Shown here: piece after piece, positions 1 through 26,956 of the stretch | How positions within the stretch are numbered: position 1 is the first letter of the stretch | Layout of the letters: each line of letters starts with the position of its first letter | Source of the DNA: an uncultured Steroidobacteraceae bacterium | GTDB taxonomy: Bacteria; Pseudomonadota; Gammaproteobacteria; Steroidobacterales; Steroidobacteraceae | Direction: 5' to 3' | DNA length: 26,956 bases | Assembly: GCA_964459405.1 (NCBI GenBank) | Contig: CAYWMY010000003.1 | Span: forward strand, 1 to 26,956 | Translations under genes and position numbers: made by a program | Notes under the pieces: model-generated | Databases searched by the model: none | Told to the model about the DNA's origin: nothing | Seen by the model: the letters and a program-made list of their open reading frames with translations, nothing else

Positions 1-543
1 GCCGGTGACGCCACCGTCGGCGCACAGAAGGCGACGATCTGTGGAGCCTGCCATGGCGCAAACGGCAACAGCCCCAACCCCGAGTGGCCGAACCTCGCCG
101 GCCAGCATGCGGAATACATCGCGGCACAGCTGAAGGCCTTCCAGCAGGGCGTGCGGAACAATCCCATCATGATGGCGAATGCCGCGGGGCTCTCCGCACA
201 GGACATGGCCGACCTGGGCGCGTATTACGCACGTCAGACACCCGGTGGACTCGAAGCCGATGCGGCCCTCTACAAGGCCGGGCAGAAACTGTACCGGGCC
301 GGGGACGCTGCCCGCGGCATCCCGGCCTGCATGGCCTGCCATGGCCCTGAGGGCAAAGGCAACGCACCCGCGCGTTATCCGGCGGTGCGTTCCCAGCATG
401 CGACGTACGCCTACAACCAGCTCAAGGCGTATGCCGACGGAACCCGCACGACGCCTGGCAACAGCATCATGCCCGAGATCAGCCGCAAGCTGACCGACGA
501 CGACATGAAATCGCTCGCTGCCTACATGCAGGGCCTCCGCTAG
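1..543 (+). CDS. Diheme cytochrome c4 (c553 family), 5'-truncated at window edge
   Basis: Frame 1 is open from base 1 (AGDATVGAQKATICGACHGANGNS...). Two CxxCH motifs: CGACH at 40-54 and CMACH at 328-342, with PNLAGQH, PAVRSQHATY and distal Met-containing segments typical of c4. Stop TAG at 541-543. The ORF-track start at 151 is internal. Confidence 0.93.
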   Translation, partial: AGDATVGAQKATICGACHGANGNSPNPEWPNLAGQHAEYIAAQLKAFQQGVRNNPIMMANAAGLSAQDMADLGAYYARQTPGGLEADAALYKAGQKLYRAGDAARGIPACMACHGPEGKGNAPARYPAVRSQHATYAYNQLKAYADGTRTTPGNSIMPEISRKLTDDDMKSLAAYMQGLR

Positions 544-620
544 GAGGTGGTACCGGGGGCGCCTGAACTCCCGGCGATACTCGAGATCGAATCCGCGGTA
601 ACGCCGGAGGATCGGGATCC

Positions 621-1484
621 ATGAGAGCTTTGTTCATCGTTGCCGTGGCCTGCGGGGTGCTGCTCGCGGCCTGTGGCCGGACACCGCAGGAAGCCGCGCC
701 GCCGGCGCCGCCCACCACACCGGCCGCCGCCGCCCCGTCGACCGATGCACGCGCGGCGACCCAGGAGCCCGCGCAGAGTCGGCAGGCCGACGATGGCGAG
801 ACCGTCGAGGACACCGCCATCCAGGTGAGCCCCGTCGCGTCGGCCGTCGCGGCCAACACCCCGGCGCCAGAGGCGCCGATGGCGCCCGGCTGGATCGAGG
901 GCAAGCACTACCGGCCGCTGGCCTCGCCGCAACCGACCTCCGTACCCGCCGGAACCATCGAGGTCACGGAGATCTTCTGGTACGGCTGCGGGCACTGCTA
1001 CCAACTGCAACCGGCCGTCGAGGCCTGGAATACGAAAGGTCGCCCCGACTACGTCAAGCTGACCTACCTGCCGGTCGTCTGGAATGCCGTCACGCGCGAG
1101 GACGCGCGTCTGTTCTACACGCTCGAGGCACTGGGCAGGATTCCTGCGTTGCAGAATGCCGTGTTCCGGGAAATGCACGTCAACGGCAACCCGCTGACGG
1201 TCGTCAGCGGCAATCAGGTCGATACGGCCGCGACCGAGAAGAAAGTGCGCGAGTTCCTGACCCGGAACGGCGTTTCCGCCGAGGACTTCAACCGCACGTA
1301 CCGCTCGTTCGCGGTCGAGAACCGGCTGCGCTCCGCCGAGATCATGCTGCGCCGTTACATGGCCGACCACACGCCGATGATCATCGTCAACGGCAAGTGG
1401 TCGACCGACGTCAGCATGGCGGGGGGACCCGAGGCCCTGTTCCGGCTCATCAACGCGCTCGCCGCGCACGAACGCGGACGCTGA
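621..1484 (+). CDS. dsbA: DsbA-family thiol:disulfide oxidoreductase, predicted lipoprotein with a long Pro/Ala-rich linker
   Basis: EVTEIFWYGCGHCY active site, thioredoxin-fold cis-Pro segment (DHTPMIIVNGK), lipobox LAAC at Cys18, GGAGG at 606-610. The c4-dsbA order matches other gammaproteobacteria. Confidence 0.88.
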   Translation: MRALFIVAVACGVLLAACGRTPQEAAPPAPPTTPAAAAPSTDARAATQEPAQSRQADDGETVEDTAIQVSPVASAVAANTPAPEAPMAPGWIEGKHYRPLASPQPTSVPAGTIEVTEIFWYGCGHCYQLQPAVEAWNTKGRPDYVKLTYLPVVWNAVTREDARLFYTLEALGRIPALQNAVFREMHVNGNPLTVVSGNQVDTAATEKKVREFLTRNGVSAEDFNRTYRSFAVENRLRSAEIMLRRYMADHTPMIIVNGKWSTDVSMAGGPEALFRLINALAAHERGR

Positions 1485-1497
1485 GGCCGCCGTTCGG

Positions 1498-1525
1498 CGT
1501 TGCCGGCGCGCGGCCGTCGGCAACG
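1498..1525 (+). terminator. GC-rich hairpin after dsbA, possible weak terminator or mRNA-stabilising stem
   Basis: CGTTGCCG(G) at 1498-1506 pairs with (T)CGGCAACG at 1517-1525. No U-tract follows. Confidence 0.3.
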
Positions 1526-1613
1526 GGTGCGGATCGCCCGCGCGGGTTCACCCCGCACGAGACCCGGAATCGGATCGGCCGGGAGTGACGGACAGGACCT
1601 GGAAAGGGCCGCC

Positions 1614-2582
1614 ATGCTCAACTGCTTCGTCCCGGAGCCGCGCGGACTGACCCGGCTCGACCCGCCCCCTGAAATCGTCCCGGAGCACTGCGTCTGGGTC
1701 GACCTGCTCGAACCGACGCTGAGTGAGGAACGTGCCGTTGAGCAGTTCCTCGCCATCGAGGTCCCCACGCGCGAAGAAATGAAGGAGATCGAAACCTCCA
1801 ACCGGCTCTACGAGGAAGACGGTGCGCTGTACATGACGAGTACCGTGGTCACGAAGATCGACACGGATCGTCCCGAGACCTCGGCGATCACCTTCATCCT
1901 CGTACGCAACAAGCTCATTACGATCCGGTACACCGATTCGCTGTCGTTCCGCCGCTATATCACCCACGCGGAGCGCCACCCGTCCATCTCCGGTTCCTCC
2001 GCCACGATCCTGGGCGGACTGCTGGAATCCATCGTCGAGCGCACGGCCGACGTGCTCGAGCGCGTCGGCGCCGATCTCGACGACCTGTCGGCCAGCGTGT
2101 TCGCGTCGCAGCGCCGCCGCACGGTCAGCCGCGACCTGCGCGCGGTCATGGAACGCATCGGGCGCAACGGCGACCTGACGTCAAAAGCCCGCGAGAGCCT
2201 CGTGAGCCTCGGTCGCCTGCTGACTTTCGTGCAGCAGGCCGCCAGCGTCGCGCTGCCGAACGATCAGCGGGCGCGGTTCCGCACGCTGTCACGCGACATC
2301 CTGTCACTGTCGGACCATGCCTCGTTCATCGCCAACAAGCTGACGTTCATGCTCGAGGCGACGCTGGGCCTCATCAACATCGAGCAGAACAACATCATCA
2401 AGATCTTTTCGGTGGCCGCGGTCGTGTTCCTGCCACCGACGCTGATCGCGAGCATCTACGGCATGAACTTCAATCACATGCCGGAACTGCACTGGATGCT
2501 CGGTTATCCCTTCGCGCTGCTCGTCATGATTGTCTCCGCGATCCTGCCCTACCTGTACTTCAAGCGTCGCGGCTGGCTCTGA
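1614..2582 (+). CDS. corA: CorA-family Mg2+/Co2+ transporter (322 aa)
   Basis: C-terminal KIFSVAAVVFLPPTLIASIYGMNF with the GMN signature, MPEL loop and two TM helices. ATG at 1614 (MLNCF...) preferred over the track start at 1500. Confidence 0.93.
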   Translation: MLNCFVPEPRGLTRLDPPPEIVPEHCVWVDLLEPTLSEERAVEQFLAIEVPTREEMKEIETSNRLYEEDGALYMTSTVVTKIDTDRPETSAITFILVRNKLITIRYTDSLSFRRYITHAERHPSISGSSATILGGLLESIVERTADVLERVGADLDDLSASVFASQRRRTVSRDLRAVMERIGRNGDLTSKARESLVSLGRLLTFVQQAASVALPNDQRARFRTLSRDILSLSDHASFIANKLTFMLEATLGLINIEQNNIIKIFSVAAVVFLPPTLIASIYGMNFNHMPELHWMLGYPFALLVMIVSAILPYLYFKRRGWL

Positions 2583-2672
2583 ACCTCCCAGCCCCCGTAC
2601 GCCGCGGCACTTGCCCGCAGAGAAAACAATGCCTTACGGAACGCTTGCTTGAGGAGAGGCGTGCCGCATCGC

Positions 2673-3995
2673 TCAGCCGGACTGGCGATGCCGGCGGGCA
2701 CCTCCGTGCCGGGCCGGACCCGACCCGCGGTGCAGCGCCCGCCCATGGGCTGAGGTCGGCCGCTGGCCGGGCCGCTTCGTCGCGTGGGCCTGCCGCGATG
2801 GTTCGGCCGCGGCGAGCGGCGCGAACTGGCGCGGTGCGTTCGGGGCGGCCGCCACGCCGGCCGGCACATCCGGAGTGGCCAGCACCGGGATCGGCCGGCG
2901 CAGCATCTTTTCGATCGCCCGCAGCCGGTCCTGTTCGTCGCGGCTCACGAGCGACACGGCCACGCCGGTGCGGCCCGCGCGGCCCGTACGGCCGATGCGA
3001 TGCACGTAGTCCTCGGGCACGTTCGGCAGCTCGTAGTTGACGACCTGCGGCAGTTCGGCGATGTCGAGGCCGCGCGCCGCGATGTCGGTGGCCACCAGGA
3101 CAGCGACGCGTCCGGCCTTGAAGTCGGCCAGCGCACGCGTGCGCGCACCCTGGGACTTGTTGCCGTGGATCGCAGCGCTGCTGATGCCCGCACGGACGAG
3201 CTGTTCGGCGAGACGGTTGGCGCCGTGCTTGGTGCGCGTGAACACGAGCGTCTGGAGTTCCTCGGCGGGGCTCTGCAGCAGGTGGGTCAGCAGCGCCTGT
3301 TTGCCGGCGGCCTCCACGCGATACACGCTGTGCTCAACCAGTTCGACGGGCGTGTTGCGCGGCGCGATATCGATGCTGACCGGCTCATGCAGCAGACCGT
3401 TCGCGAGCGCACGGATCTCGTCGGAAAAGGTGGCGGAGAACAGCAGGTTCTGGCGCCGTGCCGGCAGCAGCGCCAGCACGCGACGGATGTCGCGGATGAA
3501 GCCCATGTCCAGCATCCGGTCCGCCTCGTCCAGCACCAGGATCTCGATGCGTGAGAGGTCCACATGGCGCTCCGCGGCGTGGTCGAGCAGCCGGCCCGGC
3601 GTCGCGACCACGACGTCCACGCCGCCGGCGAGCGCCTCGACCTGCGGGCGCGGGCTCACTCCACCCACGATCAGCGCCCCGCGCTGCTGCAGGTGACGAC
3701 CCAGAGCCACCAGCGACTCGCCAACCTGGGCTGCGAGTTCGCGTGTGGGTACGAGCACCAGCGCGCGCGGCGCGCGCCGGCCCCGCGGCGCCGGAGTCGT
3801 TGCGTGCAGGCGCTCGAGGAGCGGCAGTGCGAATGCGGCGGTCTTGCCGGTGCCGGTCTGCGCCGCGGCCAGCAGGTCGCGGCCCTCGAGCACGGCGGGA
3901 ATGGCCCGCGCCTGGATGGGCGTGGGTGCGGCAAATCCGAGTTCGTGCACGGCGCGGGAAAGCGCCGGCGTCAGGCAGAAATCATCGAAGTTCAA
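2673..3995 (-). CDS. rhlE: DEAD-box ATP-dependent RNA helicase, RhlE-like
   Basis: Q motif (PTPIQ), [26 protein letters not shown] and [10 protein letters not shown] motifs, plus a basic C-terminal tail. TTG start at 3993-3995. Confidence 0.9.
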
Positions 3996-4119
3996 AGTGG
4001 TATCCAGTGATCAGGAAGGCCCACGAAGACACGGTCGTGGGACAGGGAAAACTCCAGCGGAAACGGATCGACCGGCCTCCCCTCACCGGGGGAGCGCGAT
4101 GTTCGCGCGTGTCTGGAGA

Positions 4120-4196
<77 letters not shown>

Positions 4197-4260
4197 ATGG
4201 CCTCGATCAGAGACGGCACCGCCGCTGTGGCGGCGCCCTGTCGCATCTGGCGGGGCCCGC

Positions 4261-4290
4261 ATCATACCGGGCGGCAGCCCCGGCGTCCAA
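4261..4290 (-). promoter_or_regulatory. Candidate sigma70 promoter for tRNA-Arg (and possibly rhlE)
   Basis: Minus strand TTGGAC (4285-4290), 18-nt spacer, TATGAT (4261-4266), then a GC-rich discriminator-like GCGGGCC as seen in stable-RNA promoters. Confidence 0.5.
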
Positions 4291-4296
4291 ATCGCC

Positions 4297-4325
4297 TTTT
4301 GACTCGGTCCACGAGCCGCTATACT
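4297..4325 (+). promoter_or_regulatory. Candidate sigma70 promoter for cytochrome c5
   Basis: TTGACT at 4299-4304 and TATACT at 4320-4325. The 15-nt spacer is short; the alternative -35 TTTTGA at 4297 gives 17 nt. Lies 34 nt upstream of the GTG start. Confidence 0.45.
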
Positions 4326-4358
4326 CCCGCGCCAGTCTTCTTCGGCCGCGGGGGCGCC

Positions 4359-4868
4359 GTGAGCAAGCACGACGATCACTTCTTCAATGTCTTCAGCGCG
4401 GTAATTGGCCTGTTGATCGTCGTGACGATCGGCATTTTCGTGCTCGCGCGCAACATGGGCGGTGTGCAGCTGGACCAGGTTGCCGCAGACCCGCTGCGCA
4501 GCCAGGAAGTCTCGCAGCGCATTGCCTCGCCGGCTCGTGTCGCCATCGCGGGAACCGACAACTCGGCACTGGCGATCGCACCGCCCCCGGGCGCCGAGAC
4601 CACGGTCGCGAGCACCCTGCCCGCGGACGGCGCAGCCACCTATCAGCAGGTCTGTGCGGCCTGCCACGACAGCGGCATCGCCGGCGCGCCGAAGACAGGC
4701 GATGGGGGCGCGTGGGGTCCACGCATCGCGCAGGGCAAGGACACGCTGTACAAGCACGCCATCGAGGGCTTCACGGGCAGCGCCGGCCTGATGCCGGCCA
4801 AGGGAGGTCGCCTCGACCTGCCCGACGACCTGGTCCGACAGGCCGTCGACCACATACTCGCGAAGTAG
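4359..4868 (+). CDS. Membrane-anchored cytochrome c5 (169 aa)
   Basis: GTG start at 4359 (MSKHDDHFFNVFS...), N-terminal TM helix, single CAACH at 4653-4667, GAPKTGD..W..RI and MPAKGG motifs typical of c5. Confidence 0.9.
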   Translation: MSKHDDHFFNVFSAVIGLLIVVTIGIFVLARNMGGVQLDQVAADPLRSQEVSQRIASPARVAIAGTDNSALAIAPPPGAETTVASTLPADGAATYQQVCAACHDSGIAGAPKTGDGGAWGPRIAQGKDTLYKHAIEGFTGSAGLMPAKGGRLDLPDDLVRQAVDHILAK

Positions 4869-4911
4869 GAACCCTCGCCGGGGGCATTCCCGGTATCCCG
4901 GATCGCGCCGC

Positions 4912-6429
4912 TCAGCGCGCAGGCTCCGGCCGCCGGTCGAGCCGGCGGTAGGTGATCGCCTCGGCCACATGCTCCGCTGCAATGCACGCGGCACCATCGA
5001 GATCCGCGATCGTGCGCGCCACGCGCAGCACTCGATGACACGCGCGCGCCGACAGGCCGAGCGTCGCCGCAGCGCGGGCGAGCAGCGCGCGGCCCGCATC
5101 GTCGGGTCGCGCATGTGCGTCCATCTGCGACGCGGGCAGTCGCGCGTTCAGGGCCTGCTGCCGCTCCAGCTGCCGTGTGCGCGCGGTACGCACCGCTTCC
5201 ACCAGGCCGTGTGATCCGCCGGCATCGCGCGCCATCGTCAGCGTCGTGAAGTCCACGCGCGGCACCTCGATGTGCAGATCCAGCCGGTCGACGAGCGGCC
5301 CGGACAGCCTCCCCACATAGCGCGTGATCTGCGCCGGCGTGCAGCGGCAACGTCCGCCCGGATCGCCCGCGTAGCCGCAGGGGCAGGGATTCATGGCCGC
5401 GACCAGCTGGAACGAAGCCGGGAACGTGGCGCTGCGTGCGGCGCGCGACAGCGAGATGACCCCGGTCTCGAGCGGCTCGCGCAGCGCTTCGAGCGCTTCG
5501 CGGCCGAACTCGGGCAGCTCATCGAGAAACAGCACCCCGTGATGCGCGAGCGAGGCCTCGCCGGGGCGCAGCGCGGCACCGCCACCGATCAGCGCCGCGC
5601 AGGTCGCGGTGTGATGCGGCGCGCGGAACACACGCCTTCGCGACAGCATGGGCCGGCCGCGCTGCTGCGCGAGCGAGGCCAGCATCGCGGACTCGAGCGC
5701 TTCCTGCCGCTCGAGTGGCGGCAGCAGCGCGGGCAGGCGTGAGGCCAGCATGCTCTTGCCCGCCCCCGGGGGACCGATCATCAGCAGGCTGTGGCCGCCG
5801 GCCGCGGCCAGCGCCAATGCGCGCTTCGCGGCCTGCTGGCCACGAATCGCATCGAGATCCGGCGCGGGTTCCACAGGCACCGGCAGCTCGATCTCCGGGT
5901 CCGCGAACGGCAGGGCCTCCCGGCCCCTGAGATGATCGACGACCTGCATGAAATTGCGCGCCGCGACGAGGCGCGCGTCGGGCACGATGCGTGCTTCGGG
6001 CAGTGCCGGCTCGGGCAACACGATTGCGCGCCGGGCCTGCGTGGCATGAACGATGGCCGGCACCAGGCCGCGTGAACCGCGCAGCTCGCCCGACAGTGAC
6101 AGTTCGCCAAGGAATTCCCACGCGTCGAGCCCCTCGACCGCGAGCTGCTCCGATGCGATCAGCACACCGAGTGCGACCGCCAGATCGTAGCGTCCACCCT
6201 CTTTCGGCAGATCGGCGGGCGCGAGATTGACTGTAATGCGGCCGGCGGGCCATTCGAACCCGGCGCTCACGAGTGCCGCACGCACGCGCTCGCGGCTGTC
6301 ACGCACGGAACCGCTGGCGAGGCCGACCAGCGAGATCTGCGGCAGTCCGGGGCCGATGTGGACCTCGACCGAGACGAGCGGTGCCTGAAAACCGAACTGG
6401 CCACGCGACAGGACCGTCGCGAGTGTCAT
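4912..6429 (-). CDS. comM: YifB/ComM Mg-chelatase-like AAA+ ATPase (505 aa)
   Basis: Lon-like N-terminal RITVNLAPADLPKEG, Walker A GPPGAGKS, FLDELPEF, CPCG..C.C cluster, SGPLVDRLD. ATG at 6427-6429. Confidence 0.93.
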   Translation of the reverse strand: MTLATVLSRGQFGFQAPLVSVEVHIGPGLPQISLVGLASGSVRDSRERVRAALVSAGFEWPAGRITVNLAPADLPKEGGRYDLAVALGVLIASEQLAVEGLDAWEFLGELSLSGELRGSRGLVPAIVHATQARRAIVLPEPALPEARIVPDARLVAARNFMQVVDHLRGREALPFADPEIELPVPVEPAPDLDAIRGQQAAKRALALAAAGGHSLLMIGPPGAGKSMLASRLPALLPPLERQEALESAMLASLAQQRGRPMLSRRRVFRAPHHTATCAALIGGGAALRPGEASLAHHGVLFLDELPEFGREALEALREPLETGVISLSRAARSATFPASFQLVAAMNPCPCGYAGDPGGRCRCTPAQITRYVGRLSGPLVDRLDLHIEVPRVDFTTLTMARDAGGSHGLVEAVRTARTRQLERQQALNARLPASQMDAHARPDDAGRALLARAAATLGLSARACHRVLRVARTIADLDGAACIAAEHVAEAITYRRLDRRPEPAR

Positions 6430-6592
6430 GGGCGGGGCCGAGCCGGGAAGCCTGGAACCACCCTGCGCGCACAACAATGCCGGGCGCTCCCGGCGGCGCC
6501 CCGCAGTCCCGGTGCCATTGAGCGGCCGCTGCGGCTCACACGCGGCGCCATGCGGCGCGGCCCCCGGTAGTACGCCGCCGGATGAGCCGCCT

Positions 6593-6841
6593 TCAGCGCT
6601 GGTCGGCTTCCAGCGCGCGCAGCCGCGCCTCCAGCGACTCGAGCTGCTCGCGGGTCCGGCGCAGCACTCCGGCCTGGACGTCGAACTCCTGCCGGGTCAC
6701 GAGATCGAGGCGCGACAACGCCGACTGCAGCACCGCGCGGAAGTTGTCCTCCACGTCGCGGCGCATCGCCGCGAGGCCGGGCGGCACCGCATCCATGAGT
6801 CGTCGGGCCAGGTCGTCGAGTGTCTTGGGATCGAAAGCCAT
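6593..6841 (-). CDS. ubiK: Ubiquinone biosynthesis accessory factor UbiK (YqiC family)
   Basis: 82 aa with LSRLDLVTRQEFDVQ and a C-terminal coiled coil. It sits between comM and the amtB/glnK locus as in Pseudomonas. Confidence 0.9.
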   Translation of the reverse strand: MAFDPKTLDDLARRLMDAVPPGLAAMRRDVEDNFRAVLQSALSRLDLVTRQEFDVQAGVLRRTREQLESLEARLRALEADQR

Positions 6842-6902
6842 GGGAGTCTCCGCACCGCGGTGGAGCGGGAGGATCGGTCCATCGCGCCACGCGGGTCAAG
6901 GA

Positions 6903-6949
6903 CTCGCCAAAATGGCGCAGGCGCGAGGCGTTCGCACCATTCCGGTGCG
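6903..6949. promoter_or_regulatory. Two tandem NtrC-like enhancer sites
   Basis: CGCACC-ATTCC-GGTGCG (6933-6949) is a perfect inverted repeat close to TGCACC-N5-GGTGCA. CTCGCC-AAAAT-GGCGCA (6903-6919) is weaker. The centres are 30 bp apart. Confidence 0.72.
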
Positions 6950-7012
6950 CCCGATCCTGCAGCCTGCCGAGCAGCGGCGCGCCAAGTTCCTGATTCATTG
7001 GGTCGCACTCCA

Positions 7013-7028
7013 TGGCACGGAAACTGCA
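7013..7028 (+). promoter_or_regulatory. Sigma54 (-24/-12) promoter for amtB-glnK
   Basis: TGGCACG-GAAA-CTGCA, with GG at 7014-7015 and GC at 7026-7027 giving exact GG-N10-GC spacing. Confidence 0.8.
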
Positions 7029-7178
7029 CCGGGGAGGCACAGGCTATACCGGCGCTGGCCGGCGGTCGTGACCGATTTCTGCTGTGAGCCGCGCAATTGG
7101 CGCAGCAGTCCCCGGGACCCGCACGACCGCGAACGGCGCAAGAGCCTGCCGACCCAACCCGAACTGGAGGATCCTTCC

Positions 7179-8585
7179 GTGACATGCCTGAGGCCACCTT
7201 CTCTGCGAACCGCCGCGCGGTTCGCCACCACGGCGGGACTGGGGCTTCTGCCCTGGCTCGCTTTCGCCGGCGACGCCCCGGTTCCCGACAAGGGCGATAC
7301 CGCGTGGATGCTGACATCCACGATGCTGGTCATCCTGATGACGATCCCCGGCCTCGCGCTCTTCTACGGCGGCATGGTCCGCTCGAAGAACGTGCTGTCC
7401 ATCCTGATGCAGGTGTTCATCGCGTTCTGCCTGTTCTCCGTGCTGTGGGTGATCTACGGCTACAGCCTCGCGTTCTCGGAGGGCGGAACCTTCTTCGCGG
7501 GGCTCAGCAAGGCCTTCCTGAACGGTGTCGACAGCAGCACGCTGGCGGCGACGTTCTCGAAGGGGATTTACCTGCCCGAGTACGTCTACATCGCCTTCCA
7601 GGGCACGTTCGCGGCGATCACGCCAGCGCTGATCGTCGGCGCCTTCGCCGAGCGCATCAAATTCTCGGCGGTGCTGCTGTTCCTGGTGCTGTGGTTCACT
7701 TTGTCCTATCTGCCCATCGCGCACATGGTGTGGTACTGGGACGGTCCGGATGCCTACACCAGCGCCGAGGCGGCTGCAGCCGCCGGTGCGAACGCCGGTC
7801 TGCTGTTCCAGTGGGGCGCGCTGGACTTCGCGGGTGGCACCGTGGTGCACATCAACGCCGGTATCGCCGGCCTGGTCGGCGCACTGCTGGCTGGCAAGCG
7901 GGTCGGCTACGGACAGACCGCAATGCAGCCGCACAACCTGCCGCTCGTCATGATCGGCGCGTCGCTGCTGTGGGTGGGCTGGTTCGGCTTCAACGTCGGC
8001 TCCAACCTGGAGAGCAACGCCTTCGCCGGGCAGGTGTTCGTGAACACCGTAGTGGCGACGGCGGTCGCGACCTTGGTGTGGACCTTCCTGGAGTGGATCG
8101 TGCGCGGATCGCCCACCATGCTGGGTGCGGCCTCGGGCGCAATCGCCGGCTTGGTCGCGATCACTCCGGCCTGCGGCTGGGTGGGTCCGATGGGAGCGAT
8201 CGTGATCGGCGCCGCCGGCGGCCTCGTGTGCCTGCTCGCGGTGACCTGGCTCAAGCCGAAGCTGGGCTATGACGATTCGCTGGACGTGTTCGGCGTGCAC
8301 TGCGTCGGCGGCATCGTCGGCGCAATCCTGACCGGCGTGTTTGCCGATCCGGCGCTGGGCGGTGCGGGCGTCTTCGACTACGTCGCGATGGAAACCGCGC
8401 CGTACGACATGGCCGCGCAGGTGTGGATCCAGACCAAGAGCGTGCTGCTGACGCTGCTGTGGTCCGGCACGGTCGCGGCCATCGCCTTCACGGCCGTCAA
8501 GTACACGATCGGCCTCAGGATCACCGAGGAACAGGAACGCGAGGGCCTGGACACGGTGGAGCATGGCGAGCGCGCCTACAGCTGA
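7179..8585 (+). CDS. amtB: Ammonium transporter AmtB (468 aa)
   Basis: GDTAWMLTSTMLV, FQGTFAAIT, HMVW, DFAGGTVVH, GWFGFN, DDSLDVFGVH and EQEREGLD..HGE motifs. GTG at 7179 lies 8 nt after GGAGG (7166-7170); the track start at 6582 is an upstream extension. Confidence 0.96.
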   Translation: MTCLRPPSLRTAARFATTAGLGLLPWLAFAGDAPVPDKGDTAWMLTSTMLVILMTIPGLALFYGGMVRSKNVLSILMQVFIAFCLFSVLWVIYGYSLAFSEGGTFFAGLSKAFLNGVDSSTLAATFSKGIYLPEYVYIAFQGTFAAITPALIVGAFAERIKFSAVLLFLVLWFTLSYLPIAHMVWYWDGPDAYTSAEAAAAAGANAGLLFQWGALDFAGGTVVHINAGIAGLVGALLAGKRVGYGQTAMQPHNLPLVMIGASLLWVGWFGFNVGSNLESNAFAGQVFVNTVVATAVATLVWTFLEWIVRGSPTMLGAASGAIAGLVAITPACGWVGPMGAIVIGAAGGLVCLLAVTWLKPKLGYDDSLDVFGVHCVGGIVGAILTGVFADPALGGAGVFDYVAMETAPYDMAAQVWIQTKSVLLTLLWSGTVAAIAFTAVKYTIGLRITEEQEREGLDTVEHGERAYS

Positions 8586-8606
8586 TCTCACAGGGATCAG
8601 CCCGTC

Positions 8607-8650
8607 GCCGGGCGGGGGGTGGGCACTTCGGTGCCTCCCCCCCACCGGGC
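8607..8650 (+). other. Long GC hairpin with a cUUCGg tetraloop between amtB and glnK
   Basis: GGCAC-TTCG-GTGCC core (8622-8635) extended by G6/C6 (8614-8619 with 8638-8643). A second hairpin GCTGATC/GATCAGC (8581-8601) covers the amtB stop. Confidence 0.6.
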
Positions 8651-8664
8651 CAGGGACCGCATAA

Positions 8665-9084
<420 letters not shown>

Positions 9085-9114
9085 CGGCGGAGCGCGGGCG
9101 CCCGGAGAGTCCAG

Positions 9115-9576
9115 ATGCTGCGAAGACTGGGTTTGGTGCTCGCGCTTTGTTCCCTGACCACGGTCGCCGTGGCCGGAAGCGTGTACAAGTGGATGGACCG
9201 TGACGGCCAGGTGCATTACACGGACCGTCCGCCACGATCGGCCGACGCGAAGATCATCGCGGTGATCCAACAGTCGACCGGCGTGGCCGAATCCGAGGCT
9301 GCGGGCACCGGTGCGGGAGAACCGGACGGTGCGGCCGATGCGCCCGCCGAACCGACGCCTGAAGCCACGTCTGCCGCGATGCGGAAGGCCGTGGAAGCCG
9401 ACGTCGCCAGGACCCGTGCCGAACAGTGCAAGAAAGCGCAGGAGACCTACCGGAACTACGTCGAGTCCTACCGTGTGTATCGCGAGAAGGACGGCAAGCG
9501 CGAATATCTGAACGCCAAGGAACTCGACGAGGCACGCCTGCGCGCGCGTCAGGATGTCGATACCTACTGCAAGTAG
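9115..9576 (+). CDS. DUF4124-like exported protein
   Basis: Signal peptide, then VYKWMDRDGQVHYTDRPP (the family hallmark), a low-complexity linker and a C-terminal helical domain with two Cys. Confidence 0.8.
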   Translation: MLRRLGLVLALCSLTTVAVAGSVYKWMDRDGQVHYTDRPPRSADAKIIAVIQQSTGVAESEAAGTGAGEPDGAADAPAEPTPEATSAAMRKAVEADVARTRAEQCKKAQETYRNYVESYRVYREKDGKREYLNAKELDEARLRARQDVDTYCK

Positions 9577-9648
9577 CGGCCGGTCGACGCGGGCCAGGCT
9601 GGCCCGCCGGTGACGCCGACGCCGGCACGCTGAAGGAGATCTGCCCGC

Positions 9649-9753
9649 GCCGCACGACGGGGCGACTCCCGCATCGCATGCCGGCTTCGTCGAGTCCGTG
9701 TCGCCCGCCTTCACGGTCATGGCCGCACGACGGGTCGACCCTCGCACCGCATG
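9649..9753. repeat. Pair of 32-bp direct repeats (28/32 identical), 73-bp period
   Basis: 9649-9680 GCCGCACGACGGGGCGACTCCCGCATCGCATG and 9722-9753 GCCGCACGACGGGTCGACCCTCGCACCGCATG, separated by a 41-nt unique spacer. Confidence 0.85.
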
Positions 9754-9804
9754 ACGGCCCTGCGGCAGACTAGTGGCATCCGGAACGACCCTGGCGGGGT
9801 GGTC

Positions 9805-10671
9805 TTGAGAGTCGGATTCGCAGGCCTGGGTGCGATGGGCACCCACATGGCGCGCAACCTGCACCGCGCGGGCCTGCTGGCCGGCGTCTGGAACCGCACG
9901 CGCGCGCGCGCGGACGCATTCGCGGCGGAAACCGCAGTCATCGCTCCGGAGAGTCCCGCGGCGCTCGCTGCCGTCTGCGACACGATCGTGCTCTGTGTCT
10001 CCGCCGACGCGGATGTGCGCGAGATCGTCGACCGCATCGATCCCGCGCTGCGCCCTGGCCAGGCGATCATCGACTGCTCGACGATCGCGTCGAGGACGGC
10101 CCGGGAACTCGCCGCACGGCTCTCCGCGCGGGGTGTGGACTTCGTCGATGCACCGGTGAGCGGGGGTGTCGAAGGCGCTCGGCAGGGCACGCTCGCGATC
10201 ATGTGCGGCGGCGATGCGGCGGTTATCGAGCGGCTGCGCCCGGTGCTGGGCGCGATGGGGCGCACAGTCGTGCGGATGGGCGCCGCGGGCGCGGGCCAGG
10301 CGACCAAGGCCACGAACCAGATCCTCTGTGCGGGGGTCATTCAGGCCGTCGCGCAGGCCATGGCCTTCGCGAAGGCGGAAGAGCTGCCCCTCGAGCGCGT
10401 GATCGAGGTGCTGCGCCAGGGCGCCGGAGCCAGCTGGTACTTCGAGCATCGCGCGCCGTACATGGCCGAAGGCCGTTACCCGCCTGGCTTTCGCGTGGCA
10501 CTGCATGCCAAGGACCTGCGCATCTGCCGCGAAATGGCCGCGGCCCGCGGCCTGGAACTGTCCGTGATCGATGACGTGCTCGCGGCCTACGACCGGCTGA
10601 TCCAGGCCGGATCCGGGGACGAGGACATTTCCGCCATCTTCAGGCTGCAGCAGCGGGGCCGCGACGCGTGA
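9805..10671 (+). CDS. NAD(P)-dependent beta-hydroxyacid dehydrogenase (3-hydroxyisobutyrate dehydrogenase/GarR family)
   Basis: GFAGLGAMG Rossmann motif, VWNRT, DAPVSGG, GQATKATNQ with the catalytic Lys, and FRVALHAKDL. Start is uncertain (TTG 9805, GTG 9799 or ATG 9751). Confidence 0.88.
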   Translation: MRVGFAGLGAMGTHMARNLHRAGLLAGVWNRTRARADAFAAETAVIAPESPAALAAVCDTIVLCVSADADVREIVDRIDPALRPGQAIIDCSTIASRTARELAARLSARGVDFVDAPVSGGVEGARQGTLAIMCGGDAAVIERLRPVLGAMGRTVVRMGAAGAGQATKATNQILCAGVIQAVAQAMAFAKAEELPLERVIEVLRQGAGASWYFEHRAPYMAEGRYPPGFRVALHAKDLRICREMAAARGLELSVIDDVLAAYDRLIQAGSGDEDISAIFRLQQRGRDA

Positions 10672-11735
10672 GCGCCGCGGCTCCCCGGCCCGTCCATCTG
10701 GCGCTGCCGGACTTCTGCGCGGCGCGCGCCGTGCTCGGTGTCGCGCTGCTCGCAATGCTGGTCGCCCTGATGCTGACGCTGGCCGACCCGGCCTCGCTGG
10801 AATCCTTCTGGATCCGGCTGGCACGGCTCTCGCTGTTCCTGCTGTGGGTCGCGCTGCTCTCGGCGGGGCTGCTGTGCCGGCTGCGGGCACCGCTGCAGCG
10901 CCTCGGGGTCGCACGCGCCTCCGCCGCCGCGCTCGCGCTGATCGTCGCCATCACGCTCGGTGTCTCCGAGGTCGCGTGGCGGTTCGTGACCGTGCCCGGC
11001 CTGCTGCTCGGCGACGACGGCGGGTCGGCGGCCGCCCACTGGTCGTTCCTGCTGCGCAACGCGTTGATCGGCCTGATCGCGGGGGCGCTGGCCCTGCGCT
11101 ATTTCTACGTCTCGGGCCAGTGGCGCCGCAACGTCGAGGCCGAAGCGCGCGCGCGCGTGCGCGCGCTGCAGGCGCGGATCCGCCCGCACTTCCTGTTCAA
11201 CTGCATGAACACCATCGCGATGCTCACGCGCCGCGATCCAGCCGCCGCCGAGCGGGCCGTGCTGGACATCGCCGACCTGTTCCGCGCGAATCTCAGCGAG
11301 TCACGCGCGCGCATCCCGCTGGCCGAGGAAATCGACATTGCGCGCGCCTACCAGCGCGTCGAGGAACTGCGGCTCGGCGACCGTCTGCGCGTGGAGTGGG
11401 CGATGGACGCACTGCCGGCGGCACTCGAGGTGCCTGCGCTGCTGCTGCAGCCACTGCTCGAGAACGCGATCTATCATGGCATCGAAGCGCTCCCGGCCGG
11501 CGGCACGATCACCGTGATCGGCCAGTGCCGCGGCGACGACTATGAGATCGCGATCGAGAACCCGATCGCAGCGGCCGCGAATCCCGTGCGCGGCAGCGGC
11601 GACCGCATCGGCCTCGACAGCGTGCGCGAGCGGCTGGACCTCGCCTTCCCGGGCCGCGCCTCCGTCATCGCAACCGCAGCGGGCGGTGTTTTCCGCGTGC
11701 AGATTCGGCTGCCACTCGCGGCCGAGGACGGCTGA
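10668..11735 (+). CDS. algZ: LytS-type sensor histidine kinase, FimS/AlgZ-like
   Basis: Four N-terminal TM helices, LQARIRPHFLFN H-box, LQPLLENAIYHG N-box, IGL G-box. The GTG start overlaps the upstream TGA. Confidence 0.85.
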   Translation: MSAAAPRPVHLALPDFCAARAVLGVALLAMLVALMLTLADPASLESFWIRLARLSLFLLWVALLSAGLLCRLRAPLQRLGVARASAAALALIVAITLGVSEVAWRFVTVPGLLLGDDGGSAAAHWSFLLRNALIGLIAGALALRYFYVSGQWRRNVEAEARARVRALQARIRPHFLFNCMNTIAMLTRRDPAAAERAVLDIADLFRANLSESRARIPLAEEIDIARAYQRVEELRLGDRLRVEWAMDALPAALEVPALLLQPLLENAIYHGIEALPAGGTITVIGQCRGDDYEIAIENPIAAAANPVRGSGDRIGLDSVRERLDLAFPGRASVIATAAGGVFRVQIRLPLAAEDG

Positions 11736-12466
11736 TGCGTGTGCTCGTGATCGACGATGAGGCTCTCGCGCGGGAGCGGCTGCGGCTGCTGCTGGCGGAG
11801 ATTCCGACCGTGACGGGCATCGCCGAAGCCTGGTCGGGCCCGCAGGCCCTGGAGCTCGCTGCGCGCGAACGGCCGGACGTCCTGCTGCTCGACATCCGCA
11901 TGCCCGGCATGAGCGGTCTCGAGGTGGCGAGGCACCTCATGACGTTCGAGTCGCCGCCCGCGGTCATCTTCACGACCGCCTACGACCAGCATGCGCTGGA
12001 GGCCTTCGAGGCGCAGGCGGTGGGCTACCTGCTGAAGCCGGTCCGGGCCGAGCGGCTCGTACAGGCGCTGGAGCGCGCACGCCAGCTGACGCGCACGCAG
12101 TTCGAGGCCGTGGCCGCCGCGGCCCCGCGCGCGCGTCGCCGCAGCCATCTCGCCGTACGGACGCGGGACCAGCTGAAGCTCGTGCCCGTGCACGAAGTGC
12201 TGTGCTTCATCGCCGAACTGAAGTACGTGACGGTCCGGCATATCCACGGCGAAGACCTGTTCGACGAATCCCTGCGAGCGCTCGAAGAGGAGTTCGCCGA
12301 CGACTTCATGCGCGTGCACCGCAATGCCCTCGTCGCCGTGCGCCACATCGAGTCCATCGAGCGACACGGCGATGGACGTCACGTCGTGAAGCTGCACCAC
12401 GGCGGCGGCGCGATCGACGTGAGCCGCCGGCTGGTCGCCGACGTACTGCGCCGGTTCAAGCCGTAG
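11735..12466 (+). CDS. algR: LytTR-family response regulator, AlgR-like
   Basis: Receiver domain (IDDE, LLDIRMP, FTTAY, YLLKP) plus LytTR domain (AELKYVTV, FMRVHRNALV, VSRR). TGATG overlap with the kinase gene. Confidence 0.88.
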   Translation: MRVLVIDDEALARERLRLLLAEIPTVTGIAEAWSGPQALELAARERPDVLLLDIRMPGMSGLEVARHLMTFESPPAVIFTTAYDQHALEAFEAQAVGYLLKPVRAERLVQALERARQLTRTQFEAVAAAAPRARRRSHLAVRTRDQLKLVPVHEVLCFIAELKYVTVRHIHGEDLFDESLRALEEEFADDFMRVHRNALVAVRHIESIERHGDGRHVVKLHHGGGAIDVSRRLVADVLRRFKP

Positions 12467-13616
12467 TCGCGGCCGGCGGCGGCGGACGGAACACGCGCCA
12501 GGCACAGAGCACCCACGCGCCGAGGCCCGCCAGGAACAGTATCAGGATGGCGAACGGGCCCACGACGGGCACGCGGCGCAGGAAGAAGATGAGCACAAGC
12601 GACCCCAGCAGCGCCAGGATGCGCGTTCGCGCGGACTGCAAGCGCTCATGCGCGAATCGCTCCAGCGCCCAGTCCCCGATGAACAGCGCGCCCGTCGTGT
12701 ACCCGAGCAGCAGCAGCAACGCATAGCCGAACATGGCCGCAAGCCCGAGCGGAATGCCGACCAGCGTCAGGAACAGGAAGATCATCAGCATCGGTACGCC
12801 GAACAGCACGGCGATGCCGAAGCCGGCGCTGACCAGGGGCTCGGCACTGATCGTGGACGTGGTGCGACGTGTGAATGCCGGCATCAGCAGCAGCATCACC
12901 GAGCCCAGCATGAACACCCCGAGCGCCCAGAGGAAACGTCCGAGGCCGAGGAGGAAGCGGCCCGGACCGTTGTCGTGGCTCCATCCCGAATGAGCCTGCC
13001 GCTCGTCGGGGCCCCGCGCGACGATCCCGCCCAGGATTTCGCTGTCGGGCGCGATCTGTGGCTCCCCTGGTCCGCGGTAGCGAAGTCTGCCGTCGATGTG
13101 TGCATTCGGGCCGACGACCAGCTGCTGTGCGGTGACTTCGACGTCCCCGCCTACCGCCCCGTCGATGACCACGCGCTGGCCGAAGGCCTGCAGGCCACGA
13201 CCGACACTGCCCTGCACACCGATGCGTCCGCCGGCCAGGGTCGCCGCGCCTTCGATGCGGACCCGCGGCTGAAGATCGACGCTGCCGCCCGCCAGGCGCG
13301 CATTGCCCGCGATCCGGCTGTCGACCCGCACGTCGCCGCCCGCCGCGTACAGGTCCTGCCCCGCGTCGGCACTCACGTCGACGCTGCCGCCGACGATCAC
13401 GATGTCGCCACCGACCGGCGCCGCGACAGTCACGCGTCCACCCGCGATGAAGGCGTCACCGGCGACTGCAGCGTCCAGGGCCACGTCATCGCCGGCCATG
13501 AAGCGGTCGCCGGCAAACGTGGCATCCGCCGGAGCCGCCCCGGCCGTGGCGGCACAGGTCACGGCGAGGACCGCGAGCATGTAGCGTCGCGCGCGTATCG
13601 TCACAGGCTGAAACAT
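12456..13616 (-). CDS. Exported beta-helix (polymer-forming/bactofilin-like) repeat protein with a C-terminal multi-pass membrane domain
   Basis: ATG at 13614-13616 with GGGAG upstream, a signal-like N-terminus, about 8 repeats of 17-19 aa (GDxxxAGGxVxVxxxV) at 13071-13511, then 4-5 hydrophobic helices. Overlaps the algR 3' end by 11 bp. Confidence 0.75.
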   Translation of the reverse strand: MFQPVTIRARRYMLAVLAVTCAATAGAAPADATFAGDRFMAGDDVALDAAVAGDAFIAGGRVTVAAPVGGDIVIVGGSVDVSADAGQDLYAAGGDVRVDSRIAGNARLAGGSVDLQPRVRIEGAATLAGGRIGVQGSVGRGLQAFGQRVVIDGAVGGDVEVTAQQLVVGPNAHIDGRLRYRGPGEPQIAPDSEILGGIVARGPDERQAHSGWSHDNGPGRFLLGLGRFLWALGVFMLGSVMLLLMPAFTRRTTSTISAEPLVSAGFGIAVLFGVPMLMIFLFLTLVGIPLGLAAMFGYALLLLLGYTTGALFIGDWALERFAHERLQSARTRILALLGSLVLIFFLRRVPVVGPFAILILFLAGLGAWVLCAWRVFRPPPPAATTA

Positions 13617-13760
13617 CGTCACGTCTCCCCGGCAGCCGCCGCCATCCGGCATAGCGACGCTCTGCGGCGTGGCCACGGCGCCCCGATGCTACGCCGGGAC
13701 ACGCTACGCCCGCCAGTTCGCCCGCGCACGGCGCGCAGCCTTCCATGGCAGAATGCAACG

Positions 13761-14696
13761 ATGCAGAAGAGACTCCGCATCGCGACCCGCCGCAGCCGCC
13801 TGGCGCTGTGGCAGGCCGAGCATGTGGCCGCACACCTCAAGGCCGCGCACCGCGACATCGACATCGAGCTCGTGCCGATCGTCACGGAAGGCGACCGCAT
13901 CCTCGATCGCACGCTGGCCGCAGTCGGTGGCAAGGGCCTGTTCATCAAGGAGCTCGAAGTCGCGATGCAGGAAGGGCGCGCCGATCTCGCTGTGCATTCC
14001 ATGAAGGATGTGCCGGCGGACCTGCCGCCCGGAATGATCATCGCCACCGTGCTGGAACGTGCCGATCCACACGACGCTTTCGTCTCGCCGCGGTTCAATG
14101 ACATCGCCGGGCTGCCGCATGGCGCGCGCGTCGGCACGGCCAGCCTGCGTCGTCAGTGCCAGCTGCGTCACCGCCGGCCCGATCTCGACATCCGGCCGCT
14201 TCGCGGCAACCTCGACACACGGCTGCGCCGGCTCGACGACGGCGAATTCGATGCGATCGTGCTCGCCGCGGCTGGACTTCGGCGCCTCGGTCTCGCGGAG
14301 CGCATCCGTGCGACGGTCGACGCGCGCGACTCGCTGCCCGCCGTGGGACAGGGGGTCGTCGGCGTCGAGTGCCGCGGGGACGACGCGGCGACGCGGAACC
14401 TGCTCGCACCGCTGGAGCATGCAGCCACGCGACTGTGTCTCGAAGCCGAGCGCGCCTTCGCCGCAAGGCTGGGTGGAAGCTGCCAGTCCCCGATCGCCGC
14501 CTTCGCGGAACAGAGCGGCGACGAGCTCCTGCTGCGCGGGCTCGTCGGCGCCCCCGATGGCAGCGCGCTGTTCGCCGATCGTATCGCGGGTGCCGCGGCG
14601 GACGGGCCTCGCCTCGGGGTCGAGCTCGCCGAACGGCTGCTCGCGGCCGGTGCCGGGCCGCTGCTCGCGATGCTGCGGACGCCGGAGCCGCGGTAG
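13761..14696 (+). CDS. hemC: Hydroxymethylbilane synthase (porphobilinogen deaminase)
   Basis: RIATRRSRLALWQA, GKGLFIKELE, AVHSMKD, GTASLRR, RGNLDTRL, and LGGSCQSP with the cofactor-binding Cys. ATG at 13761. Confidence 0.97.
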   Translation: MQKRLRIATRRSRLALWQAEHVAAHLKAAHRDIDIELVPIVTEGDRILDRTLAAVGGKGLFIKELEVAMQEGRADLAVHSMKDVPADLPPGMIIATVLERADPHDAFVSPRFNDIAGLPHGARVGTASLRRQCQLRHRRPDLDIRPLRGNLDTRLRRLDDGEFDAIVLAAAGLRRLGLAERIRATVDARDSLPAVGQGVVGVECRGDDAATRNLLAPLEHAATRLCLEAERAFAARLGGSCQSPIAAFAEQSGDELLLRGLVGAPDGSALFADRIAGAAADGPRLGVELAERLLAAGAGPLLAMLRTPEPR

Positions 14697-15472
14697 TGGC
14701 AGCCCTCGACGGCCTCGGCATTCTGGTGACCCGACCGGAGCTGCAGGCCAACACGCTGTGCCGGCTGCTGTCGTCCGAGGGTGGAACGCCGATCCGGTTT
14801 CCGGCCATGCAGATCTGTGCACGCCCCGACCGCGCGGCGGTTCGCGCGGCGGTCGGCCCGGTCGACCGCTATTCGCTGATCGTGTTCGTCAGCACCAATG
14901 CCGTGCGTTTCGGCGCGGTACTGCTCGAGCAGCGACGCGAGCTGCGGCTCGCGACCGTGGGCGCGGCGACGGCGCAGGCGCTCAACGCGGCCGGCTATCG
15001 CGTGGCGTTGCGGCCCGAGGATGGCGCCGACAGCGAGGCGCTGCTGCGGCTTCCCGAGCTGCGGCATCTGGCTGGCCAGCGCGTGCTGATCGTGCGCGGC
15101 ACGGGCGGCCGCGAGCATCTCGCGGCCGAACTCGCGGCACGCGGTGCCGAAGTCGTCTACGCCGAGGTCTACGAGCGGCGGGCGGCATCACCTTCCCCGG
15201 AGCAGCTGCAGCGCCTCGAGTCGCTGTGGACACAGGGCGGCGTGCACGTCTACACCGCGACCAGCGTCGAGCTGCTCGACATGCTGATCGGACTGCTGCC
15301 CTCAGCCTGCCGCGACCGCCTGCCGGGGACGACGGCGCTGGTGGGTTCGGAGCGCATCGCCGCACACCTGCGCGATCTGCACCTGGACTCGCCGGTCATC
15401 GTGGCCGGCTCGAGCGAAGACGCGAGTCTCGTCGAGGCACTGGTGCGCTGGCGCGCGCGCCACGACGCATGA
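14696..15472 (+). CDS. hemD: Uroporphyrinogen-III synthase
   Basis: GTG overlaps the hemC TAG. ILVTRPE, FVSTNAV, ATVGAATA, VRGTGGREHL, EVYER and TATSVE motifs. Confidence 0.92.
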   Translation: MAALDGLGILVTRPELQANTLCRLLSSEGGTPIRFPAMQICARPDRAAVRAAVGPVDRYSLIVFVSTNAVRFGAVLLEQRRELRLATVGAATAQALNAAGYRVALRPEDGADSEALLRLPELRHLAGQRVLIVRGTGGREHLAAELAARGAEVVYAEVYERRAASPSPEQLQRLESLWTQGGVHVYTATSVELLDMLIGLLPSACRDRLPGTTALVGSERIAAHLRDLHLDSPVIVAGSSEDASLVEALVRWRARHDA

Positions 15473-16380
15473 GGCCATCACCACGGGCGGTGATCATCGG
15501 CGCTGGCTATGCCGGACTGCGGCTCGCACGCCTGCTGCGGGAGCGCGCGCCGCTCGTCGTCACCACGGGCACGACGGCGCACAGCACGGCGCTGCGGGAT
15601 GCGGGCTTCGACGCACGGCGCTGGGATCTGGACAACGATGACCCGGCACCGCTCGCGCCAACCGAGCTGGCCGGCGCGGTGCTGCATTACCACGTTCGAC
15701 CGGCGCCGAGTGGCGCCGGAGATGCGCGCATCACCCGCGCGCTCGCCGCGCTGCCCGGACCGCCGCGTCGCATCGTGTATCTGAGCACGACCGGTGTCTA
15801 TGGCGACGCCGGTGGCGCACGGGTCGATGAGGACACGCCGCCCGCACCACAGGCGGCGCGAGGTCAGCGACGGCTGGCGGCCGAGATTTCGCTGCGCGCC
15901 TGGTGCGAGGCTCGCGGTGTCGAATGGACGATCCTGCGTGTGCCGGGCATCTACGGGCCCGGACGCCTGCCCATCGAGCGTCTGCGCCGCGGCGACCCGG
16001 TGCTGCTCGAGTCCGAAGCCGGACCTGGGAACCGCATCCACGTCGATGACCTCGTGACGGCCTGCGTGCTCGCCGGCGAGCATCCGGCAGCGGCGAACCG
16101 CATCTTCAACGTCGGTGACGGCAACTGTGTGTCGAGTACGCAGTACTTCACGCGCCTCGCAGCACTGCTCGGGCTGCCCGCCCCGCAGCAGCTGCCGCGC
16201 GCCGAGGTTGAGCGGCGCGTGTCCGCCGAAGCCTGGTCATTCCTCAGCCCCTCCCGCCGCGTCGACACGAGCCGCATCCGCCGCGAACTCGGCCTGGAAC
16301 CACGCTATGCGTCGCTCGACGACGGTCTGCGCGCAAGCCTGATGGAAGAAGACGGCGACAGGCAGCAGGCCCTGCACTGA
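15469..16380 (+). CDS. Atypical SDR, NAD-dependent epimerase/dehydratase family (303 aa)
   Basis: ATGA overlap with the hemD stop. IIGAGYAG, YLSTTGVYGD, LRVPGIYGPGR, NRIHVDDL and FNVGD motifs. Substrate unknown. Confidence 0.85.
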   Translation: MRPSPRAVIIGAGYAGLRLARLLRERAPLVVTTGTTAHSTALRDAGFDARRWDLDNDDPAPLAPTELAGAVLHYHVRPAPSGAGDARITRALAALPGPPRRIVYLSTTGVYGDAGGARVDEDTPPAPQAARGQRRLAAEISLRAWCEARGVEWTILRVPGIYGPGRLPIERLRRGDPVLLESEAGPGNRIHVDDLVTACVLAGEHPAAANRIFNVGDGNCVSSTQYFTRLAALLGLPAPQQLPRAEVERRVSAEAWSFLSPSRRVDTSRIRRELGLEPRYASLDDGLRASLMEEDGDRQQALH

Positions 16381-16538
16381 CGGAATGTGGAACAGGGCAA
16401 CGGGGCGCATCGAAACATGCTCGAGCGCTCGACAGGGCGCGGCAATCCGGCTGCAACCGTGCGGTTGGCTGGATCGCAATCCACCCGTCCTCTGCGGTGT
16501 CGTCGCCGACCAGGTGCCCGCCCGGGACCGCTCGCGCC

Positions 16539-18002
16539 CTACAGACCGAGCTGCGGCCAGATGCTGTCGACCCGTGCGCGCACCTCGGCCGTCATCGCGA
16601 TCGGCCGGCCCCACTCGCGCGTCGTTTCTGCGGGCCACTTGTTCGTGGCGTCGATGCCGACCTTGGAGCCCAGGCCCGCGACGGGTGACGCGAAATCGAG
16701 ATAGTCGATCGGCGTGTTCTCGATGATCACGAGATCACGCCGCGGGTCCACACGCGTGGTCATGGCCCAGACGACCTCTTTCCAGTCACGCGCATCGACG
16801 TCGTCGTCGGTCACGATCACGAACTTCGTGTACATGAACTGGCGCAGGAACGACCACACGCCCATCATCACGCGCCTCGCGTGCCCCGGATACTGCTTCT
16901 TCATGCTCACGACCGCCATGCGATACGAGCATCCTTCGGGCGGCAGATAGAAATCCACGATCTCGGGGAACTGCCGCTGCAGGATCGGTACGAACACCTC
17001 GTTCAGCGCCACGCCCAGCACCGCCGGCTCGTCAGGCGGCTTGCCCGTGTAGGTGCTGTGATAGATCGGTCTCTGGCGATGCGTGATGCGCTCGATGGTC
17101 AGGACGGGAAACCGTTCCGTCTCGTTGTAATAGCCGGTGTGGTCGCCGAACGGCCCCTCGACGGCCGTATCGTCGGGATTGATGAAACCCTCGAGCACGA
17201 TCTCCGCGCTGGCCGGCACCTGCAGGTCGTGCGACAGACAGGTCACGAGCTCGGTGCGGCTGCCACGCAGCAGCCCTGCGAAGGCGTACTCCGACAGCGT
17301 GTCCGGCACTGGCGTGACGGCCGCGAGGATCGTCGCCGGGTCGGCGCCCAGCGTCACCGCGACGGGAAACGGCTGGCCTGGATTCGCCCGCTGCCAGTCG
17401 CGGAAATCGAGCGCGCCGCCGCGATGCGCGAGCCAGCGCATGATGACGCGGTTTCGATCGATGACCTGCTGCCGGTAGATGCCCATGTTCTGGCGCGCTC
17501 TGCCGGGTCCGCGCGTGGTTACAAGGCCCCAGGTGATCAGGGGACCCGCGTCGCCGGGCCAGCAGGTCTGGATCGGAAAGCGCGCCAGATCCACGGCCTC
17601 ACCCTCCAGCACGACCTCGCGGCAGGGCCCGTCACGCCTCTCCTTCGGCGCCATGTCGAGCGCCCTGCGGAACACCGGCAGCTTGTCCCATGCGTCGCGC
17701 CAGCCGCGCGGCGGCTCCGGCTCCTTGAGCTGGGCGAGCAGCAGGCCCACCTCACGCAGTTCCGCGACCTGCTCGCGACCCAGCGCGAGCGCCACGCGCG
17801 CAGGCGTGCCGAACAGGTTGCCGAGGACCGGCACCGTGTGCCCCTTCGGCCGCTCGAACAGGAGCGCCGGACCGGCCCGCTTCAGGGTACGGTCGCAGAT
17901 CTCCGTCATCTCGAGCCTGGGGTCGACCTCGACGCCGATGCGCCGCAGTTCGCCACGTGCCTCCAACTGGCTGAGCAGGTCGCGAAGATCGGTGTATTCC
18001 AT
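16539..18002 (-). CDS. ubiD: prFMN-dependent 4-hydroxy-3-polyprenylbenzoate decarboxylase
   Basis: [45 protein letters not shown] and GIDATNK motifs, very close to E. coli-type UbiD. Confidence 0.96.
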
Positions 18003-18041
18003 GTCGTTGTTCCGGGAACCACGGTTGCAGGACCGGCAAGC

Positions 18042-19136
18042 CTACAGGAGACGCCGGCGAAATCGTCCGACCGACGCGAGCAGCAGCACGACGAAGATCG
18101 CCGTCAGCTTCAGCAGCGGCGCGACGAGTTCGTCGAGCGAAGCGTCACGCAGCGCGATGCCGCGGACAATCACATTGTAGTGCGTCAGCGGCAGGGCCTC
18201 GGCGAGCCACTGCGCGACGCGGGGCATGCCATCGAACGGGAACACCGCGCCCGACAGCAGGATCGACGGCAGCAGGAACAGCACCGCCATCTGGAACGCC
18301 TGGAACTGCGTGCGCGTCAATGTCGAGATCAGGAGCCCGTTCGCGAGCGTCGCGCTGATGAACAACAGCGTACCCAGGTACAGCTGCGGCAGCGAGCCGC
18401 GGACCGGTACGTCGAACAGCGCGGCGCCGAACCACAGGATCAGCGTCACCTGCACGAAGCCGATCAGCACGTAGGGCAGCAGCTTTCCGGCCAGCAGCTC
18501 CGCCGGAGCCACGGGCGTGCTGAGCAGGAGTTCCATGTTGCCGCGCTCGCGCTCGCGAACGACGGCTCCGGCCGCGAACACCAGCATCGTCAGCGTCACG
18601 ATCATGCCGACCAGCGCAGGCACGATCTGCACCGCCGTACGCCGCTCGACGTTGTATTCGACGCGAACCTCCATCGGCGCCACGCGATGCGTCCCCCCGG
18701 GCGCTCGCAGTACCGGCAGGGAGCCCAGCTTCAGCGCGATGCCCTCGAGGTTCGGCTGCGAGCCATCGACCAGCACGTGCAGTGCGGGCCGGTCGCCGCG
18801 CGCGAGCCGGCGCTCGAAGTCCGGCGGCACGATCACGGCGAGACCGATGGCGCCGCTGCGCAACGCCTGCATCAGCTGCCGCTCGCTCTGCGCGGCGAGC
18901 ACCGGCCGCGCCACCTGTGTGGCGGCCAGCTCGGCGACGAGCTGGCGGGAGAGCGCCGTGCGTGCCTCGTCGAATACGCCCGTCTTCAGATCGCGGACGT
19001 CGAAGTTGATCGCATAACCGAACACCACGATCTGCATGGCGGGAATGCCGACGATCATGGCGAAGGAGAGCCGGTCGCGGCCGAGCTGCCGCAGCTCCTT
19101 CCTGGCCACGGCCCACAGCCGCGACAGCCGGCTCAC
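18042..19136 (-). CDS. ABC-2 type exporter permease (YbhR/YbhS-like)
   Basis: KELRQLGRD, FGYAINFDV, VRERERGNMELLLSTPV, LLSGAVFP and PLTHY motifs. GTGA overlap with the ATPase gene. Confidence 0.9.
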   Translation of the reverse strand: MSRLSRLWAVARKELRQLGRDRLSFAMIVGIPAMQIVVFGYAINFDVRDLKTGVFDEARTALSRQLVAELAATQVARPVLAAQSERQLMQALRSGAIGLAVIVPPDFERRLARGDRPALHVLVDGSQPNLEGIALKLGSLPVLRAPGGTHRVAPMEVRVEYNVERRTAVQIVPALVGMIVTLTMLVFAAGAVVRERERGNMELLLSTPVAPAELLAGKLLPYVLIGFVQVTLILWFGAALFDVPVRGSLPQLYLGTLLFISATLANGLLISTLTRTQFQAFQMAVLFLLPSILLSGAVFPFDGMPRVAQWLAEALPLTHYNVIVRGIALRDASLDELVAPLLKLTAIFVVLLLASVGRFRRRLL

Positions 19137-20128
19137 GAGCCGTCCCCGATGAGGCGGCCCTCGCGTTCACGGAAGCCGGTCGCGGCGACGAATACATCCT
19201 CGAGCGAGGCGGAAACCCGCTCGACATGGGCATCGACGTTCGCGGCGCGAAGTGCCTGCACAACAGCATGCTCCGGCCGTTCCAGCTCGCGGCGCATCAA
19301 TACGTGCAGCCGGGCGCCGAGCTGCGCCATGCTGCGCACACCTTCGAGGGCCTGCAGCGTGGCGCGCACCACCTGCATGTCCACGGCCTCGACCTCGACC
19401 ACCGTCGCGTCGATTCCGGTCATGAGCCGCCGCGGCGCCCCCTCGGCGACGATGCGGCCGAGGTCCAGGATCGCGAGCCGGTGACAGCGCTCCGCCTCGT
19501 CCATGTAGTGTGTCGACACCAGGATCGTGGTGCCGAGCGCGGCGAGTTCGAACAGTCCCTCCCAGAAATCGCGGCGGCTCTGTGGATCGACGGCGCTCGT
19601 CGGCTCGTCGAGCAGCAGCAGTTCGGGTTCGTGCAGGGTCGCCGCCGCGAGCGCGAGCCGCTGGCGCTGGCCGCCGCTCAGCGTGCCCGCGCGCCGCCCG
19701 GCCAGCTCGACGAGCCGGTAGCGCGCCATGCGCTCGCCGACGCGGGCGTCACGCCGGGCCCTGGCAACGCCATAGATGCAGCTCATGAACTCCAGGTTCT
19801 CGCGCACCGTCAGGTCGTCCCAGAGCGAGAACTTCTGGGTCATGTACCCGAGCTTGCGTCGCACGGCATGCGCCGCGCGCGGCATCTCGTGCCCGAGCAC
19901 CCGCGCGAGGCCGGCACTCGGCGCCAGCAGGCCGCACAGTATCCTGAGCGTGGTCGACTTGCCGGAGCCGTTGGGCCCGAGGAAGCCGTAGATGTGGCCC
20001 CGCGGAATGTCGAGGTCGATACCCGCGACAGCCACCACCGGACCGAAGTGGCGCGACAGACCCCGCGCGACGATGGCAAGGCCGGGGTCGACATCCGGCA
20101 TGGCGGCAGCTGCAGCGCGGGCGCTCAT
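19133..20128 (-). CDS. ABC exporter ATP-binding subunit
   Basis: Walker A GPNGSGKS, signature LSGGQ, Walker B LLLDEPT, H-loop STHY. Confidence 0.93.
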   Translation of the reverse strand: MSARAAAAAMPDVDPGLAIVARGLSRHFGPVVAVAGIDLDIPRGHIYGFLGPNGSGKSTTLRILCGLLAPSAGLARVLGHEMPRAAHAVRRKLGYMTQKFSLWDDLTVRENLEFMSCIYGVARARRDARVGERMARYRLVELAGRRAGTLSGGQRQRLALAAATLHEPELLLLDEPTSAVDPQSRRDFWEGLFELAALGTTILVSTHYMDEAERCHRLAILDLGRIVAEGAPRRLMTGIDATVVEVEAVDMQVVRATLQALEGVRSMAQLGARLHVLMRRELERPEHAVVQALRAANVDAHVERVSASLEDVFVAATGFREREGRLIGDGS

Positions 20129-21105
20129 GGGTTGCGGGCATCATGCAGCAGGCGCACCTGCGCCGGTACGCCGACCGGCAGCGCCGCGGCTTCGCGATCG
20201 ATGAGCTCCACTTCCGTGAGGAACGCGAGCCGGGCCCGCTCGCGCTGGGTCAGCGCGTAGTACGGTGTAAACGCCGCTTCGTTGCTGACGTAGCGCACGC
20301 GCCCGCGAAAGACCCGGTCGATGCCGTCGACGCGCACCTCGGCCGGCGTGCCGATGCGCACCGCCGTGCGCCGCGGCTCGGGCACGTAGATGCGGACCCA
20401 GGGTGCGCCATCGGCGAGCAGCACGGCCACGGTGGCACCCGCGGGCGGCCGTTCGCCGCGCTCGTACGGCAGACTGTCGAGCCAGCCCGGCACCGGCGCA
20501 CGGATCTCGAGCCTGCCCGAGGTGACCTCGAGCTCCCGCACGCGCGCAGCGGCAGCGGCCTGCGCCGAACGGGCCTGATCGATCTGCTCGGCACGCGTCC
20601 CGCGGACCAGGAGACCGAGCTCGGCCTCGGCGCGGCGCAGCTCCGCCTGCGCGGCATCGCGCAGTGCCCGCTGCCGGTCGAGGTCCGCCATCGGCAGCAG
20701 CTGCTTCGCAACGACCGTACTGATGCGCGCAAATTCCTGTTCCTCGGCCAGCGCCCGGGCGCGCGCCGCGTCCAGCGCGGCGGCCGCGGCGCGGATTTCC
20801 TCGCGGCGCGGGCCCTCGATGAGCTCATCGAGTCGCTGGCGCGCCTGCGCCTCGGCTGCGCGAGCCGCCGCGAGCCGCGCGTCGACGGCCCTCCGGTCCT
20901 GCCGCAGCACGGGCTGACCCGCGGCGAGATGCGCCCCCTCACGCGCGTCGATGGCCACGATCGGCTCGGAAACCTCCGCGACGAGTTCGACACGGTCGCG
21001 CTCCAGCGTGCCGAGCAGGGCGTCATCGGGATCGCGTTCGCAGCCGGCCAGCAACGCACAGCCCAGGACGACCCCCGTCATCCGGATACTCCACCCCGGG
21101 CTCAT
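20125..21105 (-). CDS. HlyD-family periplasmic adaptor (YbhG-like), predicted lipoprotein
   Basis: Lipobox LAGC, lipoyl halves (GAHLAAGQPV, IRAPVPG), a long alanine-rich hairpin, FTPYY. Start set at ATG 21105 with GGGG upstream; the track start is 21129. Confidence 0.88.
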   Translation of the reverse strand: MSPGWSIRMTGVVLGCALLAGCERDPDDALLGTLERDRVELVAEVSEPIVAIDAREGAHLAAGQPVLRQDRRAVDARLAAARAAEAQARQRLDELIEGPRREEIRAAAAALDAARARALAEEQEFARISTVVAKQLLPMADLDRQRALRDAAQAELRRAEAELGLLVRGTRAEQIDQARSAQAAAAARVRELEVTSGRLEIRAPVPGWLDSLPYERGERPPAGATVAVLLADGAPWVRIYVPEPRRTAVRIGTPAEVRVDGIDRVFRGRVRYVSNEAAFTPYYALTQRERARLAFLTEVELIDREAAALPVGVPAQVRLLHDARNP

Positions 21106-21180
21106 CGCGCGCATCCCCTTCGTGGACACGACAGGCCTGGCGCGAACCCGGGCGGGTCACGACTCATGCACGATCGGGGT

Positions 21181-21423
21181 TCAGCTGCGCGGTGCCTCAT
21201 GATCCCGGGGTGCTGGCGGGCTGGCGTCCTCCGGGCCCGGCATCACGAACCAAAGCAGCAGGTACGCGACGATGCCGGGAAGACCGCCGGTCAGGATGGT
21301 CGCGATGGCCACCGCGACCCGCACGCGATCCTTCGGCCAGCCGAGACGTTCGGCGATGCCGCCGCAGACCCCGCCGATCATGCGGTCACGCGAACGCCGC
21401 CAGACCACATTCGCTCCGTTCAT
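21181..21423 (-). CDS. pspC: PspC-domain membrane protein (80 aa)
   Basis: WRRSRDRMIGGVCGGIAERLGW, one TM segment, and YLLLWFVMP. ATG at 21421-21423 with GGGGG upstream. Confidence 0.85.
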   Translation of the reverse strand: MNGANVVWRRSRDRMIGGVCGGIAERLGWPKDRVRVAVAIATILTGGLPGIVAYLLLWFVMPGPEDASPPAPRDHEAPRS

Positions 21424-21555
21424 CGCGATACCCCCCATGACGGATCCTGAACCCGGCAGGCCGGGCCTGTCCTGCCCGCGCTCCGGGCCCGCCCCGCCGT
21501 GGCGGCGCGGCCGGACATACAACCGCGCGCCGCGGAGGCCGCCCCGCGCGCACGA

Positions 21556-22224
21556 TCAGCGCGCGAACAGCCTCGCTGGTGAGAACGCCCGCGCGCGCGC
21601 GCGGGCATGCTCGACGATCAGCCGATAATCGCTGGTCAGAACGCGTGGATCATGCGGTGCCGGGAAAGTGGCAACCAGAGCGCCCGAAGGACCCACGACA
21701 AACAGGCTCGAGCCATGCTCGATCGTGTAAGTTCCATCCGGGCGCACGATGCGCGCATACCCCAGCCCGAAAACCTGCGCCGTACGCGAGATCGCCTGCG
21801 GCGTGCCGGTCGCGGCCAGGAATCCCGGATTGAACGACCGCACATAGGATTGCAGTCGTGCGGCGTCGTCCCGTTCCGGATCAACCGTGATCAGCAGCAC
21901 GCGCGGACGGTCGGTGGCGGGAATGTCCTGCAGCTGGCGGTCCACCTGCGCGAGCATCGCGAGCGTGGTCGGGCAGACATCCGGGCAGGCCGTGAAGCCG
22001 AAGAAGACCAGGGTCCAGTGACCCTTGAACGCGTCCTCGCCGAAGGGCCGTCCGTCCTGGTCCGTGAGCGACAGAGCCGGCAGTGCGCCCGACTCGCTCA
22101 GCAGAGAAGCGCGCACCAGGGGTGGCGGCGCGGGCGGCGAGAACAGTGCGCGCGCGGCCAGGTACCCGAGTACCGTGGCGCCGACCACCAGCACGACGAG
22201 GCGGATCACCCGTGCGGTTGTCAT
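21556..22224 (-). CDS. SCO/SenC-family copper chaperone, N-terminally anchored (222 aa)
   Basis: FFGFTACPDVCP (CxxxCP), ITVDPERD, and a conserved His in IEHGS. ATGA overlap with the hemerythrin stop. Confidence 0.92.
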   Translation of the reverse strand: MTTARVIRLVVLVVGATVLGYLAARALFSPPAPPPLVRASLLSESGALPALSLTDQDGRPFGEDAFKGHWTLVFFGFTACPDVCPTTLAMLAQVDRQLQDIPATDRPRVLLITVDPERDDAARLQSYVRSFNPGFLAATGTPQAISRTAQVFGLGYARIVRPDGTYTIEHGSSLFVVGPSGALVATFPAPHDPRVLTSDYRLIVEHARARARAFSPARLFAR

Positions 22225-22631
22225 GGCTGCGGCTGCTTCCCGGCAACGAAGCGGTGCAGGCGCACATCGAAGCTCGCGAAATGATCCCCGAACCACGCCG
22301 ACAGACGCTCCGAGAAACGGGCCTCGTCGAGAATGCCCTGCTCGCTGACCTCGTCCATGATGTCGCGGATGTCATCGAGCAGCCGCTCGTGATCCTGCTT
22401 GTGTGCATCACGCTCGGGATAGCGCATGGCCTGCATGGACTTCTCTTCCAGCGCGAAATGCGCCGAAATGCGCGCGAGGATCTCGCCGAGGAATCCCTCG
22501 ACACGCTCAGGTGAATGATCCGTGCCGAGAGCAGCGTGCAGATCGTTGATCAGCTGGATCATCTCGCGATGCTCATGGTCCACTTCGGCGATGCCGATGC
22601 TGAACCGGTCCTGCCATTCGAGCACACCCAT
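22221..22631 (-). CDS. Single-domain bacterial hemerythrin (di-iron), 136 aa
   Basis: LEWQDRFSIGIAEVDHEH, HFALEE, HKQDH and HFASFD supply the usual His/Glu/Asp ligand pattern. ATG at 22629-22631 overlaps the upstream TAA; the track start at 22868 is an extension. Confidence 0.92.
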   Translation of the reverse strand: MGVLEWQDRFSIGIAEVDHEHREMIQLINDLHAALGTDHSPERVEGFLGEILARISAHFALEEKSMQAMRYPERDAHKQDHERLLDDIRDIMDEVSEQGILDEARFSERLSAWFGDHFASFDVRLHRFVAGKQPQP

Positions 22632-24745
22632 TACCGCGTCTCCCCGCCCGACAGCGTCGCCGGCACGAGCCGACGACCGAAACTGAAGGCGTTCTCCTTG
22701 CCGCGGAAGTCGATGACGAAATTCTCGCCGGGGGTGACCGTCACGGGGGCCGAGGTCGAGTAGTCGAATCCCGATGCACGCCCGCCGTCCCGCACACGGA
22801 CCGACGCCACGTGCGTGCCGGCCGGCACGCGGAAGCGCGCATAGACCGTCGACGGCCCGTCGTCCCACAGACCCGCCGGCTGATAGGTACCCGCGTGCAT
22901 ACGCCTGCCATCCAGGTCGAACTCGACGTATACGGGCCAGCGGCCGCGTTCACAGGTCGTCGGCCGGCGCTCTTCGAACGGCAGCTTCGCAAGCTCATCC
23001 GGCGTATAGCGCTTGCAGGGCTTCAGCGGCTGACCCGCGTGGCTGAAGCTCAGTTTCACCATGGCTTCGTCACGACCGAGCAGGCCGTAGGCCGGGCGGG
23101 TCGCGAACCAGGCAATGAACACAGCGACACCCGCAAGCACGGCCACCTGTCCAGCCACCCGGAGCGGCATGAGCAGCTGCCGCGGCGTGGCATGCCAGGC
23201 CCTGCCCGTGCGCCCCCTGGTCGGCGCTCCCGCGCGCTCGCGCAGCTGCGCACGGAACTCGCGCAGCTCATGCTGCAGGCGTCGGCCCTCGACCGCCGTG
23301 GTCCAGGAGACGGCGACGCGGTCGCGATCGACACGCTCGCGCAGGTACGGGTCGCGCTCGCTCGCGATGCGCTGCTCGACCCAGCGATCGCCCAGGCGGT
23401 GGAAGCAGTCGCCCGGGGCACACCCCGCGATCAGCACGCCGTCCGCCAGTTTCTTCGAGACCGCGAAATCAATGAACGACGGCGGCAGCATGCCCACGCA
23501 GGGCGCGGCGATCACGGCGACGCCGGGGTCCCGCAGCTGTTCGGCGCGGGTCGCGGGCTCGCAGCGGAACACGAGCACACGATCCTCGCCCTGCAGCGCT
23601 CCGGCCTCGGCCACCACGCGTTCACGGAGGGCCTCGATCGGCCGGTCCCCGAGCTCGATGCCGGGCACGAGCGCGCTCGAGCGCCGGAACGGCGTGGCCG
23701 TGGGGCATGCGCCCACGCACAGGCCGCAACTCGTGCACGCGTCGGGGTCGACGCGTGCCTCCTGATCGAACGTGAGCCCGTCGCTGCGCGGTACCATGGT
23801 AATGGCGCCATACGGACAGTCCGCGAAACAGCGCCCGCAGCCGTTGCAGTTGTCCAGGTGCACCACGGCGGGGGCCGGCTTGCGCAGCGGCGGCAGCCAG
23901 GGCATCAGCGTCAGCAGCACACTGCCGCCGACCAGCAGGGCCCAGAGCGTCCGGCCGTCCAGATAATCGAGCAGCGGGTAGACCGCGAGGTAGAACCAGT
24001 CGAGCCCGACCTCGAAGGCCATACGGTCGAGGTCGGCCGGCGCCTGGCTCAGGGCCGGCACGACCAGCGACAGCAGCAGCAGCGATCCGATCACCATCAG
24101 GCTGAGCGCTCGCGGCGGGTTGACGCGCGCGTGTGCATGCCGCTGGATGTGCACCCACATCATGAGCAGCATCACCAGCGGCACGGCGATGTGGATGTAG
24201 GCCATCAGCGTAAAGAAGCGGCCGCTCAGGTGCGTGCTGTCGAGGAAGTTGCGCGCGATGGGTTCGGCGAAGATGCCGATGCTGTCCAGCCATTCAGAGG
24301 TCGTGATCGCGACGTACTGTGCGAGCGCGTCCCATGCGAGCCAGTAGCCCGTGATGCCGCTGGCGTACAGGAACCAGAGCAGCGGCACGCCCGTGACCCA
24401 GGGGAACCAGCGGTTGCCGCGCATCCGGTCGAGCGAGAACTCCCGCAGCACGTGCAGCAGCACGACGATGACCATGCCGTCGGACGCGTAGCGGTGCAGG
24501 CTGCGCATGATGCCGCCCAGATACCACTGGTCGACCGACAGCTTCTCCAGCGAGCTGTACGCCTGCGTGACACCGGTATCGAAGAAGATGTAGACGTAGA
24601 TGCCCGTGACGGCGACGATCCAGAACAGGAACCAGCCGAGCGGTCCCAGGTGCACCATGGGATTCAGCGTCGGGCCGAAGATCGCGGCGCAGAACTGTTC
24701 GAGGCGCGCGAAGAACACGCGCAATGGAGCCTTGATGAAATTCAA
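22631..24745 (-). CDS. Cytochrome b / 2x[4Fe-4S] ferredoxin / MvhD-FlpD [2Fe-2S] / membrane-anchored C-terminal domain fusion (704 aa)
   Basis: Heme-b His pairs H84/H98 and H185/H199, GYWLAWD, CNGCGRCFADCP and CTSCGLCVGACP, MvhD-like C395, C416 and GCAPGDC (C442, C447), a TM segment at about 530-549, and a beta-rich C-terminus with C577 and C598. TTG start overlaps the upstream TGA. Confidence 0.88.
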   Translation of the reverse strand: MNFIKAPLRVFFARLEQFCAAIFGPTLNPMVHLGPLGWFLFWIVAVTGIYVYIFFDTGVTQAYSSLEKLSVDQWYLGGIMRSLHRYASDGMVIVVLLHVLREFSLDRMRGNRWFPWVTGVPLLWFLYASGITGYWLAWDALAQYVAITTSEWLDSIGIFAEPIARNFLDSTHLSGRFFTLMAYIHIAVPLVMLLMMWVHIQRHAHARVNPPRALSLMVIGSLLLLSLVVPALSQAPADLDRMAFEVGLDWFYLAVYPLLDYLDGRTLWALLVGGSVLLTLMPWLPPLRKPAPAVVHLDNCNGCGRCFADCPYGAITMVPRSDGLTFDQEARVDPDACTSCGLCVGACPTATPFRRSSALVPGIELGDRPIEALRERVVAEAGALQGEDRVLVFRCEPATRAEQLRDPGVAVIAAPCVGMLPPSFIDFAVSKKLADGVLIAGCAPGDCFHRLGDRWVEQRIASERDPYLRERVDRDRVAVSWTTAVEGRRLQHELREFRAQLRERAGAPTRGRTGRAWHATPRQLLMPLRVAGQVAVLAGVAVFIAWFATRPAYGLLGRDEAMVKLSFSHAGQPLKPCKRYTPDELAKLPFEERRPTTCERGRWPVYVEFDLDGRRMHAGTYQPAGLWDDGPSTVYARFRVPAGTHVASVRVRDGGRASGFDYSTSAPVTVTPGENFVIDFRGKENAFSFGRRLVPATLSGGETR

Positions 24746-25536
24746 TGTACGTTCCGCCAGGAAAGGACGATGGCAACGCCCACCATGCCGAGTGCAAGCA
24801 CTCCCGCGACGATCTCCATGATGAGCGAGGGATCGAAGCGATACTTGCCGCTCGCTGGATCATAGATGGTACACAACAGCTTGACCGAGCGGACGAGGTC
24901 GGACAGCGACCCTCGCTCGAGCGCCTGGCCGCGGATCAGCTGCTTCAGCGGCTCGACGAGCGCGGGCGGCCGGAGGTCCTGCCCGTAGACCTGCAGCGCG
25001 ACACGTCCGCCGGGGTCGATGACCGTGGTCTGGATGATGTGATCGAAACCCTTGGGCGACGCCTTGTAGCTGAAACCCACGTCGCGCATGAGTCTCTCCA
25101 TGGTCGCGGCGTCGGTGCTGGCGAAGATCCAGTCGGGCGTCACGACGCCGCGTTCCCGGGCGTAGAGACGCATGCGCTCCGGCGTGTCGTTCGGGGTGTC
25201 GAAGCCCACCGTCAGTACCGTGAAGCTCCCCGGCCCCAGTGCCTGCCGCGCAAGCTTCACGACCTCGCGCAGGTTCACGGTCAGCCCGGAGCAGATCGCA
25301 TAGCAGCTCGTATAGACAAGGCTCAGCACCACCGGCCTGCCGCGCAGTTCAGCGAAGCTGAACCGCGTGCCATCAGCGTCGATCAGCGCATGGTCACCGA
25401 CGACCCGGCCGATCGCCGCCTGGCTCGCGGCCAGTTCGGGATTCTCCGTGACGGGCACGGACCGGGCCGCAAGCAACGGCAGCAACCACAGCGCTGCAAC
25501 CACGGCCGCCCGGAATCTCGTTTGCACTGAAGGCAT
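24742..25536 (-). CDS. SCO-family protein with a signal peptide and a C-terminal TM anchor (264 aa)
   Basis: YTSCYAICS (C78xxxC82), TVGFDTPNDTP, His in GFDHII, and CTIYDPASGKY before a C-terminal hydrophobic helix. Confidence 0.87.
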   Translation of the reverse strand: MPSVQTRFRAAVVAALWLLPLLAARSVPVTENPELAASQAAIGRVVGDHALIDADGTRFSFAELRGRPVVLSLVYTSCYAICSGLTVNLREVVKLARQALGPGSFTVLTVGFDTPNDTPERMRLYARERGVVTPDWIFASTDAATMERLMRDVGFSYKASPKGFDHIIQTTVIDPGGRVALQVYGQDLRPPALVEPLKQLIRGQALERGSLSDLVRSVKLLCTIYDPASGKYRFDPSLIMEIVAGVLALGMVGVAIVLSWRNVH

Positions 25537-25615
25537 GTCCCGACCGCCGTCCCGTCAGCCCGCCCCGGGGCCACAGGTGGCTGCACCCGCCCCCCGCAAC
25601 AGCGGCACCCGCGTC

Positions 25616-25629
25616 TTGTCTCGCACCAA
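25616..25629. promoter_or_regulatory. Possible Crp/Fnr-family (FNR/DNR/NnrR) box
   Basis: TTGGT-GCGA-GACAA on the minus strand keeps the TTG-N8-CAA core but has 3 mismatches to TTGAT-N4-ATCAA. It lies 80 bp upstream of the SCO start. No clear -10 element. Confidence 0.3.
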
Positions 25630-25881
25630 GCGACTCTCCCGGATCGGCTCGAGGCCGCGCGCCGCCACAGGGTGGCAGCAGCCCGAGCCGGGCGGTTGCG
25701 ATCGATGGTACAACGGCGGGAGCCCGAAATGTGCCCGTGCACCGCGCAAGGGGGCTCAGGCTGAACGACAGGACCGGGACGAGGGAGCCGTCGCGTCGCA
25801 TGTCCGCGACCGCGGCATCGGATGGGCGCCGTGGCCACTTCGGGCGCCCGACGCCCGTTCGATTCTGGAAATCCGGGTGCC

Positions 25882-25913
25882 GCGCCCGCGCACAGCCCTC
25901 TGTGCGCGGGCGC
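25882..25913 (-). terminator. Perfect 14-bp GC hairpin 7 nt after the subunit I stop
   Basis: GCGCCCGCGCACAG-CCCT-CTGTGCGCGGGCGC. No U-tract follows on the minus strand, so it is a 3'-protecting stem or partial terminator rather than a classic one. Confidence 0.55.
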
Positions 25914-25920
25914 CTCGAGG

Positions 25921-26956
25921 TCACTTCAGCGGCCAGATCTCGGCCACGTACTTCCAGTTGACGAAGTAGTACAGCACGAAGGAGACGAAGAACACGCCCA
26001 CGAGGACCACGGTACCCGGGATGTACAGCGTGCCCTGGTTGCCGTAGCTCGCGACGGCCGCCGCGGACTTGGCGCCGCTCACAGGCCCCAGTTGCACGGC
26101 CTCCTTGTCACCGATCTTGCGGCCGAACAGCACCGTGCAGACAACGGTTACGACGTACATCGCGCCGCCCAGAGCCGCCATGATCGCCGAGATGCCGTTC
26201 AGCGCCAGCATCAGGAACGCCGCCGGCGAGTACTGGAACTGCGTCAGCGCATCGGCAAAGGTGATGTCCCAGTGCCGCCGCGGCACGCCCAGCGTGCCCG
26301 CGCCCATCATGAACAGCGAGATTCCCGCCGCGCCGAGCCCGAAGATGTACGGCTGCAGCTTGGCCACCGTCGGGAAGATCACCTCACGACGGAAGATCAG
26401 CGGCAGGACGAGGTACGTGATCGCCATGAAGGCGAGCGTCGTACCGGTCACGACCGTCGCATGGAAGTGACCCGGCACGTAGAGCGTGTTGTGCATCGTC
26501 AGGTTGATCTGCTCCGTTCCGAGCACGACGCCCGTGATGCCGCCCAGGAAGCCGAAGTACACGAGCGACATGAACATGCCCGAGAACGCCGGGTTGCCCC
26601 ATGGCGCCTTGCGCAGCCACTCGAACAGGCCCTTCGTGTAGCCCTTGGCGCGCTGCGCGGCCTCGATCGCGCCCGGCACGGTCATGCCGTGGATCATGCT
26701 GCCCATGACCGCCAGGTACATCGCATAGCTGGTATTGAAGATCTTCCAGCTCGAGCTGACACCCGGCTCCGCCAGCAGGTGGTGCGCGCTGGCGAGCTGC
26801 AGGAACAGGATGTACATCAGGTAGGCCGCACGGCTGACCTTCTCGGAGATCGGCTTGGCGCCCAGCACCATCGCACCGATGGCGTACCACACGGCCACGT
26901 GGGCCGAGACGTTGATCTGCTGGGAGGAATGGCCCATGGCCCACCACACCAGCTTG
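25921..26956 (-). CDS. Heme-copper oxidoreductase subunit I, B-family-like fold with Tyr-to-Gln active site (putative eNOR-type nitric oxide reductase), 5'-truncated
   Basis: The frame is open to the window edge (KLVWWAMGHSSQQIN...). CuB/FeB ligands: H at 26929-26931 and SAHH at 26779-26784. HNTLYVPGHFH (26461-26493) matches the ba3-type HNT..VPGHFH, and the VPRR arginine pair is present. The residue at His+4 is Gln, not Tyr. Confidence 0.85.
   Translation of the reverse strand, partial: KLVWWAMGHSSQQINVSAHVAVWYAIGAMVLGAKPISEKVSRAAYLMYILFLQLASAHHLLAEPGVSSSWKIFNTSYAMYLAVMGSMIHGMTVPGAIEAAQRAKGYTKGLFEWLRKAPWGNPAFSGMFMSLVYFGFLGGITGVVLGTEQINLTMHNTLYVPGHFHATVVTGTTLAFMAITYLVLPLIFRREVIFPTVAKLQPYIFGLGAAGISLFMMGAGTLGVPRRHWDITFADALTQFQYSPAAFLMLALNGISAIMAALGGAMYVVTVVCTVLFGRKIGDKEAVQLGPVSGAKSAAAVASYGNQGTLYIPGTVVLVGVFFVSFVLYYFVNWKYVAEIWPLK

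Follow-up and report, generated by a model that had tools for sequence, protein, structure and literature searches.

All positions given here refer to the window, i.e. the whole stretch of DNA analysed (26,956 nt). The genes under study lie between positions 21556 and 26956, all on the minus strand (Table 1), and an ORF check found the five ORFs at the positions given in the original prediction. A truncated gene for subunit I of a heme-copper enzyme is followed by genes for a first SCO protein (SCO-A), a four-part protein hereafter called the fusion, a bacteriohemerythrin and a second SCO protein (SCO-B). The latter four had been described as joined by start/stop overlaps, and all three junctions were exact on the minus strand: TTGA between SCO-A and the fusion, TAATG between the fusion and the hemerythrin, and ATGA between the hemerythrin and SCO-B. 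They are located downstream of subunit I and on the same strand, as claimed, but do not follow it directly because a gap intervenes. In this gap we found no remnant of a heme O synthase gene and no sigma-70-like or FNR-like site.

Table 1. Features of the region, with positions in the 26,956-nt window
Feature	Position	Strand	Remarks
eNOR-type heme-copper subunit I, C-terminal 344 codons	25921..26956	-	Runs off window end; Pfam COX1 1.6e-33
Intergenic gap, subunit I to SCO-A, 384 nt	25537..25920	-	Filled by a heme O synthase gene in roughly half of relatives
14-bp perfect GC stem-loop, 8 nt past subunit I stop codon	25882..25913	-	RNA fold
SCO-A, 264 aa	24742..25536	-	Divergent SCO1/SenC, Pfam 4.4e-10
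Fusion, 704 aa, TTG start	22631..24745	-	Cytochrome b / 2x[4Fe-4S] / MvhD / beta-sandwich
Fusion residues 1-290, di-heme cytochrome b	23876..24745	-	Cytochrome b6 helices A-D + subunit-IV-like helices E-F
Fusion residues 293-350, cytoplasmic 2x[4Fe-4S] ferredoxin domain	23696..23869	-	Pfam Fer4 families
Fusion residues 376-506, cytoplasmic MvhD/FlpD-type domain, putative [2Fe-2S]	23228..23620	-	Pfam FlpD 2e-14; PDB MvhD 2e-18
Fusion residues 526-704, TM helix + periplasmic beta-sandwich	22634..23170	-	AF2 pLDDT 94
Bacteriohemerythrin, 136 aa	22221..22631	-	NCBIfam NF033749; Pfam Hemerythrin 6.8e-11
SCO-B, 222 aa	21556..22224	-	SCO1/SenC Pfam 1.6e-37

Subunit I had been predicted to lack the cross-link tyrosine, and the alignment agrees: it carries GHSSQQ where GHPxVY is expected, together with SAHHLLAEP, and when GH and SAHH are aligned to GHPVVY and LHH of ba3 oxidase, the second Gln takes the place of the Tyr. 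The three active-site His are kept (one in helix VI and the HH pair in helix VII; GH...SAHH) both in the window fragment and in L001, a 94%-identical relative with a full-length orthologue of 566 aa. The best solved-structure matches were B-family ba3 oxidases (1e-42 to 1e-46), and GHSSQQ was invariant across 70 syntenic orthologues. The subunit II gene is located outside the window; in L001 its product contains the CuA motif H...CNEYCGLGHHTM, and a CuA cupredoxin subunit II is conserved in at least 67 loci. Gln in place of the cross-link Tyr is the published diagnostic of eNOR (PMC8756737, after Hemp & Gennis 2008), and published eNOR clusters (PMC11214002, Murali et al. 2024; preprint 10.64898/2026.01.22.701106) likewise combine a CuA subunit II with a Gln-for-Tyr subunit I. 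Judged by these sequence features, the enzyme would be an eNOR, a CuA-containing nitric oxide reductase derived from the B family, an assignment that we make tentatively as part of the overall reading proposed below. Denitrification neighbours in other loci were NirS, NosR, ApbE, heme d1 genes, NnrS and Crp/Fnr, and a NosR gene was separately present in 17 related loci. The norSY-senC-orf1 arrangement of sNOR in ammonia oxidisers (PMC4940428, PMC3764937) is similar to the window in that a B-family-derived NOR candidate is followed by senC and one ORF, but the active site of sNOR differs from that of eNOR.

SCO-A carries a signal or anchor at its N terminus and a TM helix at its C terminus, and contains a CxxxC motif (CYAIC) and a conserved His (FDH). 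Among 79 orthologues, CxxxC and FDH..Q were conserved and the C-terminal helix was present in 76. With structure matches to PDB 3me7 (1e-14) and Sco1 (1e-5), we classify SCO-A as a divergent periplasmic thioredoxin-fold protein of the SCO1/SenC family and a putative copper binder. An extra motif, CT.YDP..G.YRFDY, is conserved as well; CT.YDP and the C-terminal TM helix are untypical for the family. SCO-B, which has CPDVC and the conserved His, is a canonical copper chaperone of the SCO1/SenC family, anchored in the membrane. Hemerythrin-like proteins such as NorA, DnrN and YtfE/RIC are linked to NO metabolism, and bacteriohemerythrins are protective or O2-carrying. The window hemerythrin resembles the NO-linked proteins in its di-iron four-helix type and in being encoded with an NO reductase; binding of NO or O2 or protection of Fe-S clusters is a plausible role. 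Unlike NorA, DnrN and YtfE/RIC, it scores as a true bacteriohemerythrin (NF033749; 96.3 bits against a cutoff of 84), and its translation contains all seven di-iron ligand positions (H..HxxxE..HxxxH..HxxxxD). We assign it to the cytoplasmic bacteriohemerythrins and not to the RIC family.

Pfam families matched in the fusion were Cytochrome_B (residues 26-200), two 4Fe-4S motifs (295-350) and FlpD/MvhD (406-503), with no Pfam match in the last ~200 residues. The AF2 model was confident and placed six TM helices before the cytoplasmic domains, followed by a further TM helix and the beta-sandwich. The original domain assignments were essentially right, except that the C-terminal beta-sandwich had been missed. 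We read invariant residues from an alignment (A1) of 32 diverse members. The heme ligands H84/H98 and H185/H199 were invariant, as was D249 in 'DWFY', which aligns to the Glu of the Qo-site PEWY. Also invariant were the Fe-S cysteines C300, C303, C306, C310, C337, C340, C343 and C347 and, in the MvhD domain, C395, C416 and C442; the fourth MvhD cysteine, C447, is present in the window protein and lost in some distant members. Taken together, four heme His, eight Fe-S Cys and the MvhD Cys would make up the anatomy of an electron conduit. The beta-sandwich gave no PDB fold match at E<0.001 and has no conserved Cys/His/Met metal site. It matched a free-standing 167-aa protein of locus L088 (1e-33), and in about two-thirds of close relatives it is encoded by a separate gene.

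The membrane part of the fusion matched cytochrome b6 in a PDB profile search (2.8e-39), residues 203-292 matched b6f subunit IV (3.3e-5; D aligned to E), and Foldseek aligned the AF2 model with bc1 cytochrome b over ~285-320 columns. Like these proteins, the fusion has four heme His in helices B and D, helices E-F and a segment homologous to the ef-loop motif. Unlike them, it has xDWFY for PEWY, its membrane core stops after helix F, Fe-S domains are fused on the cytoplasmic side, and we noticed neither a Rieske nor a cytochrome c1/f gene in the gene tables read. The Qi-site His is not conserved either; the nearly invariant R202 at that place possibly serves the docking of the Fe-S domain. 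We did not file the fusion as a subunit of a bc complex, given the end of its core after helix F and the gene tables read, in which no Rieske gene was noticed. The ferredoxin domain resembles the C-terminal ferredoxin domain of HdrA and those of FwdF, and the tandem with MvhD matched HdrA2 residues 569-770 and solved MvhD chains. In the Hdr/Mvh, Flx and Qmo complexes, this 2x[4Fe-4S]-MvhD tandem is an inter-protein electron relay. The fusion differs from them in the lack of an HdrA flavin domain, HdrBC, hydrogenase and Qmo, and in belonging to an aerobic/microoxic denitrifier, not an anaerobe. Pfam detected no flavin or NAD(P)H domain in the fusion and no match to the NosR (FMN-bind, Fer4_5) and DsbD/CcdA families.

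The four genes had been proposed to be an accessory module dedicated to the Tyr-less enzyme, and synteny bears this out from both seeding directions. A fusion-seeded scan of one-genome-per-species contigs retrieved at least 591 stretches encoding a fusion relative. Among the matches listed, all 73 genome loci with enough upstream DNA had the order small ORF-subunit II-GHSSQQ subunit I-(heme O synthase, UbiA)-SCO-A-fusion, which decisively contradicts a fusion that occurs mostly without the Tyr-less subunit I. Conversely, metagenome loci seeded with the Tyr-less motif encoded the fusion in 28 of 31 cases with at least 4.5 kb of downstream DNA and SCO-A in 51 of 53 cases where it reached at least 3 kb. 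In ~10% of GHxxQQ clusters, an SCO gene is present and no fusion lies nearby. Alphaproteobacterial and gammaproteobacterial MAGs shared the gene order, and even fusion homologues of 29-36% identity were located beside SCO and an eNOR-type subunit I or its paralogue. Recurrence of the order in every related locus with enough sequence puts the arrangement far beyond chance. A fortuitous neighbourhood of genes unrelated to the reductase, which the gap and hairpin next to subunit I in the window might suggest, has a negligible probability and is effectively refuted by these counts.

Within the module, conservation was uneven. SCO-A adjoins the fusion in all loci (among the matches listed). Its stop codon lies at most ~60 nt from the fusion start in 60 of 78 loci (among the matches listed), and in the window the two overlap. 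In 70 of 80 close genome loci (among the matches listed), the hemerythrin gene comes after the fusion; it occurs in 8 of 19 fusion-bearing motif-seeded loci and is absent from distant clusters. SCO-B was found at its window position only in the nearest relatives L001, L003 and L010 (among the matches listed). The four genes are therefore not a conserved unit as a whole: the conserved core comprises SCO-A, the fusion and the TM-anchored beta-sandwich, the hemerythrin is frequent but optional, and SCO-B is lineage-specific. CtaA and CtaB genes occur in related loci, and the module groups with CtaB, CtaA, SCO, PCuAC and CtaG, not with the structural genes, from which the hairpin separates it.

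Several variants of the fusion were detected. In one paralogue, a flavodoxin/FAD/NADPH diflavin reductase replaces the Fe-S domains, and the gene sits directly 3' of PCuAC(LpqE-like)-CtaG-SCO; another has Fer2/FAD/NAD domains. In locus L211, the Fe-S-type fusion lies away from SCO, and an NADPH-type paralogue takes its place beside SCO. In one clade, a cytochrome c domain replaces the periplasmic beta-sandwich; the gene directly follows subunit I and precedes SCO-SCO-PCuAC. A single ORF encoding SCO, cytochrome b and ferredoxin was found once, on one contig, and could be a frameshift artefact. The diflavin paralogue with its PCuAC-CtaG-SCO neighbours, the Fer2/FAD/NAD paralogue, the cytochrome c variant with SCO-SCO-PCuAC and the single SCO-cytochrome b-ferredoxin ORF argue for outward electron flow in a copper context. 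Enzymes of the NOX/FRE/STEAP and MsrQ types take electrons from NAD(P)H or flavin in the cytoplasm through two stacked b hemes and reduce a metal or protein outside it. This transmembrane metalloreductase logic is shared by the CPR-type paralogue P0208; the fusion itself differs in having an unrelated heme scaffold of cytochrome b6 type, not a ferric reductase domain, and Fe-S clusters, not flavin.

We propose that the region makes up the accessory half of an eNOR gene cluster and that its core, a membrane module of two or three proteins, would act as a cytoplasm-to-periplasm electron conduit for the biogenesis or maintenance of SCO and copper sites. We favour this reading tentatively, at somewhat below even confidence. 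It builds on what was observed, namely the gene identities, the conservation of cofactor ligands, the topology logic and the tight synteny with eNOR in both directions. A cytoplasmic reductant would load the Fe-S relay of the fusion, and electrons would pass heme bH and then heme bL to the periplasmic face. There they would hold the SCO-A copper (Cu(II) to Cu(I)) and/or the CxxxC thiols reduced, as assembly or repair of the CuA centre in eNOR subunit II would require. The hemerythrin would be an optional add-on that binds O2 or NO; it may shield the Fe-S domains, which are labile to O2 and NO, or act as a sensor or buffer of these gases under the microoxia in which eNOR works. SCO-B could serve as an extra canonical CuA chaperone in this lineage. 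We infer which way the electrons flow, what accepts them and what the hemerythrin does. Between the two functions originally offered, an electron link to the enzyme or a DsbD-like conduit, the evidence leans toward the latter, and the helper set probably helps to build or feed the N2O-making enzyme.

Two known routes are comparable. In Bradyrhizobium, DsbD/CcdA-TlpA-ScoI uses cytoplasmic reducing power to keep a periplasmic SCO protein and the CuA-site cysteines reduced. NosR, a membrane protein with cytoplasmic 2x[4Fe-4S] and a periplasmic domain, belongs to the gene cluster of a CuA denitrification enzyme that faces the periplasm, and it probably provides electrons for maintenance or activation, not for bulk turnover. 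The proposed conduit may be a functional analogue of both, made of hemes and Fe-S clusters. The first is a thiol-disulfide cascade with thioredoxin as donor, whereas the module has hemes b and Fe-S and no DsbD/CcdA-type domains; NosR of the nitrous oxide reductase system (with NosX/ApbE) has no homology to the fusion and contains a periplasmic FMN-binding domain and Fer4_5 but no hemes.

Some observations do not fit a role in biogenesis. The potentials of hemes b are ill-matched to disulfide reduction, so that thiol reduction would be unusual, while reduction of Cu(II) is feasible. The absence of a conserved metal site from the beta-sandwich, the clusters with SCO and no fusion nearby and the position of the L211 fusion away from SCO also argue against it, and a possible frameshift weakens the support from the single SCO-cytochrome b ORF. 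The Asp at the PEWY position and the other retained Qo-pocket elements would be superfluous in a simple wire and hint at quinone chemistry, and the periplasmic cytochrome c variant resembles a catalytic CuA donor.

These last points suggest that the fusion, with SCO-A and/or the beta-sandwich, might form a Rieske-independent supercomplex with eNOR and feed turnover electrons to CuA, either across the membrane from low-potential cytoplasmic donors or from quinol at the Qo-like pocket. We consider this the main rival and the less likely of the two. It would account for the retained cytochrome b6 and subunit IV elements with their invariant Asp, for gene tables of the clusters read in which no gene of the Rieske Pfam family was noticed, for the near-universal synteny with eNOR and for the clade in which cytochrome c, the classical CuA donor, replaces the beta-sandwich. 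Moreover, the proteome of Ferrigenium under denitrifying conditions contained eNOR and both cytochrome b/[Fe-S] proteins, and a supercomplex was proposed (preprint 10.64898/2026.01.22.701106). However, R. marinus eNOR, once purified, turns over on ascorbate/TMPD with no such partner (PMC11214002). Oxidising quinol at a Qo site requires a high-potential first acceptor, and none is evident; electrons moving from inside to outside would abolish the electrogenic benefit that has been proposed for eNOR. A hairpin or the gene for heme O synthase also precedes the module genes, they lie amid biogenesis genes, and the fusion is missing in ~10% of clusters.

Alternatively, the Fe-S/MvhD end could exchange electrons with the bacteriohemerythrin or with heme A synthase, in order to deliver O2 to the latter, which depends on O2 and provides eNOR with its heme-a-type cofactors, or to detoxify or sense O2/NO in the cytoplasm. 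The position of the hemerythrin gene after the fusion in most close loci, overlapping it in the window, its intact di-iron ligands, and CtaA and CtaB in related loci are consistent with this; eNOR uses a modified heme a, and CtaA is encoded in many eNOR operons (PMC11214002). We regard it as quite improbable, since hemerythrin is lacking in 11 of 19 fusion-bearing motif-seeded loci and in distant clusters, the invariant partner is SCO-A and neither hemerythrin nor CtaA, and the transmembrane hemes and periplasmic domain are left unexplained.

An oxidoreductase merely co-regulated with eNOR, working from quinol to NAD(P)+ or ferredoxin (reverse) or from NAD(P)H or ferredoxin to quinone, has little probability. 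Such a function was proposed for the FAD/NADH-containing Ferrigenium paralogue (preprint 10.64898/2026.01.22.701106); paralogues with FAD/NAD(P)H domains exist among our sequences as well, and the Qo-like motif is present in the fusion. The window protein has neither flavin nor NAD(P)H domain, though. On energetic grounds, uphill transfer to NAD(P)+ from the b hemes, working against the membrane potential, is implausible. The forward reaction with a P-side site would dissipate proton-motive force, and the obligatory SCO-A and the periplasmic domain would have no explanation.

There is also a slim chance that the fusion is a Rieske-less quinol oxidase module of the Qo type with tethered SCO-A as its mobile Rieske head. 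The first quinol electron would then pass from the PEWY-like pocket via SCO-A to the CuA of eNOR, and the second via bL and bH to Fe-S/MvhD and on to hemerythrin, ferredoxin or NAD(P)+. To our knowledge, a redox-carrier role has never been shown for an SCO protein. If true, NO reduction would be coupled to quinol oxidation without bc1 by a respiratory complex of a new type, which might bifurcate electrons.

The module had been thought to be functionally uncharacterised. This was essentially right: in the literature, we found no functional characterisation, domain dissection, topology, SCO pairing or experiment for it, and related genes are mentioned in a 2026 preprint on Ferrigenium straubiae (10.64898/2026.01.22.701106). 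The preprint describes one eNOR operon with cytochrome b/[Fe-S] genes, of which Ferrigenium has two, and names heme O synthase, sco1 and an 'eNOR scaffold protein of unknown function' among the usual members of such operons. It deems the cytochrome b/[Fe-S] genes 'rather unusual', whereas a cytochrome b-2x[4Fe-4S]-MvhD gene was present in ~90% of the GHxxQQ clusters sampled here.

Enzymes of the eNOR type, labelled as oxidases by automatic annotation, are widespread and have recently been recognised as a source of the greenhouse gas N2O, and in most proteobacterial GHxxQQ eNOR clusters a transmembrane heme/Fe-S protein is paired with a special SCO. The module is likely to decide if eNOR is assembled or receives electrons, and under what conditions of O2, NO and copper it does so. 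A copper or thiol reductase would be a new route of CuA biogenesis independent of DsbD and TlpA; an electron donor would rewrite the electron-transport scheme and the energy yield of aerobic denitrification. In either case, the module is a testable genetic target, and the subunit I motif together with SCO-A and the fusion provides better annotation markers for eNOR.

The hairpin behind subunit I (-37.2 kcal/mol, z = -3.65; RNA fold) has no T-tract. Its stem is kept in L001 while the loop varies, and it is a candidate attenuator or mRNA-stabilising element between the structural and accessory genes.

The window has a G+C content of about 69% and carries five reading frames on the minus strand between positions 21556 and 26956 (table). 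The original prediction placed four of these, joined by start/stop overlaps, directly behind a Tyr-less heme-copper subunit I. On the minus strand, the claimed TTGA, TAATG and ATGA junctions matched exactly, and every domain that had been named was recovered with Pfam and NCBIfam, which confirms the observation. The module does lie downstream of subunit I on the same strand, but it is not flush with it, as a gap separates subunit I from SCO-A, a divergent SCO1/SenC protein. The remaining window encodes ordinary housekeeping functions (ubiD, an ABC-2 transporter with a HlyD-like protein, pspC, hemC, an epimerase, amtB and a ComM/Mg-chelatase-like gene). One further long ORF matched no Pfam family at E<=1e-5; it may be spurious, as a long ORF in 69% G+C DNA, or an unannotated protein.

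Features of the window and of related loci (L001, L084-L086, L211) with their coordinates
Feature	Locus	Position	Strand	Length	Remarks
Heme-copper subunit I fragment	window	26956..25921	-		cut by window end; Pfam COX1 1.6e-33
Gap, subunit I to SCO-A	window	25537-25920		384 nt	
GC hairpin	window	25882-25913		14 bp, perfect	-37 kcal/mol, z = -3.65
SCO-A	window	25536..24742	-	264 aa	SCO1/SenC 4.4e-10
FNR-like palindrome TTGATGAAATTCAA	window	24732-24745			1 mismatch to TTGAT-N4-ATCAA
Fusion	window	24745..22631	-	704 aa	TTG start; residues 26-200 Cytochrome_B, 295-350 two 4Fe-4S motifs, 406-503 FlpD/MvhD (Pfam/NCBIfam)
Hemerythrin	window	22631..22221	-	136 aa	bacteriohemerythrin, over curated cutoff (NCBIfam)
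SCO-B	window	22224..21556	-	222 aa	SCO1/SenC 1.6e-37
Long ORF	window	8728-10914	-	728 aa	
feo genes	L001	3600-5988			
FNR/DNR/NnrR-type palindrome TTGACCGAAGTCAA	L001	6270-6283			perfect
Membrane ORF	L001	6363-6533		56 aa	single TM; precedes subunit II
Subunit II	L001			181 aa	intact CuA motif H...CNEYCGLGHHTM
Subunit I	L001			566 aa	
HCO-subunit-I-like protein	L084	5323-6759	-		
HCO-subunit-I-like protein	L085	1237-2655			
HCO-subunit-I-like protein	L086	4092-5594			
HCO-subunit-I-like protein	L211	4020-5516			
Extended neighbourhood	L211	10551-16801			downstream of NADPH-type cytochrome b paralogue

A fusion-seeded scan with one genome per species yielded at least 591 stretches encoding a relative of the fusion. 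The best 80 of these were alpha- and gammaproteobacterial MAGs, Steroidobacteraceae being closest among the matches listed. Wherever these 80 included enough upstream DNA, the order small ORF-subunit II-subunit I-SCO-A-fusion was found on one strand (73/73), and GHSSQQ[IV]N was present in all 70 subunit I segments that covered the site. The linkage was kept in representatives at only 29-36% identity (L083-L086). SCO adjoins the fusion in L083, an eNOR-type subunit I with GHPSQQ or GHTSQQ is followed by SCO and fusion in L085 and L086, and the fusion faces SCO-UbiA and an HCO paralogue in L084. Enzyme-seeded sampling by a degenerate DNA pattern for W-x2-GH-x-[ST..]-QQ-[IVM]-N gave 120 metagenome stretches, 118 of which were genuine. 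The fusion was found in 28 of the 31 loci with >=4.5 kb downstream and in 46 of the 53 with >=3 kb, and SCO-A in 51 of these 53; this sample represents QQ[IVM]N eNORs only, and the picture may be another one for eNORs of archaea, Chloroflexi and Bacteroidota. Neither set of counts shows the fusion occurring mostly without the Tyr-less subunit I. Because the fusion-seeded and enzyme-seeded counts agree, the association of module and eNOR holds in both directions and is strongly supported. Two proteobacterial-looking clusters, with fusions 53-59% identical to that of the window, came from MAGs labelled 'Halobacteria archaeon' (L022, CAWKAE010000009.1) and 'Enterobacteriaceae' (L038, CAYTIZ010000032.1); we suspect errors of binning or labelling and, as a further possibility, horizontal transfer.

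Cluster parts missing from the window are supplied by L001, a relative 94% identical to it. Among solved structures, B-family ba3 oxidases come nearest to subunit I (1e-42 to 1e-46), and the second Gln of GHSSQQ aligns with the cross-link Tyr of GHPVVY. Gln at this position is the literature criterion for recognising eNOR (PMC8756737), and the eNOR of Rhodothermus marinus was found by biochemistry to reduce NO and not O2 (PMC11214002). Neighbours of the cluster in related loci include nirS, heme d1 genes, nosR, apbE, nnrS, Crp/Fnr regulators, ctaA and ctaB. In L001, the palindrome TTGACCGAAGTCAA ahead of the first cluster gene precedes a TATACT hexamer by ~25 nt and the 56-aa ORF by ~80 nt. 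This spacing, class II-like by our own estimate, suggests that the eNOR operon responds to O2 or NO. We accept the designation 'eNOR-like' for the window enzyme because of the Gln-for-Tyr alignment, the denitrification neighbours and the L001 palindrome. The conserved 56-aa ORF belongs to no Pfam family; almost every cluster has an equivalent ahead of subunit II (about 63 of the 80 genome loci), and the ORF may encode a small third eNOR subunit. Divergent from the L001 eNOR cluster are feoA-feoB-feoB-associated ferrous iron transport genes; this is of interest since a non-heme FeB site has been reported for NORs.

In about half of the loci, a UbiA-family gene, which we take from its context to encode heme O synthase, lies between subunit I and SCO-A. 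The gap at this place in the window was considered as a decayed copy, but a tblastn search with UbiA orthologues against positions 25537-25920 revealed no remnant. A scan of the gap for promoter or regulator sites detected no sigma-70-like site and no FNR-type box. The hairpin at its start is conserved in L001. The sole single-mismatch FNR-like site in the window, TTGATGAAATTCAA, lies inside coding sequence, exactly on the overlap of the SCO-A stop and the fusion start; it is identical in L001 and may be due to chance or be an internal regulatory site.

The interpretation given in the original prediction is partly supported, and its four-gene unit had to be redefined as SCO-A, the fusion and the TM-plus-beta-sandwich that is part of the fusion here, with hemerythrin as a frequent but not constant companion. 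In 60 of 78 loci, no more than ~60 nt separate the SCO-A stop from the start of the fusion. Hemerythrin follows the fusion in 70 of the 80 closest loci listed, but is frequently missing from the broader sample (present in 8 of 19 motif-seeded loci, i.e. under half), and SCO-B, a canonical SCO1/SenC copper chaperone, occupies its position in the nearest relatives only (best 80 of at least 591). The long version carried by the window is the less common one: roughly 48 of 70 close loci have a fusion of only 506-532 aa and, behind it, a separate gene of ~167 aa whose product matches the C-terminal TM-plus-beta-sandwich of the window protein (1e-33). Judged from its sequence, SCO-A is a distinct SCO subfamily. 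CxxxC(P), FDH..Q and an extra CT.YDP..G.YRFDY motif are conserved across 79 orthologues, and 76 of these have a C-terminal TM helix.

We aligned 32 members of the fusion family with 27-55% identity to the window protein. Four His residues (H84, H98, H185 and H199) at the bL and bH ligand positions of cytochrome b were invariant, as were the eight Cys for two [4Fe-4S] clusters and three Cys of the MvhD-type domain; the window protein also has the fourth. In profile searches against solved structures, residues 15-205 matched cytochrome b6 (2.8e-39), residues 292-372 the HdrA and FwdF ferredoxin domains and residues 376-502 MvhD (2e-18), and a separate profile of residues 203-292 matched b6f subunit IV (3.3e-5). 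The AlphaFold model is confident (pLDDT 90, pTM 0.88) and superposes on bc1 cytochrome b over ~285-320 columns, corresponding to helices A-F. After the Fe-S and MvhD domains it shows a disordered linker, one TM helix and a beta-sandwich (pLDDT 94 in an AF2 model). The sandwich matched no Pfam family and no PDB fold with E<0.001, and no conserved Cys/His/Met set was found in it; cupredoxin, PCuAC and other known copper domains were rejected, as the similarity was only generic (beta-sandwich/CBM-like). Since the N-terminus and the Fe-S domains are cytoplasmic, the last domain must be periplasmic, and with this arrangement the fusion is a wire that starts at the cytoplasmic Fe-S clusters, passes two hemes and ends on the periplasmic side. 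At the Qi site, the alignment shows no conserved His but a nearly invariant Arg202, which may reflect docking of the Fe-S domain.

We surveyed the architecture of the best 150 50%-identity representatives by local phmmer with domain queries. The cytochrome b part was found in 147, the ferredoxin part in 131, the MvhD part in 116 and the beta-sandwich in 72. Rare variants combine cytochrome b with flavodoxin, FAD and NAD(P)H (diflavin reductase type) or with 2Fe-2S, FAD and NAD(P)H, or carry cytochrome c instead of the beta-sandwich at the C-terminus of a normal architecture (five contigs); a single SCO-cytochrome b-ferredoxin ORF on one contig is possibly a frameshift artefact. The diflavin variant occurs in an eNOR cluster (L211) directly after PCuAC(LpqE-like)-CtaG-SCO, with an Fe-S-type fusion further forward in that cluster, and SCO-SCO-PCuAC comes after the cytochrome c variant. 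NAD(P)H oxidation is the usual reaction of diflavin and FNR-type modules, so the most plausible electron flow in this family is an outward one, from cytoplasm to periplasmic face.

Our tentative preference, to which we give somewhat less than an even chance, is that the module serves copper-centre biogenesis or maintenance, in which it would reduce Cu(II) and/or the thiols of SCO and the CuA site. This role is favoured because a Cu-binding SCO is the constant partner, because the module is grouped, behind the hairpin, with the biogenesis genes ctaB, ctaA, PCuAC and ctaG, and because the NADPH-type paralogue sits among copper chaperones. DsbD/CcdA-TlpA-ScoI and NosR would be functional analogues without homology. 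The main alternative, a Rieske-independent electron feed to the CuA of eNOR, we consider rather unlikely. In its favour, elements of the Qo pocket are retained, including an invariant Asp249 ('DWFY') aligned to the Glu of the PEWY motif, and both the cytochrome c-tailed variant and the supercomplex idea of the Ferrigenium preprint (10.64898/2026.01.22.701106) are in line with such a feed. However, a Qo site without a Rieske protein has no first acceptor, and artificial donors suffice for the activity of purified eNOR (PMC11214002). The cytoplasmic hemerythrin has all ligands and, from its sequence, is most readily understood as an optional accessory that binds O2 or NO. A function of the whole module centred on hemerythrin or heme A is improbable, because hemerythrin is often absent.

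Murali et al. 2024 (PMC11214002), who define eNOR, name no operon companion other than CtaA. According to the 2026 Ferrigenium preprint (10.64898/2026.01.22.701106), heme O synthase, sco1 and an 'eNOR scaffold protein of unknown function' are common; two cytochrome b/[Fe-S] genes are termed 'rather unusual', the flavin-containing one being proposed as a quinol:NAD+ oxidoreductase. Our literature search on the module retrieved no functional study, domain dissection or synteny statistics, and its architecture is without a characterised member. The sNOR cluster of ammonia oxidisers, norSY-senC-orf1, offers a parallel; literature and locus-tag searches returned no description of orf1. We regard the module as an accessory one, for electron transfer or maturation of a periplasm-facing copper enzyme, built on a cytochrome b6/subunit IV scaffold.

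A gene for a second, shorter HCO-subunit-I-like protein of 470-500 aa is a frequent member or neighbour of these eNOR clusters (L084-L086, L211 and 18 of the 118 motif-seeded loci). The GH and HYH heme/metal histidines of the protein are retained (WGGGHxLQF) but its helix-VII HH pair is missing, so that it cannot hold a normal CuB or FeB; it may correspond to the 'eNOR scaffold protein' of the Ferrigenium preprint. The extended neighbourhood in L211 contains NnrS, SirB, DsrC-like, Crp/Fnr, GcvH-like, thioredoxin-like, hemerythrin and DUF2249 genes. It is NO-, copper- or redox-related, and further partners may be found there.

Follow-up and report, generated by a model that had tools for sequence, protein, structure and literature searches.

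A cytochrome b–ferredoxin–MvhD fusion protein family associated with operons of eNOR-type heme-copper enzymes

Described systems resembling the locus

Heme-copper enzymes of the eNOR type are reported to be among the commonest nitric oxide reductases in environmental data and hence a source of N2O; heme As is the cofactor of the eNOR described in the literature, and CtaA is encoded in many of the operons (PMC11214002). Their marker is a glutamine at the position of the active-site tyrosine (PMC8756737, Table A4 and Fig. 6 legend), while the sNOR criteria are an active-site asparagine for this tyrosine and the lack of an equivalent of ba3 Ser309 (PMC8756737 Table A4; PMC11214002). The eNOR operon of Ferrigenium straubiae encodes proteins described as a cytochrome b, partially similar to bc1 chain C, together with an [Fe-S] domain (bioRxiv 10.64898/2026.01.22.701106, 2026). 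By description this operon, with eNOR II, eNOR I, heme o synthase, sco1 and a 'scaffold protein of unknown function', is like the one reported here, and a Ferrigenium paralogue with FAD/NADH domains matches, again by description, a paralogue (P0208) and a locus (L084) of our collection. Proteins of matching described domain content were detected in the F. straubiae proteome during denitrifying growth (10.64898/2026.01.22.701106, section 6.5.2). Whereas the preprint treats these proteins as unusual and as possible Ferrigenium markers, we find them to be widespread and an accessory of the majority of this heme-copper enzyme clade; the preprint mentions neither the MvhD domain nor a fused beta-sandwich or a hemerythrin partner, which are described below.

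The membrane part of the fusion protein resembles the cytochrome b of bc1 and b6f complexes (PetB, QcrB), with which it has in common helices A–F, four histidines with 13-residue spacing, an RSxHR(Y/W) motif, the 'WD' of the cd1 region and a PEWY-like motif in the ef loop. In contrast to these cytochromes, its membrane core ends after helix F, with neither helices G–H nor subunit IV, and is joined to cytoplasmic Fe–S domains; to our knowledge, no bc complex with fused cytoplasmic Fe–S domains has been described. Rieske and cytochrome c1/f partners were found neither in the window nor in the conserved operon, and recognisable Qi residues were not found in the fusion.

The Fe–S part is reminiscent of the C-terminal part of HdrA2, in which two [4Fe-4S] clusters are likewise followed by a four-cysteine MvhD fold, and the likeness to HdrA–MvhD proposed in the initial annotation is borne out by the NCBIfam HdrA2 profile (residues 290–503, E 9e-23). 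However, only profile positions 569–770 match, scoring 80 bits against a cutoff of 1100, and the HdrA flavin core is missing; unlike MvhD and HdrA2, the fusion is membrane-anchored and has no hydrogenase or Hdr genes nearby. The modules NarI–NarH, QmoC, HdrED and DsrMK connect the membrane to a redox partner in the cytoplasm and follow a common logic, two stacked b hemes wired to cytoplasmic Fe–S clusters. They pair the five-helix cytochrome b fold of NarI/HdrE with Fe–S proteins of the CCG or NarH type; in the fusion, which is associated with a heme-copper enzyme, the cytochrome b is of the bc1 type and is combined with an MvhD domain. NOX, STEAP and FRE proteins pass electrons from cytoplasmic NAD(P)H through b-type hemes (one in STEAP, two in NOX and FRE) to a metal outside. 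The role proposed below shares with NOX/FRE/STEAP and MsrQ the principle of a path from cytoplasmic NAD(P)H over a flavin and membrane b-type heme(s) to an outside acceptor, and P0208 mirrors it, but the membrane folds are unrelated and the comparison is one of analogy only. For residues 32–202 of the fusion the best NCBIfam match is ExtP (NF040969; E 1e-24), a b-type cytochrome of about 205 aa without Fe–S domains; at 87 bits against a cutoff of 290, the fusion is not an ExtP. The two plasmid matches to the cytochrome b part that were inspected are other cytochrome b genes and no relatives of the fusion, one in Deinococcus (a Rieske/cytochrome b pair beside an oxidase operon) and one in Streptomyces (among metal-ATPase genes).

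Architecture and variants of the fusion protein

The window, the whole stretch of 26,956 nucleotides that was analysed, contains the fusion gene in the setting given in Table 1. The initial annotation had described a four-domain protein, and Pfam, a PDB sequence search, alignment and AlphaFold/Foldseek agree with this reading; homologues have the identical start site and N-terminal sequence.

Table 1. Coordinates of the fusion gene, its domains and neighbouring features in the window
Feature	Position	Strand	Basis or remarks
Heme-copper enzyme subunit I, C-terminal 342 residues	25921..26949	(-)	Gene runs off window end; Pfam COX1, E 6e-33
Intergenic gap, 384 nt	25537..25920	(-)	GC-rich inverted repeat just 3' of subunit I stop
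SCO-like thioredoxin-fold protein, 264 aa	24742..25536	(-)	Pfam SCO1-SenC, E 4e-10, above threshold
Fusion ORF, 704 aa	22631..24745	(-)	TTG start
Residues 1–290, bc1/b6-type cytochrome b, helices A–F	23876..24745	(-)	Pfam, PDB search, alignment, Foldseek
Residues 293–352, 2x[4Fe-4S] ferredoxin domain	23690..23869	(-)	Two CxxCxxCxxxCP motifs; Pfam Fer4 families
Residues 388–505, MvhD/FlpD-like domain, putative [2Fe-2S]	23231..23584	(-)	C395/C416/C442/C447; PF02662, 5odc_D, Foldseek
Residues 526–549, seventh TM helix	23099..23170	(-)	Hydropathy, AlphaFold helix 526–549
Residues 552–690, predicted periplasmic beta-sandwich	22676..23092	(-)	Invariant H569, C577, C598; no known family
Bacteriohemerythrin, 136 aa	22221..22631	(-)	NCBIfam NF033749, 94.3 bits vs cutoff 84
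Canonical SCO1/SenC copper chaperone, 222 aa	21556..22224	(-)	CPDVCP motif; Pfam SCO1-SenC, E 2e-37
Terminator-like hairpin 3' of SCO1	21523..21535	(-)	Consensus match only; probable operon end
UbiD	16539..18002		4.6 kb from the fusion gene

The profile Cytochrome_B (PF00033) matches residues 26–200 (E 4e-15, 56.5 bits against a gathering score of 27.2), cytochrome b6 is found at 1.6e-15 in the PDB sequence search, and Foldseek aligns some 280–320 columns of the AlphaFold model (mean pLDDT 81) to bc1 cytochrome b. The six helices and four heme histidines noticed earlier are thus supported: H84, H98, H185 and H199, on helices B and D, are invariant in 64 homologues, with 13 residues between H84 and H98 and between H185 and H199. 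They align to the cytochrome b6 histidines, the bis-His ligand pairs being H84/H185 and H98/H199. That the fusion contains a bc1-type cytochrome b ending after helix F, with two predicted b hemes stacked across the membrane, is well supported. This part also carries a cd1-like GYWLAWDALAQ and a PEWY-like LDWFY motif. In the form GYWxxWDxxAQ and DW(F/Y)Y both are conserved in all variants of the family and, cofactor ligands aside, rank among its best conserved parts; in bc1/b6f, the corresponding motifs make up the quinol site Qo on the periplasmic side.

Two Fer4 units (residues 293–350) score above their gathering thresholds, and their eight cysteines (C300/303/306/310-P and C337/340/343/347-P), invariant in the same 64 homologues, map to 23702–23848, within the region of about 23696–23863 to which two CxxCxxCxxxCP motifs had been assigned. 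The initial annotation had named a lack of profile support as grounds for abandoning its MvhD assignment; FlpD (PF02662) matches residues 406–503 with an E-value of 2e-14 (54.1 bits against a threshold of 22.3). In addition, the MvhD chain 5odc_D is matched at 4e-10, with C416, C442 and C447 aligned to MvhD cysteines, and the structural match to MvhD has a TM score of 0.70. C395 lies in the N-terminal strand of the domain; all four cysteines are invariant among the 64 homologues and map to 23405–23563, inside the interval first proposed for a four-cysteine set (about 23246–23584).

The further TM helix and soluble domain of the initial annotation reappear in the AlphaFold model, in which an Arg-rich linker leads into the last domain, a TM helix and then a beta-sandwich (pLDDT 91). 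H569, C577 and C598 of this domain are invariant in the 64 homologues. Foldseek returned no significant structural match for the beta-sandwich (best E 0.014), and since only generic sandwiches of the Ig, CBM20 and CARDB kind appeared at this level, the fold was left unassigned; the 167-aa module of the last domain retrieved only 8 matches as a query. The bc1 fold and the Arg and Lys residues of the loops fit a topology, also put forward originally, in which the N-terminus and Fe–S domains are inside and the last domain outside, and the outside location agrees with a relative (P0256) whose C-terminal domain is a c-type cytochrome. Which cofactors the protein holds and which way its electrons run are both inferred.

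The fusion is a member of a conserved but uncharacterised family of membrane redox proteins. The uninterrupted architecture is shared by over 100 full-length homologues in the databases, each some 700 aa long, 553 clusters at 50% identity reach E<=1e-30, and full-length members are known down to 30–36% identity; the family is large, and the protein is neither rare nor unusual among database entries. The description as a single-chain wire is fair as anatomy but does not extend to many relatives, as 46 of the 74 scorable loci encode the C-terminal domain separately, in a gene of about 170 aa, while it is fused in 28 genome loci. Several variants are informative about possible partners. The P0256 clade has a cytochrome c in place of the C-terminal domain and is encoded directly 3' of subunits II and I. 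In the paralogue P0208, the cytochrome b of which is 51% identical over residues 21–289 and lies in the same kind of cluster, the Fe–S part is swapped for Flavodoxin_1, FAD_binding_1 and NAD_binding_1 domains, an NAD(P)H diflavin reductase; modules of the diflavin type take electrons from NAD(P)H and hand them on to an acceptor. Locus L093 has a NuoF-like gene between, and overlapping, two fusion genes. The earlier statement that no flavin or NAD-binding partner is visible therefore holds for the window, where no cytoplasmic electron donor is encoded, but not for these relatives. A single cluster (P0245) shows an SCO–cytochrome b–Fer4 fusion. In another locus, L138, a weak tblastn match to the NuoF-like gene of L093 was observed.

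Operon context and the neighbouring enzyme

The gene order heme-copper enzyme subunit I, SCO-like protein, fusion, bacteriohemerythrin and SCO1 is kept in essentially all of 80 loci, taken from genomes of Gamma-, Alpha- and Betaproteobacteria. Stop and start codons overlap between SCO-like gene and fusion (TTGA), fusion and hemerythrin (TAATG) and hemerythrin and SCO1 (ATGA). The SCO-like protein, which has a CYAIC motif and hydrophobic helices at both termini, is encoded directly upstream of the fusion in 80/80 loci; subunit I is found in 72 (the remaining eight being contigs cut upstream) and hemerythrin, the sole cytoplasmic protein of the operon, in 69, with ten of the eleven exceptions on truncated contigs. 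At the position of the 384-nt gap most relatives have a heme o synthase (CyoE/UbiA) gene, which is absent here; tblastn with CyoE of L043 detected no remnant of it in the gap. Across 98 loci, heme o synthase occurs in 74 and a CtaA homologue within 8 kb in one only.

The association extends beyond close relatives. Six of seven sampled members with 30–36% identity, and the P0208 locus, adjoin COX1, SCO1 and/or UbiA genes, and in distant loci the fusion lies between SCO1 and UbiA or beside PCuAC and CtaG. Conversely, when metagenome loci with 5 kb or more of downstream sequence were selected through an eNOR-type subunit I, the fusion was found in 24 of 31. The eNOR-type operons of Thermus and Thermomicrobium are without it, and the enzyme is thus not strictly dependent on the fusion; a distant member from Nitrospinota (L088) has no heme-copper enzyme nearby. 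The operon of the heme-copper enzyme did not figure in the initial annotation, which set the gene beside ubiquinone-pathway genes. This setting has to be abandoned, because UbiD is separated from the fusion by the bacteriohemerythrin and SCO1 genes of the operon and by unrelated PspC, HlyD and ABC-transporter genes. The fusion probably belongs to the electron supply or maturation of the heme-copper enzyme, not to ubiquinone synthesis, and its assignment as an accessory redox subunit of an eNOR-type operon is well supported.

In subunit I the motif GHSSQQ replaces GHPIVY, with a glutamine in place of the cross-link tyrosine, and the motif is conserved in 72 subunit I genes of 93 loci. In the PDB search, the best matches of the full-length subunit I of L017 (96% identical) are ba3 oxidases, at 1e-43, whereas the A-family reaches 1e-5; in the alignment ba3 Tyr237 is replaced by Gln while Y248, S261 and S309 of the K channel are retained. 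As the window stops within subunit I, the CuA motif was checked in relatives: subunit II has the full motif H...CNEYCGLGHHTM in L017, L043 and L081. The neighbouring enzyme is B-family-like by its PDB matches and, by the Gln criterion of PMC8756737, of the eNOR type, and it probably reduces nitric oxide. The sNOR cluster norSY-senC-orf1 of ammonia oxidisers has the same gene order, but identity with it was rejected, as the enzyme has Gln, not Asn, and retains Ser308/Ser309. In Nitrosomonas europaea, sNOR orf1 is NE0681, which is up 2.2-fold under O2 limitation; a literature search for sNOR orf1 by locus tag found nothing.

Possible roles: electron supply, quinol oxidation or maturation

The reading that we tentatively place first, judging from residues, domains and synteny, is that the fusion would deliver electrons from a cytoplasmic donor through its Fe–S clusters and b hemes to the heme-copper enzyme. 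Electrons may enter at the MvhD-like cluster and pass over the two [4Fe-4S] clusters to the inner and then the outer heme b, before leaving on the periplasmic face towards the CuA subunit. In relatives the donor would be NAD(P)H, by way of the fused diflavin reductase or the NuoF-like partner, and it is these two variants that argue for entry from the inside. The beta-sandwich, predicted to be without a cofactor, may serve as a docking or scaffold element whose place is taken by cytochrome c in one clade; the P0256 cytochrome, whose gene follows those of subunits II and I directly, would suit a donor tethered near CuA. Electrons would thus reach the NO-reducing (or O2-reducing) enzyme without passing through the quinone pool, bc1 or soluble cytochrome c. 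Speculatively, the co-translated hemerythrin might buffer or sense NO/O2, or protect the Fe–S clusters. Outward electron flow dissipates membrane potential and would therefore be sensible in detoxification or as an overflow, but not as a means of conserving energy. The interleaving with SCO, heme o synthase, PCuAC and CtaG genes also fits a role in assembly.

Since the Qo-like motifs are conserved in every variant, the outer site could bind quinone instead of a protein partner. The fusion would then be a quinol-oxidising module, in which electrons run from a periplasmic pocket inward through the hemes and Fe–S clusters to a cytoplasmic acceptor, as in NarI–NarH or DsrMK loops. We consider this unlikely, albeit with several points in its favour: the prominence of the cd1-like and PEWY-like motifs, a plan of two b hemes and cytoplasmic Fe–S clusters like that of known quinol dehydrogenases, and a hemerythrin, the only cytoplasmic product of the operon, whose bound O2 or NO could be the acceptor. 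Yet the operons encode no Rieske protein or other high-potential first acceptor, and a tethered cytochrome c has no role in purely inward flow. Given quinol potentials of about +0.09 V for ubiquinone or -0.07 V for menaquinone, and -0.32 V for NAD(P)+, the diflavin module and the NuoF-like neighbour would moreover run uphill and against the membrane potential. For the Ferrigenium homologue, coupling as a quinol:NAD+ oxidoreductase has been proposed, and in its bifurcating version one electron would reach NAD+ or ferredoxin and the second the CuA of the eNOR (10.64898/2026.01.22.701106).

Rather unlikely, too, is a maturation factor, which would send single electrons to the periplasm, where Cu(II) or the SCO-like protein would be reduced in the assembly of CuA or another metal centre, or would take part in the conversion of heme O to an A-type heme with hemerythrin as O2 carrier. 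The fusion always lies directly 3' of, and is translationally coupled to, the SCO-like gene; its distant settings among SCO1/UbiA or PCuAC/CtaG genes and the P0245 fusion point the same way, as does heme o synthase being frequent where CtaA is rare, and the NOX/STEAP/FRE metalloreductases provide a precedent. However, the known reduction of SCO and TlpA proteins is thiol-based, through CcdA/DsbD and not hemes, the cytochrome c variant right after subunits II and I resembles a catalytic electron donor, and reading through overlapping genes could account for the lone SCO fusion. The CtaA counts are uninformative, with two of the 31 loci selected through the heme-copper enzyme having the gene, one with and one without the fusion, and it may lie elsewhere in the genome. 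For the fusion as a substitute for heme A synthase, the comparison decides nothing, as CtaA is rare in fusion-less loci too.

A supercomplex with the eNOR-type enzyme is improbable; it would bifurcate quinol electrons at the Qo-like pocket in Rieske-less fashion, sending one to CuA and the very high-potential reduction of NO (or O2) and the other, over the b hemes, to the low-potential Fe–S/MvhD chain or, in paralogues, the flavin/NAD(P) module. If true, low-potential reductant would be made from respiratory NO reduction, as speculated for Ferrigenium, and either a quinol-oxidising or a bifurcating function would define a new type of Rieske-less bc complex. Very improbable is a free-standing ferredoxin or NAD(P)H:quinone oxidoreductase next to the heme-copper enzyme by chance: the orphan L088 and the conserved quinone-site-like pocket would suit it, but the synteny with the heme-copper enzyme, SCO and hemerythrin holds to 30% identity and across phyla, with stop/start overlaps. 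The chance that separate genes were joined by an artefact, be it a misassembly, as the initial annotation had cautioned, or a frameshift, is negligible: although the last domain is separate in a majority of scorable relatives, the uninterrupted architecture recurs in the 28 loci of many independent assemblies, in the more than 100 database proteins and in the most divergent full-length members.

The family is present in most operons of this heme-copper enzyme clade and appears built to link cytoplasmic Fe–S or flavin chemistry with the periplasmic face. If it provides electron input, many Alpha-, Beta- and Gammaproteobacteria would use cytoplasmic reductant directly to drive NO reduction, and the energetics and regulation of N2O production would need to be modelled differently. 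Cultured isolates, among them Litoreibacter arenae DSM 19593 and Aurantimonas marina, carry the operon too, which makes the question directly testable.

Architecture and spread of the fusion protein

The 704-residue reading frame joins a cytochrome b, a ferredoxin and an MvhD unit to a further transmembrane helix and a last domain, an anatomy that the initial annotation had read from the sequence at the correct coordinates and that is borne out by Pfam, solved-structure matches, invariant ligands and an AlphaFold model (see table). Its start position is also that of the N-terminal residue of its homologues. In a search of solved structures the N-terminus resembles cytochrome b6 (1.6e-15) and the MvhD region 5odc_D (4e-10), with C416, C442 and C447 falling on MvhD cysteines; the MvhD assignment itself is upheld by the PF02662 profile. 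Residues 290-503 resemble the C-terminal ferredoxin-MvhD part of HdrA2 in NCBIfam (E 9e-23), at a score far under the family cutoff. Across 64 full-length homologues, His 84, 98, 185 and 199, all eight cysteines of both CxxCxxCxxxCP motifs and the MvhD-type Cys 395, 416, 442 and 447 are invariant. The AlphaFold model (pLDDT 81) aligns with bc1 cytochrome b over ~280-320 columns, corresponding to helices A-F, and with MvhD at a TM of 0.70. The seventh helix is followed by a beta-sandwich (pLDDT 91) that contains the invariant residues H569, C577 and C598 and for which no significant structural relative was found among known structures. Overall, the initial structural interpretation is supported.

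The fusion is neither an assembly artefact nor rare. A word-indexed search returned 4609 matches, and among the best 120 of these nearly all share its length and domains. In an exhaustive search 553 clusters, formed at 50% identity, scored E<=1e-30, and many of these are proteins 690-720 aa long that align over their whole length with 30-36% identity; the distant full-length relatives span Nitrospinota, Thermodesulfobacteriota, Spirochaetia and Proteobacteria, and one Nitrospinota relative is an orphan. NCBI labels them 'hydrogenase iron-sulfur subunit' or 'cytochrome b N-terminal domain-containing protein'. The closest genome relative of the window is a Steroidobacteraceae MAG (82% identity), and within this widespread, uncharacterised family the gene in the window is typical.

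The operon and its heme-copper oxidoreductase

The fusion had been placed beside ubiquinone-pathway genes, a reading that overlooked its immediate neighbours: a heme-copper oxidoreductase (HCO), an SCO-like gene, a bacteriohemerythrin and SCO1. The UbiD gene is 4.6 kb from the fusion, separated from it by bacteriohemerythrin and SCO1 of the fusion operon and by unrelated PspC, HlyD and ABC-transporter genes, and the ubiquinone context is therefore incidental. The SCO-like, fusion, bacteriohemerythrin and SCO1 genes overlap in turn at TTGA, TAATG and ATGA.

Features of the window and of related loci (fusion domains in residues; last column, genome loci in which the gene neighbours the fusion)
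Feature	Location	Strand	Remarks	Loci
HCO subunit I	25921..26949	minus	upstream of fusion, cut by window end	72/80 (remaining 8 contigs cut upstream)
SCO-like gene	24742..25536	minus	upstream of fusion	80/80
Fusion	22631..24745	minus	704 residues, TTG start	
Cytochrome_B domain	26-200		Pfam, E 4e-15, above gathering score	
Two 4Fe-4S units	293-350		Pfam, above gathering score	
FlpD/MvhD (PF02662) domain	406-503		Pfam, E 2e-14, above gathering score	
Seventh helix, after an Arg-rich linker	526-549			
Bacteriohemerythrin	22221..22631	minus	downstream of fusion	69/80 (10 of 11 without it cut downstream)
Canonical SCO1	21556..22224	minus	downstream of fusion	
Ammonium transporter ORF	6582-8585	plus		
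Porphobilinogen deaminase ORF	12648-14696	plus	682 aa	
Second HCO-superfamily gene	L084 4020-5516; L072 4954-6420; L090 1681-3114; L093 9824-11254; L091 5323-6759		~476-498 aa	

The full operons of relatives open with a subunit II of ~181 aa carrying a complete CuA motif, and heme o synthase usually lies between subunit I and SCO. In the window this gene is absent, with no remnant found in the gap at 25537-25920, and the closest relative (L017) likewise lacks both gene and remnant at this place. Directly past the subunit I stop, the gap opens with a GC-rich inverted repeat (GCGCCCGCGCACAG...CTGTGCGCGGGCGC). Besides its canonical SCO1 the operon holds the atypical SCO-like gene, whose product scores weakly against SCO1 and carries CYAIC in place of CPDVC; its second hydrophobic helix, at the C-terminal end, would put that terminus in the cytoplasm beside the N-terminus of the fusion. 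For the hemerythrin we infer a possible role in NO/O2 buffering, sensing or Fe-S protection.

The nearest matches to subunit I are the ba3 (B-family) oxidases (1e-43). It keeps the three metal-site His, both heme His and, from the ba3 K-channel, Y248, S261 and S309; GHSSQQINV stands at the place of ba3 GHPIVYFWL, and the cross-link Tyr237 is Gln. Since in published work eNOR is marked by Gln at this site, with Asn in sNOR and bNOR and no Ser309 in sNOR (PMC8756737 Table A4 and Fig. 6; PMC11214002), the HCO is filed by its active-site residues as putatively eNOR-type. The GHSSQQ-type motif is kept even in HCOs adjoining the most distant fusion genes. In the reverse direction, 80 metagenome loci were chosen via this eNOR-type subunit I, and the fusion is present in 24 of the 31 with at least 5 kb downstream. 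Cultured isolates with the operon include Litoreibacter arenae DSM 19593, Aurantimonas marina, Sulfitobacter sp. JB4-11 and Pelagibius marinus. The HCO occurs without the fusion on Thermus thermophilus plasmids and in Thermomicrobium roseum. On plasmid pTthSNM6-6b (L094, 1182-9678) an eNOR-type HCO (GHGAQQVNL) adjoins cytochrome P460, a multicopper oxidase, cytochrome c, an Rrf2 regulator and a DUF542 protein, and in T. roseum (L095) the HCO is paired with a 600-aa CtaA-CtaB-like heme o synthase. More distant operons recurrently contain a second HCO-superfamily gene that retains the His of helix VI (GGGHxLQ) and the HxH of helix X and is without both helix VII His. This pair ligates CuB/FeB in HCOs, and the product is thus HCO-like with an incomplete binuclear site.

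Variants and the proposed direction of electron flow

The module of transmembrane helix and beta-sandwich is fused in 28 of the 74 loci that could be scored, chiefly Steroidobacteraceae and other gammaproteobacterial MAGs, and forms a separate downstream gene of ~170 aa in the other 46, mostly Alphaproteobacteria. Three gammaproteobacterial loci (L018, L052 and L070) score as split though their close relatives are fused; a frameshift or misassembly, instead of true gene fission, may explain this. In the related protein P0256 a cytochrome c domain takes the place of this module, and its gene comes directly after those for subunits II and I of a genuine B-type oxidase with the Tyr in place. Because a c-type cytochrome is necessarily periplasmic, P0256 confirms the topology initially proposed for the fusion; a tethered cytochrome c is, moreover, the classical donor to CuA. 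P0208 combines the same cytochrome b (51% identity) with a flavodoxin-FAD-NAD(P) diflavin reductase replacing the Fe-S domains, in a similar cluster beside SCO1 and NnrS. At L093 a NuoF-like FMN/NADH gene overlaps two fusion copies (L138 has a weak tblastn match to this gene), and P0245 is an SCO-cytochrome b-Fer4 fusion.

By analogy with P0256, P0208 and the NuoF-like gene of L093, which indicate such a path, the fusion may be an electron input: electrons would enter at its cytoplasmic module, ultimately from NAD(P)H, and exit to the HCO at the periplasmic face. We hold this reading tentatively, at somewhat less than even confidence. Its working logic is that of the NOX/FRE/MsrQ shuttles, on a scaffold that in the fusion is bc1-type; within the theme of a membrane di-heme b combined with cytoplasmic Fe-S, the fusion system is a new variant. 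Three things speak against the electron-input reading: no donor is encoded within the window, the Qo-like motifs GYWxxWDxxAQ and DW(F/Y)Y are kept in all variants and could mark a quinone site, and the gene sits amid maturation genes. As the main rivals, the fusion could be a quinol-oxidising, possibly bifurcating, module or a reductase serving the maturation of copper or heme A.

The nearest published description is in a 2026 preprint on Ferrigenium straubiae, whose eNOR operon includes heme o synthase, sco1 and a 'scaffold protein of unknown function' (10.64898/2026.01.22.701106, section 6.5.2). Of two 'rather unusual' genes akin to bc1 chain C, one encodes FAD and NADH domains in addition to cytochrome b and Fe-S and is proposed to be a quinol:NAD+ oxidoreductase, and the other encodes cytochrome b plus Fe-S domains (10.64898/2026.01.22.701106); all were seen in the proteome (section 6.5.2). 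The set described matches locus L084 in gene content but differs in order. PMC8756737 (Table A3) also lists, with no further remark, one protein that combines cytochrome b6, DMSOR-beta-like, FlpD and cytochrome c domains. At L084 (8001-11798) NnrS follows the cytochrome b-diflavin reductase paralogue, with a Crp-family regulator, hemerythrin and DUF2249 farther along, and this neighbourhood is strongly NO-related.

Other reading frames in the window

The ammonium transporter frame has its Amt domain at residues 241-666 and no domain match in its first ~240 residues; either its start is wrong or an N-terminal extension is present. The porphobilinogen deaminase domains fill only residues 376-665 of their frame, and its real start is probably much farther downstream.

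Follow-up and report, generated by a model that had tools for sequence, protein, structure and literature searches.

In bc1 and b6f complexes, the Rieske subunit combines one N-terminal anchor with a β-rich p-side head and a disulfide-stapled loop, and its gene adjoins that of the bc1-type cytochrome b whose p-side partner it is. We studied a domain that resembles it in these respects, although its disulfide is a prediction; the domain forms the C-terminal part of a 704-residue protein encoded in the window, the 26,956-nucleotide stretch of DNA analysed here. Unlike the Rieske subunit, the domain lacks the CxH...CxxH ligands, has only two Cys residues (neither followed by xH or xxH) and found no Rieske fold match, which led us to reject an identity as a Rieske [2Fe–2S] protein. 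Nor does it have a twin-arginine motif: no RR occurs at the N terminus of the free-standing homologues, arguing against Tat export. Homology to the bc1 system is limited to cytochrome b.

CcoG/FixG offers a second comparison. This 2×[4Fe–4S] cupric reductase, encoded directly after the cbb3 oxidase genes, sits in the membrane, joins a cytoplasmic 2×[4Fe–4S] ferredoxin to a further transmembrane (TM) helix and ends in a periplasmic Ig-like domain, so that both its layout and its gene position directly behind heme-copper oxidase genes recall those of the ORF (PMC7558416). CcoG, in contrast, has neither cytochrome b nor MvhD, and no Cys is conserved in its Ig-like domain. We rejected the CcoG/FixG C-terminal domain (PF11614) as an identity, since Pfam gave no match and the domain profile, compared by hhalign with a FixG_C alignment built from the window's genome and related genomes, scored a probability of 0.5%.

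In the periplasmic, Ig-like α domain of DsbD, a Cys pair receives the electrons delivered along a transmembrane path, as may happen in the domain studied here. DsbD, however, moves electrons by a thiol cascade whereas the path proposed for the ORF runs through hemes, there was no sequence or fold match, and the Cys pair of DsbD-α is closely spaced whereas that of the domain is 20 residues apart. Fre, NOX, Steap and Dcytb proteins carry electrons from a cytoplasmic reductant through flavin or Fe–S and two b hemes to an outside acceptor, as would a variant of the operon with a cytochrome b–Fer2–FAD–NAD arrangement; they use a different heme scaffold from the bc1-type cytochrome b of the ORF and have no separate β-sandwich subunit, and the likeness is one of layout only. 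In ammonia oxidisers, the norSY-senC-orf1 (sNOR) cluster encodes a Tyr-less CuA-type heme-copper enzyme followed by SCO/SenC and an uncharacterised membrane protein (PMC4940428). Its gene order resembles that of the window, but its active-site residue is Asn and that of the window is Gln, as in eNOR, and we therefore rejected an sNOR assignment. In nature, few families of NO-reducing, N2O-producing enzymes are thought to be as abundant as eNOR (PMC11214002).

Layout of the 704-residue protein

The minus strand of the window holds, at 22631–24745, one open frame of 704 residues (Table 1). Pfam placed Cytochrome_B at residues 26–200, and a Foldseek search with the full-length model aligned ~284 columns of residues 1–~290 with the bc1 cytochrome b chains over helices A–F (E ~1e-6). 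Across 105 homologues, the alignment columns of the heme ligands His84, His98, His185 and His199 were invariant, as were the eight Cys residues of the ferredoxin motifs and four Cys residues of the MvhD/FlpD-like part (395, 416, 442 and 447). This last part matched the MvhD chains 8rvu_F and 5odh_D, and bc1 cytochrome b and MvhD were the only PDB matches of the full-length model.

Table 1 Features of the ORF and its neighbours in the window
Feature	Coordinates	Strand	Basis or remark
Whole 704-aa ORF: cytochrome b, 2×[4Fe–4S] ferredoxin, MvhD, TM helix, predicted periplasmic β-sandwich	22631..24745	-	
Stop codon TAA of the ORF	22631-22633	-	
bc1-type cytochrome b core, aa 1-290, helices A-F	23876..24745	-	Pfam PF00033, Foldseek
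Two [4Fe–4S] ferredoxin motifs (Fer4), aa 295-350, probably cytoplasmic	23696..23863	-	Pfam
MvhD/FlpD-like domain, aa 406-503, probably cytoplasmic	23237..23530	-	Pfam, NCBIfam, Foldseek
Arg/Gly/Ala-rich linker, aa 504-525, probably cytoplasmic; fusion junction	23171..23236	-	Alignment
Seventh TM helix, aa 526-549	23099..23170	-	AF2 helix, hydropathy, alignment
Predicted periplasmic β-sandwich, apparently undescribed family, aa 552-689	22679..23092	-	AF2, conservation
Conserved loop Cys577-Arg602	22940..23017	-	Conservation
His569 of SFSH motif	23039..23041	-	Conservation
C-terminal tail, aa 690-704, poorly conserved, low model confidence	22634..22678	-	pLDDT <50 for 693-704
SCO_A, SCO-like gene upstream; its end overlaps the ORF start	24742..25536	-	Same position in related loci
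Hemerythrin gene; starts in TAATG overlap with the ORF stop codon	22221..22631	-	
SCO_B, second, canonical SCO1/SenC gene	21556..22296	-	
Heme-copper subunit I, C-terminal 344 aa, cut by contig end	25921..26955	-	Motif GHSSQQ

An earlier note on this DNA had described a low-complexity Arg/Gly/Ala linker at about residues 500–525, and translation bore this out: the segment reads LRERAGAPTRGRTGRAWHATPRQLL and is rich in Arg, Gly, Ala and Thr. The note was equally accurate on the Met526 codon (ATG, 23168–23170) and on the SFSH motif and exactly two Cys residues of the 179-residue tail. SFSH occupies residues 566–569, and by codon counting the two Cys are Cys577 (23015–23017) and Cys598 (22952–22954).

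Charge distribution along the protein is uneven. The DE loop of cytochrome b has three Lys/Arg and no Asp/Glu residues, the ef loop two and six, respectively; the linker ahead of the seventh helix is Arg-rich, and in a class of homologues with two TM helices a Lys/Arg-rich loop joins the two. Together with the topology of cytochrome b, this pattern suggests that the Fe–S domains are cytoplasmic. The seventh helix would take the chain back out, and the sandwich would therefore lie on the periplasmic (p) face.

Fused and split forms

An exhaustive HMMER search identified the domain in 729 representative protein clusters. Most of these proteins are free-standing and ~167 residues long (165–175), with the match spanning residues ~5–165; their genes sit on Mb-size contigs, and they begin with a membrane anchor to which the seventh helix of the ORF is homologous by alignment. 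Residues 526–704 are thus a genuine fusion of a normally separate ~167-residue protein, as the earlier note had surmised when it called the tail a Rosetta-stone fusion of a normally free, membrane-anchored protein. It had proposed to look for stand-alone genes right after a cytochrome b–ferredoxin–MvhD gene, and these exist: in L001–L003, a 168-residue gene begins 2 nt past the stop of a 530-residue cytochrome b–Fer4–FlpD gene.

Gene order was compared across 84 loci (the genome-contig loci were retrieved by one peptide pattern and are all from Pseudomonadota MAGs). Twenty-one were fused, ~41 were split after a ferredoxin–MvhD gene and 18 were split after a cytochrome b–Fer2–FAD–NAD gene. At 59 of the 84, the domain is encoded separately, and its start codon is no more than a few bases away from the stop of the cytochrome b-containing gene; where the two genes overlap, they do so by 4–8 nt (4 nt in L004 and L090). 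Alignment and locus comparison showed that the linker of the fused form lies where, in the split form, the first gene stops and the second starts. The domain gene has a fixed place directly downstream of a gene for a bc1-type cytochrome b with a cytoplasmic electron-input module, and the homologues are tied to the same type of locus as the window's. The input module itself varies: 2×[4Fe–4S] ferredoxin plus MvhD, as in the window, an FNR-like Fer2–FAD–NAD module, or none, and direct fusions of cytochrome b to the domain also occur (for example, P0164 and P0250).

The continuous fused frame is shared by 104 full-length proteins of ~700 residues and by 21 independent MAG loci. On a FastTree phylogeny the fused state requires at least four changes across well-supported branches, a count of independent fusions that is rough because the tree is a quick one with long branches. 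Fusion was seen in 7 of 21 carriers in a genome sample from the window's order, and all 52 other carriers in a phylum sample were split, with frames of 169–288 residues. Together, these forms define a conserved two-part module, in which a bc1-type cytochrome b, whose cytoplasmic inputs are exchangeable, is paired with a single-pass periplasmic domain, and the fusion is direct genetic evidence that the two act together.

Fold and conserved loop of the domain

Residues 526–704 matched nothing in Pfam, in which the PF00033, Fer4 and FlpD matches lie elsewhere in the ORF, or in NCBIfam, and a profile search over PDB sequences with the tail also returned nothing. AlphaFold2 (AF2) modelled the tail alone with a pLDDT of 90.9 and the whole protein with a pLDDT of 85.6 and a pTM of 0.82. 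The predicted helix at 526–549, followed by a sandwich of 8–9 strands, agrees with the TM helix and β-rich domain that had been read from the sequence. Foldseek searches of the PDB with the domain model retrieved only generic CBM20, CBM41, CARDB and Ig sandwiches, none with E<1e-3 (E>2e-3, TM 0.3–0.5). By these comparisons the domain is an undescribed protein family, currently annotated as 'hypothetical protein' or hidden within 'hydrogenase iron-sulfur subunit', and it merits a database entry. The literature searched yielded nothing on the accessory genes of eNOR, nor any description of this protein in work on those of sNOR.

Several known families were considered and rejected. For the N-terminal domain of DsbD, Pfam gave no match, the top Foldseek matches included no chain of DsbD and the Cys spacing was discordant. 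PCuAC (DUF461), CopC and CusF gave no Pfam or NCBIfam match at E<=1 and no such fold in Foldseek, and Met is unconserved outside an NMR motif. SCO1/SenC was rejected because the domain is a β-sandwich rather than a thioredoxin fold and lacks CxxxC, and binding of heme c because its motif is absent.

Conservation is concentrated in one loop, with the pattern C-R-x2-T-x-E-E-L-x2-L-P-x-N-M-R-x4-C-x-R-x-R from Cys577 to Arg602. Among domain homologues, Cys577 is conserved in 140 of 144 (97%) and Cys598 in 147 of 148 (99%), with the 20-residue spacing kept in 134 of 139; Arg600 is present in 149/149, Arg602 in 148/149 and Arg593 in 145/149. His569 is invariant among fused homologues and present in 87% of all representatives. 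Of the outcomes that the note had named as refuting its reading, neither non-conserved Cys residues nor homologues unlinked to this locus were observed. The domain has no CxxxC or CxH motif, no conserved Met other than that of NMR and no recognizable cofactor motif, whether for Fe–S or heme, so that any relay of electrons by the domain alone would require the Cys pair or a bound metal.

In both AF2 models, the DSSP bridge register (i+j=125, i+j=1175) places Cys577 directly opposite Cys598 across strands, a geometry read, like the packing of cytochrome b against the domain, from DSSP strings and pTM of predicted models only. We lean towards a cross-strand disulfide that would staple the Cys577–Cys598 loop; a thiol–disulfide relay is possible but doubtful, and a role for the two residues as Cu(I) ligands is unlikely. 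The earlier note had put forward a DsbD-α-like redox shuttle and a copper site handing off to the SCO proteins, and neither is shown or favoured by our analyses, in which Foldseek found no DsbD-α or copper-chaperone fold and the Cys residues were 20 apart. The third option it had named, a structural disulfide, is at least as likely as either.

The recurrence of the fusion, the constant order of the genes and the confidence with which AF2 packs the domains suggest that the sandwich is a physical p-side partner subunit of cytochrome b. Its position would be akin to that of the Rieske protein in bc1 complexes, without an Fe–S or heme motif.

eNOR gene clusters and candidate roles

Gln in place of the cross-linked Tyr (His+4, helix VI) of subunit I marks eNOR (PMC8756737). 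In the window's subunit I, whose motif is GHSSQQ, the Tyr site is occupied by Gln, so that this subunit is of the eNOR type, and subunit II of the window's genome, on contig C139, reads CNEYCGLGHHTM; with a CuA-type subunit II as well as the Gln, the cluster is an eNOR gene cluster. The upstream subunit I carries GH(S/T)SQQ in 61 of 61 loci, and the CuA motif is found in 60 of the 64 genes for subunit II. An SCO gene precedes the cytochrome b gene in nearly all loci, with a second one following in the window, and the cytochrome b and domain genes share the assembly half of the operon with UbiA/CtaB-like and SCO genes. We saw no TlpA-like gene in the operon and no cytochrome c gene in the window's cluster.

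Domain and eNOR-type subunit I are present or absent together almost perfectly in the proteobacterial genome samples. In the order sample, 21 genomes had both and one incomplete genome had the oxidase only; in the phylum sample, 49 had both, four the domain only, one the oxidase only and 347 neither. The tightest partner of the domain is cytochrome b: in genome G166, 926 kb separate the cytochrome b–FeS/domain pair, set among unrelated genes, from the eNOR–SCO operon, yet the two genes of the pair are still adjacent.

Our account of the whole, to which we give even chances, is that a transmembrane electron wire has the domain as its periplasmic partner subunit and serves a periplasmic, copper-dependent client of the eNOR system. 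Electrons from a cytoplasmic donor would reach the periplasmic face by way of the Fe–S clusters and the two b hemes. On that face, the most conserved surface of the domain, the loop closed by Cys577/Cys598 and lined by Arg593, Arg600, Arg602, Glu584 and His569, might be the working or docking interface for the client, be it SCO, CuA or copper. To our knowledge, reduction of a protein disulfide by a b heme has no precedent, which counts against such a wire as well as against a redox relay. Gene order and co-occurrence cannot separate maturation of the copper centre from electron donation to eNOR in turnover. As an experimental target the site is small: one loop, two Cys, one His and three Arg.

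More tentatively, cytochrome b and the sandwich could form a novel class of bacterial transmembrane reductase, delivering cytoplasmic reducing power via the two b hemes to a periplasmic Cys2His site that reduces Cu(II) or cysteines at the copper sites of SCO or CuA, and specifically maturing eNOR-type NO reductases. The domain would then be the catalytic head, a non-Fe–S counterpart of the Rieske protein. Inputs to such a reductase would be ferredoxin-like, NAD(P)H or quinol modules. A module acting as a periplasmic copper or thiol reductase would add a heme-based pathway for maturing copper centres; one acting as an electron donor would explain how eNOR is fed without cytochrome c.

Among narrower alternatives, we consider rather unlikely a redox relay in which the Cys577/Cys598 disulfide, reduced via the p-side heme, passes reducing equivalents to the CxxxC of SCO or the CuA cysteines of subunit II. 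The near-invariant Cys pair with its fixed spacing fits this proposal, as does its cross-strand placement in both AF2 models, a geometry common in strained, redox-active disulfides. SCO genes flank the ORF in the window, and TlpA, which reduces ScoI and CoxB ahead of metallation (PMC7558416), has no counterpart among the genes seen in the operon. Against it, the domain has no CxxC and neither a thioredoxin nor a DsbD-α fold, the G166 pair is unlinked from an SCO gene, and P0263, a complete 168-residue representative, lacks both Cys residues yet keeps the rest of the domain. In function, such a relay would amount to a heme-driven counterpart of TlpA or DsbD-α.

It is improbable that the transmembrane wire instead reduces Cu(II) at the p face, in the manner of Fre, Steap and Dcytb in eukaryotes, with Cys577, Cys598 and His569 holding Cu(I) and passing it to SCO. 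CcoG, a cupric reductase (PMC7558416), is similar in layout and gene position; the cytochrome b–Fer2–FAD–NAD variant has the NAD(P)H–flavin–heme layout of Fre/NOX-type metalloreductases, the Cys2His set resembles the ligand set of SCO and the CuA motif is present in nearly all subunit II genes. However, His569 falls short of invariance across the family, a loop rich in invariant Arg disfavours cation binding, and periplasmic Cys pairs are oxidised unless kept reduced. The domain is also dissimilar to FixG_C and to known copper chaperones, and the window's genome already carries a separate, bona fide CcoG.

Distinctly improbable, too, is that eNOR in turnover has the cytochrome b–FeS protein as its dedicated electron donor, the cofactor-less sandwich with its purely structural disulfide and basic Arg loop docking the CuA domain over the p-side heme. 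Basic patches do dock onto acidic CuA domains, and the near-perfect co-occurrence with eNOR subunit I, the lack of a cytochrome c gene in the window's cluster and the pTM of the predicted whole protein are in keeping with this role. Placement of the genes in the assembly half of the operon is not, and a low-potential ferredoxin–MvhD or NAD(P)H input to a respiratory enzyme would waste energy.

Finally, the fused frame is most improbably an artefact, either of a frameshift or lost stop in MAG assembly or of an internal start at Met526 giving a separate protein: the window is a MAG contig and frameshifts do occur in two related loci (L012 and L027), but Met526 is no conserved internal start and is replaced by Leu, Ala or Ser in fused homologues, no Shine–Dalgarno sequence precedes its ATG, and the 104 full-length homologues and 21 independent loci all have the same frame.

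Free-standing homologues of the C-terminal domain

The minus-strand gene encodes a 704-residue protein in which cytochrome b, ferredoxin and MvhD modules are followed by the linker LRERAGAPTRGRTGRAWHATPRQLL and, directly after it, a tail (aa 526-704) that matched no Pfam or NCBIfam model, even with hits up to E ≤ 1 included. AlphaFold2 confidently predicted a transmembrane (TM) helix and an 8-9-stranded sandwich for the tail alone (pLDDT 90.9) and both again in the whole protein (pLDDT 85.6, pTM 0.82), bearing out the earlier note's description of a TM helix and a strand-rich domain with an SFSH motif and two cysteines. Codon counting found exactly two cysteines in the tail, located as that note had placed them. 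Fused homologues do not conserve Met526 and no ribosome-binding site was found before it, so this residue is a leftover position rather than a working start.

Features of the 704-aa ORF and its surroundings (fractions, conservation among 150 representatives, one per 50%-identity cluster)
Feature	Position	Observation
704-aa ORF	22631-24745, minus strand	unbroken frame (translation)
Cytochrome b N-terminal domain, bc1/b6-type	aa 26-200	Pfam
4Fe-4S ferredoxin motifs, two	aa 295-350	Pfam
MvhD/FlpD domain	aa 406-503	Pfam
TM helix of tail	aa 526-549	AlphaFold2
SFSH motif	aa 566-569	
His569	aa 569	124/142
Cys577	aa 577	140/144
Arg593	aa 593	145/149
Cys598	aa 598	147/148
Arg600	aa 600	149/149
Arg602	aa 602	148/149
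Gly625	aa 625	150/150
Asp629	aa 629	148/150
His645	aa 645	111/144
Hemerythrin start	22629-22633	TAATG; ATG overlaps TAA stop of 704-aa ORF
Gap at usual UbiA/CtaB-like site	25537-25920	384 nt
Downstream genes, same strand	16539-21522	PspC-domain, HlyD-like, ABC ATPase, ABC-2 permease, UbiD-family
Overlap with contig C139	26905-26956	52 nt at C139 start, only 94% identical
CcoG/FixG, same genome	C150:1594-1947	FixG_C domain 102 bits; 474-aa frame

An exhaustive HMMER search with the tail alone against 1.84 billion representative proteins returned 729 clusters at E ≤ 1e-3, 300 of them at E ≤ 1e-10; the best 150 of the 729 matches are mostly 165-175-aa proteins aligned over roughly residues 5-165. 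Three small homologues traced to long contigs showed the predicted arrangement, a stand-alone gene directly behind the cyt b-ferredoxin-MvhD gene. In loci L001-L003, a 530-aa cyt b-Fer4-FlpD gene ends 2 nt before the start of a 168-aa gene, and in locus L004 a cyt b-Fer2-FAD-NAD gene and a 166-aa domain gene overlap by 4 nt at the stop of the former, with a cyt b-Fer4-FlpD gene next. Scored with phmmer across 84 loci, mostly from named Pseudomonadota MAGs, the domain was separate after the ferredoxin-MvhD gene in about 41, separate after a cyt b-FNR-like gene in 18, fused to ferredoxin-MvhD in 21 and frameshifted in 2 (L012, L027). Two proteins of 453-465 aa (P0164, P0250; loci L086/L087) have no Fe-S module, the TM helix and sandwich following the cytochrome b core directly in one chain; the P0164 gene lies after UbiA and SCO genes. 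A more distant class of about 240 aa (P0149, P0153, P0169, P0197 and others; locus L090), whose gene directly follows a pair of SCO and cyt b-Fer4-FlpD genes with a 4-nt overlap, carries an additional N-terminal TM helix, a Lys/Arg/Glu-rich cytoplasmic loop between it and the anchor helix, and the motif LSLSHPG instead of LSFSHAG.

These free-standing homologues and their loci support the proposal that the tail arose by fusion of a gene that is normally separate, in itself an ordinary evolutionary event; the existence of 104 full-length homologues rules out an assembly artefact. In a tree of 108 domains, the window belongs to a clade of 21 fused sequences with 98% support. Further fused proteins lie outside that clade, and the well-supported branches require a minimum of four state changes, a rough count from a quick, long-branched tree. 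The long open frame occurred in 7/21 carriers in a 151-genome sample of the window's order, and all 52 other carriers among 401 genomes of the phylum were split.

Topology and the conserved loop

Foldseek aligned residues 1 to about 290 with bc1 cytochrome b chains over ~284 columns and the MvhD part with MvhD of Hdr complexes; the four heme-ligand histidines and all twelve Fe-S cysteines are invariant in 105 homologues. The bc1 topology would put the end of helix F on the cytoplasmic side, which suits Fe-S domains lacking an export signal. Loop charges agree with it (DE loop, 3 Lys/Arg and 0 Asp/Glu; ef loop, 2 and 6), and the linker ahead of the last helix is Arg-rich. Topology and charges together therefore suggest that the sandwich, carried across by the last helix, lies in the periplasm.

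The fold is a generic sandwich, with CBM41, CBM20, CARDB and Ig domains as best PDB matches (Foldseek, E>2e-3), and a profile search of PDB sequences gave no match. Of the residues that the earlier note had singled out, both cysteines proved highly conserved and His569 less so. The cysteines are 20 residues apart in 134/139 sequences; representatives missing one are mostly fragments or frameshifted, and one complete 168-aa protein has neither. Conservation is highest in the Cys loop, PxGLxxDG and RxRD, all of which, by strand order, lie in loops at one and the same end of the fold. DSSP assigned isolated beta-bridges near the Cys loop in the tail model (48/77, 53/72, 54/71) and the full model (573/602, 579/596); both share one antiparallel register, which would pair Cys577 with Cys598.

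Linkage to the eNOR operon

The upstream heme-copper subunit I carries GHSSQQ, with Gln at the position of the cross-linked Tyr of oxygen reductases. Gln there is diagnostic of eNOR and Asn marks sNOR (PMC8756737), so the cluster is eNOR and an sNOR identity is rejected. Every related locus in which subunit I is complete (61) has the motif, and 60/64 subunit II genes have a CuA motif. The window, a whole contig, ends within subunit I, and the missing N-terminus is on C139 (C139:1-1288; KVVWWALGHSSQQ; window counterpart, KLVWWAMGHSSQQ), which also encodes a CuA-type subunit II (CNEYCGLGHHTM). The imperfect overlap could reflect strain heterogeneity or a second copy, and probably broke the assembly.

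Gene order is near-invariant across the 84 loci: COX2, COX1, (UbiA), SCO, cyt b-FeS, domain, hemerythrin, (SCO). The UbiA/CtaB-like prenyltransferase gene that most related operons hold between subunit I and the first SCO is absent from the window and its closest relative, L006, where a PspC gene likewise follows the second SCO gene. Most gammaproteobacterial loci have hemerythrin downstream of the domain gene and codirectional with it; in L001-L003 it is convergent. A betaproteobacterial variant (L004, L062-L064, L066, L067, L069-L071, L073, L074, L076, L078-L082, L084) places a 646-aa cyt b-Fer2-FAD-NAD (FNR/NOX-like) gene ahead of the free domain gene; many of these operons continue with a divergent COX1-like gene (about 420-474 aa), and every one has a cyt b-ferredoxin-MvhD gene downstream. 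An NnrS gene adjoins in L063, from a Gallionella MAG.

Co-occurrence of domain and eNOR oxidase was nearly perfect at the genome level (order sample: both 21, domain only 0, oxidase only 1, in a 70%-complete genome, neither 129; phylum sample: both 49, domain only 4, in fragmented MAGs, oxidase only 1, neither 347), tying the homologues to this type of locus. One family of the phylum keeps the cyt b-FeS/domain pair outside the operon. In one of its genomes (G166; loci L094, L096), the pair lies 926 kb from a still-intact COX2-COX1-UbiA-SCO cluster, flanked by unrelated methyltransferase, B12-radical-SAM and aminotransferase genes with no adjacent hemerythrin. Since its two genes remain adjacent despite this separation, the domain is tied most closely to the cytochrome b protein rather than to SCO.

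Possible roles of the domain and its cysteines

The family has no description in Pfam, NCBIfam or PDB, is labelled 'hypothetical protein' in source databases, and was absent from the accounts our literature searches returned. What is new and testable is that the fusion reveals a conserved, eNOR-specific partner of cytochrome b in which a candidate active loop is sharply delimited. In kind it is close to proteins that serve cytochrome b as single-pass periplasmic partner subunits, or to the accessory proteins of heme-copper enzymes. The domain and the cytochrome b protein are probably physical partners, and in the best reading the domain serves a transmembrane electron wire as its p-side subunit, with cytoplasmic inputs (ferredoxin-MvhD, FNR-like or none) that would be exchangeable. 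The Cys-closed, Arg-lined loop would then be where a copper-related client of eNOR in the periplasm makes contact.

No known cofactor motifs were found in the domain. We lean slightly towards the cysteines forming a structural disulfide that staples the loop, because there is no CxxC motif, we know of no precedent for a heme reducing a disulfide, and one variant lacks both residues. A live alternative is that they hold Cu(I) as part of a cupric reductase, by analogy with CcoG or Fre/Steap (PMC7558416). CcoG is the nearest architectural analogue, sharing a 2x[4Fe-4S] domain, a TM helix, a periplasmic Ig-like tail and a gene placed after oxidase genes, although its tail has no profile similarity to the domain. 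Docking of the domain to CuA during turnover is also live. So is a TlpA-like thiol relay to SCO or CuA, against which all three arguments for the structural disulfide count. The window's genome encodes a bona fide CcoG/FixG, so the eNOR-linked protein is not the only Fe-S membrane protein there to end in an Ig-like periplasmic tail.

Follow-up and report, generated by a model that had tools for sequence, protein, structure and literature searches.

The DNA analysed here (hereafter the window) is a 26,956-nucleotide stretch from an uncultured Steroidobacteraceae bacterium and encodes a 704-residue protein in which a cytochrome b domain is fused to iron-sulfur domains. We favour, with modest confidence, the view that this protein is a two-haem membrane wire between a retained Qo-type pocket and the cytoplasmic Fe-S clusters and that it serves a haem-copper enzyme. 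The architecture, the altered quinone-site motif and the missing Rieske partner are already in the literature, where they were described by sequence in 2014, and the finding itself is thus not new.

The fusion gene, delimited from its open reading frame and translation, extends over 22631..24745 on the reverse strand, as do all features given below, and starts with TTG. Its product consists of a cytochrome b domain (helices A-F), a 2x[4Fe-4S] ferredoxin domain, an MvhD/FlpD domain, a seventh transmembrane helix and a periplasmic beta domain, in that order. Pfam models for Cytochrome_B (56.5 bits, cut-off 27.2), FlpD (54.1 bits, cut-off 22.3) and Fer4_7 (44 bits) all matched, as did a further cytochrome b family, Cytochrom_B_N_2. 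Conversely, the C-terminal cytochrome b Pfam model gave no match in the protein at E <= 0.01, and scores against the NCBIfam equivalogs for cytochrome b6 and ExtP fell well under their cut-offs. The whole chain was modelled by AlphaFold with a pLDDT of 83.9 and a pTM of 0.80.

Family profile, Foldseek and charge counts together delineate the cytochrome b domain as residues 1-290 (23876..24745), with six predicted transmembrane helices and a cytoplasmic N-terminus. The best match of the family profile was cytochrome b6 with subunit IV (PDB 6rqf; E = 2e-45), while Foldseek aligned 282-302 columns of the domain to the long bc1 cytochromes b. In the AlphaFold model helix E spans residues 212-228, a short helix begins at W250 and helix F spans residues 264-283. 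Both Pfam and the model place the ferredoxin domain directly after helix F, with only helices A-F before it, which agrees with the initial annotation that the cytochrome b part stops at this point. Lysine and arginine residues number 3, 4, 3, 2 and 6 in the n-side loops and one in each of the three p-side loops of cytochrome b, in agreement with the positive-inside rule. Together with the domain order, this topology supports a model in which the n-side of cytochrome b faces the fused Fe-S domains, as had been suggested.

Four histidines are the predicted haem ligands: H84 (24494-24496) and H98 (24452-24454) on helix B (24452..24496), spaced by 14, and H185 (24191-24193) and H199 (24149-24151) on helix D (24149..24193), also spaced by 14 as in bc1. 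All four are invariant in the diverse family alignment; in the MAFFT set they were found in 136/137, 137/139, 145/145 and 146/147 sequences, respectively. In the family profile one residue fewer than in b6 separates the helix D histidines, and their spacing is therefore of the bc1 type, as first noticed in the translation. The Qo-type motif, L248-D249-W250-F251-Y252, lies in the ef loop (23990..24004) and was defined by translation, conservation and profile alignment. Across the family it follows the pattern [LIMVF]-D-W-[FWY]-[YF]-L. Compared with the Qo consensus P-[E/D/V]-W-[Y/F], the D, W and F/Y of LDWF are conserved, whereas the first position is hydrophobic and lacks Pro. HMMER alignments to PDB chains end by helix D, short of the ef loop, so the equivalence with PEWY proposed in the initial annotation draws on the Foldseek aligned length, on the modelled secondary structure and on a second, co-linear match of the family HMM to the canonical PetB of the same genome, which sets L-D-W-F on P-V-W-Y but is weak (11 bits). 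Together these lines support the proposed equivalence. D249 (codon 23999-24001) is Asp in 140/145 diverse representatives and in 121/121 close ones, and this near-invariance supports a functional constraint at the Qo position. The equivalent of Tyr279, Y256, is variable in the family. From the single conserved Asp and the fold, we infer that quinone may bind at this Qo-like pocket.

The 2x[4Fe-4S] ferredoxin domain (residues 293-352; 23690..23869), assigned with the Pfam Fer4 families, carries Cys 300/303/306/310 and 337/340/343/347, each at least 94% conserved among the diverse representatives. It is followed by the MvhD/FlpD-like domain (residues 388-505; 23231..23584), which was recognised by Pfam FlpD and by the MvhD chains 5odc_D and 8rvu_F of the PDB, the latter with a target-normalised Foldseek TM-score of 0.73. 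Its presumed [2Fe-2S] ligands are C395 (124/131), C416 (122/132), C442 (119/128) and C447 (102/129), the fractions giving their conservation. The C-terminal part (22634..23170; AlphaFold pLDDT 90) consists of the seventh transmembrane helix (~526-549) and a putatively periplasmic beta-sandwich domain with C577 and C598. Fold searches with the beta domain gave only weak matches (E >= 4e-3) and no recognisable redox fold. In relatives with a short form of the fusion, the counterpart of the whole C-terminal part is a gene of its own, as in the distant locus L088, where a 219-aa gene follows the short fusion gene (hhalign 99.5%). The beta domain was also considered as a cluster-carrying substitute for the Rieske protein; this was rejected, as it has two Cys, conserved in the closer subset only, and no match to a redox-protein fold.

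The fusion gene is part of an operon. Its TTG start overlaps the stop codon of a SCO1/SenC-like gene (24742..25536; Pfam SCO1-SenC) within the sequence TTGA, and SCO-like genes also occur in the distant loci L087 and L088. Further upstream lies the 3' part of a gene for a haem-copper oxidoreductase subunit I (25921..26956; Pfam COX1), cut by the contig end, which reads GHSSQQ at the site of the cross-linked Tyr of oxygen reductases. On the other side, the fusion stop codon overlaps the start of a bacteriohemerythrin gene (22221..22631; NCBIfam bact_hemeryth, 96 bits), the product of which has no signal peptide, and a second, canonical SCO1 gene with a CPDVCP motif follows (21556..22224; Pfam SCO1-SenC, 128 bits). 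For comparison, 82 gammaproteobacterial loci with at least 46% identity were gathered with the closer alignment. The SCO-like gene was directly upstream of the fusion gene in 76/76 of these loci, genes for subunits II and I were upstream in 59/59, hemerythrin was directly downstream in 75/75 and the second SCO1 gene was downstream in 30/70. One related locus (L003) contains the full subunit I gene as well as a CuA-type subunit II with a full CuA motif. No Rieske or c1 homologue was found in the window or within ~8 kb in the related loci (0/82), as the initial annotation had stated for the module; the petABC operon of the genome is on another contig (C286). With neither Rieske nor c1, this bc-type cytochrome b cannot run a standard Q-cycle as encoded, and the corresponding earlier proposal stands.

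In distant clades the fusion gene is also found beside haem-copper enzymes, which across the loci are of the eNOR, ba3 and A types, although no such enzyme is encoded within 8 kb of one distant homologue. Hemerythrin as a neighbouring partner is limited to the gammaproteobacterial clade. The distant locus L087 carries a NuoF-like gene between two fusion paralogues, one representative (P0256) bears a C-terminal cytochrome c, and operons of relatives include a haem o synthase gene. Among relatives the fusion gene is patchy, occurring in ~7/41 genomes.

Judged by architecture and motif, the fusion protein most likely belongs with the PDWF-FeS-type proteins. Kao and Hunte (2014, PMC4122944) defined a PDWF-FeS clade, including sequences from Magnetospirillum and Turneriella, in which cytochrome b is fused to 4Fe-4S and MvhD domains and the Rieske gene is absent from the cluster. 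The fusion protein shares with this clade the joining of cytochrome b to 4Fe-4S and MvhD domains, the Asp at position 2 and the Phe at position 4 of the motif, and the lack of a Rieske protein. The two differ at the first motif position, which is Pro in the clade but L248 in the fusion protein and L/I/M/V/F in the family sampled here. The 2014 description covers neither an association with haem-copper enzymes, nor the C-terminal domain in the periplasm, nor the state of the haem ci position. The family likely corresponds to subfamily H of cytochrome b in Dibrova et al. (2017, PMC5600118).

Relatedness to cytochrome b6f is also apparent. Family and b6 share the pre-helix-A motif N-x-x-Y/x-[C]-L-G and the helix C motif GY-L-WD, and helices E and F with the ef loop are the counterpart of b6f subunit IV. 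Unlike in b6f, however, these helices are fused to the remainder, helix G is absent, the helix D spacing is 14 instead of 15, Cys35 and covalent haem ci are lacking, as are Rieske and cytochrome f, and Fe-S domains are present on the n-side. Set against the cytochromes b of bc1 and b6f in general, the four haem histidines and a qualifying Pfam score are present, whereas the Rieske partner and the full set of seven or eight helices are not. In NarI of NarGHI, HdrE of HdrDE and QmoC, quinol binds close to the outer of two b haems that are stacked across the membrane, and a chain of Fe-S clusters lies in the cytoplasm. Their outline is similar to that of the fusion protein but their fold is unrelated to cytochrome b, so that the likeness is one of analogy and not of membership.

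A further parallel comes from Ferrigenium straubiae, in which cytochrome b/[Fe-S] genes form an eNOR operon with genes for eNOR subunits II and I and sco1. The encoded proteins were detected in the proteome of denitrifying cultures, and a supercomplex with eNOR was suggested (bioRxiv 10.64898/2026.01.22.701106). One of the Ferrigenium paralogues has FAD- and NADH-binding domains, whereas the operon studied here encodes hemerythrin and no flavoprotein. A norSY-senC-orf1 cluster, the orf1 of which was considered as a possible further member of the family, is also known from ammonia oxidisers (PMC4940428).

In the two-haem wire that we favour, quinol (or quinone) would react in the pocket on the periplasmic side, where D249 would handle the proton, and electrons would pass through haem bL and haem bH to the fused Fe-S chain, which would take the place of the Qi-site quinone. 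The cytoplasmic Fe-S domains would thus be the n-side exit or entry in place of a Qi/ci site: helix F is predicted to end in the cytoplasm and to lead to the two [4Fe-4S] sites and on to the MvhD-type [2Fe-2S] site, while the seventh helix would put the cofactor-less beta domain into the periplasm. On the cytoplasmic side, the translationally coupled hemerythrin is the probable partner in the gammaproteobacterial clade, with a NuoF-like flavoprotein probably in that role in other clades. Such a module would serve the neighbouring eNOR-like haem-copper enzyme and not a bc1-type Q-cycle. Flow could run either way, with quinol or quinone reacting at the pocket and the Fe-S chain acting as exit or entry; since ferredoxin-type [4Fe-4S] clusters are often of low potential, flow from quinol to the cytoplasm is uncertain.

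Alternatively, the protein could work independently of quinone, as a wire or maturation factor that passes electrons from a cytoplasmic reductant through the MvhD and [4Fe-4S] clusters and the two haems to the periplasm, the Asp being structural. It would then hold copper, the CuA cysteines or an SCO protein in the reduced state while the haem-copper enzyme is being assembled. We regard this as unlikely, though it accounts for several features of the loci: SCO proteins are the most tightly conserved neighbours, a second SCO1 lies in the operon and haem o synthase in those of relatives, the distribution is patchy, and the association with enzymes of all three types (eNOR, ba3 and A) fits a general role in assembly. 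A simple wire, however, has no need of the full Qo-type architecture that is kept here (cd helices, ef helix and near-invariant Asp), known SCO reduction proceeds via the thioredoxin-like TlpA or DsbD and not via haems, and the Ferrigenium proteins were detected in denitrifying cultures.

Slightly less probable still is a quinol oxidase without a Rieske protein that bifurcates electrons and supplies the NO reductase. Quinol would be oxidised at the Qo-like pocket and its electrons split two ways. The first would reach a periplasmic copper centre, in the SCO-like protein or the CuA of subunit II and placed by the beta domain, or a cytochrome c instead in some relatives, and would be used for NO reduction. 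The second would pass through bL, bH and the Fe-S chain to hemerythrin here and, via a NuoF-like or flavin partner, to NAD+ elsewhere. The conserved Qo Asp is in line with this scheme, as is the SCO-like gene, which is always adjacent and translationally coupled, distant clades included, although SCO proteins are normally copper chaperones. A CuA subunit II is present and the operon has no cytochrome c gene, which also speaks for the scheme, yet nothing supports docking of SCO or CuA at the Qo pocket and no redox fold is recognisable in the beta domain. The C-terminal cytochrome c of P0256 and the NuoF-like gene of L087 would supply the alternative acceptors, but it would be costly in energy for haem bH to reduce NAD+ against the membrane potential. 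The supercomplex suggested for Ferrigenium is a similar idea (bioRxiv 10.64898/2026.01.22.701106), and anammox bacteria offer a proposed precedent, namely Rieske/cytochrome b complexes that include NAD(P) oxidoreductase subunits (cited in PMC5600118). In its strict form, namely a Qo-type quinol oxidase with neither Rieske nor cytochrome c, built around an eNOR-like NO reductase, in which copper takes the first electron and the Fe-S chain the second, the proposal is slightly more doubtful again.

The initial annotation further suggested that His32 might ligate an extra haem or shape a modified Qi site. The alignment behind this suggestion proved sound: in HMMER alignments H32 (CAC, 24650..24652) falls on Cys35 of cytochrome b6, which binds haem ci/cn, phmmer against the PDB sets LNPMVHLG on VNIFYCLGG of spinach b6 with H32 opposite Cys35, and the register is unchanged in the family profile. 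Its conservation did not follow that of D249. Residue 32 is Q38/H34/Y21/R12/W8/F7/N7/C2 among the diverse representatives and Q89/H25/W2 among the 120 closest homologues; His is confined to, and fixed in, the ~22 nearest relatives, with Gln in most others. The position nearly always holds a polar or aromatic hydrogen-bonding residue. Only 2/133 representatives have Cys, one of which, P0127 (WNPFYCLGAL), keeps the NP..LG motif. The CxGG motif of b6 reads H-L-G-P in the fusion protein, and its second Gly is Ala or Pro across the family. The b6-type haem ci anchor is therefore absent from the fusion protein. The Cys35 of b6f serves as a thioether anchor and not as an axial ligand (Kao and Hunte 2014, PMC4122944), so a His in its place would have no analogous role, and the variability of the position makes an extra His-ligated haem very unlikely.

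A three-haem cytochrome b, with His32 ligating a non-covalent haem or other cofactor at the old ci position and feeding the Fe-S domains, is consequently highly improbable: the exact alignment with Cys35, the fixed His of the closest homologues and a predicted location on the same side as the Fe-S domains (from the model and charge count) speak for it, but none of Gln, Arg and Trp can serve as a ligand of haem iron, and the Gly that gives space for haem ci is replaced. Residue 32 may instead shape a modified Qi site. An alternative haem a synthase system formed by the fusion protein and hemerythrin was dropped, the genome having a normal CtaA and nothing supporting the idea.

The positions under constraint are D249, the four haem histidines, the Fe-S cysteines and the N28-P29 and G34 motif, and residue 32 is not among them. 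Murali et al. (2024, PMC11214002) reported that the eNOR family, recognised only recently as a source of N2O, is a major one, and the question on which the fusion protein bears is how eNOR is supplied with electrons in vivo. A conserved cytochrome b/Fe-S protein is encoded beside eNOR in every complete related locus examined, which makes it an obvious candidate for connecting eNOR with the quinone pool or with redox carriers of the cytoplasm. If the Qo-like pocket is active without a Rieske protein, a bc-type quinol site would be re-usable outside the Q-cycle; and were a quinol oxidase built around eNOR to prove true, electrons would be bifurcated at a Qo site in a new way that is coupled to N2O production.

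The fusion gene lies on the minus strand (22631-24745) and encodes a 704-aa protein from a TTG start that overlaps the stop of the SCO1/SenC-like gene upstream; at the other end, a bacteriohemerythrin gene starts in overlap with the fusion's stop. Pfam recognizes a Cytochrome_B domain at residues 26-200 (56.5 bits), a pair of 4Fe-4S motifs whose cysteines span 300-310 and 337-347, and an MvhD/FlpD domain at residues 406-503 (54.1 bits), and finds no family match for the seventh hydrophobic helix (residues about 526-549) or the C-terminal domain of ~150 residues. Direct translation places LDWFY at residues 248-252 (23990-24004), the H32 codon at 24650-24652 and the histidine pairs H84/H98 and H185/H199 14 residues apart each, as initially annotated. 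In the AlphaFold model (pLDDT 83.9, pTM 0.80), helix E (212-228), a short helix from W250 and helix F (264-283) are directly followed by the ferredoxin fold, so that the cytochrome b part indeed ends with helix F. Charge counts agree with the canonical N-in topology of the protein, which makes the Fe-S domains cytoplasmic and the C-terminal domain periplasmic.

In a phmmer search of PDB chains, 'LNPMVHLG' of the fusion aligned with 'VNIFYCLGG' from cytochrome b6 of spinach. This pairs H32 with Cys35, the position formerly assigned by eye. A family profile built from 109 diverse members kept the same register against the PDB and matched b6 at E = 2e-45 versus 1.5e-28 for the best bc1 cytochrome b, with a one-residue gap relative to b6 between the helix D histidines, i.e., bc1-type spacing. 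Since these alignments end after helix D, equivalence with PEWY was tested separately. In a second co-linear match of the family HMM to the genome's own canonical PetB, weak at 11 bits, '...elslDwfylfp...' pairs with '...EHIAPVWYFTPFY...', which puts L-D-W-F on P-V-W-Y. The AlphaFold model and Foldseek support this Qo reading; the top 47 Foldseek matches are long bc1/bcc cytochromes b aligned over ~281-327 columns and thus cover the whole A-F region.

Conservation was assessed in 150 representatives, taken from the 4119 matches (E <= 0.001) that 1.84 billion cluster representatives yielded when searched exhaustively, and in a second set of 120 close homologues. At position 249, set beforehand as a test, Asp occupies 140 of 145 representatives and 121 of 121 close homologues, within a family Qo-type motif [LIMVF]-D-W-[FWY]-[YF]-L. 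Position 32 varies widely, both among representatives (Q38/H34/Y21/R12/W8/F7/N7/C2) and close homologues (Q89/H25/W2), His being fixed only in the ~22 nearest sequences and mostly replaced by Gln under ~67% identity. The nearby N28, P29 and G34 are >90% conserved. Where b6 has the second Gly of its CxGG motif, the family has Ala and the window protein Pro. By these counts D249 withstands the test of variability among homologues and H32 does not, leaving the initial interpretation partly supported: the constraint on D249 stands, a role of H32 as ligand of an extra haem becomes very unlikely. A variable hydrogen-bonding residue 32 at the n-side surface is still compatible with 'shaping' a site. 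Alone among the full representatives, P0127 (531 aa) has Cys at the ci position within a stretch resembling b6 (WNPFYCLGAL); it might have kept haem ci in covalent linkage.

Scanning species-representative genomes returned 299 stretches encoding relatives, of which 80, almost all from MAGs labelled as Gammaproteobacteria (Steroidobacteraceae, Woeseiaceae, Chromatiaceae and others), were kept and joined to two metagenome loci; neighbours were counted by tblastn wherever the flank was long enough. A 56-aa gene with subunits II and I lies upstream in 59/59 related loci, an SCO-like gene directly upstream of the fusion in 76/76, hemerythrin directly downstream in 75/75 and a second SCO1 in 30 of 70. 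Neither a Rieske nor a c1 gene was found in the window or, within ~8 kb, in any of the 82 loci. All parts of the original observation are confirmed. The genome carries its canonical petABC operon on another contig (L002, contig C286 of source genome G000, 2-2482), encoding c1, a Rieske protein with CTHLGC/CACHGS and a cytochrome b of 425 aa that has PVWY; four more Rieske-domain matches lie on other contigs. A PVWY Qo motif is reported for beta- and gammaproteobacteria by Kao & Hunte (PMC4122944). The window is the entire contig and its end cuts the haem-copper subunit I gene, in which GHSSQQ occupies the site of the oxygen reductases' cross-linked Tyr. The subunit II gene lies beyond this end; its orthologue (L003:6549-7094, a related locus) carries the CuA motif in full (H...CNEYCGLGHHTM). 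Only ~7 of 41 related genomes (G001-G040 being of the same family or order) carry the fusion, sometimes split (G037, G021), which makes it a patchy accessory module and suggests gain and loss as a unit.

Among distant homologues labelled Nitrospirota, Nitrospinota or 'Deltaproteobacteria', a haem-copper enzyme is nearby in 5 of the 6 loci examined; L086 has none within 8 kb. L087 (4583-10049) reads COX2-COX1-UbiA-SCO1-fusion-NuoF-like-second fusion, with cytochrome b/Fe-S/MvhD paralogues of 702 and 682 aa on either side of the 433-aa NuoF-like gene (Complex1_51K and NADH_4Fe-4S). This arrangement is a hint that the wire might reach NAD(H) at its cytoplasmic end. At L090 the fusion adjoins SCO1-UbiA-COX1-COX1, and at L089 the opposite strand has a weak COX1-like fragment at a distance of ~2 kb. 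At L091 (8001-13078) a 656-aa member directly precedes COX2-COX1-COX3-COX4; hence the association is not restricted to eNOR-type enzymes. L088 (8001-10255) carries SCO1, a short 532-aa fusion without the C-terminal domain and an overlapping 219-aa gene homologous to the TM-plus-beta domain of the window protein (hhalign 99.5%, E = 4e-23), identifying this domain as a separable subunit, split or fused. Its model is confident (pLDDT 90) and matches only generic beta-sandwich modules, weakly. In P0256, a 763-aa representative, a class I cytochrome c (CKVCH, Pfam Cytochrom_C) follows the periplasmic beta domain, which puts a c haem on the p-side. C577 and C598 (22952-23017), invariant in the closer gammaproteobacterial set and present in ~60% of diverse representatives, probably form a disulfide specific to that clade instead of binding a cofactor.

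The window protein combines two haem sites of the bis-His type with a Qo-type ef-loop, retained together with its near-invariant Asp; it has lost the ci anchor and has three predicted cytoplasmic Fe-S sites fused straight after helix F. On balance we lean towards a two-haem transmembrane wire, one end of which would be a quinone pocket on the periplasmic side and the other the cytoplasmic Fe-S clusters, which would replace the Qi/ci site; the module would work for the adjacent haem-copper enzyme. Candidate cytoplasmic partners are hemerythrin in the window clade and the NuoF-like flavoprotein elsewhere. Such a wire would work in outline like NarI-type redox loops, although their fold is unrelated to this cytochrome b. 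A quinone-independent wire, or a maturation factor for SCO/CuA, is an unlikely reading, favoured by the adjoining SCO-like gene and disfavoured by the retained Qo-type Asp. Slightly less probable is a bifurcating, Rieske-less quinol:NO oxidoreductase passing its first electron to SCO-bound copper or CuA; the cluster encodes a CuA subunit II but neither a cytochrome c nor a cupredoxin as donor. An extra haem ligated by His32 is very unlikely, position 32 being variable and Gln, Arg and Trp being unable to ligate haem iron. Moreover, in b6 Cys35 serves as a thioether anchor, not as an axial ligand (PMC4122944).

The fusion gene adds a new member to a known, biochemically uncharacterised family. 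Kao & Hunte 2014 named a 'PDWF-FeS clade' whose cluster lacks a Rieske protein (PMC4122944), and a 2026 preprint notes that the eNOR operon of Ferrigenium straubiae includes cytochrome b/[Fe-S] genes, reports that their products were detected in a proteome, and suggests a supercomplex (bioRxiv 10.64898/2026.01.22.701106). Subfamily H of cytochrome b in Dibrova et al. 2017 (PMC5600118) is probably this family too. Murali et al. 2024 (PMC11214002) mention the isolation of an eNOR from Magnetospirillum, in keeping with such an association. Domain architecture, changed motif and lack of a Rieske protein were consequently known. What the present analysis adds is only residue-level constraints on this described family, whose interest stems from its possible role next to an N2O-forming enzyme.

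Follow-up and report, generated by a model that had tools for sequence, protein, structure and literature searches.

The eNOR enzymes are two-subunit, CuA-containing enzymes derived from B-type oxidases, and in O2 reduction the fourth electron is supplied by a His-Tyr cofactor. The residue found at the position of this Tyr is diagnostic, being Tyr in oxidases, Glu in cNOR and qNOR, Asn in sNOR and Gln in eNOR (PMC8756737, Table A4, after Hemp & Gennis 2008). The purified eNOR of R. marinus reduced NO at 0.68 per second and did not reduce O2, and no migrated Tyr was found in eNOR sequences or models (Murali et al. 2024, PMC11214002). The family was further described as having CuA subunits, a K-like channel and, in some members, His/Lys heme ligation, and the 'cytochrome a1-like' hemoprotein of Magnetospirillum was assigned to it (PMC11214002). 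The protein WP_015717644.1 is named as part of a published eNOR alignment (PMC8756737), and the 'K-family' oxygen reductases have been stated to cluster with eNOR (10.1101/592808). In Ferrigenium straubiae the eNOR operon comprises subunit II, subunit I, heme o synthase and sco1, and under denitrifying conditions the eNOR transcripts top those of its heme-copper enzymes, with the protein itself detected in the proteome (10.64898/2026.01.22.701106).

The DNA analyzed here (the window) is a stretch of 26,956 nucleotides from an uncultured Steroidobacteraceae bacterium, and its end cuts a gene that very probably encodes subunit I of an eNOR-family nitric oxide reductase. The 3' part of the gene lies on the minus strand at positions 25921-26956 and comprises 344 codons followed by a TGA stop (25921-25923). 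Translation of positions 26955 to 25921 gave 344 residues opening with KLVWWAMGHSSQQINVSAHVAVWY, this opening also being given as KLVWWAMGHSSQQINVSAHV. The reading frame runs on beyond the window end, and some 222 N-terminal codons, including that of the helix II heme ligand, are located outside. The fragment matched the Pfam family COX1, which covers subunit I of heme-copper oxidoreductases, with an E value of 1.6e-33, and no NCBIfam model reached its cut-off for either subunit I or subunit II.

The active-site helix of the protein was examined by alignment with solved structures. In a phmmer search against the PDB, the segment GH-SSQQ was paired with GH-PIVY of Thermus thermophilus ba3 (H233, V236 and Y237; E ~1e-28), and the register of this alignment was confirmed by the fact that several of the PDB matches are V236 variants. 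The helix VI motif H-S-S-Q-Q occupies positions 26917-26931 on the minus strand, with the His codon at 26929-26931, the two Ser codons at 26926-26928 and 26923-26925 and the two Gln codons at 26920-26922 and 26917-26919. The His is a metal ligand and the equivalent of ba3 H233. Both the O2-channel residue at His+3 (ba3 V236) and the cross-link Tyr at His+4 (ba3 Y237) are Gln in the window protein, the latter position being also the site of the FeB-ligand Glu in cNOR.

A motif survey limited to homologs of at least 480 residues recovered 289 sequences with H-x-x-Q-Q, 14 with H-x-x-Q-Y and 14 with the canonical B-family motif H-P/A-x-V-Y. Both Gln residues (Q234 and Q235) were invariant in 289/289 QQ-type homologs, which are 41-100% identical to the full-length homolog P0001. 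The dN/dS of the window fragment was 0.055 when compared with L002, a locus from a Steroidobacteraceae MAG, and 0.10-0.13 when compared with two 87%-identical relatives. The invariance of the two residues, together with the dN/dS of 0.055, indicates that the QQ motif is not a product of chance. Three further Tyr-retaining homologs (P0184, P0194 and P0222) have a His at His+3 and form a separate divergent group, in which Tyr replaces the first CuB His and the heme a3 His.

The remaining metal ligands in view were located by translation and alignment. The H-H pair of helix VII, which provides the two other CuB/FeB ligands (ba3 H282/H283), is encoded at 26779-26784 on the minus strand and was invariant in 288/288 QQ-type sequences. 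The H-F-H motif of helix X, which supplies the high-spin heme with its proximal ligand and the low-spin heme with one of its ligands, is encoded on the same strand at 26461-26469. In full-length numbering, H231, H280, H281, H385 and H387 are all inside the window, and the sixth His ligand, H69, is visible in P0001 and in its contig L088, which comes from the same population as the window. Across the QQ clade the last position of H-F-H is His in 267 sequences and Lys in 22, and the H-F-K carried by the Thermus and HR23 members matches the His/Lys ligation reported for some eNORs (PMC11214002).

The preliminary description of this DNA had already placed the His followed by S-S-Q-Q, had taken the other ligands in view (HH and HFH) to be intact and had found the H-x3-E motif of cNOR and qNOR to be absent, and all of this was confirmed by the minus-strand codons and the ba3 alignment, His+4 being Gln and not Glu. 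It had also drawn attention to the replacement of both the Val and the Tyr by Gln. The two replacements are real, but the Gln at His+3 is present in Tyr-retaining relatives as well and has no diagnostic value, so that only the Gln at His+4 marks the switch.

Equivalents of the K-type channel of ba3 were mapped on the ba3 alignment between positions 26680 and 26886 of the minus strand. These comprise a Tyr at 26884-26886 (ba3 Y248), a Ser at 26845-26847 (S261), a second Ser at 26698-26700 (S309), a His that replaces T312 at 26689-26691 and a Thr at 26680-26682 (T315). The residues Y246, S308 and H311 (P0001 numbering) were invariant across the QQ clade, and the position of ba3 Y244 is Val.

The relationships of subunit I were explored with a neighbor-joining tree computed from numpy distances over 537 columns of 37 sequences, with 200 bootstraps; the set was assembled without R. 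marinus or M. magnetotacticum sequences and without an A- or C-family outgroup. In this tree the QQ sequences formed one clade with 100% bootstrap, the QY sequences formed a grade at its base (76% for QQ plus QY) and the canonical B family stood apart. The QQ clade holds the window-like protein together with P0334, which is the Thermus protein WP_015717644.1. Its other members include a Defluviimonas plasmid gene (70% identity), Thermus plasmid genes, Thermomicrobium roseum, Chloroflexi and a haloarchaeon. The tree reaches the characterized enzymes through no direct link, R. marinus and Magnetospirillum being outside the set, and this was counted against the eNOR reading. With the Thermus protein as seed, a homolog search recovered sequences from Thermus, Armatimonadota and Chloroflexi but none from Rhodothermus, and neither Rhodothermus nor Magnetospirillum was among the best 80 of more than 582 genomes matched.

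The nearest relatives outside the QQ clade are archaeal HxxQY sequences from Hodarchaeales and Thermoproteota MAGs, with 35-43% identity. These have in common with the QQ clade the Gln at His+3, Asn237, Ser308 and His311, but they keep the Tyr at His+4 and have neither Tyr299 nor the polar residue that precedes the HH pair by five positions. The place of the QY grade at the base of the QQ clade fits the reported clustering of the 'K-family' with eNOR (10.1101/592808), and it is possible that the archaeal HxxQY sequences are the 'K-family' oxygen reductases of that study.

An AlphaFold2 model of P0001 was obtained with a pLDDT of 83 and a pTM of 0.88. Its fold matches were led by B-family oxidases (TM-score 0.75-0.81), with A-family enzymes next. 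The best PDB sequence matches were likewise the ba3 oxidase of T. thermophilus and the B-type (ba3) oxidase of Aquifex aeolicus, the E value improving from ~1e-28 for the fragment to between ~1e-43 and 1e-45 for P0001. Neither the PDB sequence matches at E <= 10 nor the 50 listed fold matches included a cNOR or qNOR chain, and no eNOR structure was present among the solved structures in releases up to April 2026. The locus further resembles the B-family oxidases in having a small IIa-like peptide, a CuA subunit II and the residues of a single K-type channel. It differs from them in the His at T312, in an identity of only ~24-30% and in the helix VI motif itself; a B-family O2 reductase was rejected because H-P-x-V-Y was expected and H-S-S-Q-Q, with no cross-link Tyr, was found.

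Assignment to other branches of the superfamily was rejected on similar grounds. For cNOR and qNOR, in addition to the Gln at His+4 and the lack of a PDB sequence match at E <= 10 or of a listed match among the 50 by fold, the partner of subunit I is a CuA cupredoxin in place of the cytochrome c subunit or fused quinol domain expected of them. By published criteria (PMC8756737, Table A4; PMC11214002), sNOR and bNOR have Asn and nNOR has Glu at the active-site position, where the window protein has Gln, and gNOR has Asp in place of a metal-ligand His, all three of which are present here. A cbb3 (C-family) oxidase was rejected because the helix VII Tyr position is Leu and because the neighboring genes encode a CuA subunit II with a IIa-like peptide, not CcoO and CcoP. 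It is nevertheless as a C-family (cbb3) oxidase that the protein is named at NCBI; an automatic label of cytochrome c oxidase subunit I had been considered probable in the preliminary description.

The same description had stated that a Gln at the Tyr position denotes eNOR and that an oxidase-inactive 'cytochrome a1-like' protein of Magnetospirillum is of this type, and both statements agree with the literature (PMC8756737, Table A4, and PMC11214002, respectively). It had proposed a phylogeny of subunit I and had considered a non-canonical NO reductase the more likely identity; this view is supported by the eNOR marker residue, by the fully supported QQ clade that includes a published eNOR sequence and leaves the B-family oxidases outside, and by the CuA subunit II. 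The window gene adds a new proteobacterial member, one that is mis-annotated, to the known eNOR family and does not represent a new type of enzyme.

The missing 5' part of the operon was reconstructed from relatives. P0001 (566 aa) is a full-length subunit I that is 99% identical to the window fragment, and its contig L088 was assigned to the same population as the window from its 99.4% DNA identity over 1068 shared bases. In L088 the operon starts with a 56-aa membrane peptide like ba3 subunit IIa, and the gene directly upstream of subunit I encodes a 181-aa subunit II whose CuA motif is complete. The L002 locus, with 96% protein identity and ~80-89% DNA identity, has the same layout. The CuA motif H-x34-CNEYCGLGHHTM (or H-x34-C-x-E-x-C-x3-H-x2-M) is present in subunit II of both L002 and L088, in a gene that lies beyond the window end, and was found in subunit II of 83 of 85 relatives. 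Glu20 of subunit II, at the start of a membrane helix like Glu15 of ba3 subunit II, was also present in 83/85. The genes feoA and feoB are divergently transcribed upstream in L088. The upstream flank had been singled out in the preliminary description as the place to look for a CuA subunit II and for heme o/a synthases. The former is there in L088 and L002. A-type hemes, with a gene for one of the two synthases in the operon, would be expected of an eNOR, but the operons of the window, L002 and L088 encode neither synthase, and the absence of a heme o synthase gene from these three operons was counted against the eNOR reading.

The genes downstream of subunit I in the window encode, in order, a SCO-like protein, a 704-aa fusion protein, a hemerythrin, a SCO1 protein, PspC, an HlyD/ABC/ABC-2 transporter and UbiD; further, unrelated genes in the window are hemC, a LytS/LytTR pair, amt, a ComM-like gene, a DEAD helicase gene and corA. 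The first product (24742-25536, minus strand; Pfam SCO1-SenC, E 4e-10) is SCO1/SenC-like, carries a CYAIC motif and has an anchor at its C terminus and a signal or anchor at its N terminus, and its gene, which adjoins subunit I or cyoE, was present in 82 of the 88 sequences compared. The fusion protein (22631-24745, minus strand) was assigned using Pfam, NCBIfam and motifs, and consists of a di-heme cytochrome b domain with the classic His pairs H84/H98 and H185/H199, two CxxCxxCxxxC [4Fe-4S] motifs, an FlpD/MvhD-like domain and one further membrane helix. Its C-terminal domain of ~150 aa gave no family match in Pfam or NCBIfam. The fusion gene was found in 75/88 sequences, and its sole homolog among 72,556 plasmids adjoins the Defluviimonas eNOR. 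The bacteriohemerythrin gene (22221-22634, minus strand) matched Pfam Hemerythrin, and its L002 ortholog scored above the cut-off of NCBIfam bact_hemeryth. The gene overlaps at its start with the stop of the fusion gene and was present in 73/88. The second SCO1/SenC protein (21556-22296, minus strand; Pfam E 2e-37) has a canonical CPDVC motif and a true start that is probably near 22224. It belongs to a minority of related operons, with matches in 20/88 sequences, many of them weak or on the first SCO gene.

Gene context was then compared across genomes. More than 582 genomes were matched, and the context counts use the best 80 (69-87% identity), which are almost all MAGs of Alpha- and Gammaproteobacteria, including Woeseiaceae, Steroidobacteraceae, Rhodospirillaceae and Hyphomicrobiales. 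The operon order in relatives is IIa, II, I, heme o synthase, SCO, cytochrome b-FeS-FlpD and hemerythrin, the heme o synthase gene following subunit I in 62 of the best 80 loci. The succession of II, I, heme o synthase and SCO agrees with that of the Ferrigenium eNOR operon. Similar partner genes were called 'rather unusual' in the Ferrigenium preprint (10.64898/2026.01.22.701106), whereas they are the rule in the QQ clade relatives examined here.

The most frequent neighbor outside the operon was nirS, found by tblastn with the D1 domain within 10 kb in 19/80 of the best relatives, and genes for heme d1 synthesis occurred alongside it. The other neighbors at these 80 loci were a Crp/Fnr regulator (17), NosR-like (10), NirE (10), NirJ-like (9), NirD/L (9) and CtaA (5). 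An NnrS-like gene was counted at 18 loci by clustering, which is an upper bound, and single-query tblastn confirmed two. Next to the Thermus eNOR copy are genes for a NirK-like protein and a cytochrome P460, along with an Rrf2 regulator and a RIC-like fragment. Upstream of the IIa gene, a CRP/FNR-type box TTGA-N6-TCAA was detected at a distance of 59-215 nt in 50/78 loci, against an expectation of 0.008 per 250 nt, and the stricter TTGAT-N4-ATCAA with at most one mismatch was detected in 34/79. In L088 and L002 the sequence TTGAC-N4-GTCAA is located at -92 and -90, respectively.

The immediate surroundings of the window gene are different. The 27-kb window contained no nir, nos or nor gene, and none was present in the 10 kb upstream in its closest relatives (L002), a result that was counted against the eNOR reading and gives no backing to the hidden denitrification that the preliminary description had proposed for this genome. 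Given this, and the lack of a heme o synthase gene in the operon, NO reduction is predicted for the window protein from its family membership; R. marinus eNOR, the one homolog assayed, would be the functional precedent, and its low turnover was also counted against the eNOR reading.

These data raise the question of whether an eNOR-family protein could here have no role in respiratory denitrification, and instead detoxify external NO or work on a different substrate in partnership with the cytochrome b-FeS-FlpD protein and hemerythrin. This would be consistent with the absence of nir and nos genes near the gene in the window lineage, with an N-oxide gene of any kind lying within 10 kb in only 26/80 of the best relatives, with the slow NO turnover of the assayed enzyme (PMC11214002) and with conserved accessory genes that have no known function; detoxification or other substrates were indeed left open in an earlier study (PMC8756737). 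It is, however, at odds with nirS and the heme d1 genes being the most frequent neighbors beyond the operon, with a CRP/FNR-type box typical of denitrification genes and with the expression of the Ferrigenium eNOR, and its presence in the proteome, under denitrifying conditions (10.64898/2026.01.22.701106). On balance a role of this type is considered quite unlikely.

A second question concerns a Tyr in helix VIII (Y299 in P0001), encoded at 26725-26727 on the minus strand. This residue was Tyr in 288/288 QQ sequences, V, I or L in the 14 QY sequences and A, T, F or V in the B family. In the AlphaFold2 model helix VIII spans residues 290-325, and Y299 is predicted to lie nine residues in, roughly at the depth of the HH ligands. 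A clade-specific invariant Tyr at about this depth in the model was counted against the eNOR reading, since it could be that a Tyr from another helix replaces the cross-linked one, as in cbb3, and that the enzyme is still an oxygen reductase. The invariance of Y299 in the QQ sequences, its absence from the Tyr-retaining sister sequences and its modeled depth would all fit such an arrangement. However, the position used by cbb3-type enzymes, six residues before the first His of the helix VII HH pair, is Leu or Ile, the study of R. marinus eNOR reported neither a migrated Tyr nor O2 reduction by the purified enzyme (PMC11214002), and the operon neighbors and regulation point to N-oxide metabolism. 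An oxygen reductase of this kind is highly improbable. That the gene is a pseudogene, a decaying and non-functional copy of a ba3-type oxidase, as the lost catalytic Tyr and the incomplete gene might suggest, has next to no probability and is already refuted by the conservation data, as the incompleteness is that of the window edge only (L088 has the full gene), the dN/dS is low, the operon is conserved and the QQ motif is retained, with all metal ligands, throughout 289 sequences from more than 582 genomes.

For the eNOR reading, a reaction path can be proposed. A periplasmic donor would reduce CuA in subunit II, and electrons would pass from CuA to the low-spin heme (His69 and His387, full-length numbering) and then to a binuclear site formed by the high-spin heme (His385) and a non-heme metal on His231, His280 and His281, where 2 NO would be converted to N2O. 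With Gln at the Tyr237 position, which in cNOR is that of the FeB-ligand Glu, the enzyme would operate without the His-Tyr cofactor. Protons would probably be taken up through the K-type channel, entering at subunit II Glu20 and continuing along the Thr, Tyr, His and Ser of subunit I, and with such K-type uptake the reaction would be electrogenic. The NO-reductase activity itself, the identity of the site metal (Fe or Cu), the type of heme and the uptake of protons are features that we infer for a predicted enzyme.

The locus resembles the eNOR family, of which the R. marinus enzyme is the characterized member, in the Gln at the cross-link Tyr, the three His metal ligands, the CuA subunit II, the K-channel-like residues, the operon order II-I-(heme o synthase)-sco1 and the grouping with a published eNOR sequence. 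It departs from the family in the Steroidobacteraceae-like lineage, where feoAB is found upstream and the operon is without a heme o synthase gene, and from the family's description in that the cytochrome b-FeS-FlpD fusion and a hemerythrin are conserved in the proteobacterial clade. With cNOR and qNOR it would have in common the proposed conversion of 2 NO to N2O, and its His+4 residue is the amide analog of their FeB-ligand Glu; those enzymes, however, derive from the C family, contain either a cytochrome c subunit or a quinol site but no CuA, and are not related to it at the level of the subfamily.

Only two leads go beyond the literature covered, namely the conserved partners (cytochrome b-FeS-FlpD and hemerythrin) and the clade-specific Tyr. 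It is a minor possibility that in Alpha- and Gammaproteobacteria eNOR is part of a larger, undescribed dedicated module composed of the fusion with its membrane-anchored C-terminal domain, hemerythrin and SCO. In such a module NO reduction could be coupled through the fusion to the quinone pool, or to a donor or acceptor in the cytoplasm, and O2 or NO could be buffered by hemerythrin. Tyr299, for its part, could have arisen on loss of the cross-link Tyr as a new residue that takes part in catalysis or donates protons.

The eNOR family, its marker residue and its activity were published between 2008 and 2024, and the presence of a further member would be no surprise to a specialist. For the window, the outcome is a corrected annotation together with a testable prediction of NO reduction. 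More generally, eNOR genes are named as cytochrome c oxidases and carry the GO term 'aerobic respiration', and as a result genome surveys miss them as sources of N2O.

A gene beside eNOR in the window (22631-24745, minus strand) encodes a 704-amino-acid fusion protein in which a di-heme cytochrome b is joined to two [4Fe-4S] motifs, an FlpD/MvhD domain and a membrane helix; its C-terminal domain is unassigned. This fusion was found to be kept beside eNOR in 75 of the 88 sequences compared. The sole homolog of the fusion in the plasmid collection adjoins a Defluviimonas eNOR and is split over two genes there. The stop of the fusion gene is overlapped by a bacteriohemerythrin gene (22221-22634, minus strand), kept in 73 of the 88 sequences, and its product recalls the hemerythrin-like NorA, encoded next to norB in Ralstonia and Cupriavidus. 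Downstream of the operon lie genes for PspC, an HlyD-like adaptor, an ABC ATPase, an ABC-2 permease and UbiD (16539-21522, minus strand). This stretch is restricted to the lineage of the window (4/88) and is probably unconnected with eNOR.

The region 5' of the operon, past the window end, was studied in the near-identical contig L088 (1772-2134) and in L002, a Steroidobacteraceae MAG (8950-9257). A TTGAC-N4-GTCAA palindrome was located in both, at -92 and -90, respectively, relative to the start of the gene for IIa, the 56-residue peptide that opens the operon, and 50 of 78 related loci carry its TTGA-N6-TCAA core at an upstream position. The L088/L002 lineage alone has divergently transcribed feoAB, and its operon is without a heme o synthase gene.

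In Thermus thermophilus, the surroundings of the eNOR genes on plasmid pTthSNM6-6b (L005, 6182-14678) encode a NirK-like multicopper protein bearing a cupredoxin at its C-terminus, a cytochrome c and a cytochrome P460, together with a TIGR04053 radical SAM/SPASM protein, an Rrf2 regulator and a short RIC-like (DUF542) gene product.

A divergent HCO-like group, P0184, P0194 and P0222 (from, for example, a Dehalococcoidia MAG), reads F-H-V-N-H-Y in helix VI. Its HH pair has Tyr for the first His (L-Y-H), and Tyr also takes the place of the heme a3 His (G-Y-F-H or A-Y-L-H). Separately, locus L049 carries a second, very divergent COX1-like gene (5977-7374; 465 amino acids) less than 10 kb from its eNOR operon, as do four more related loci; the protein has the motifs G-H-I-L-Q-F and H-Y-H and gave no match against NCBIfam.

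Within subunit I, a helix VIII Tyr (residue 299 of the full-length homolog P0001; window 26725-26727, minus strand) is kept in all 288 of 288 QQ-type sequences. This position is Val, Ile or Leu in the Tyr-retaining QY relatives and variable in the B family. Five residues ahead of the HH pair, a polar residue (Gln, Asn, Thr or Ser) is present in the QQ clade only. Archaeal homologs that keep the Tyr as H-x-x-Q-Y (P0131, P0132, P0134 and P0149, from Hodarchaeales and Thermoproteota MAGs, among others) form the grade immediately below the QQ clade. These proteins may be 'K-family' oxidases, and it is plausible that the grade pictures the transition from oxidase to NOR.
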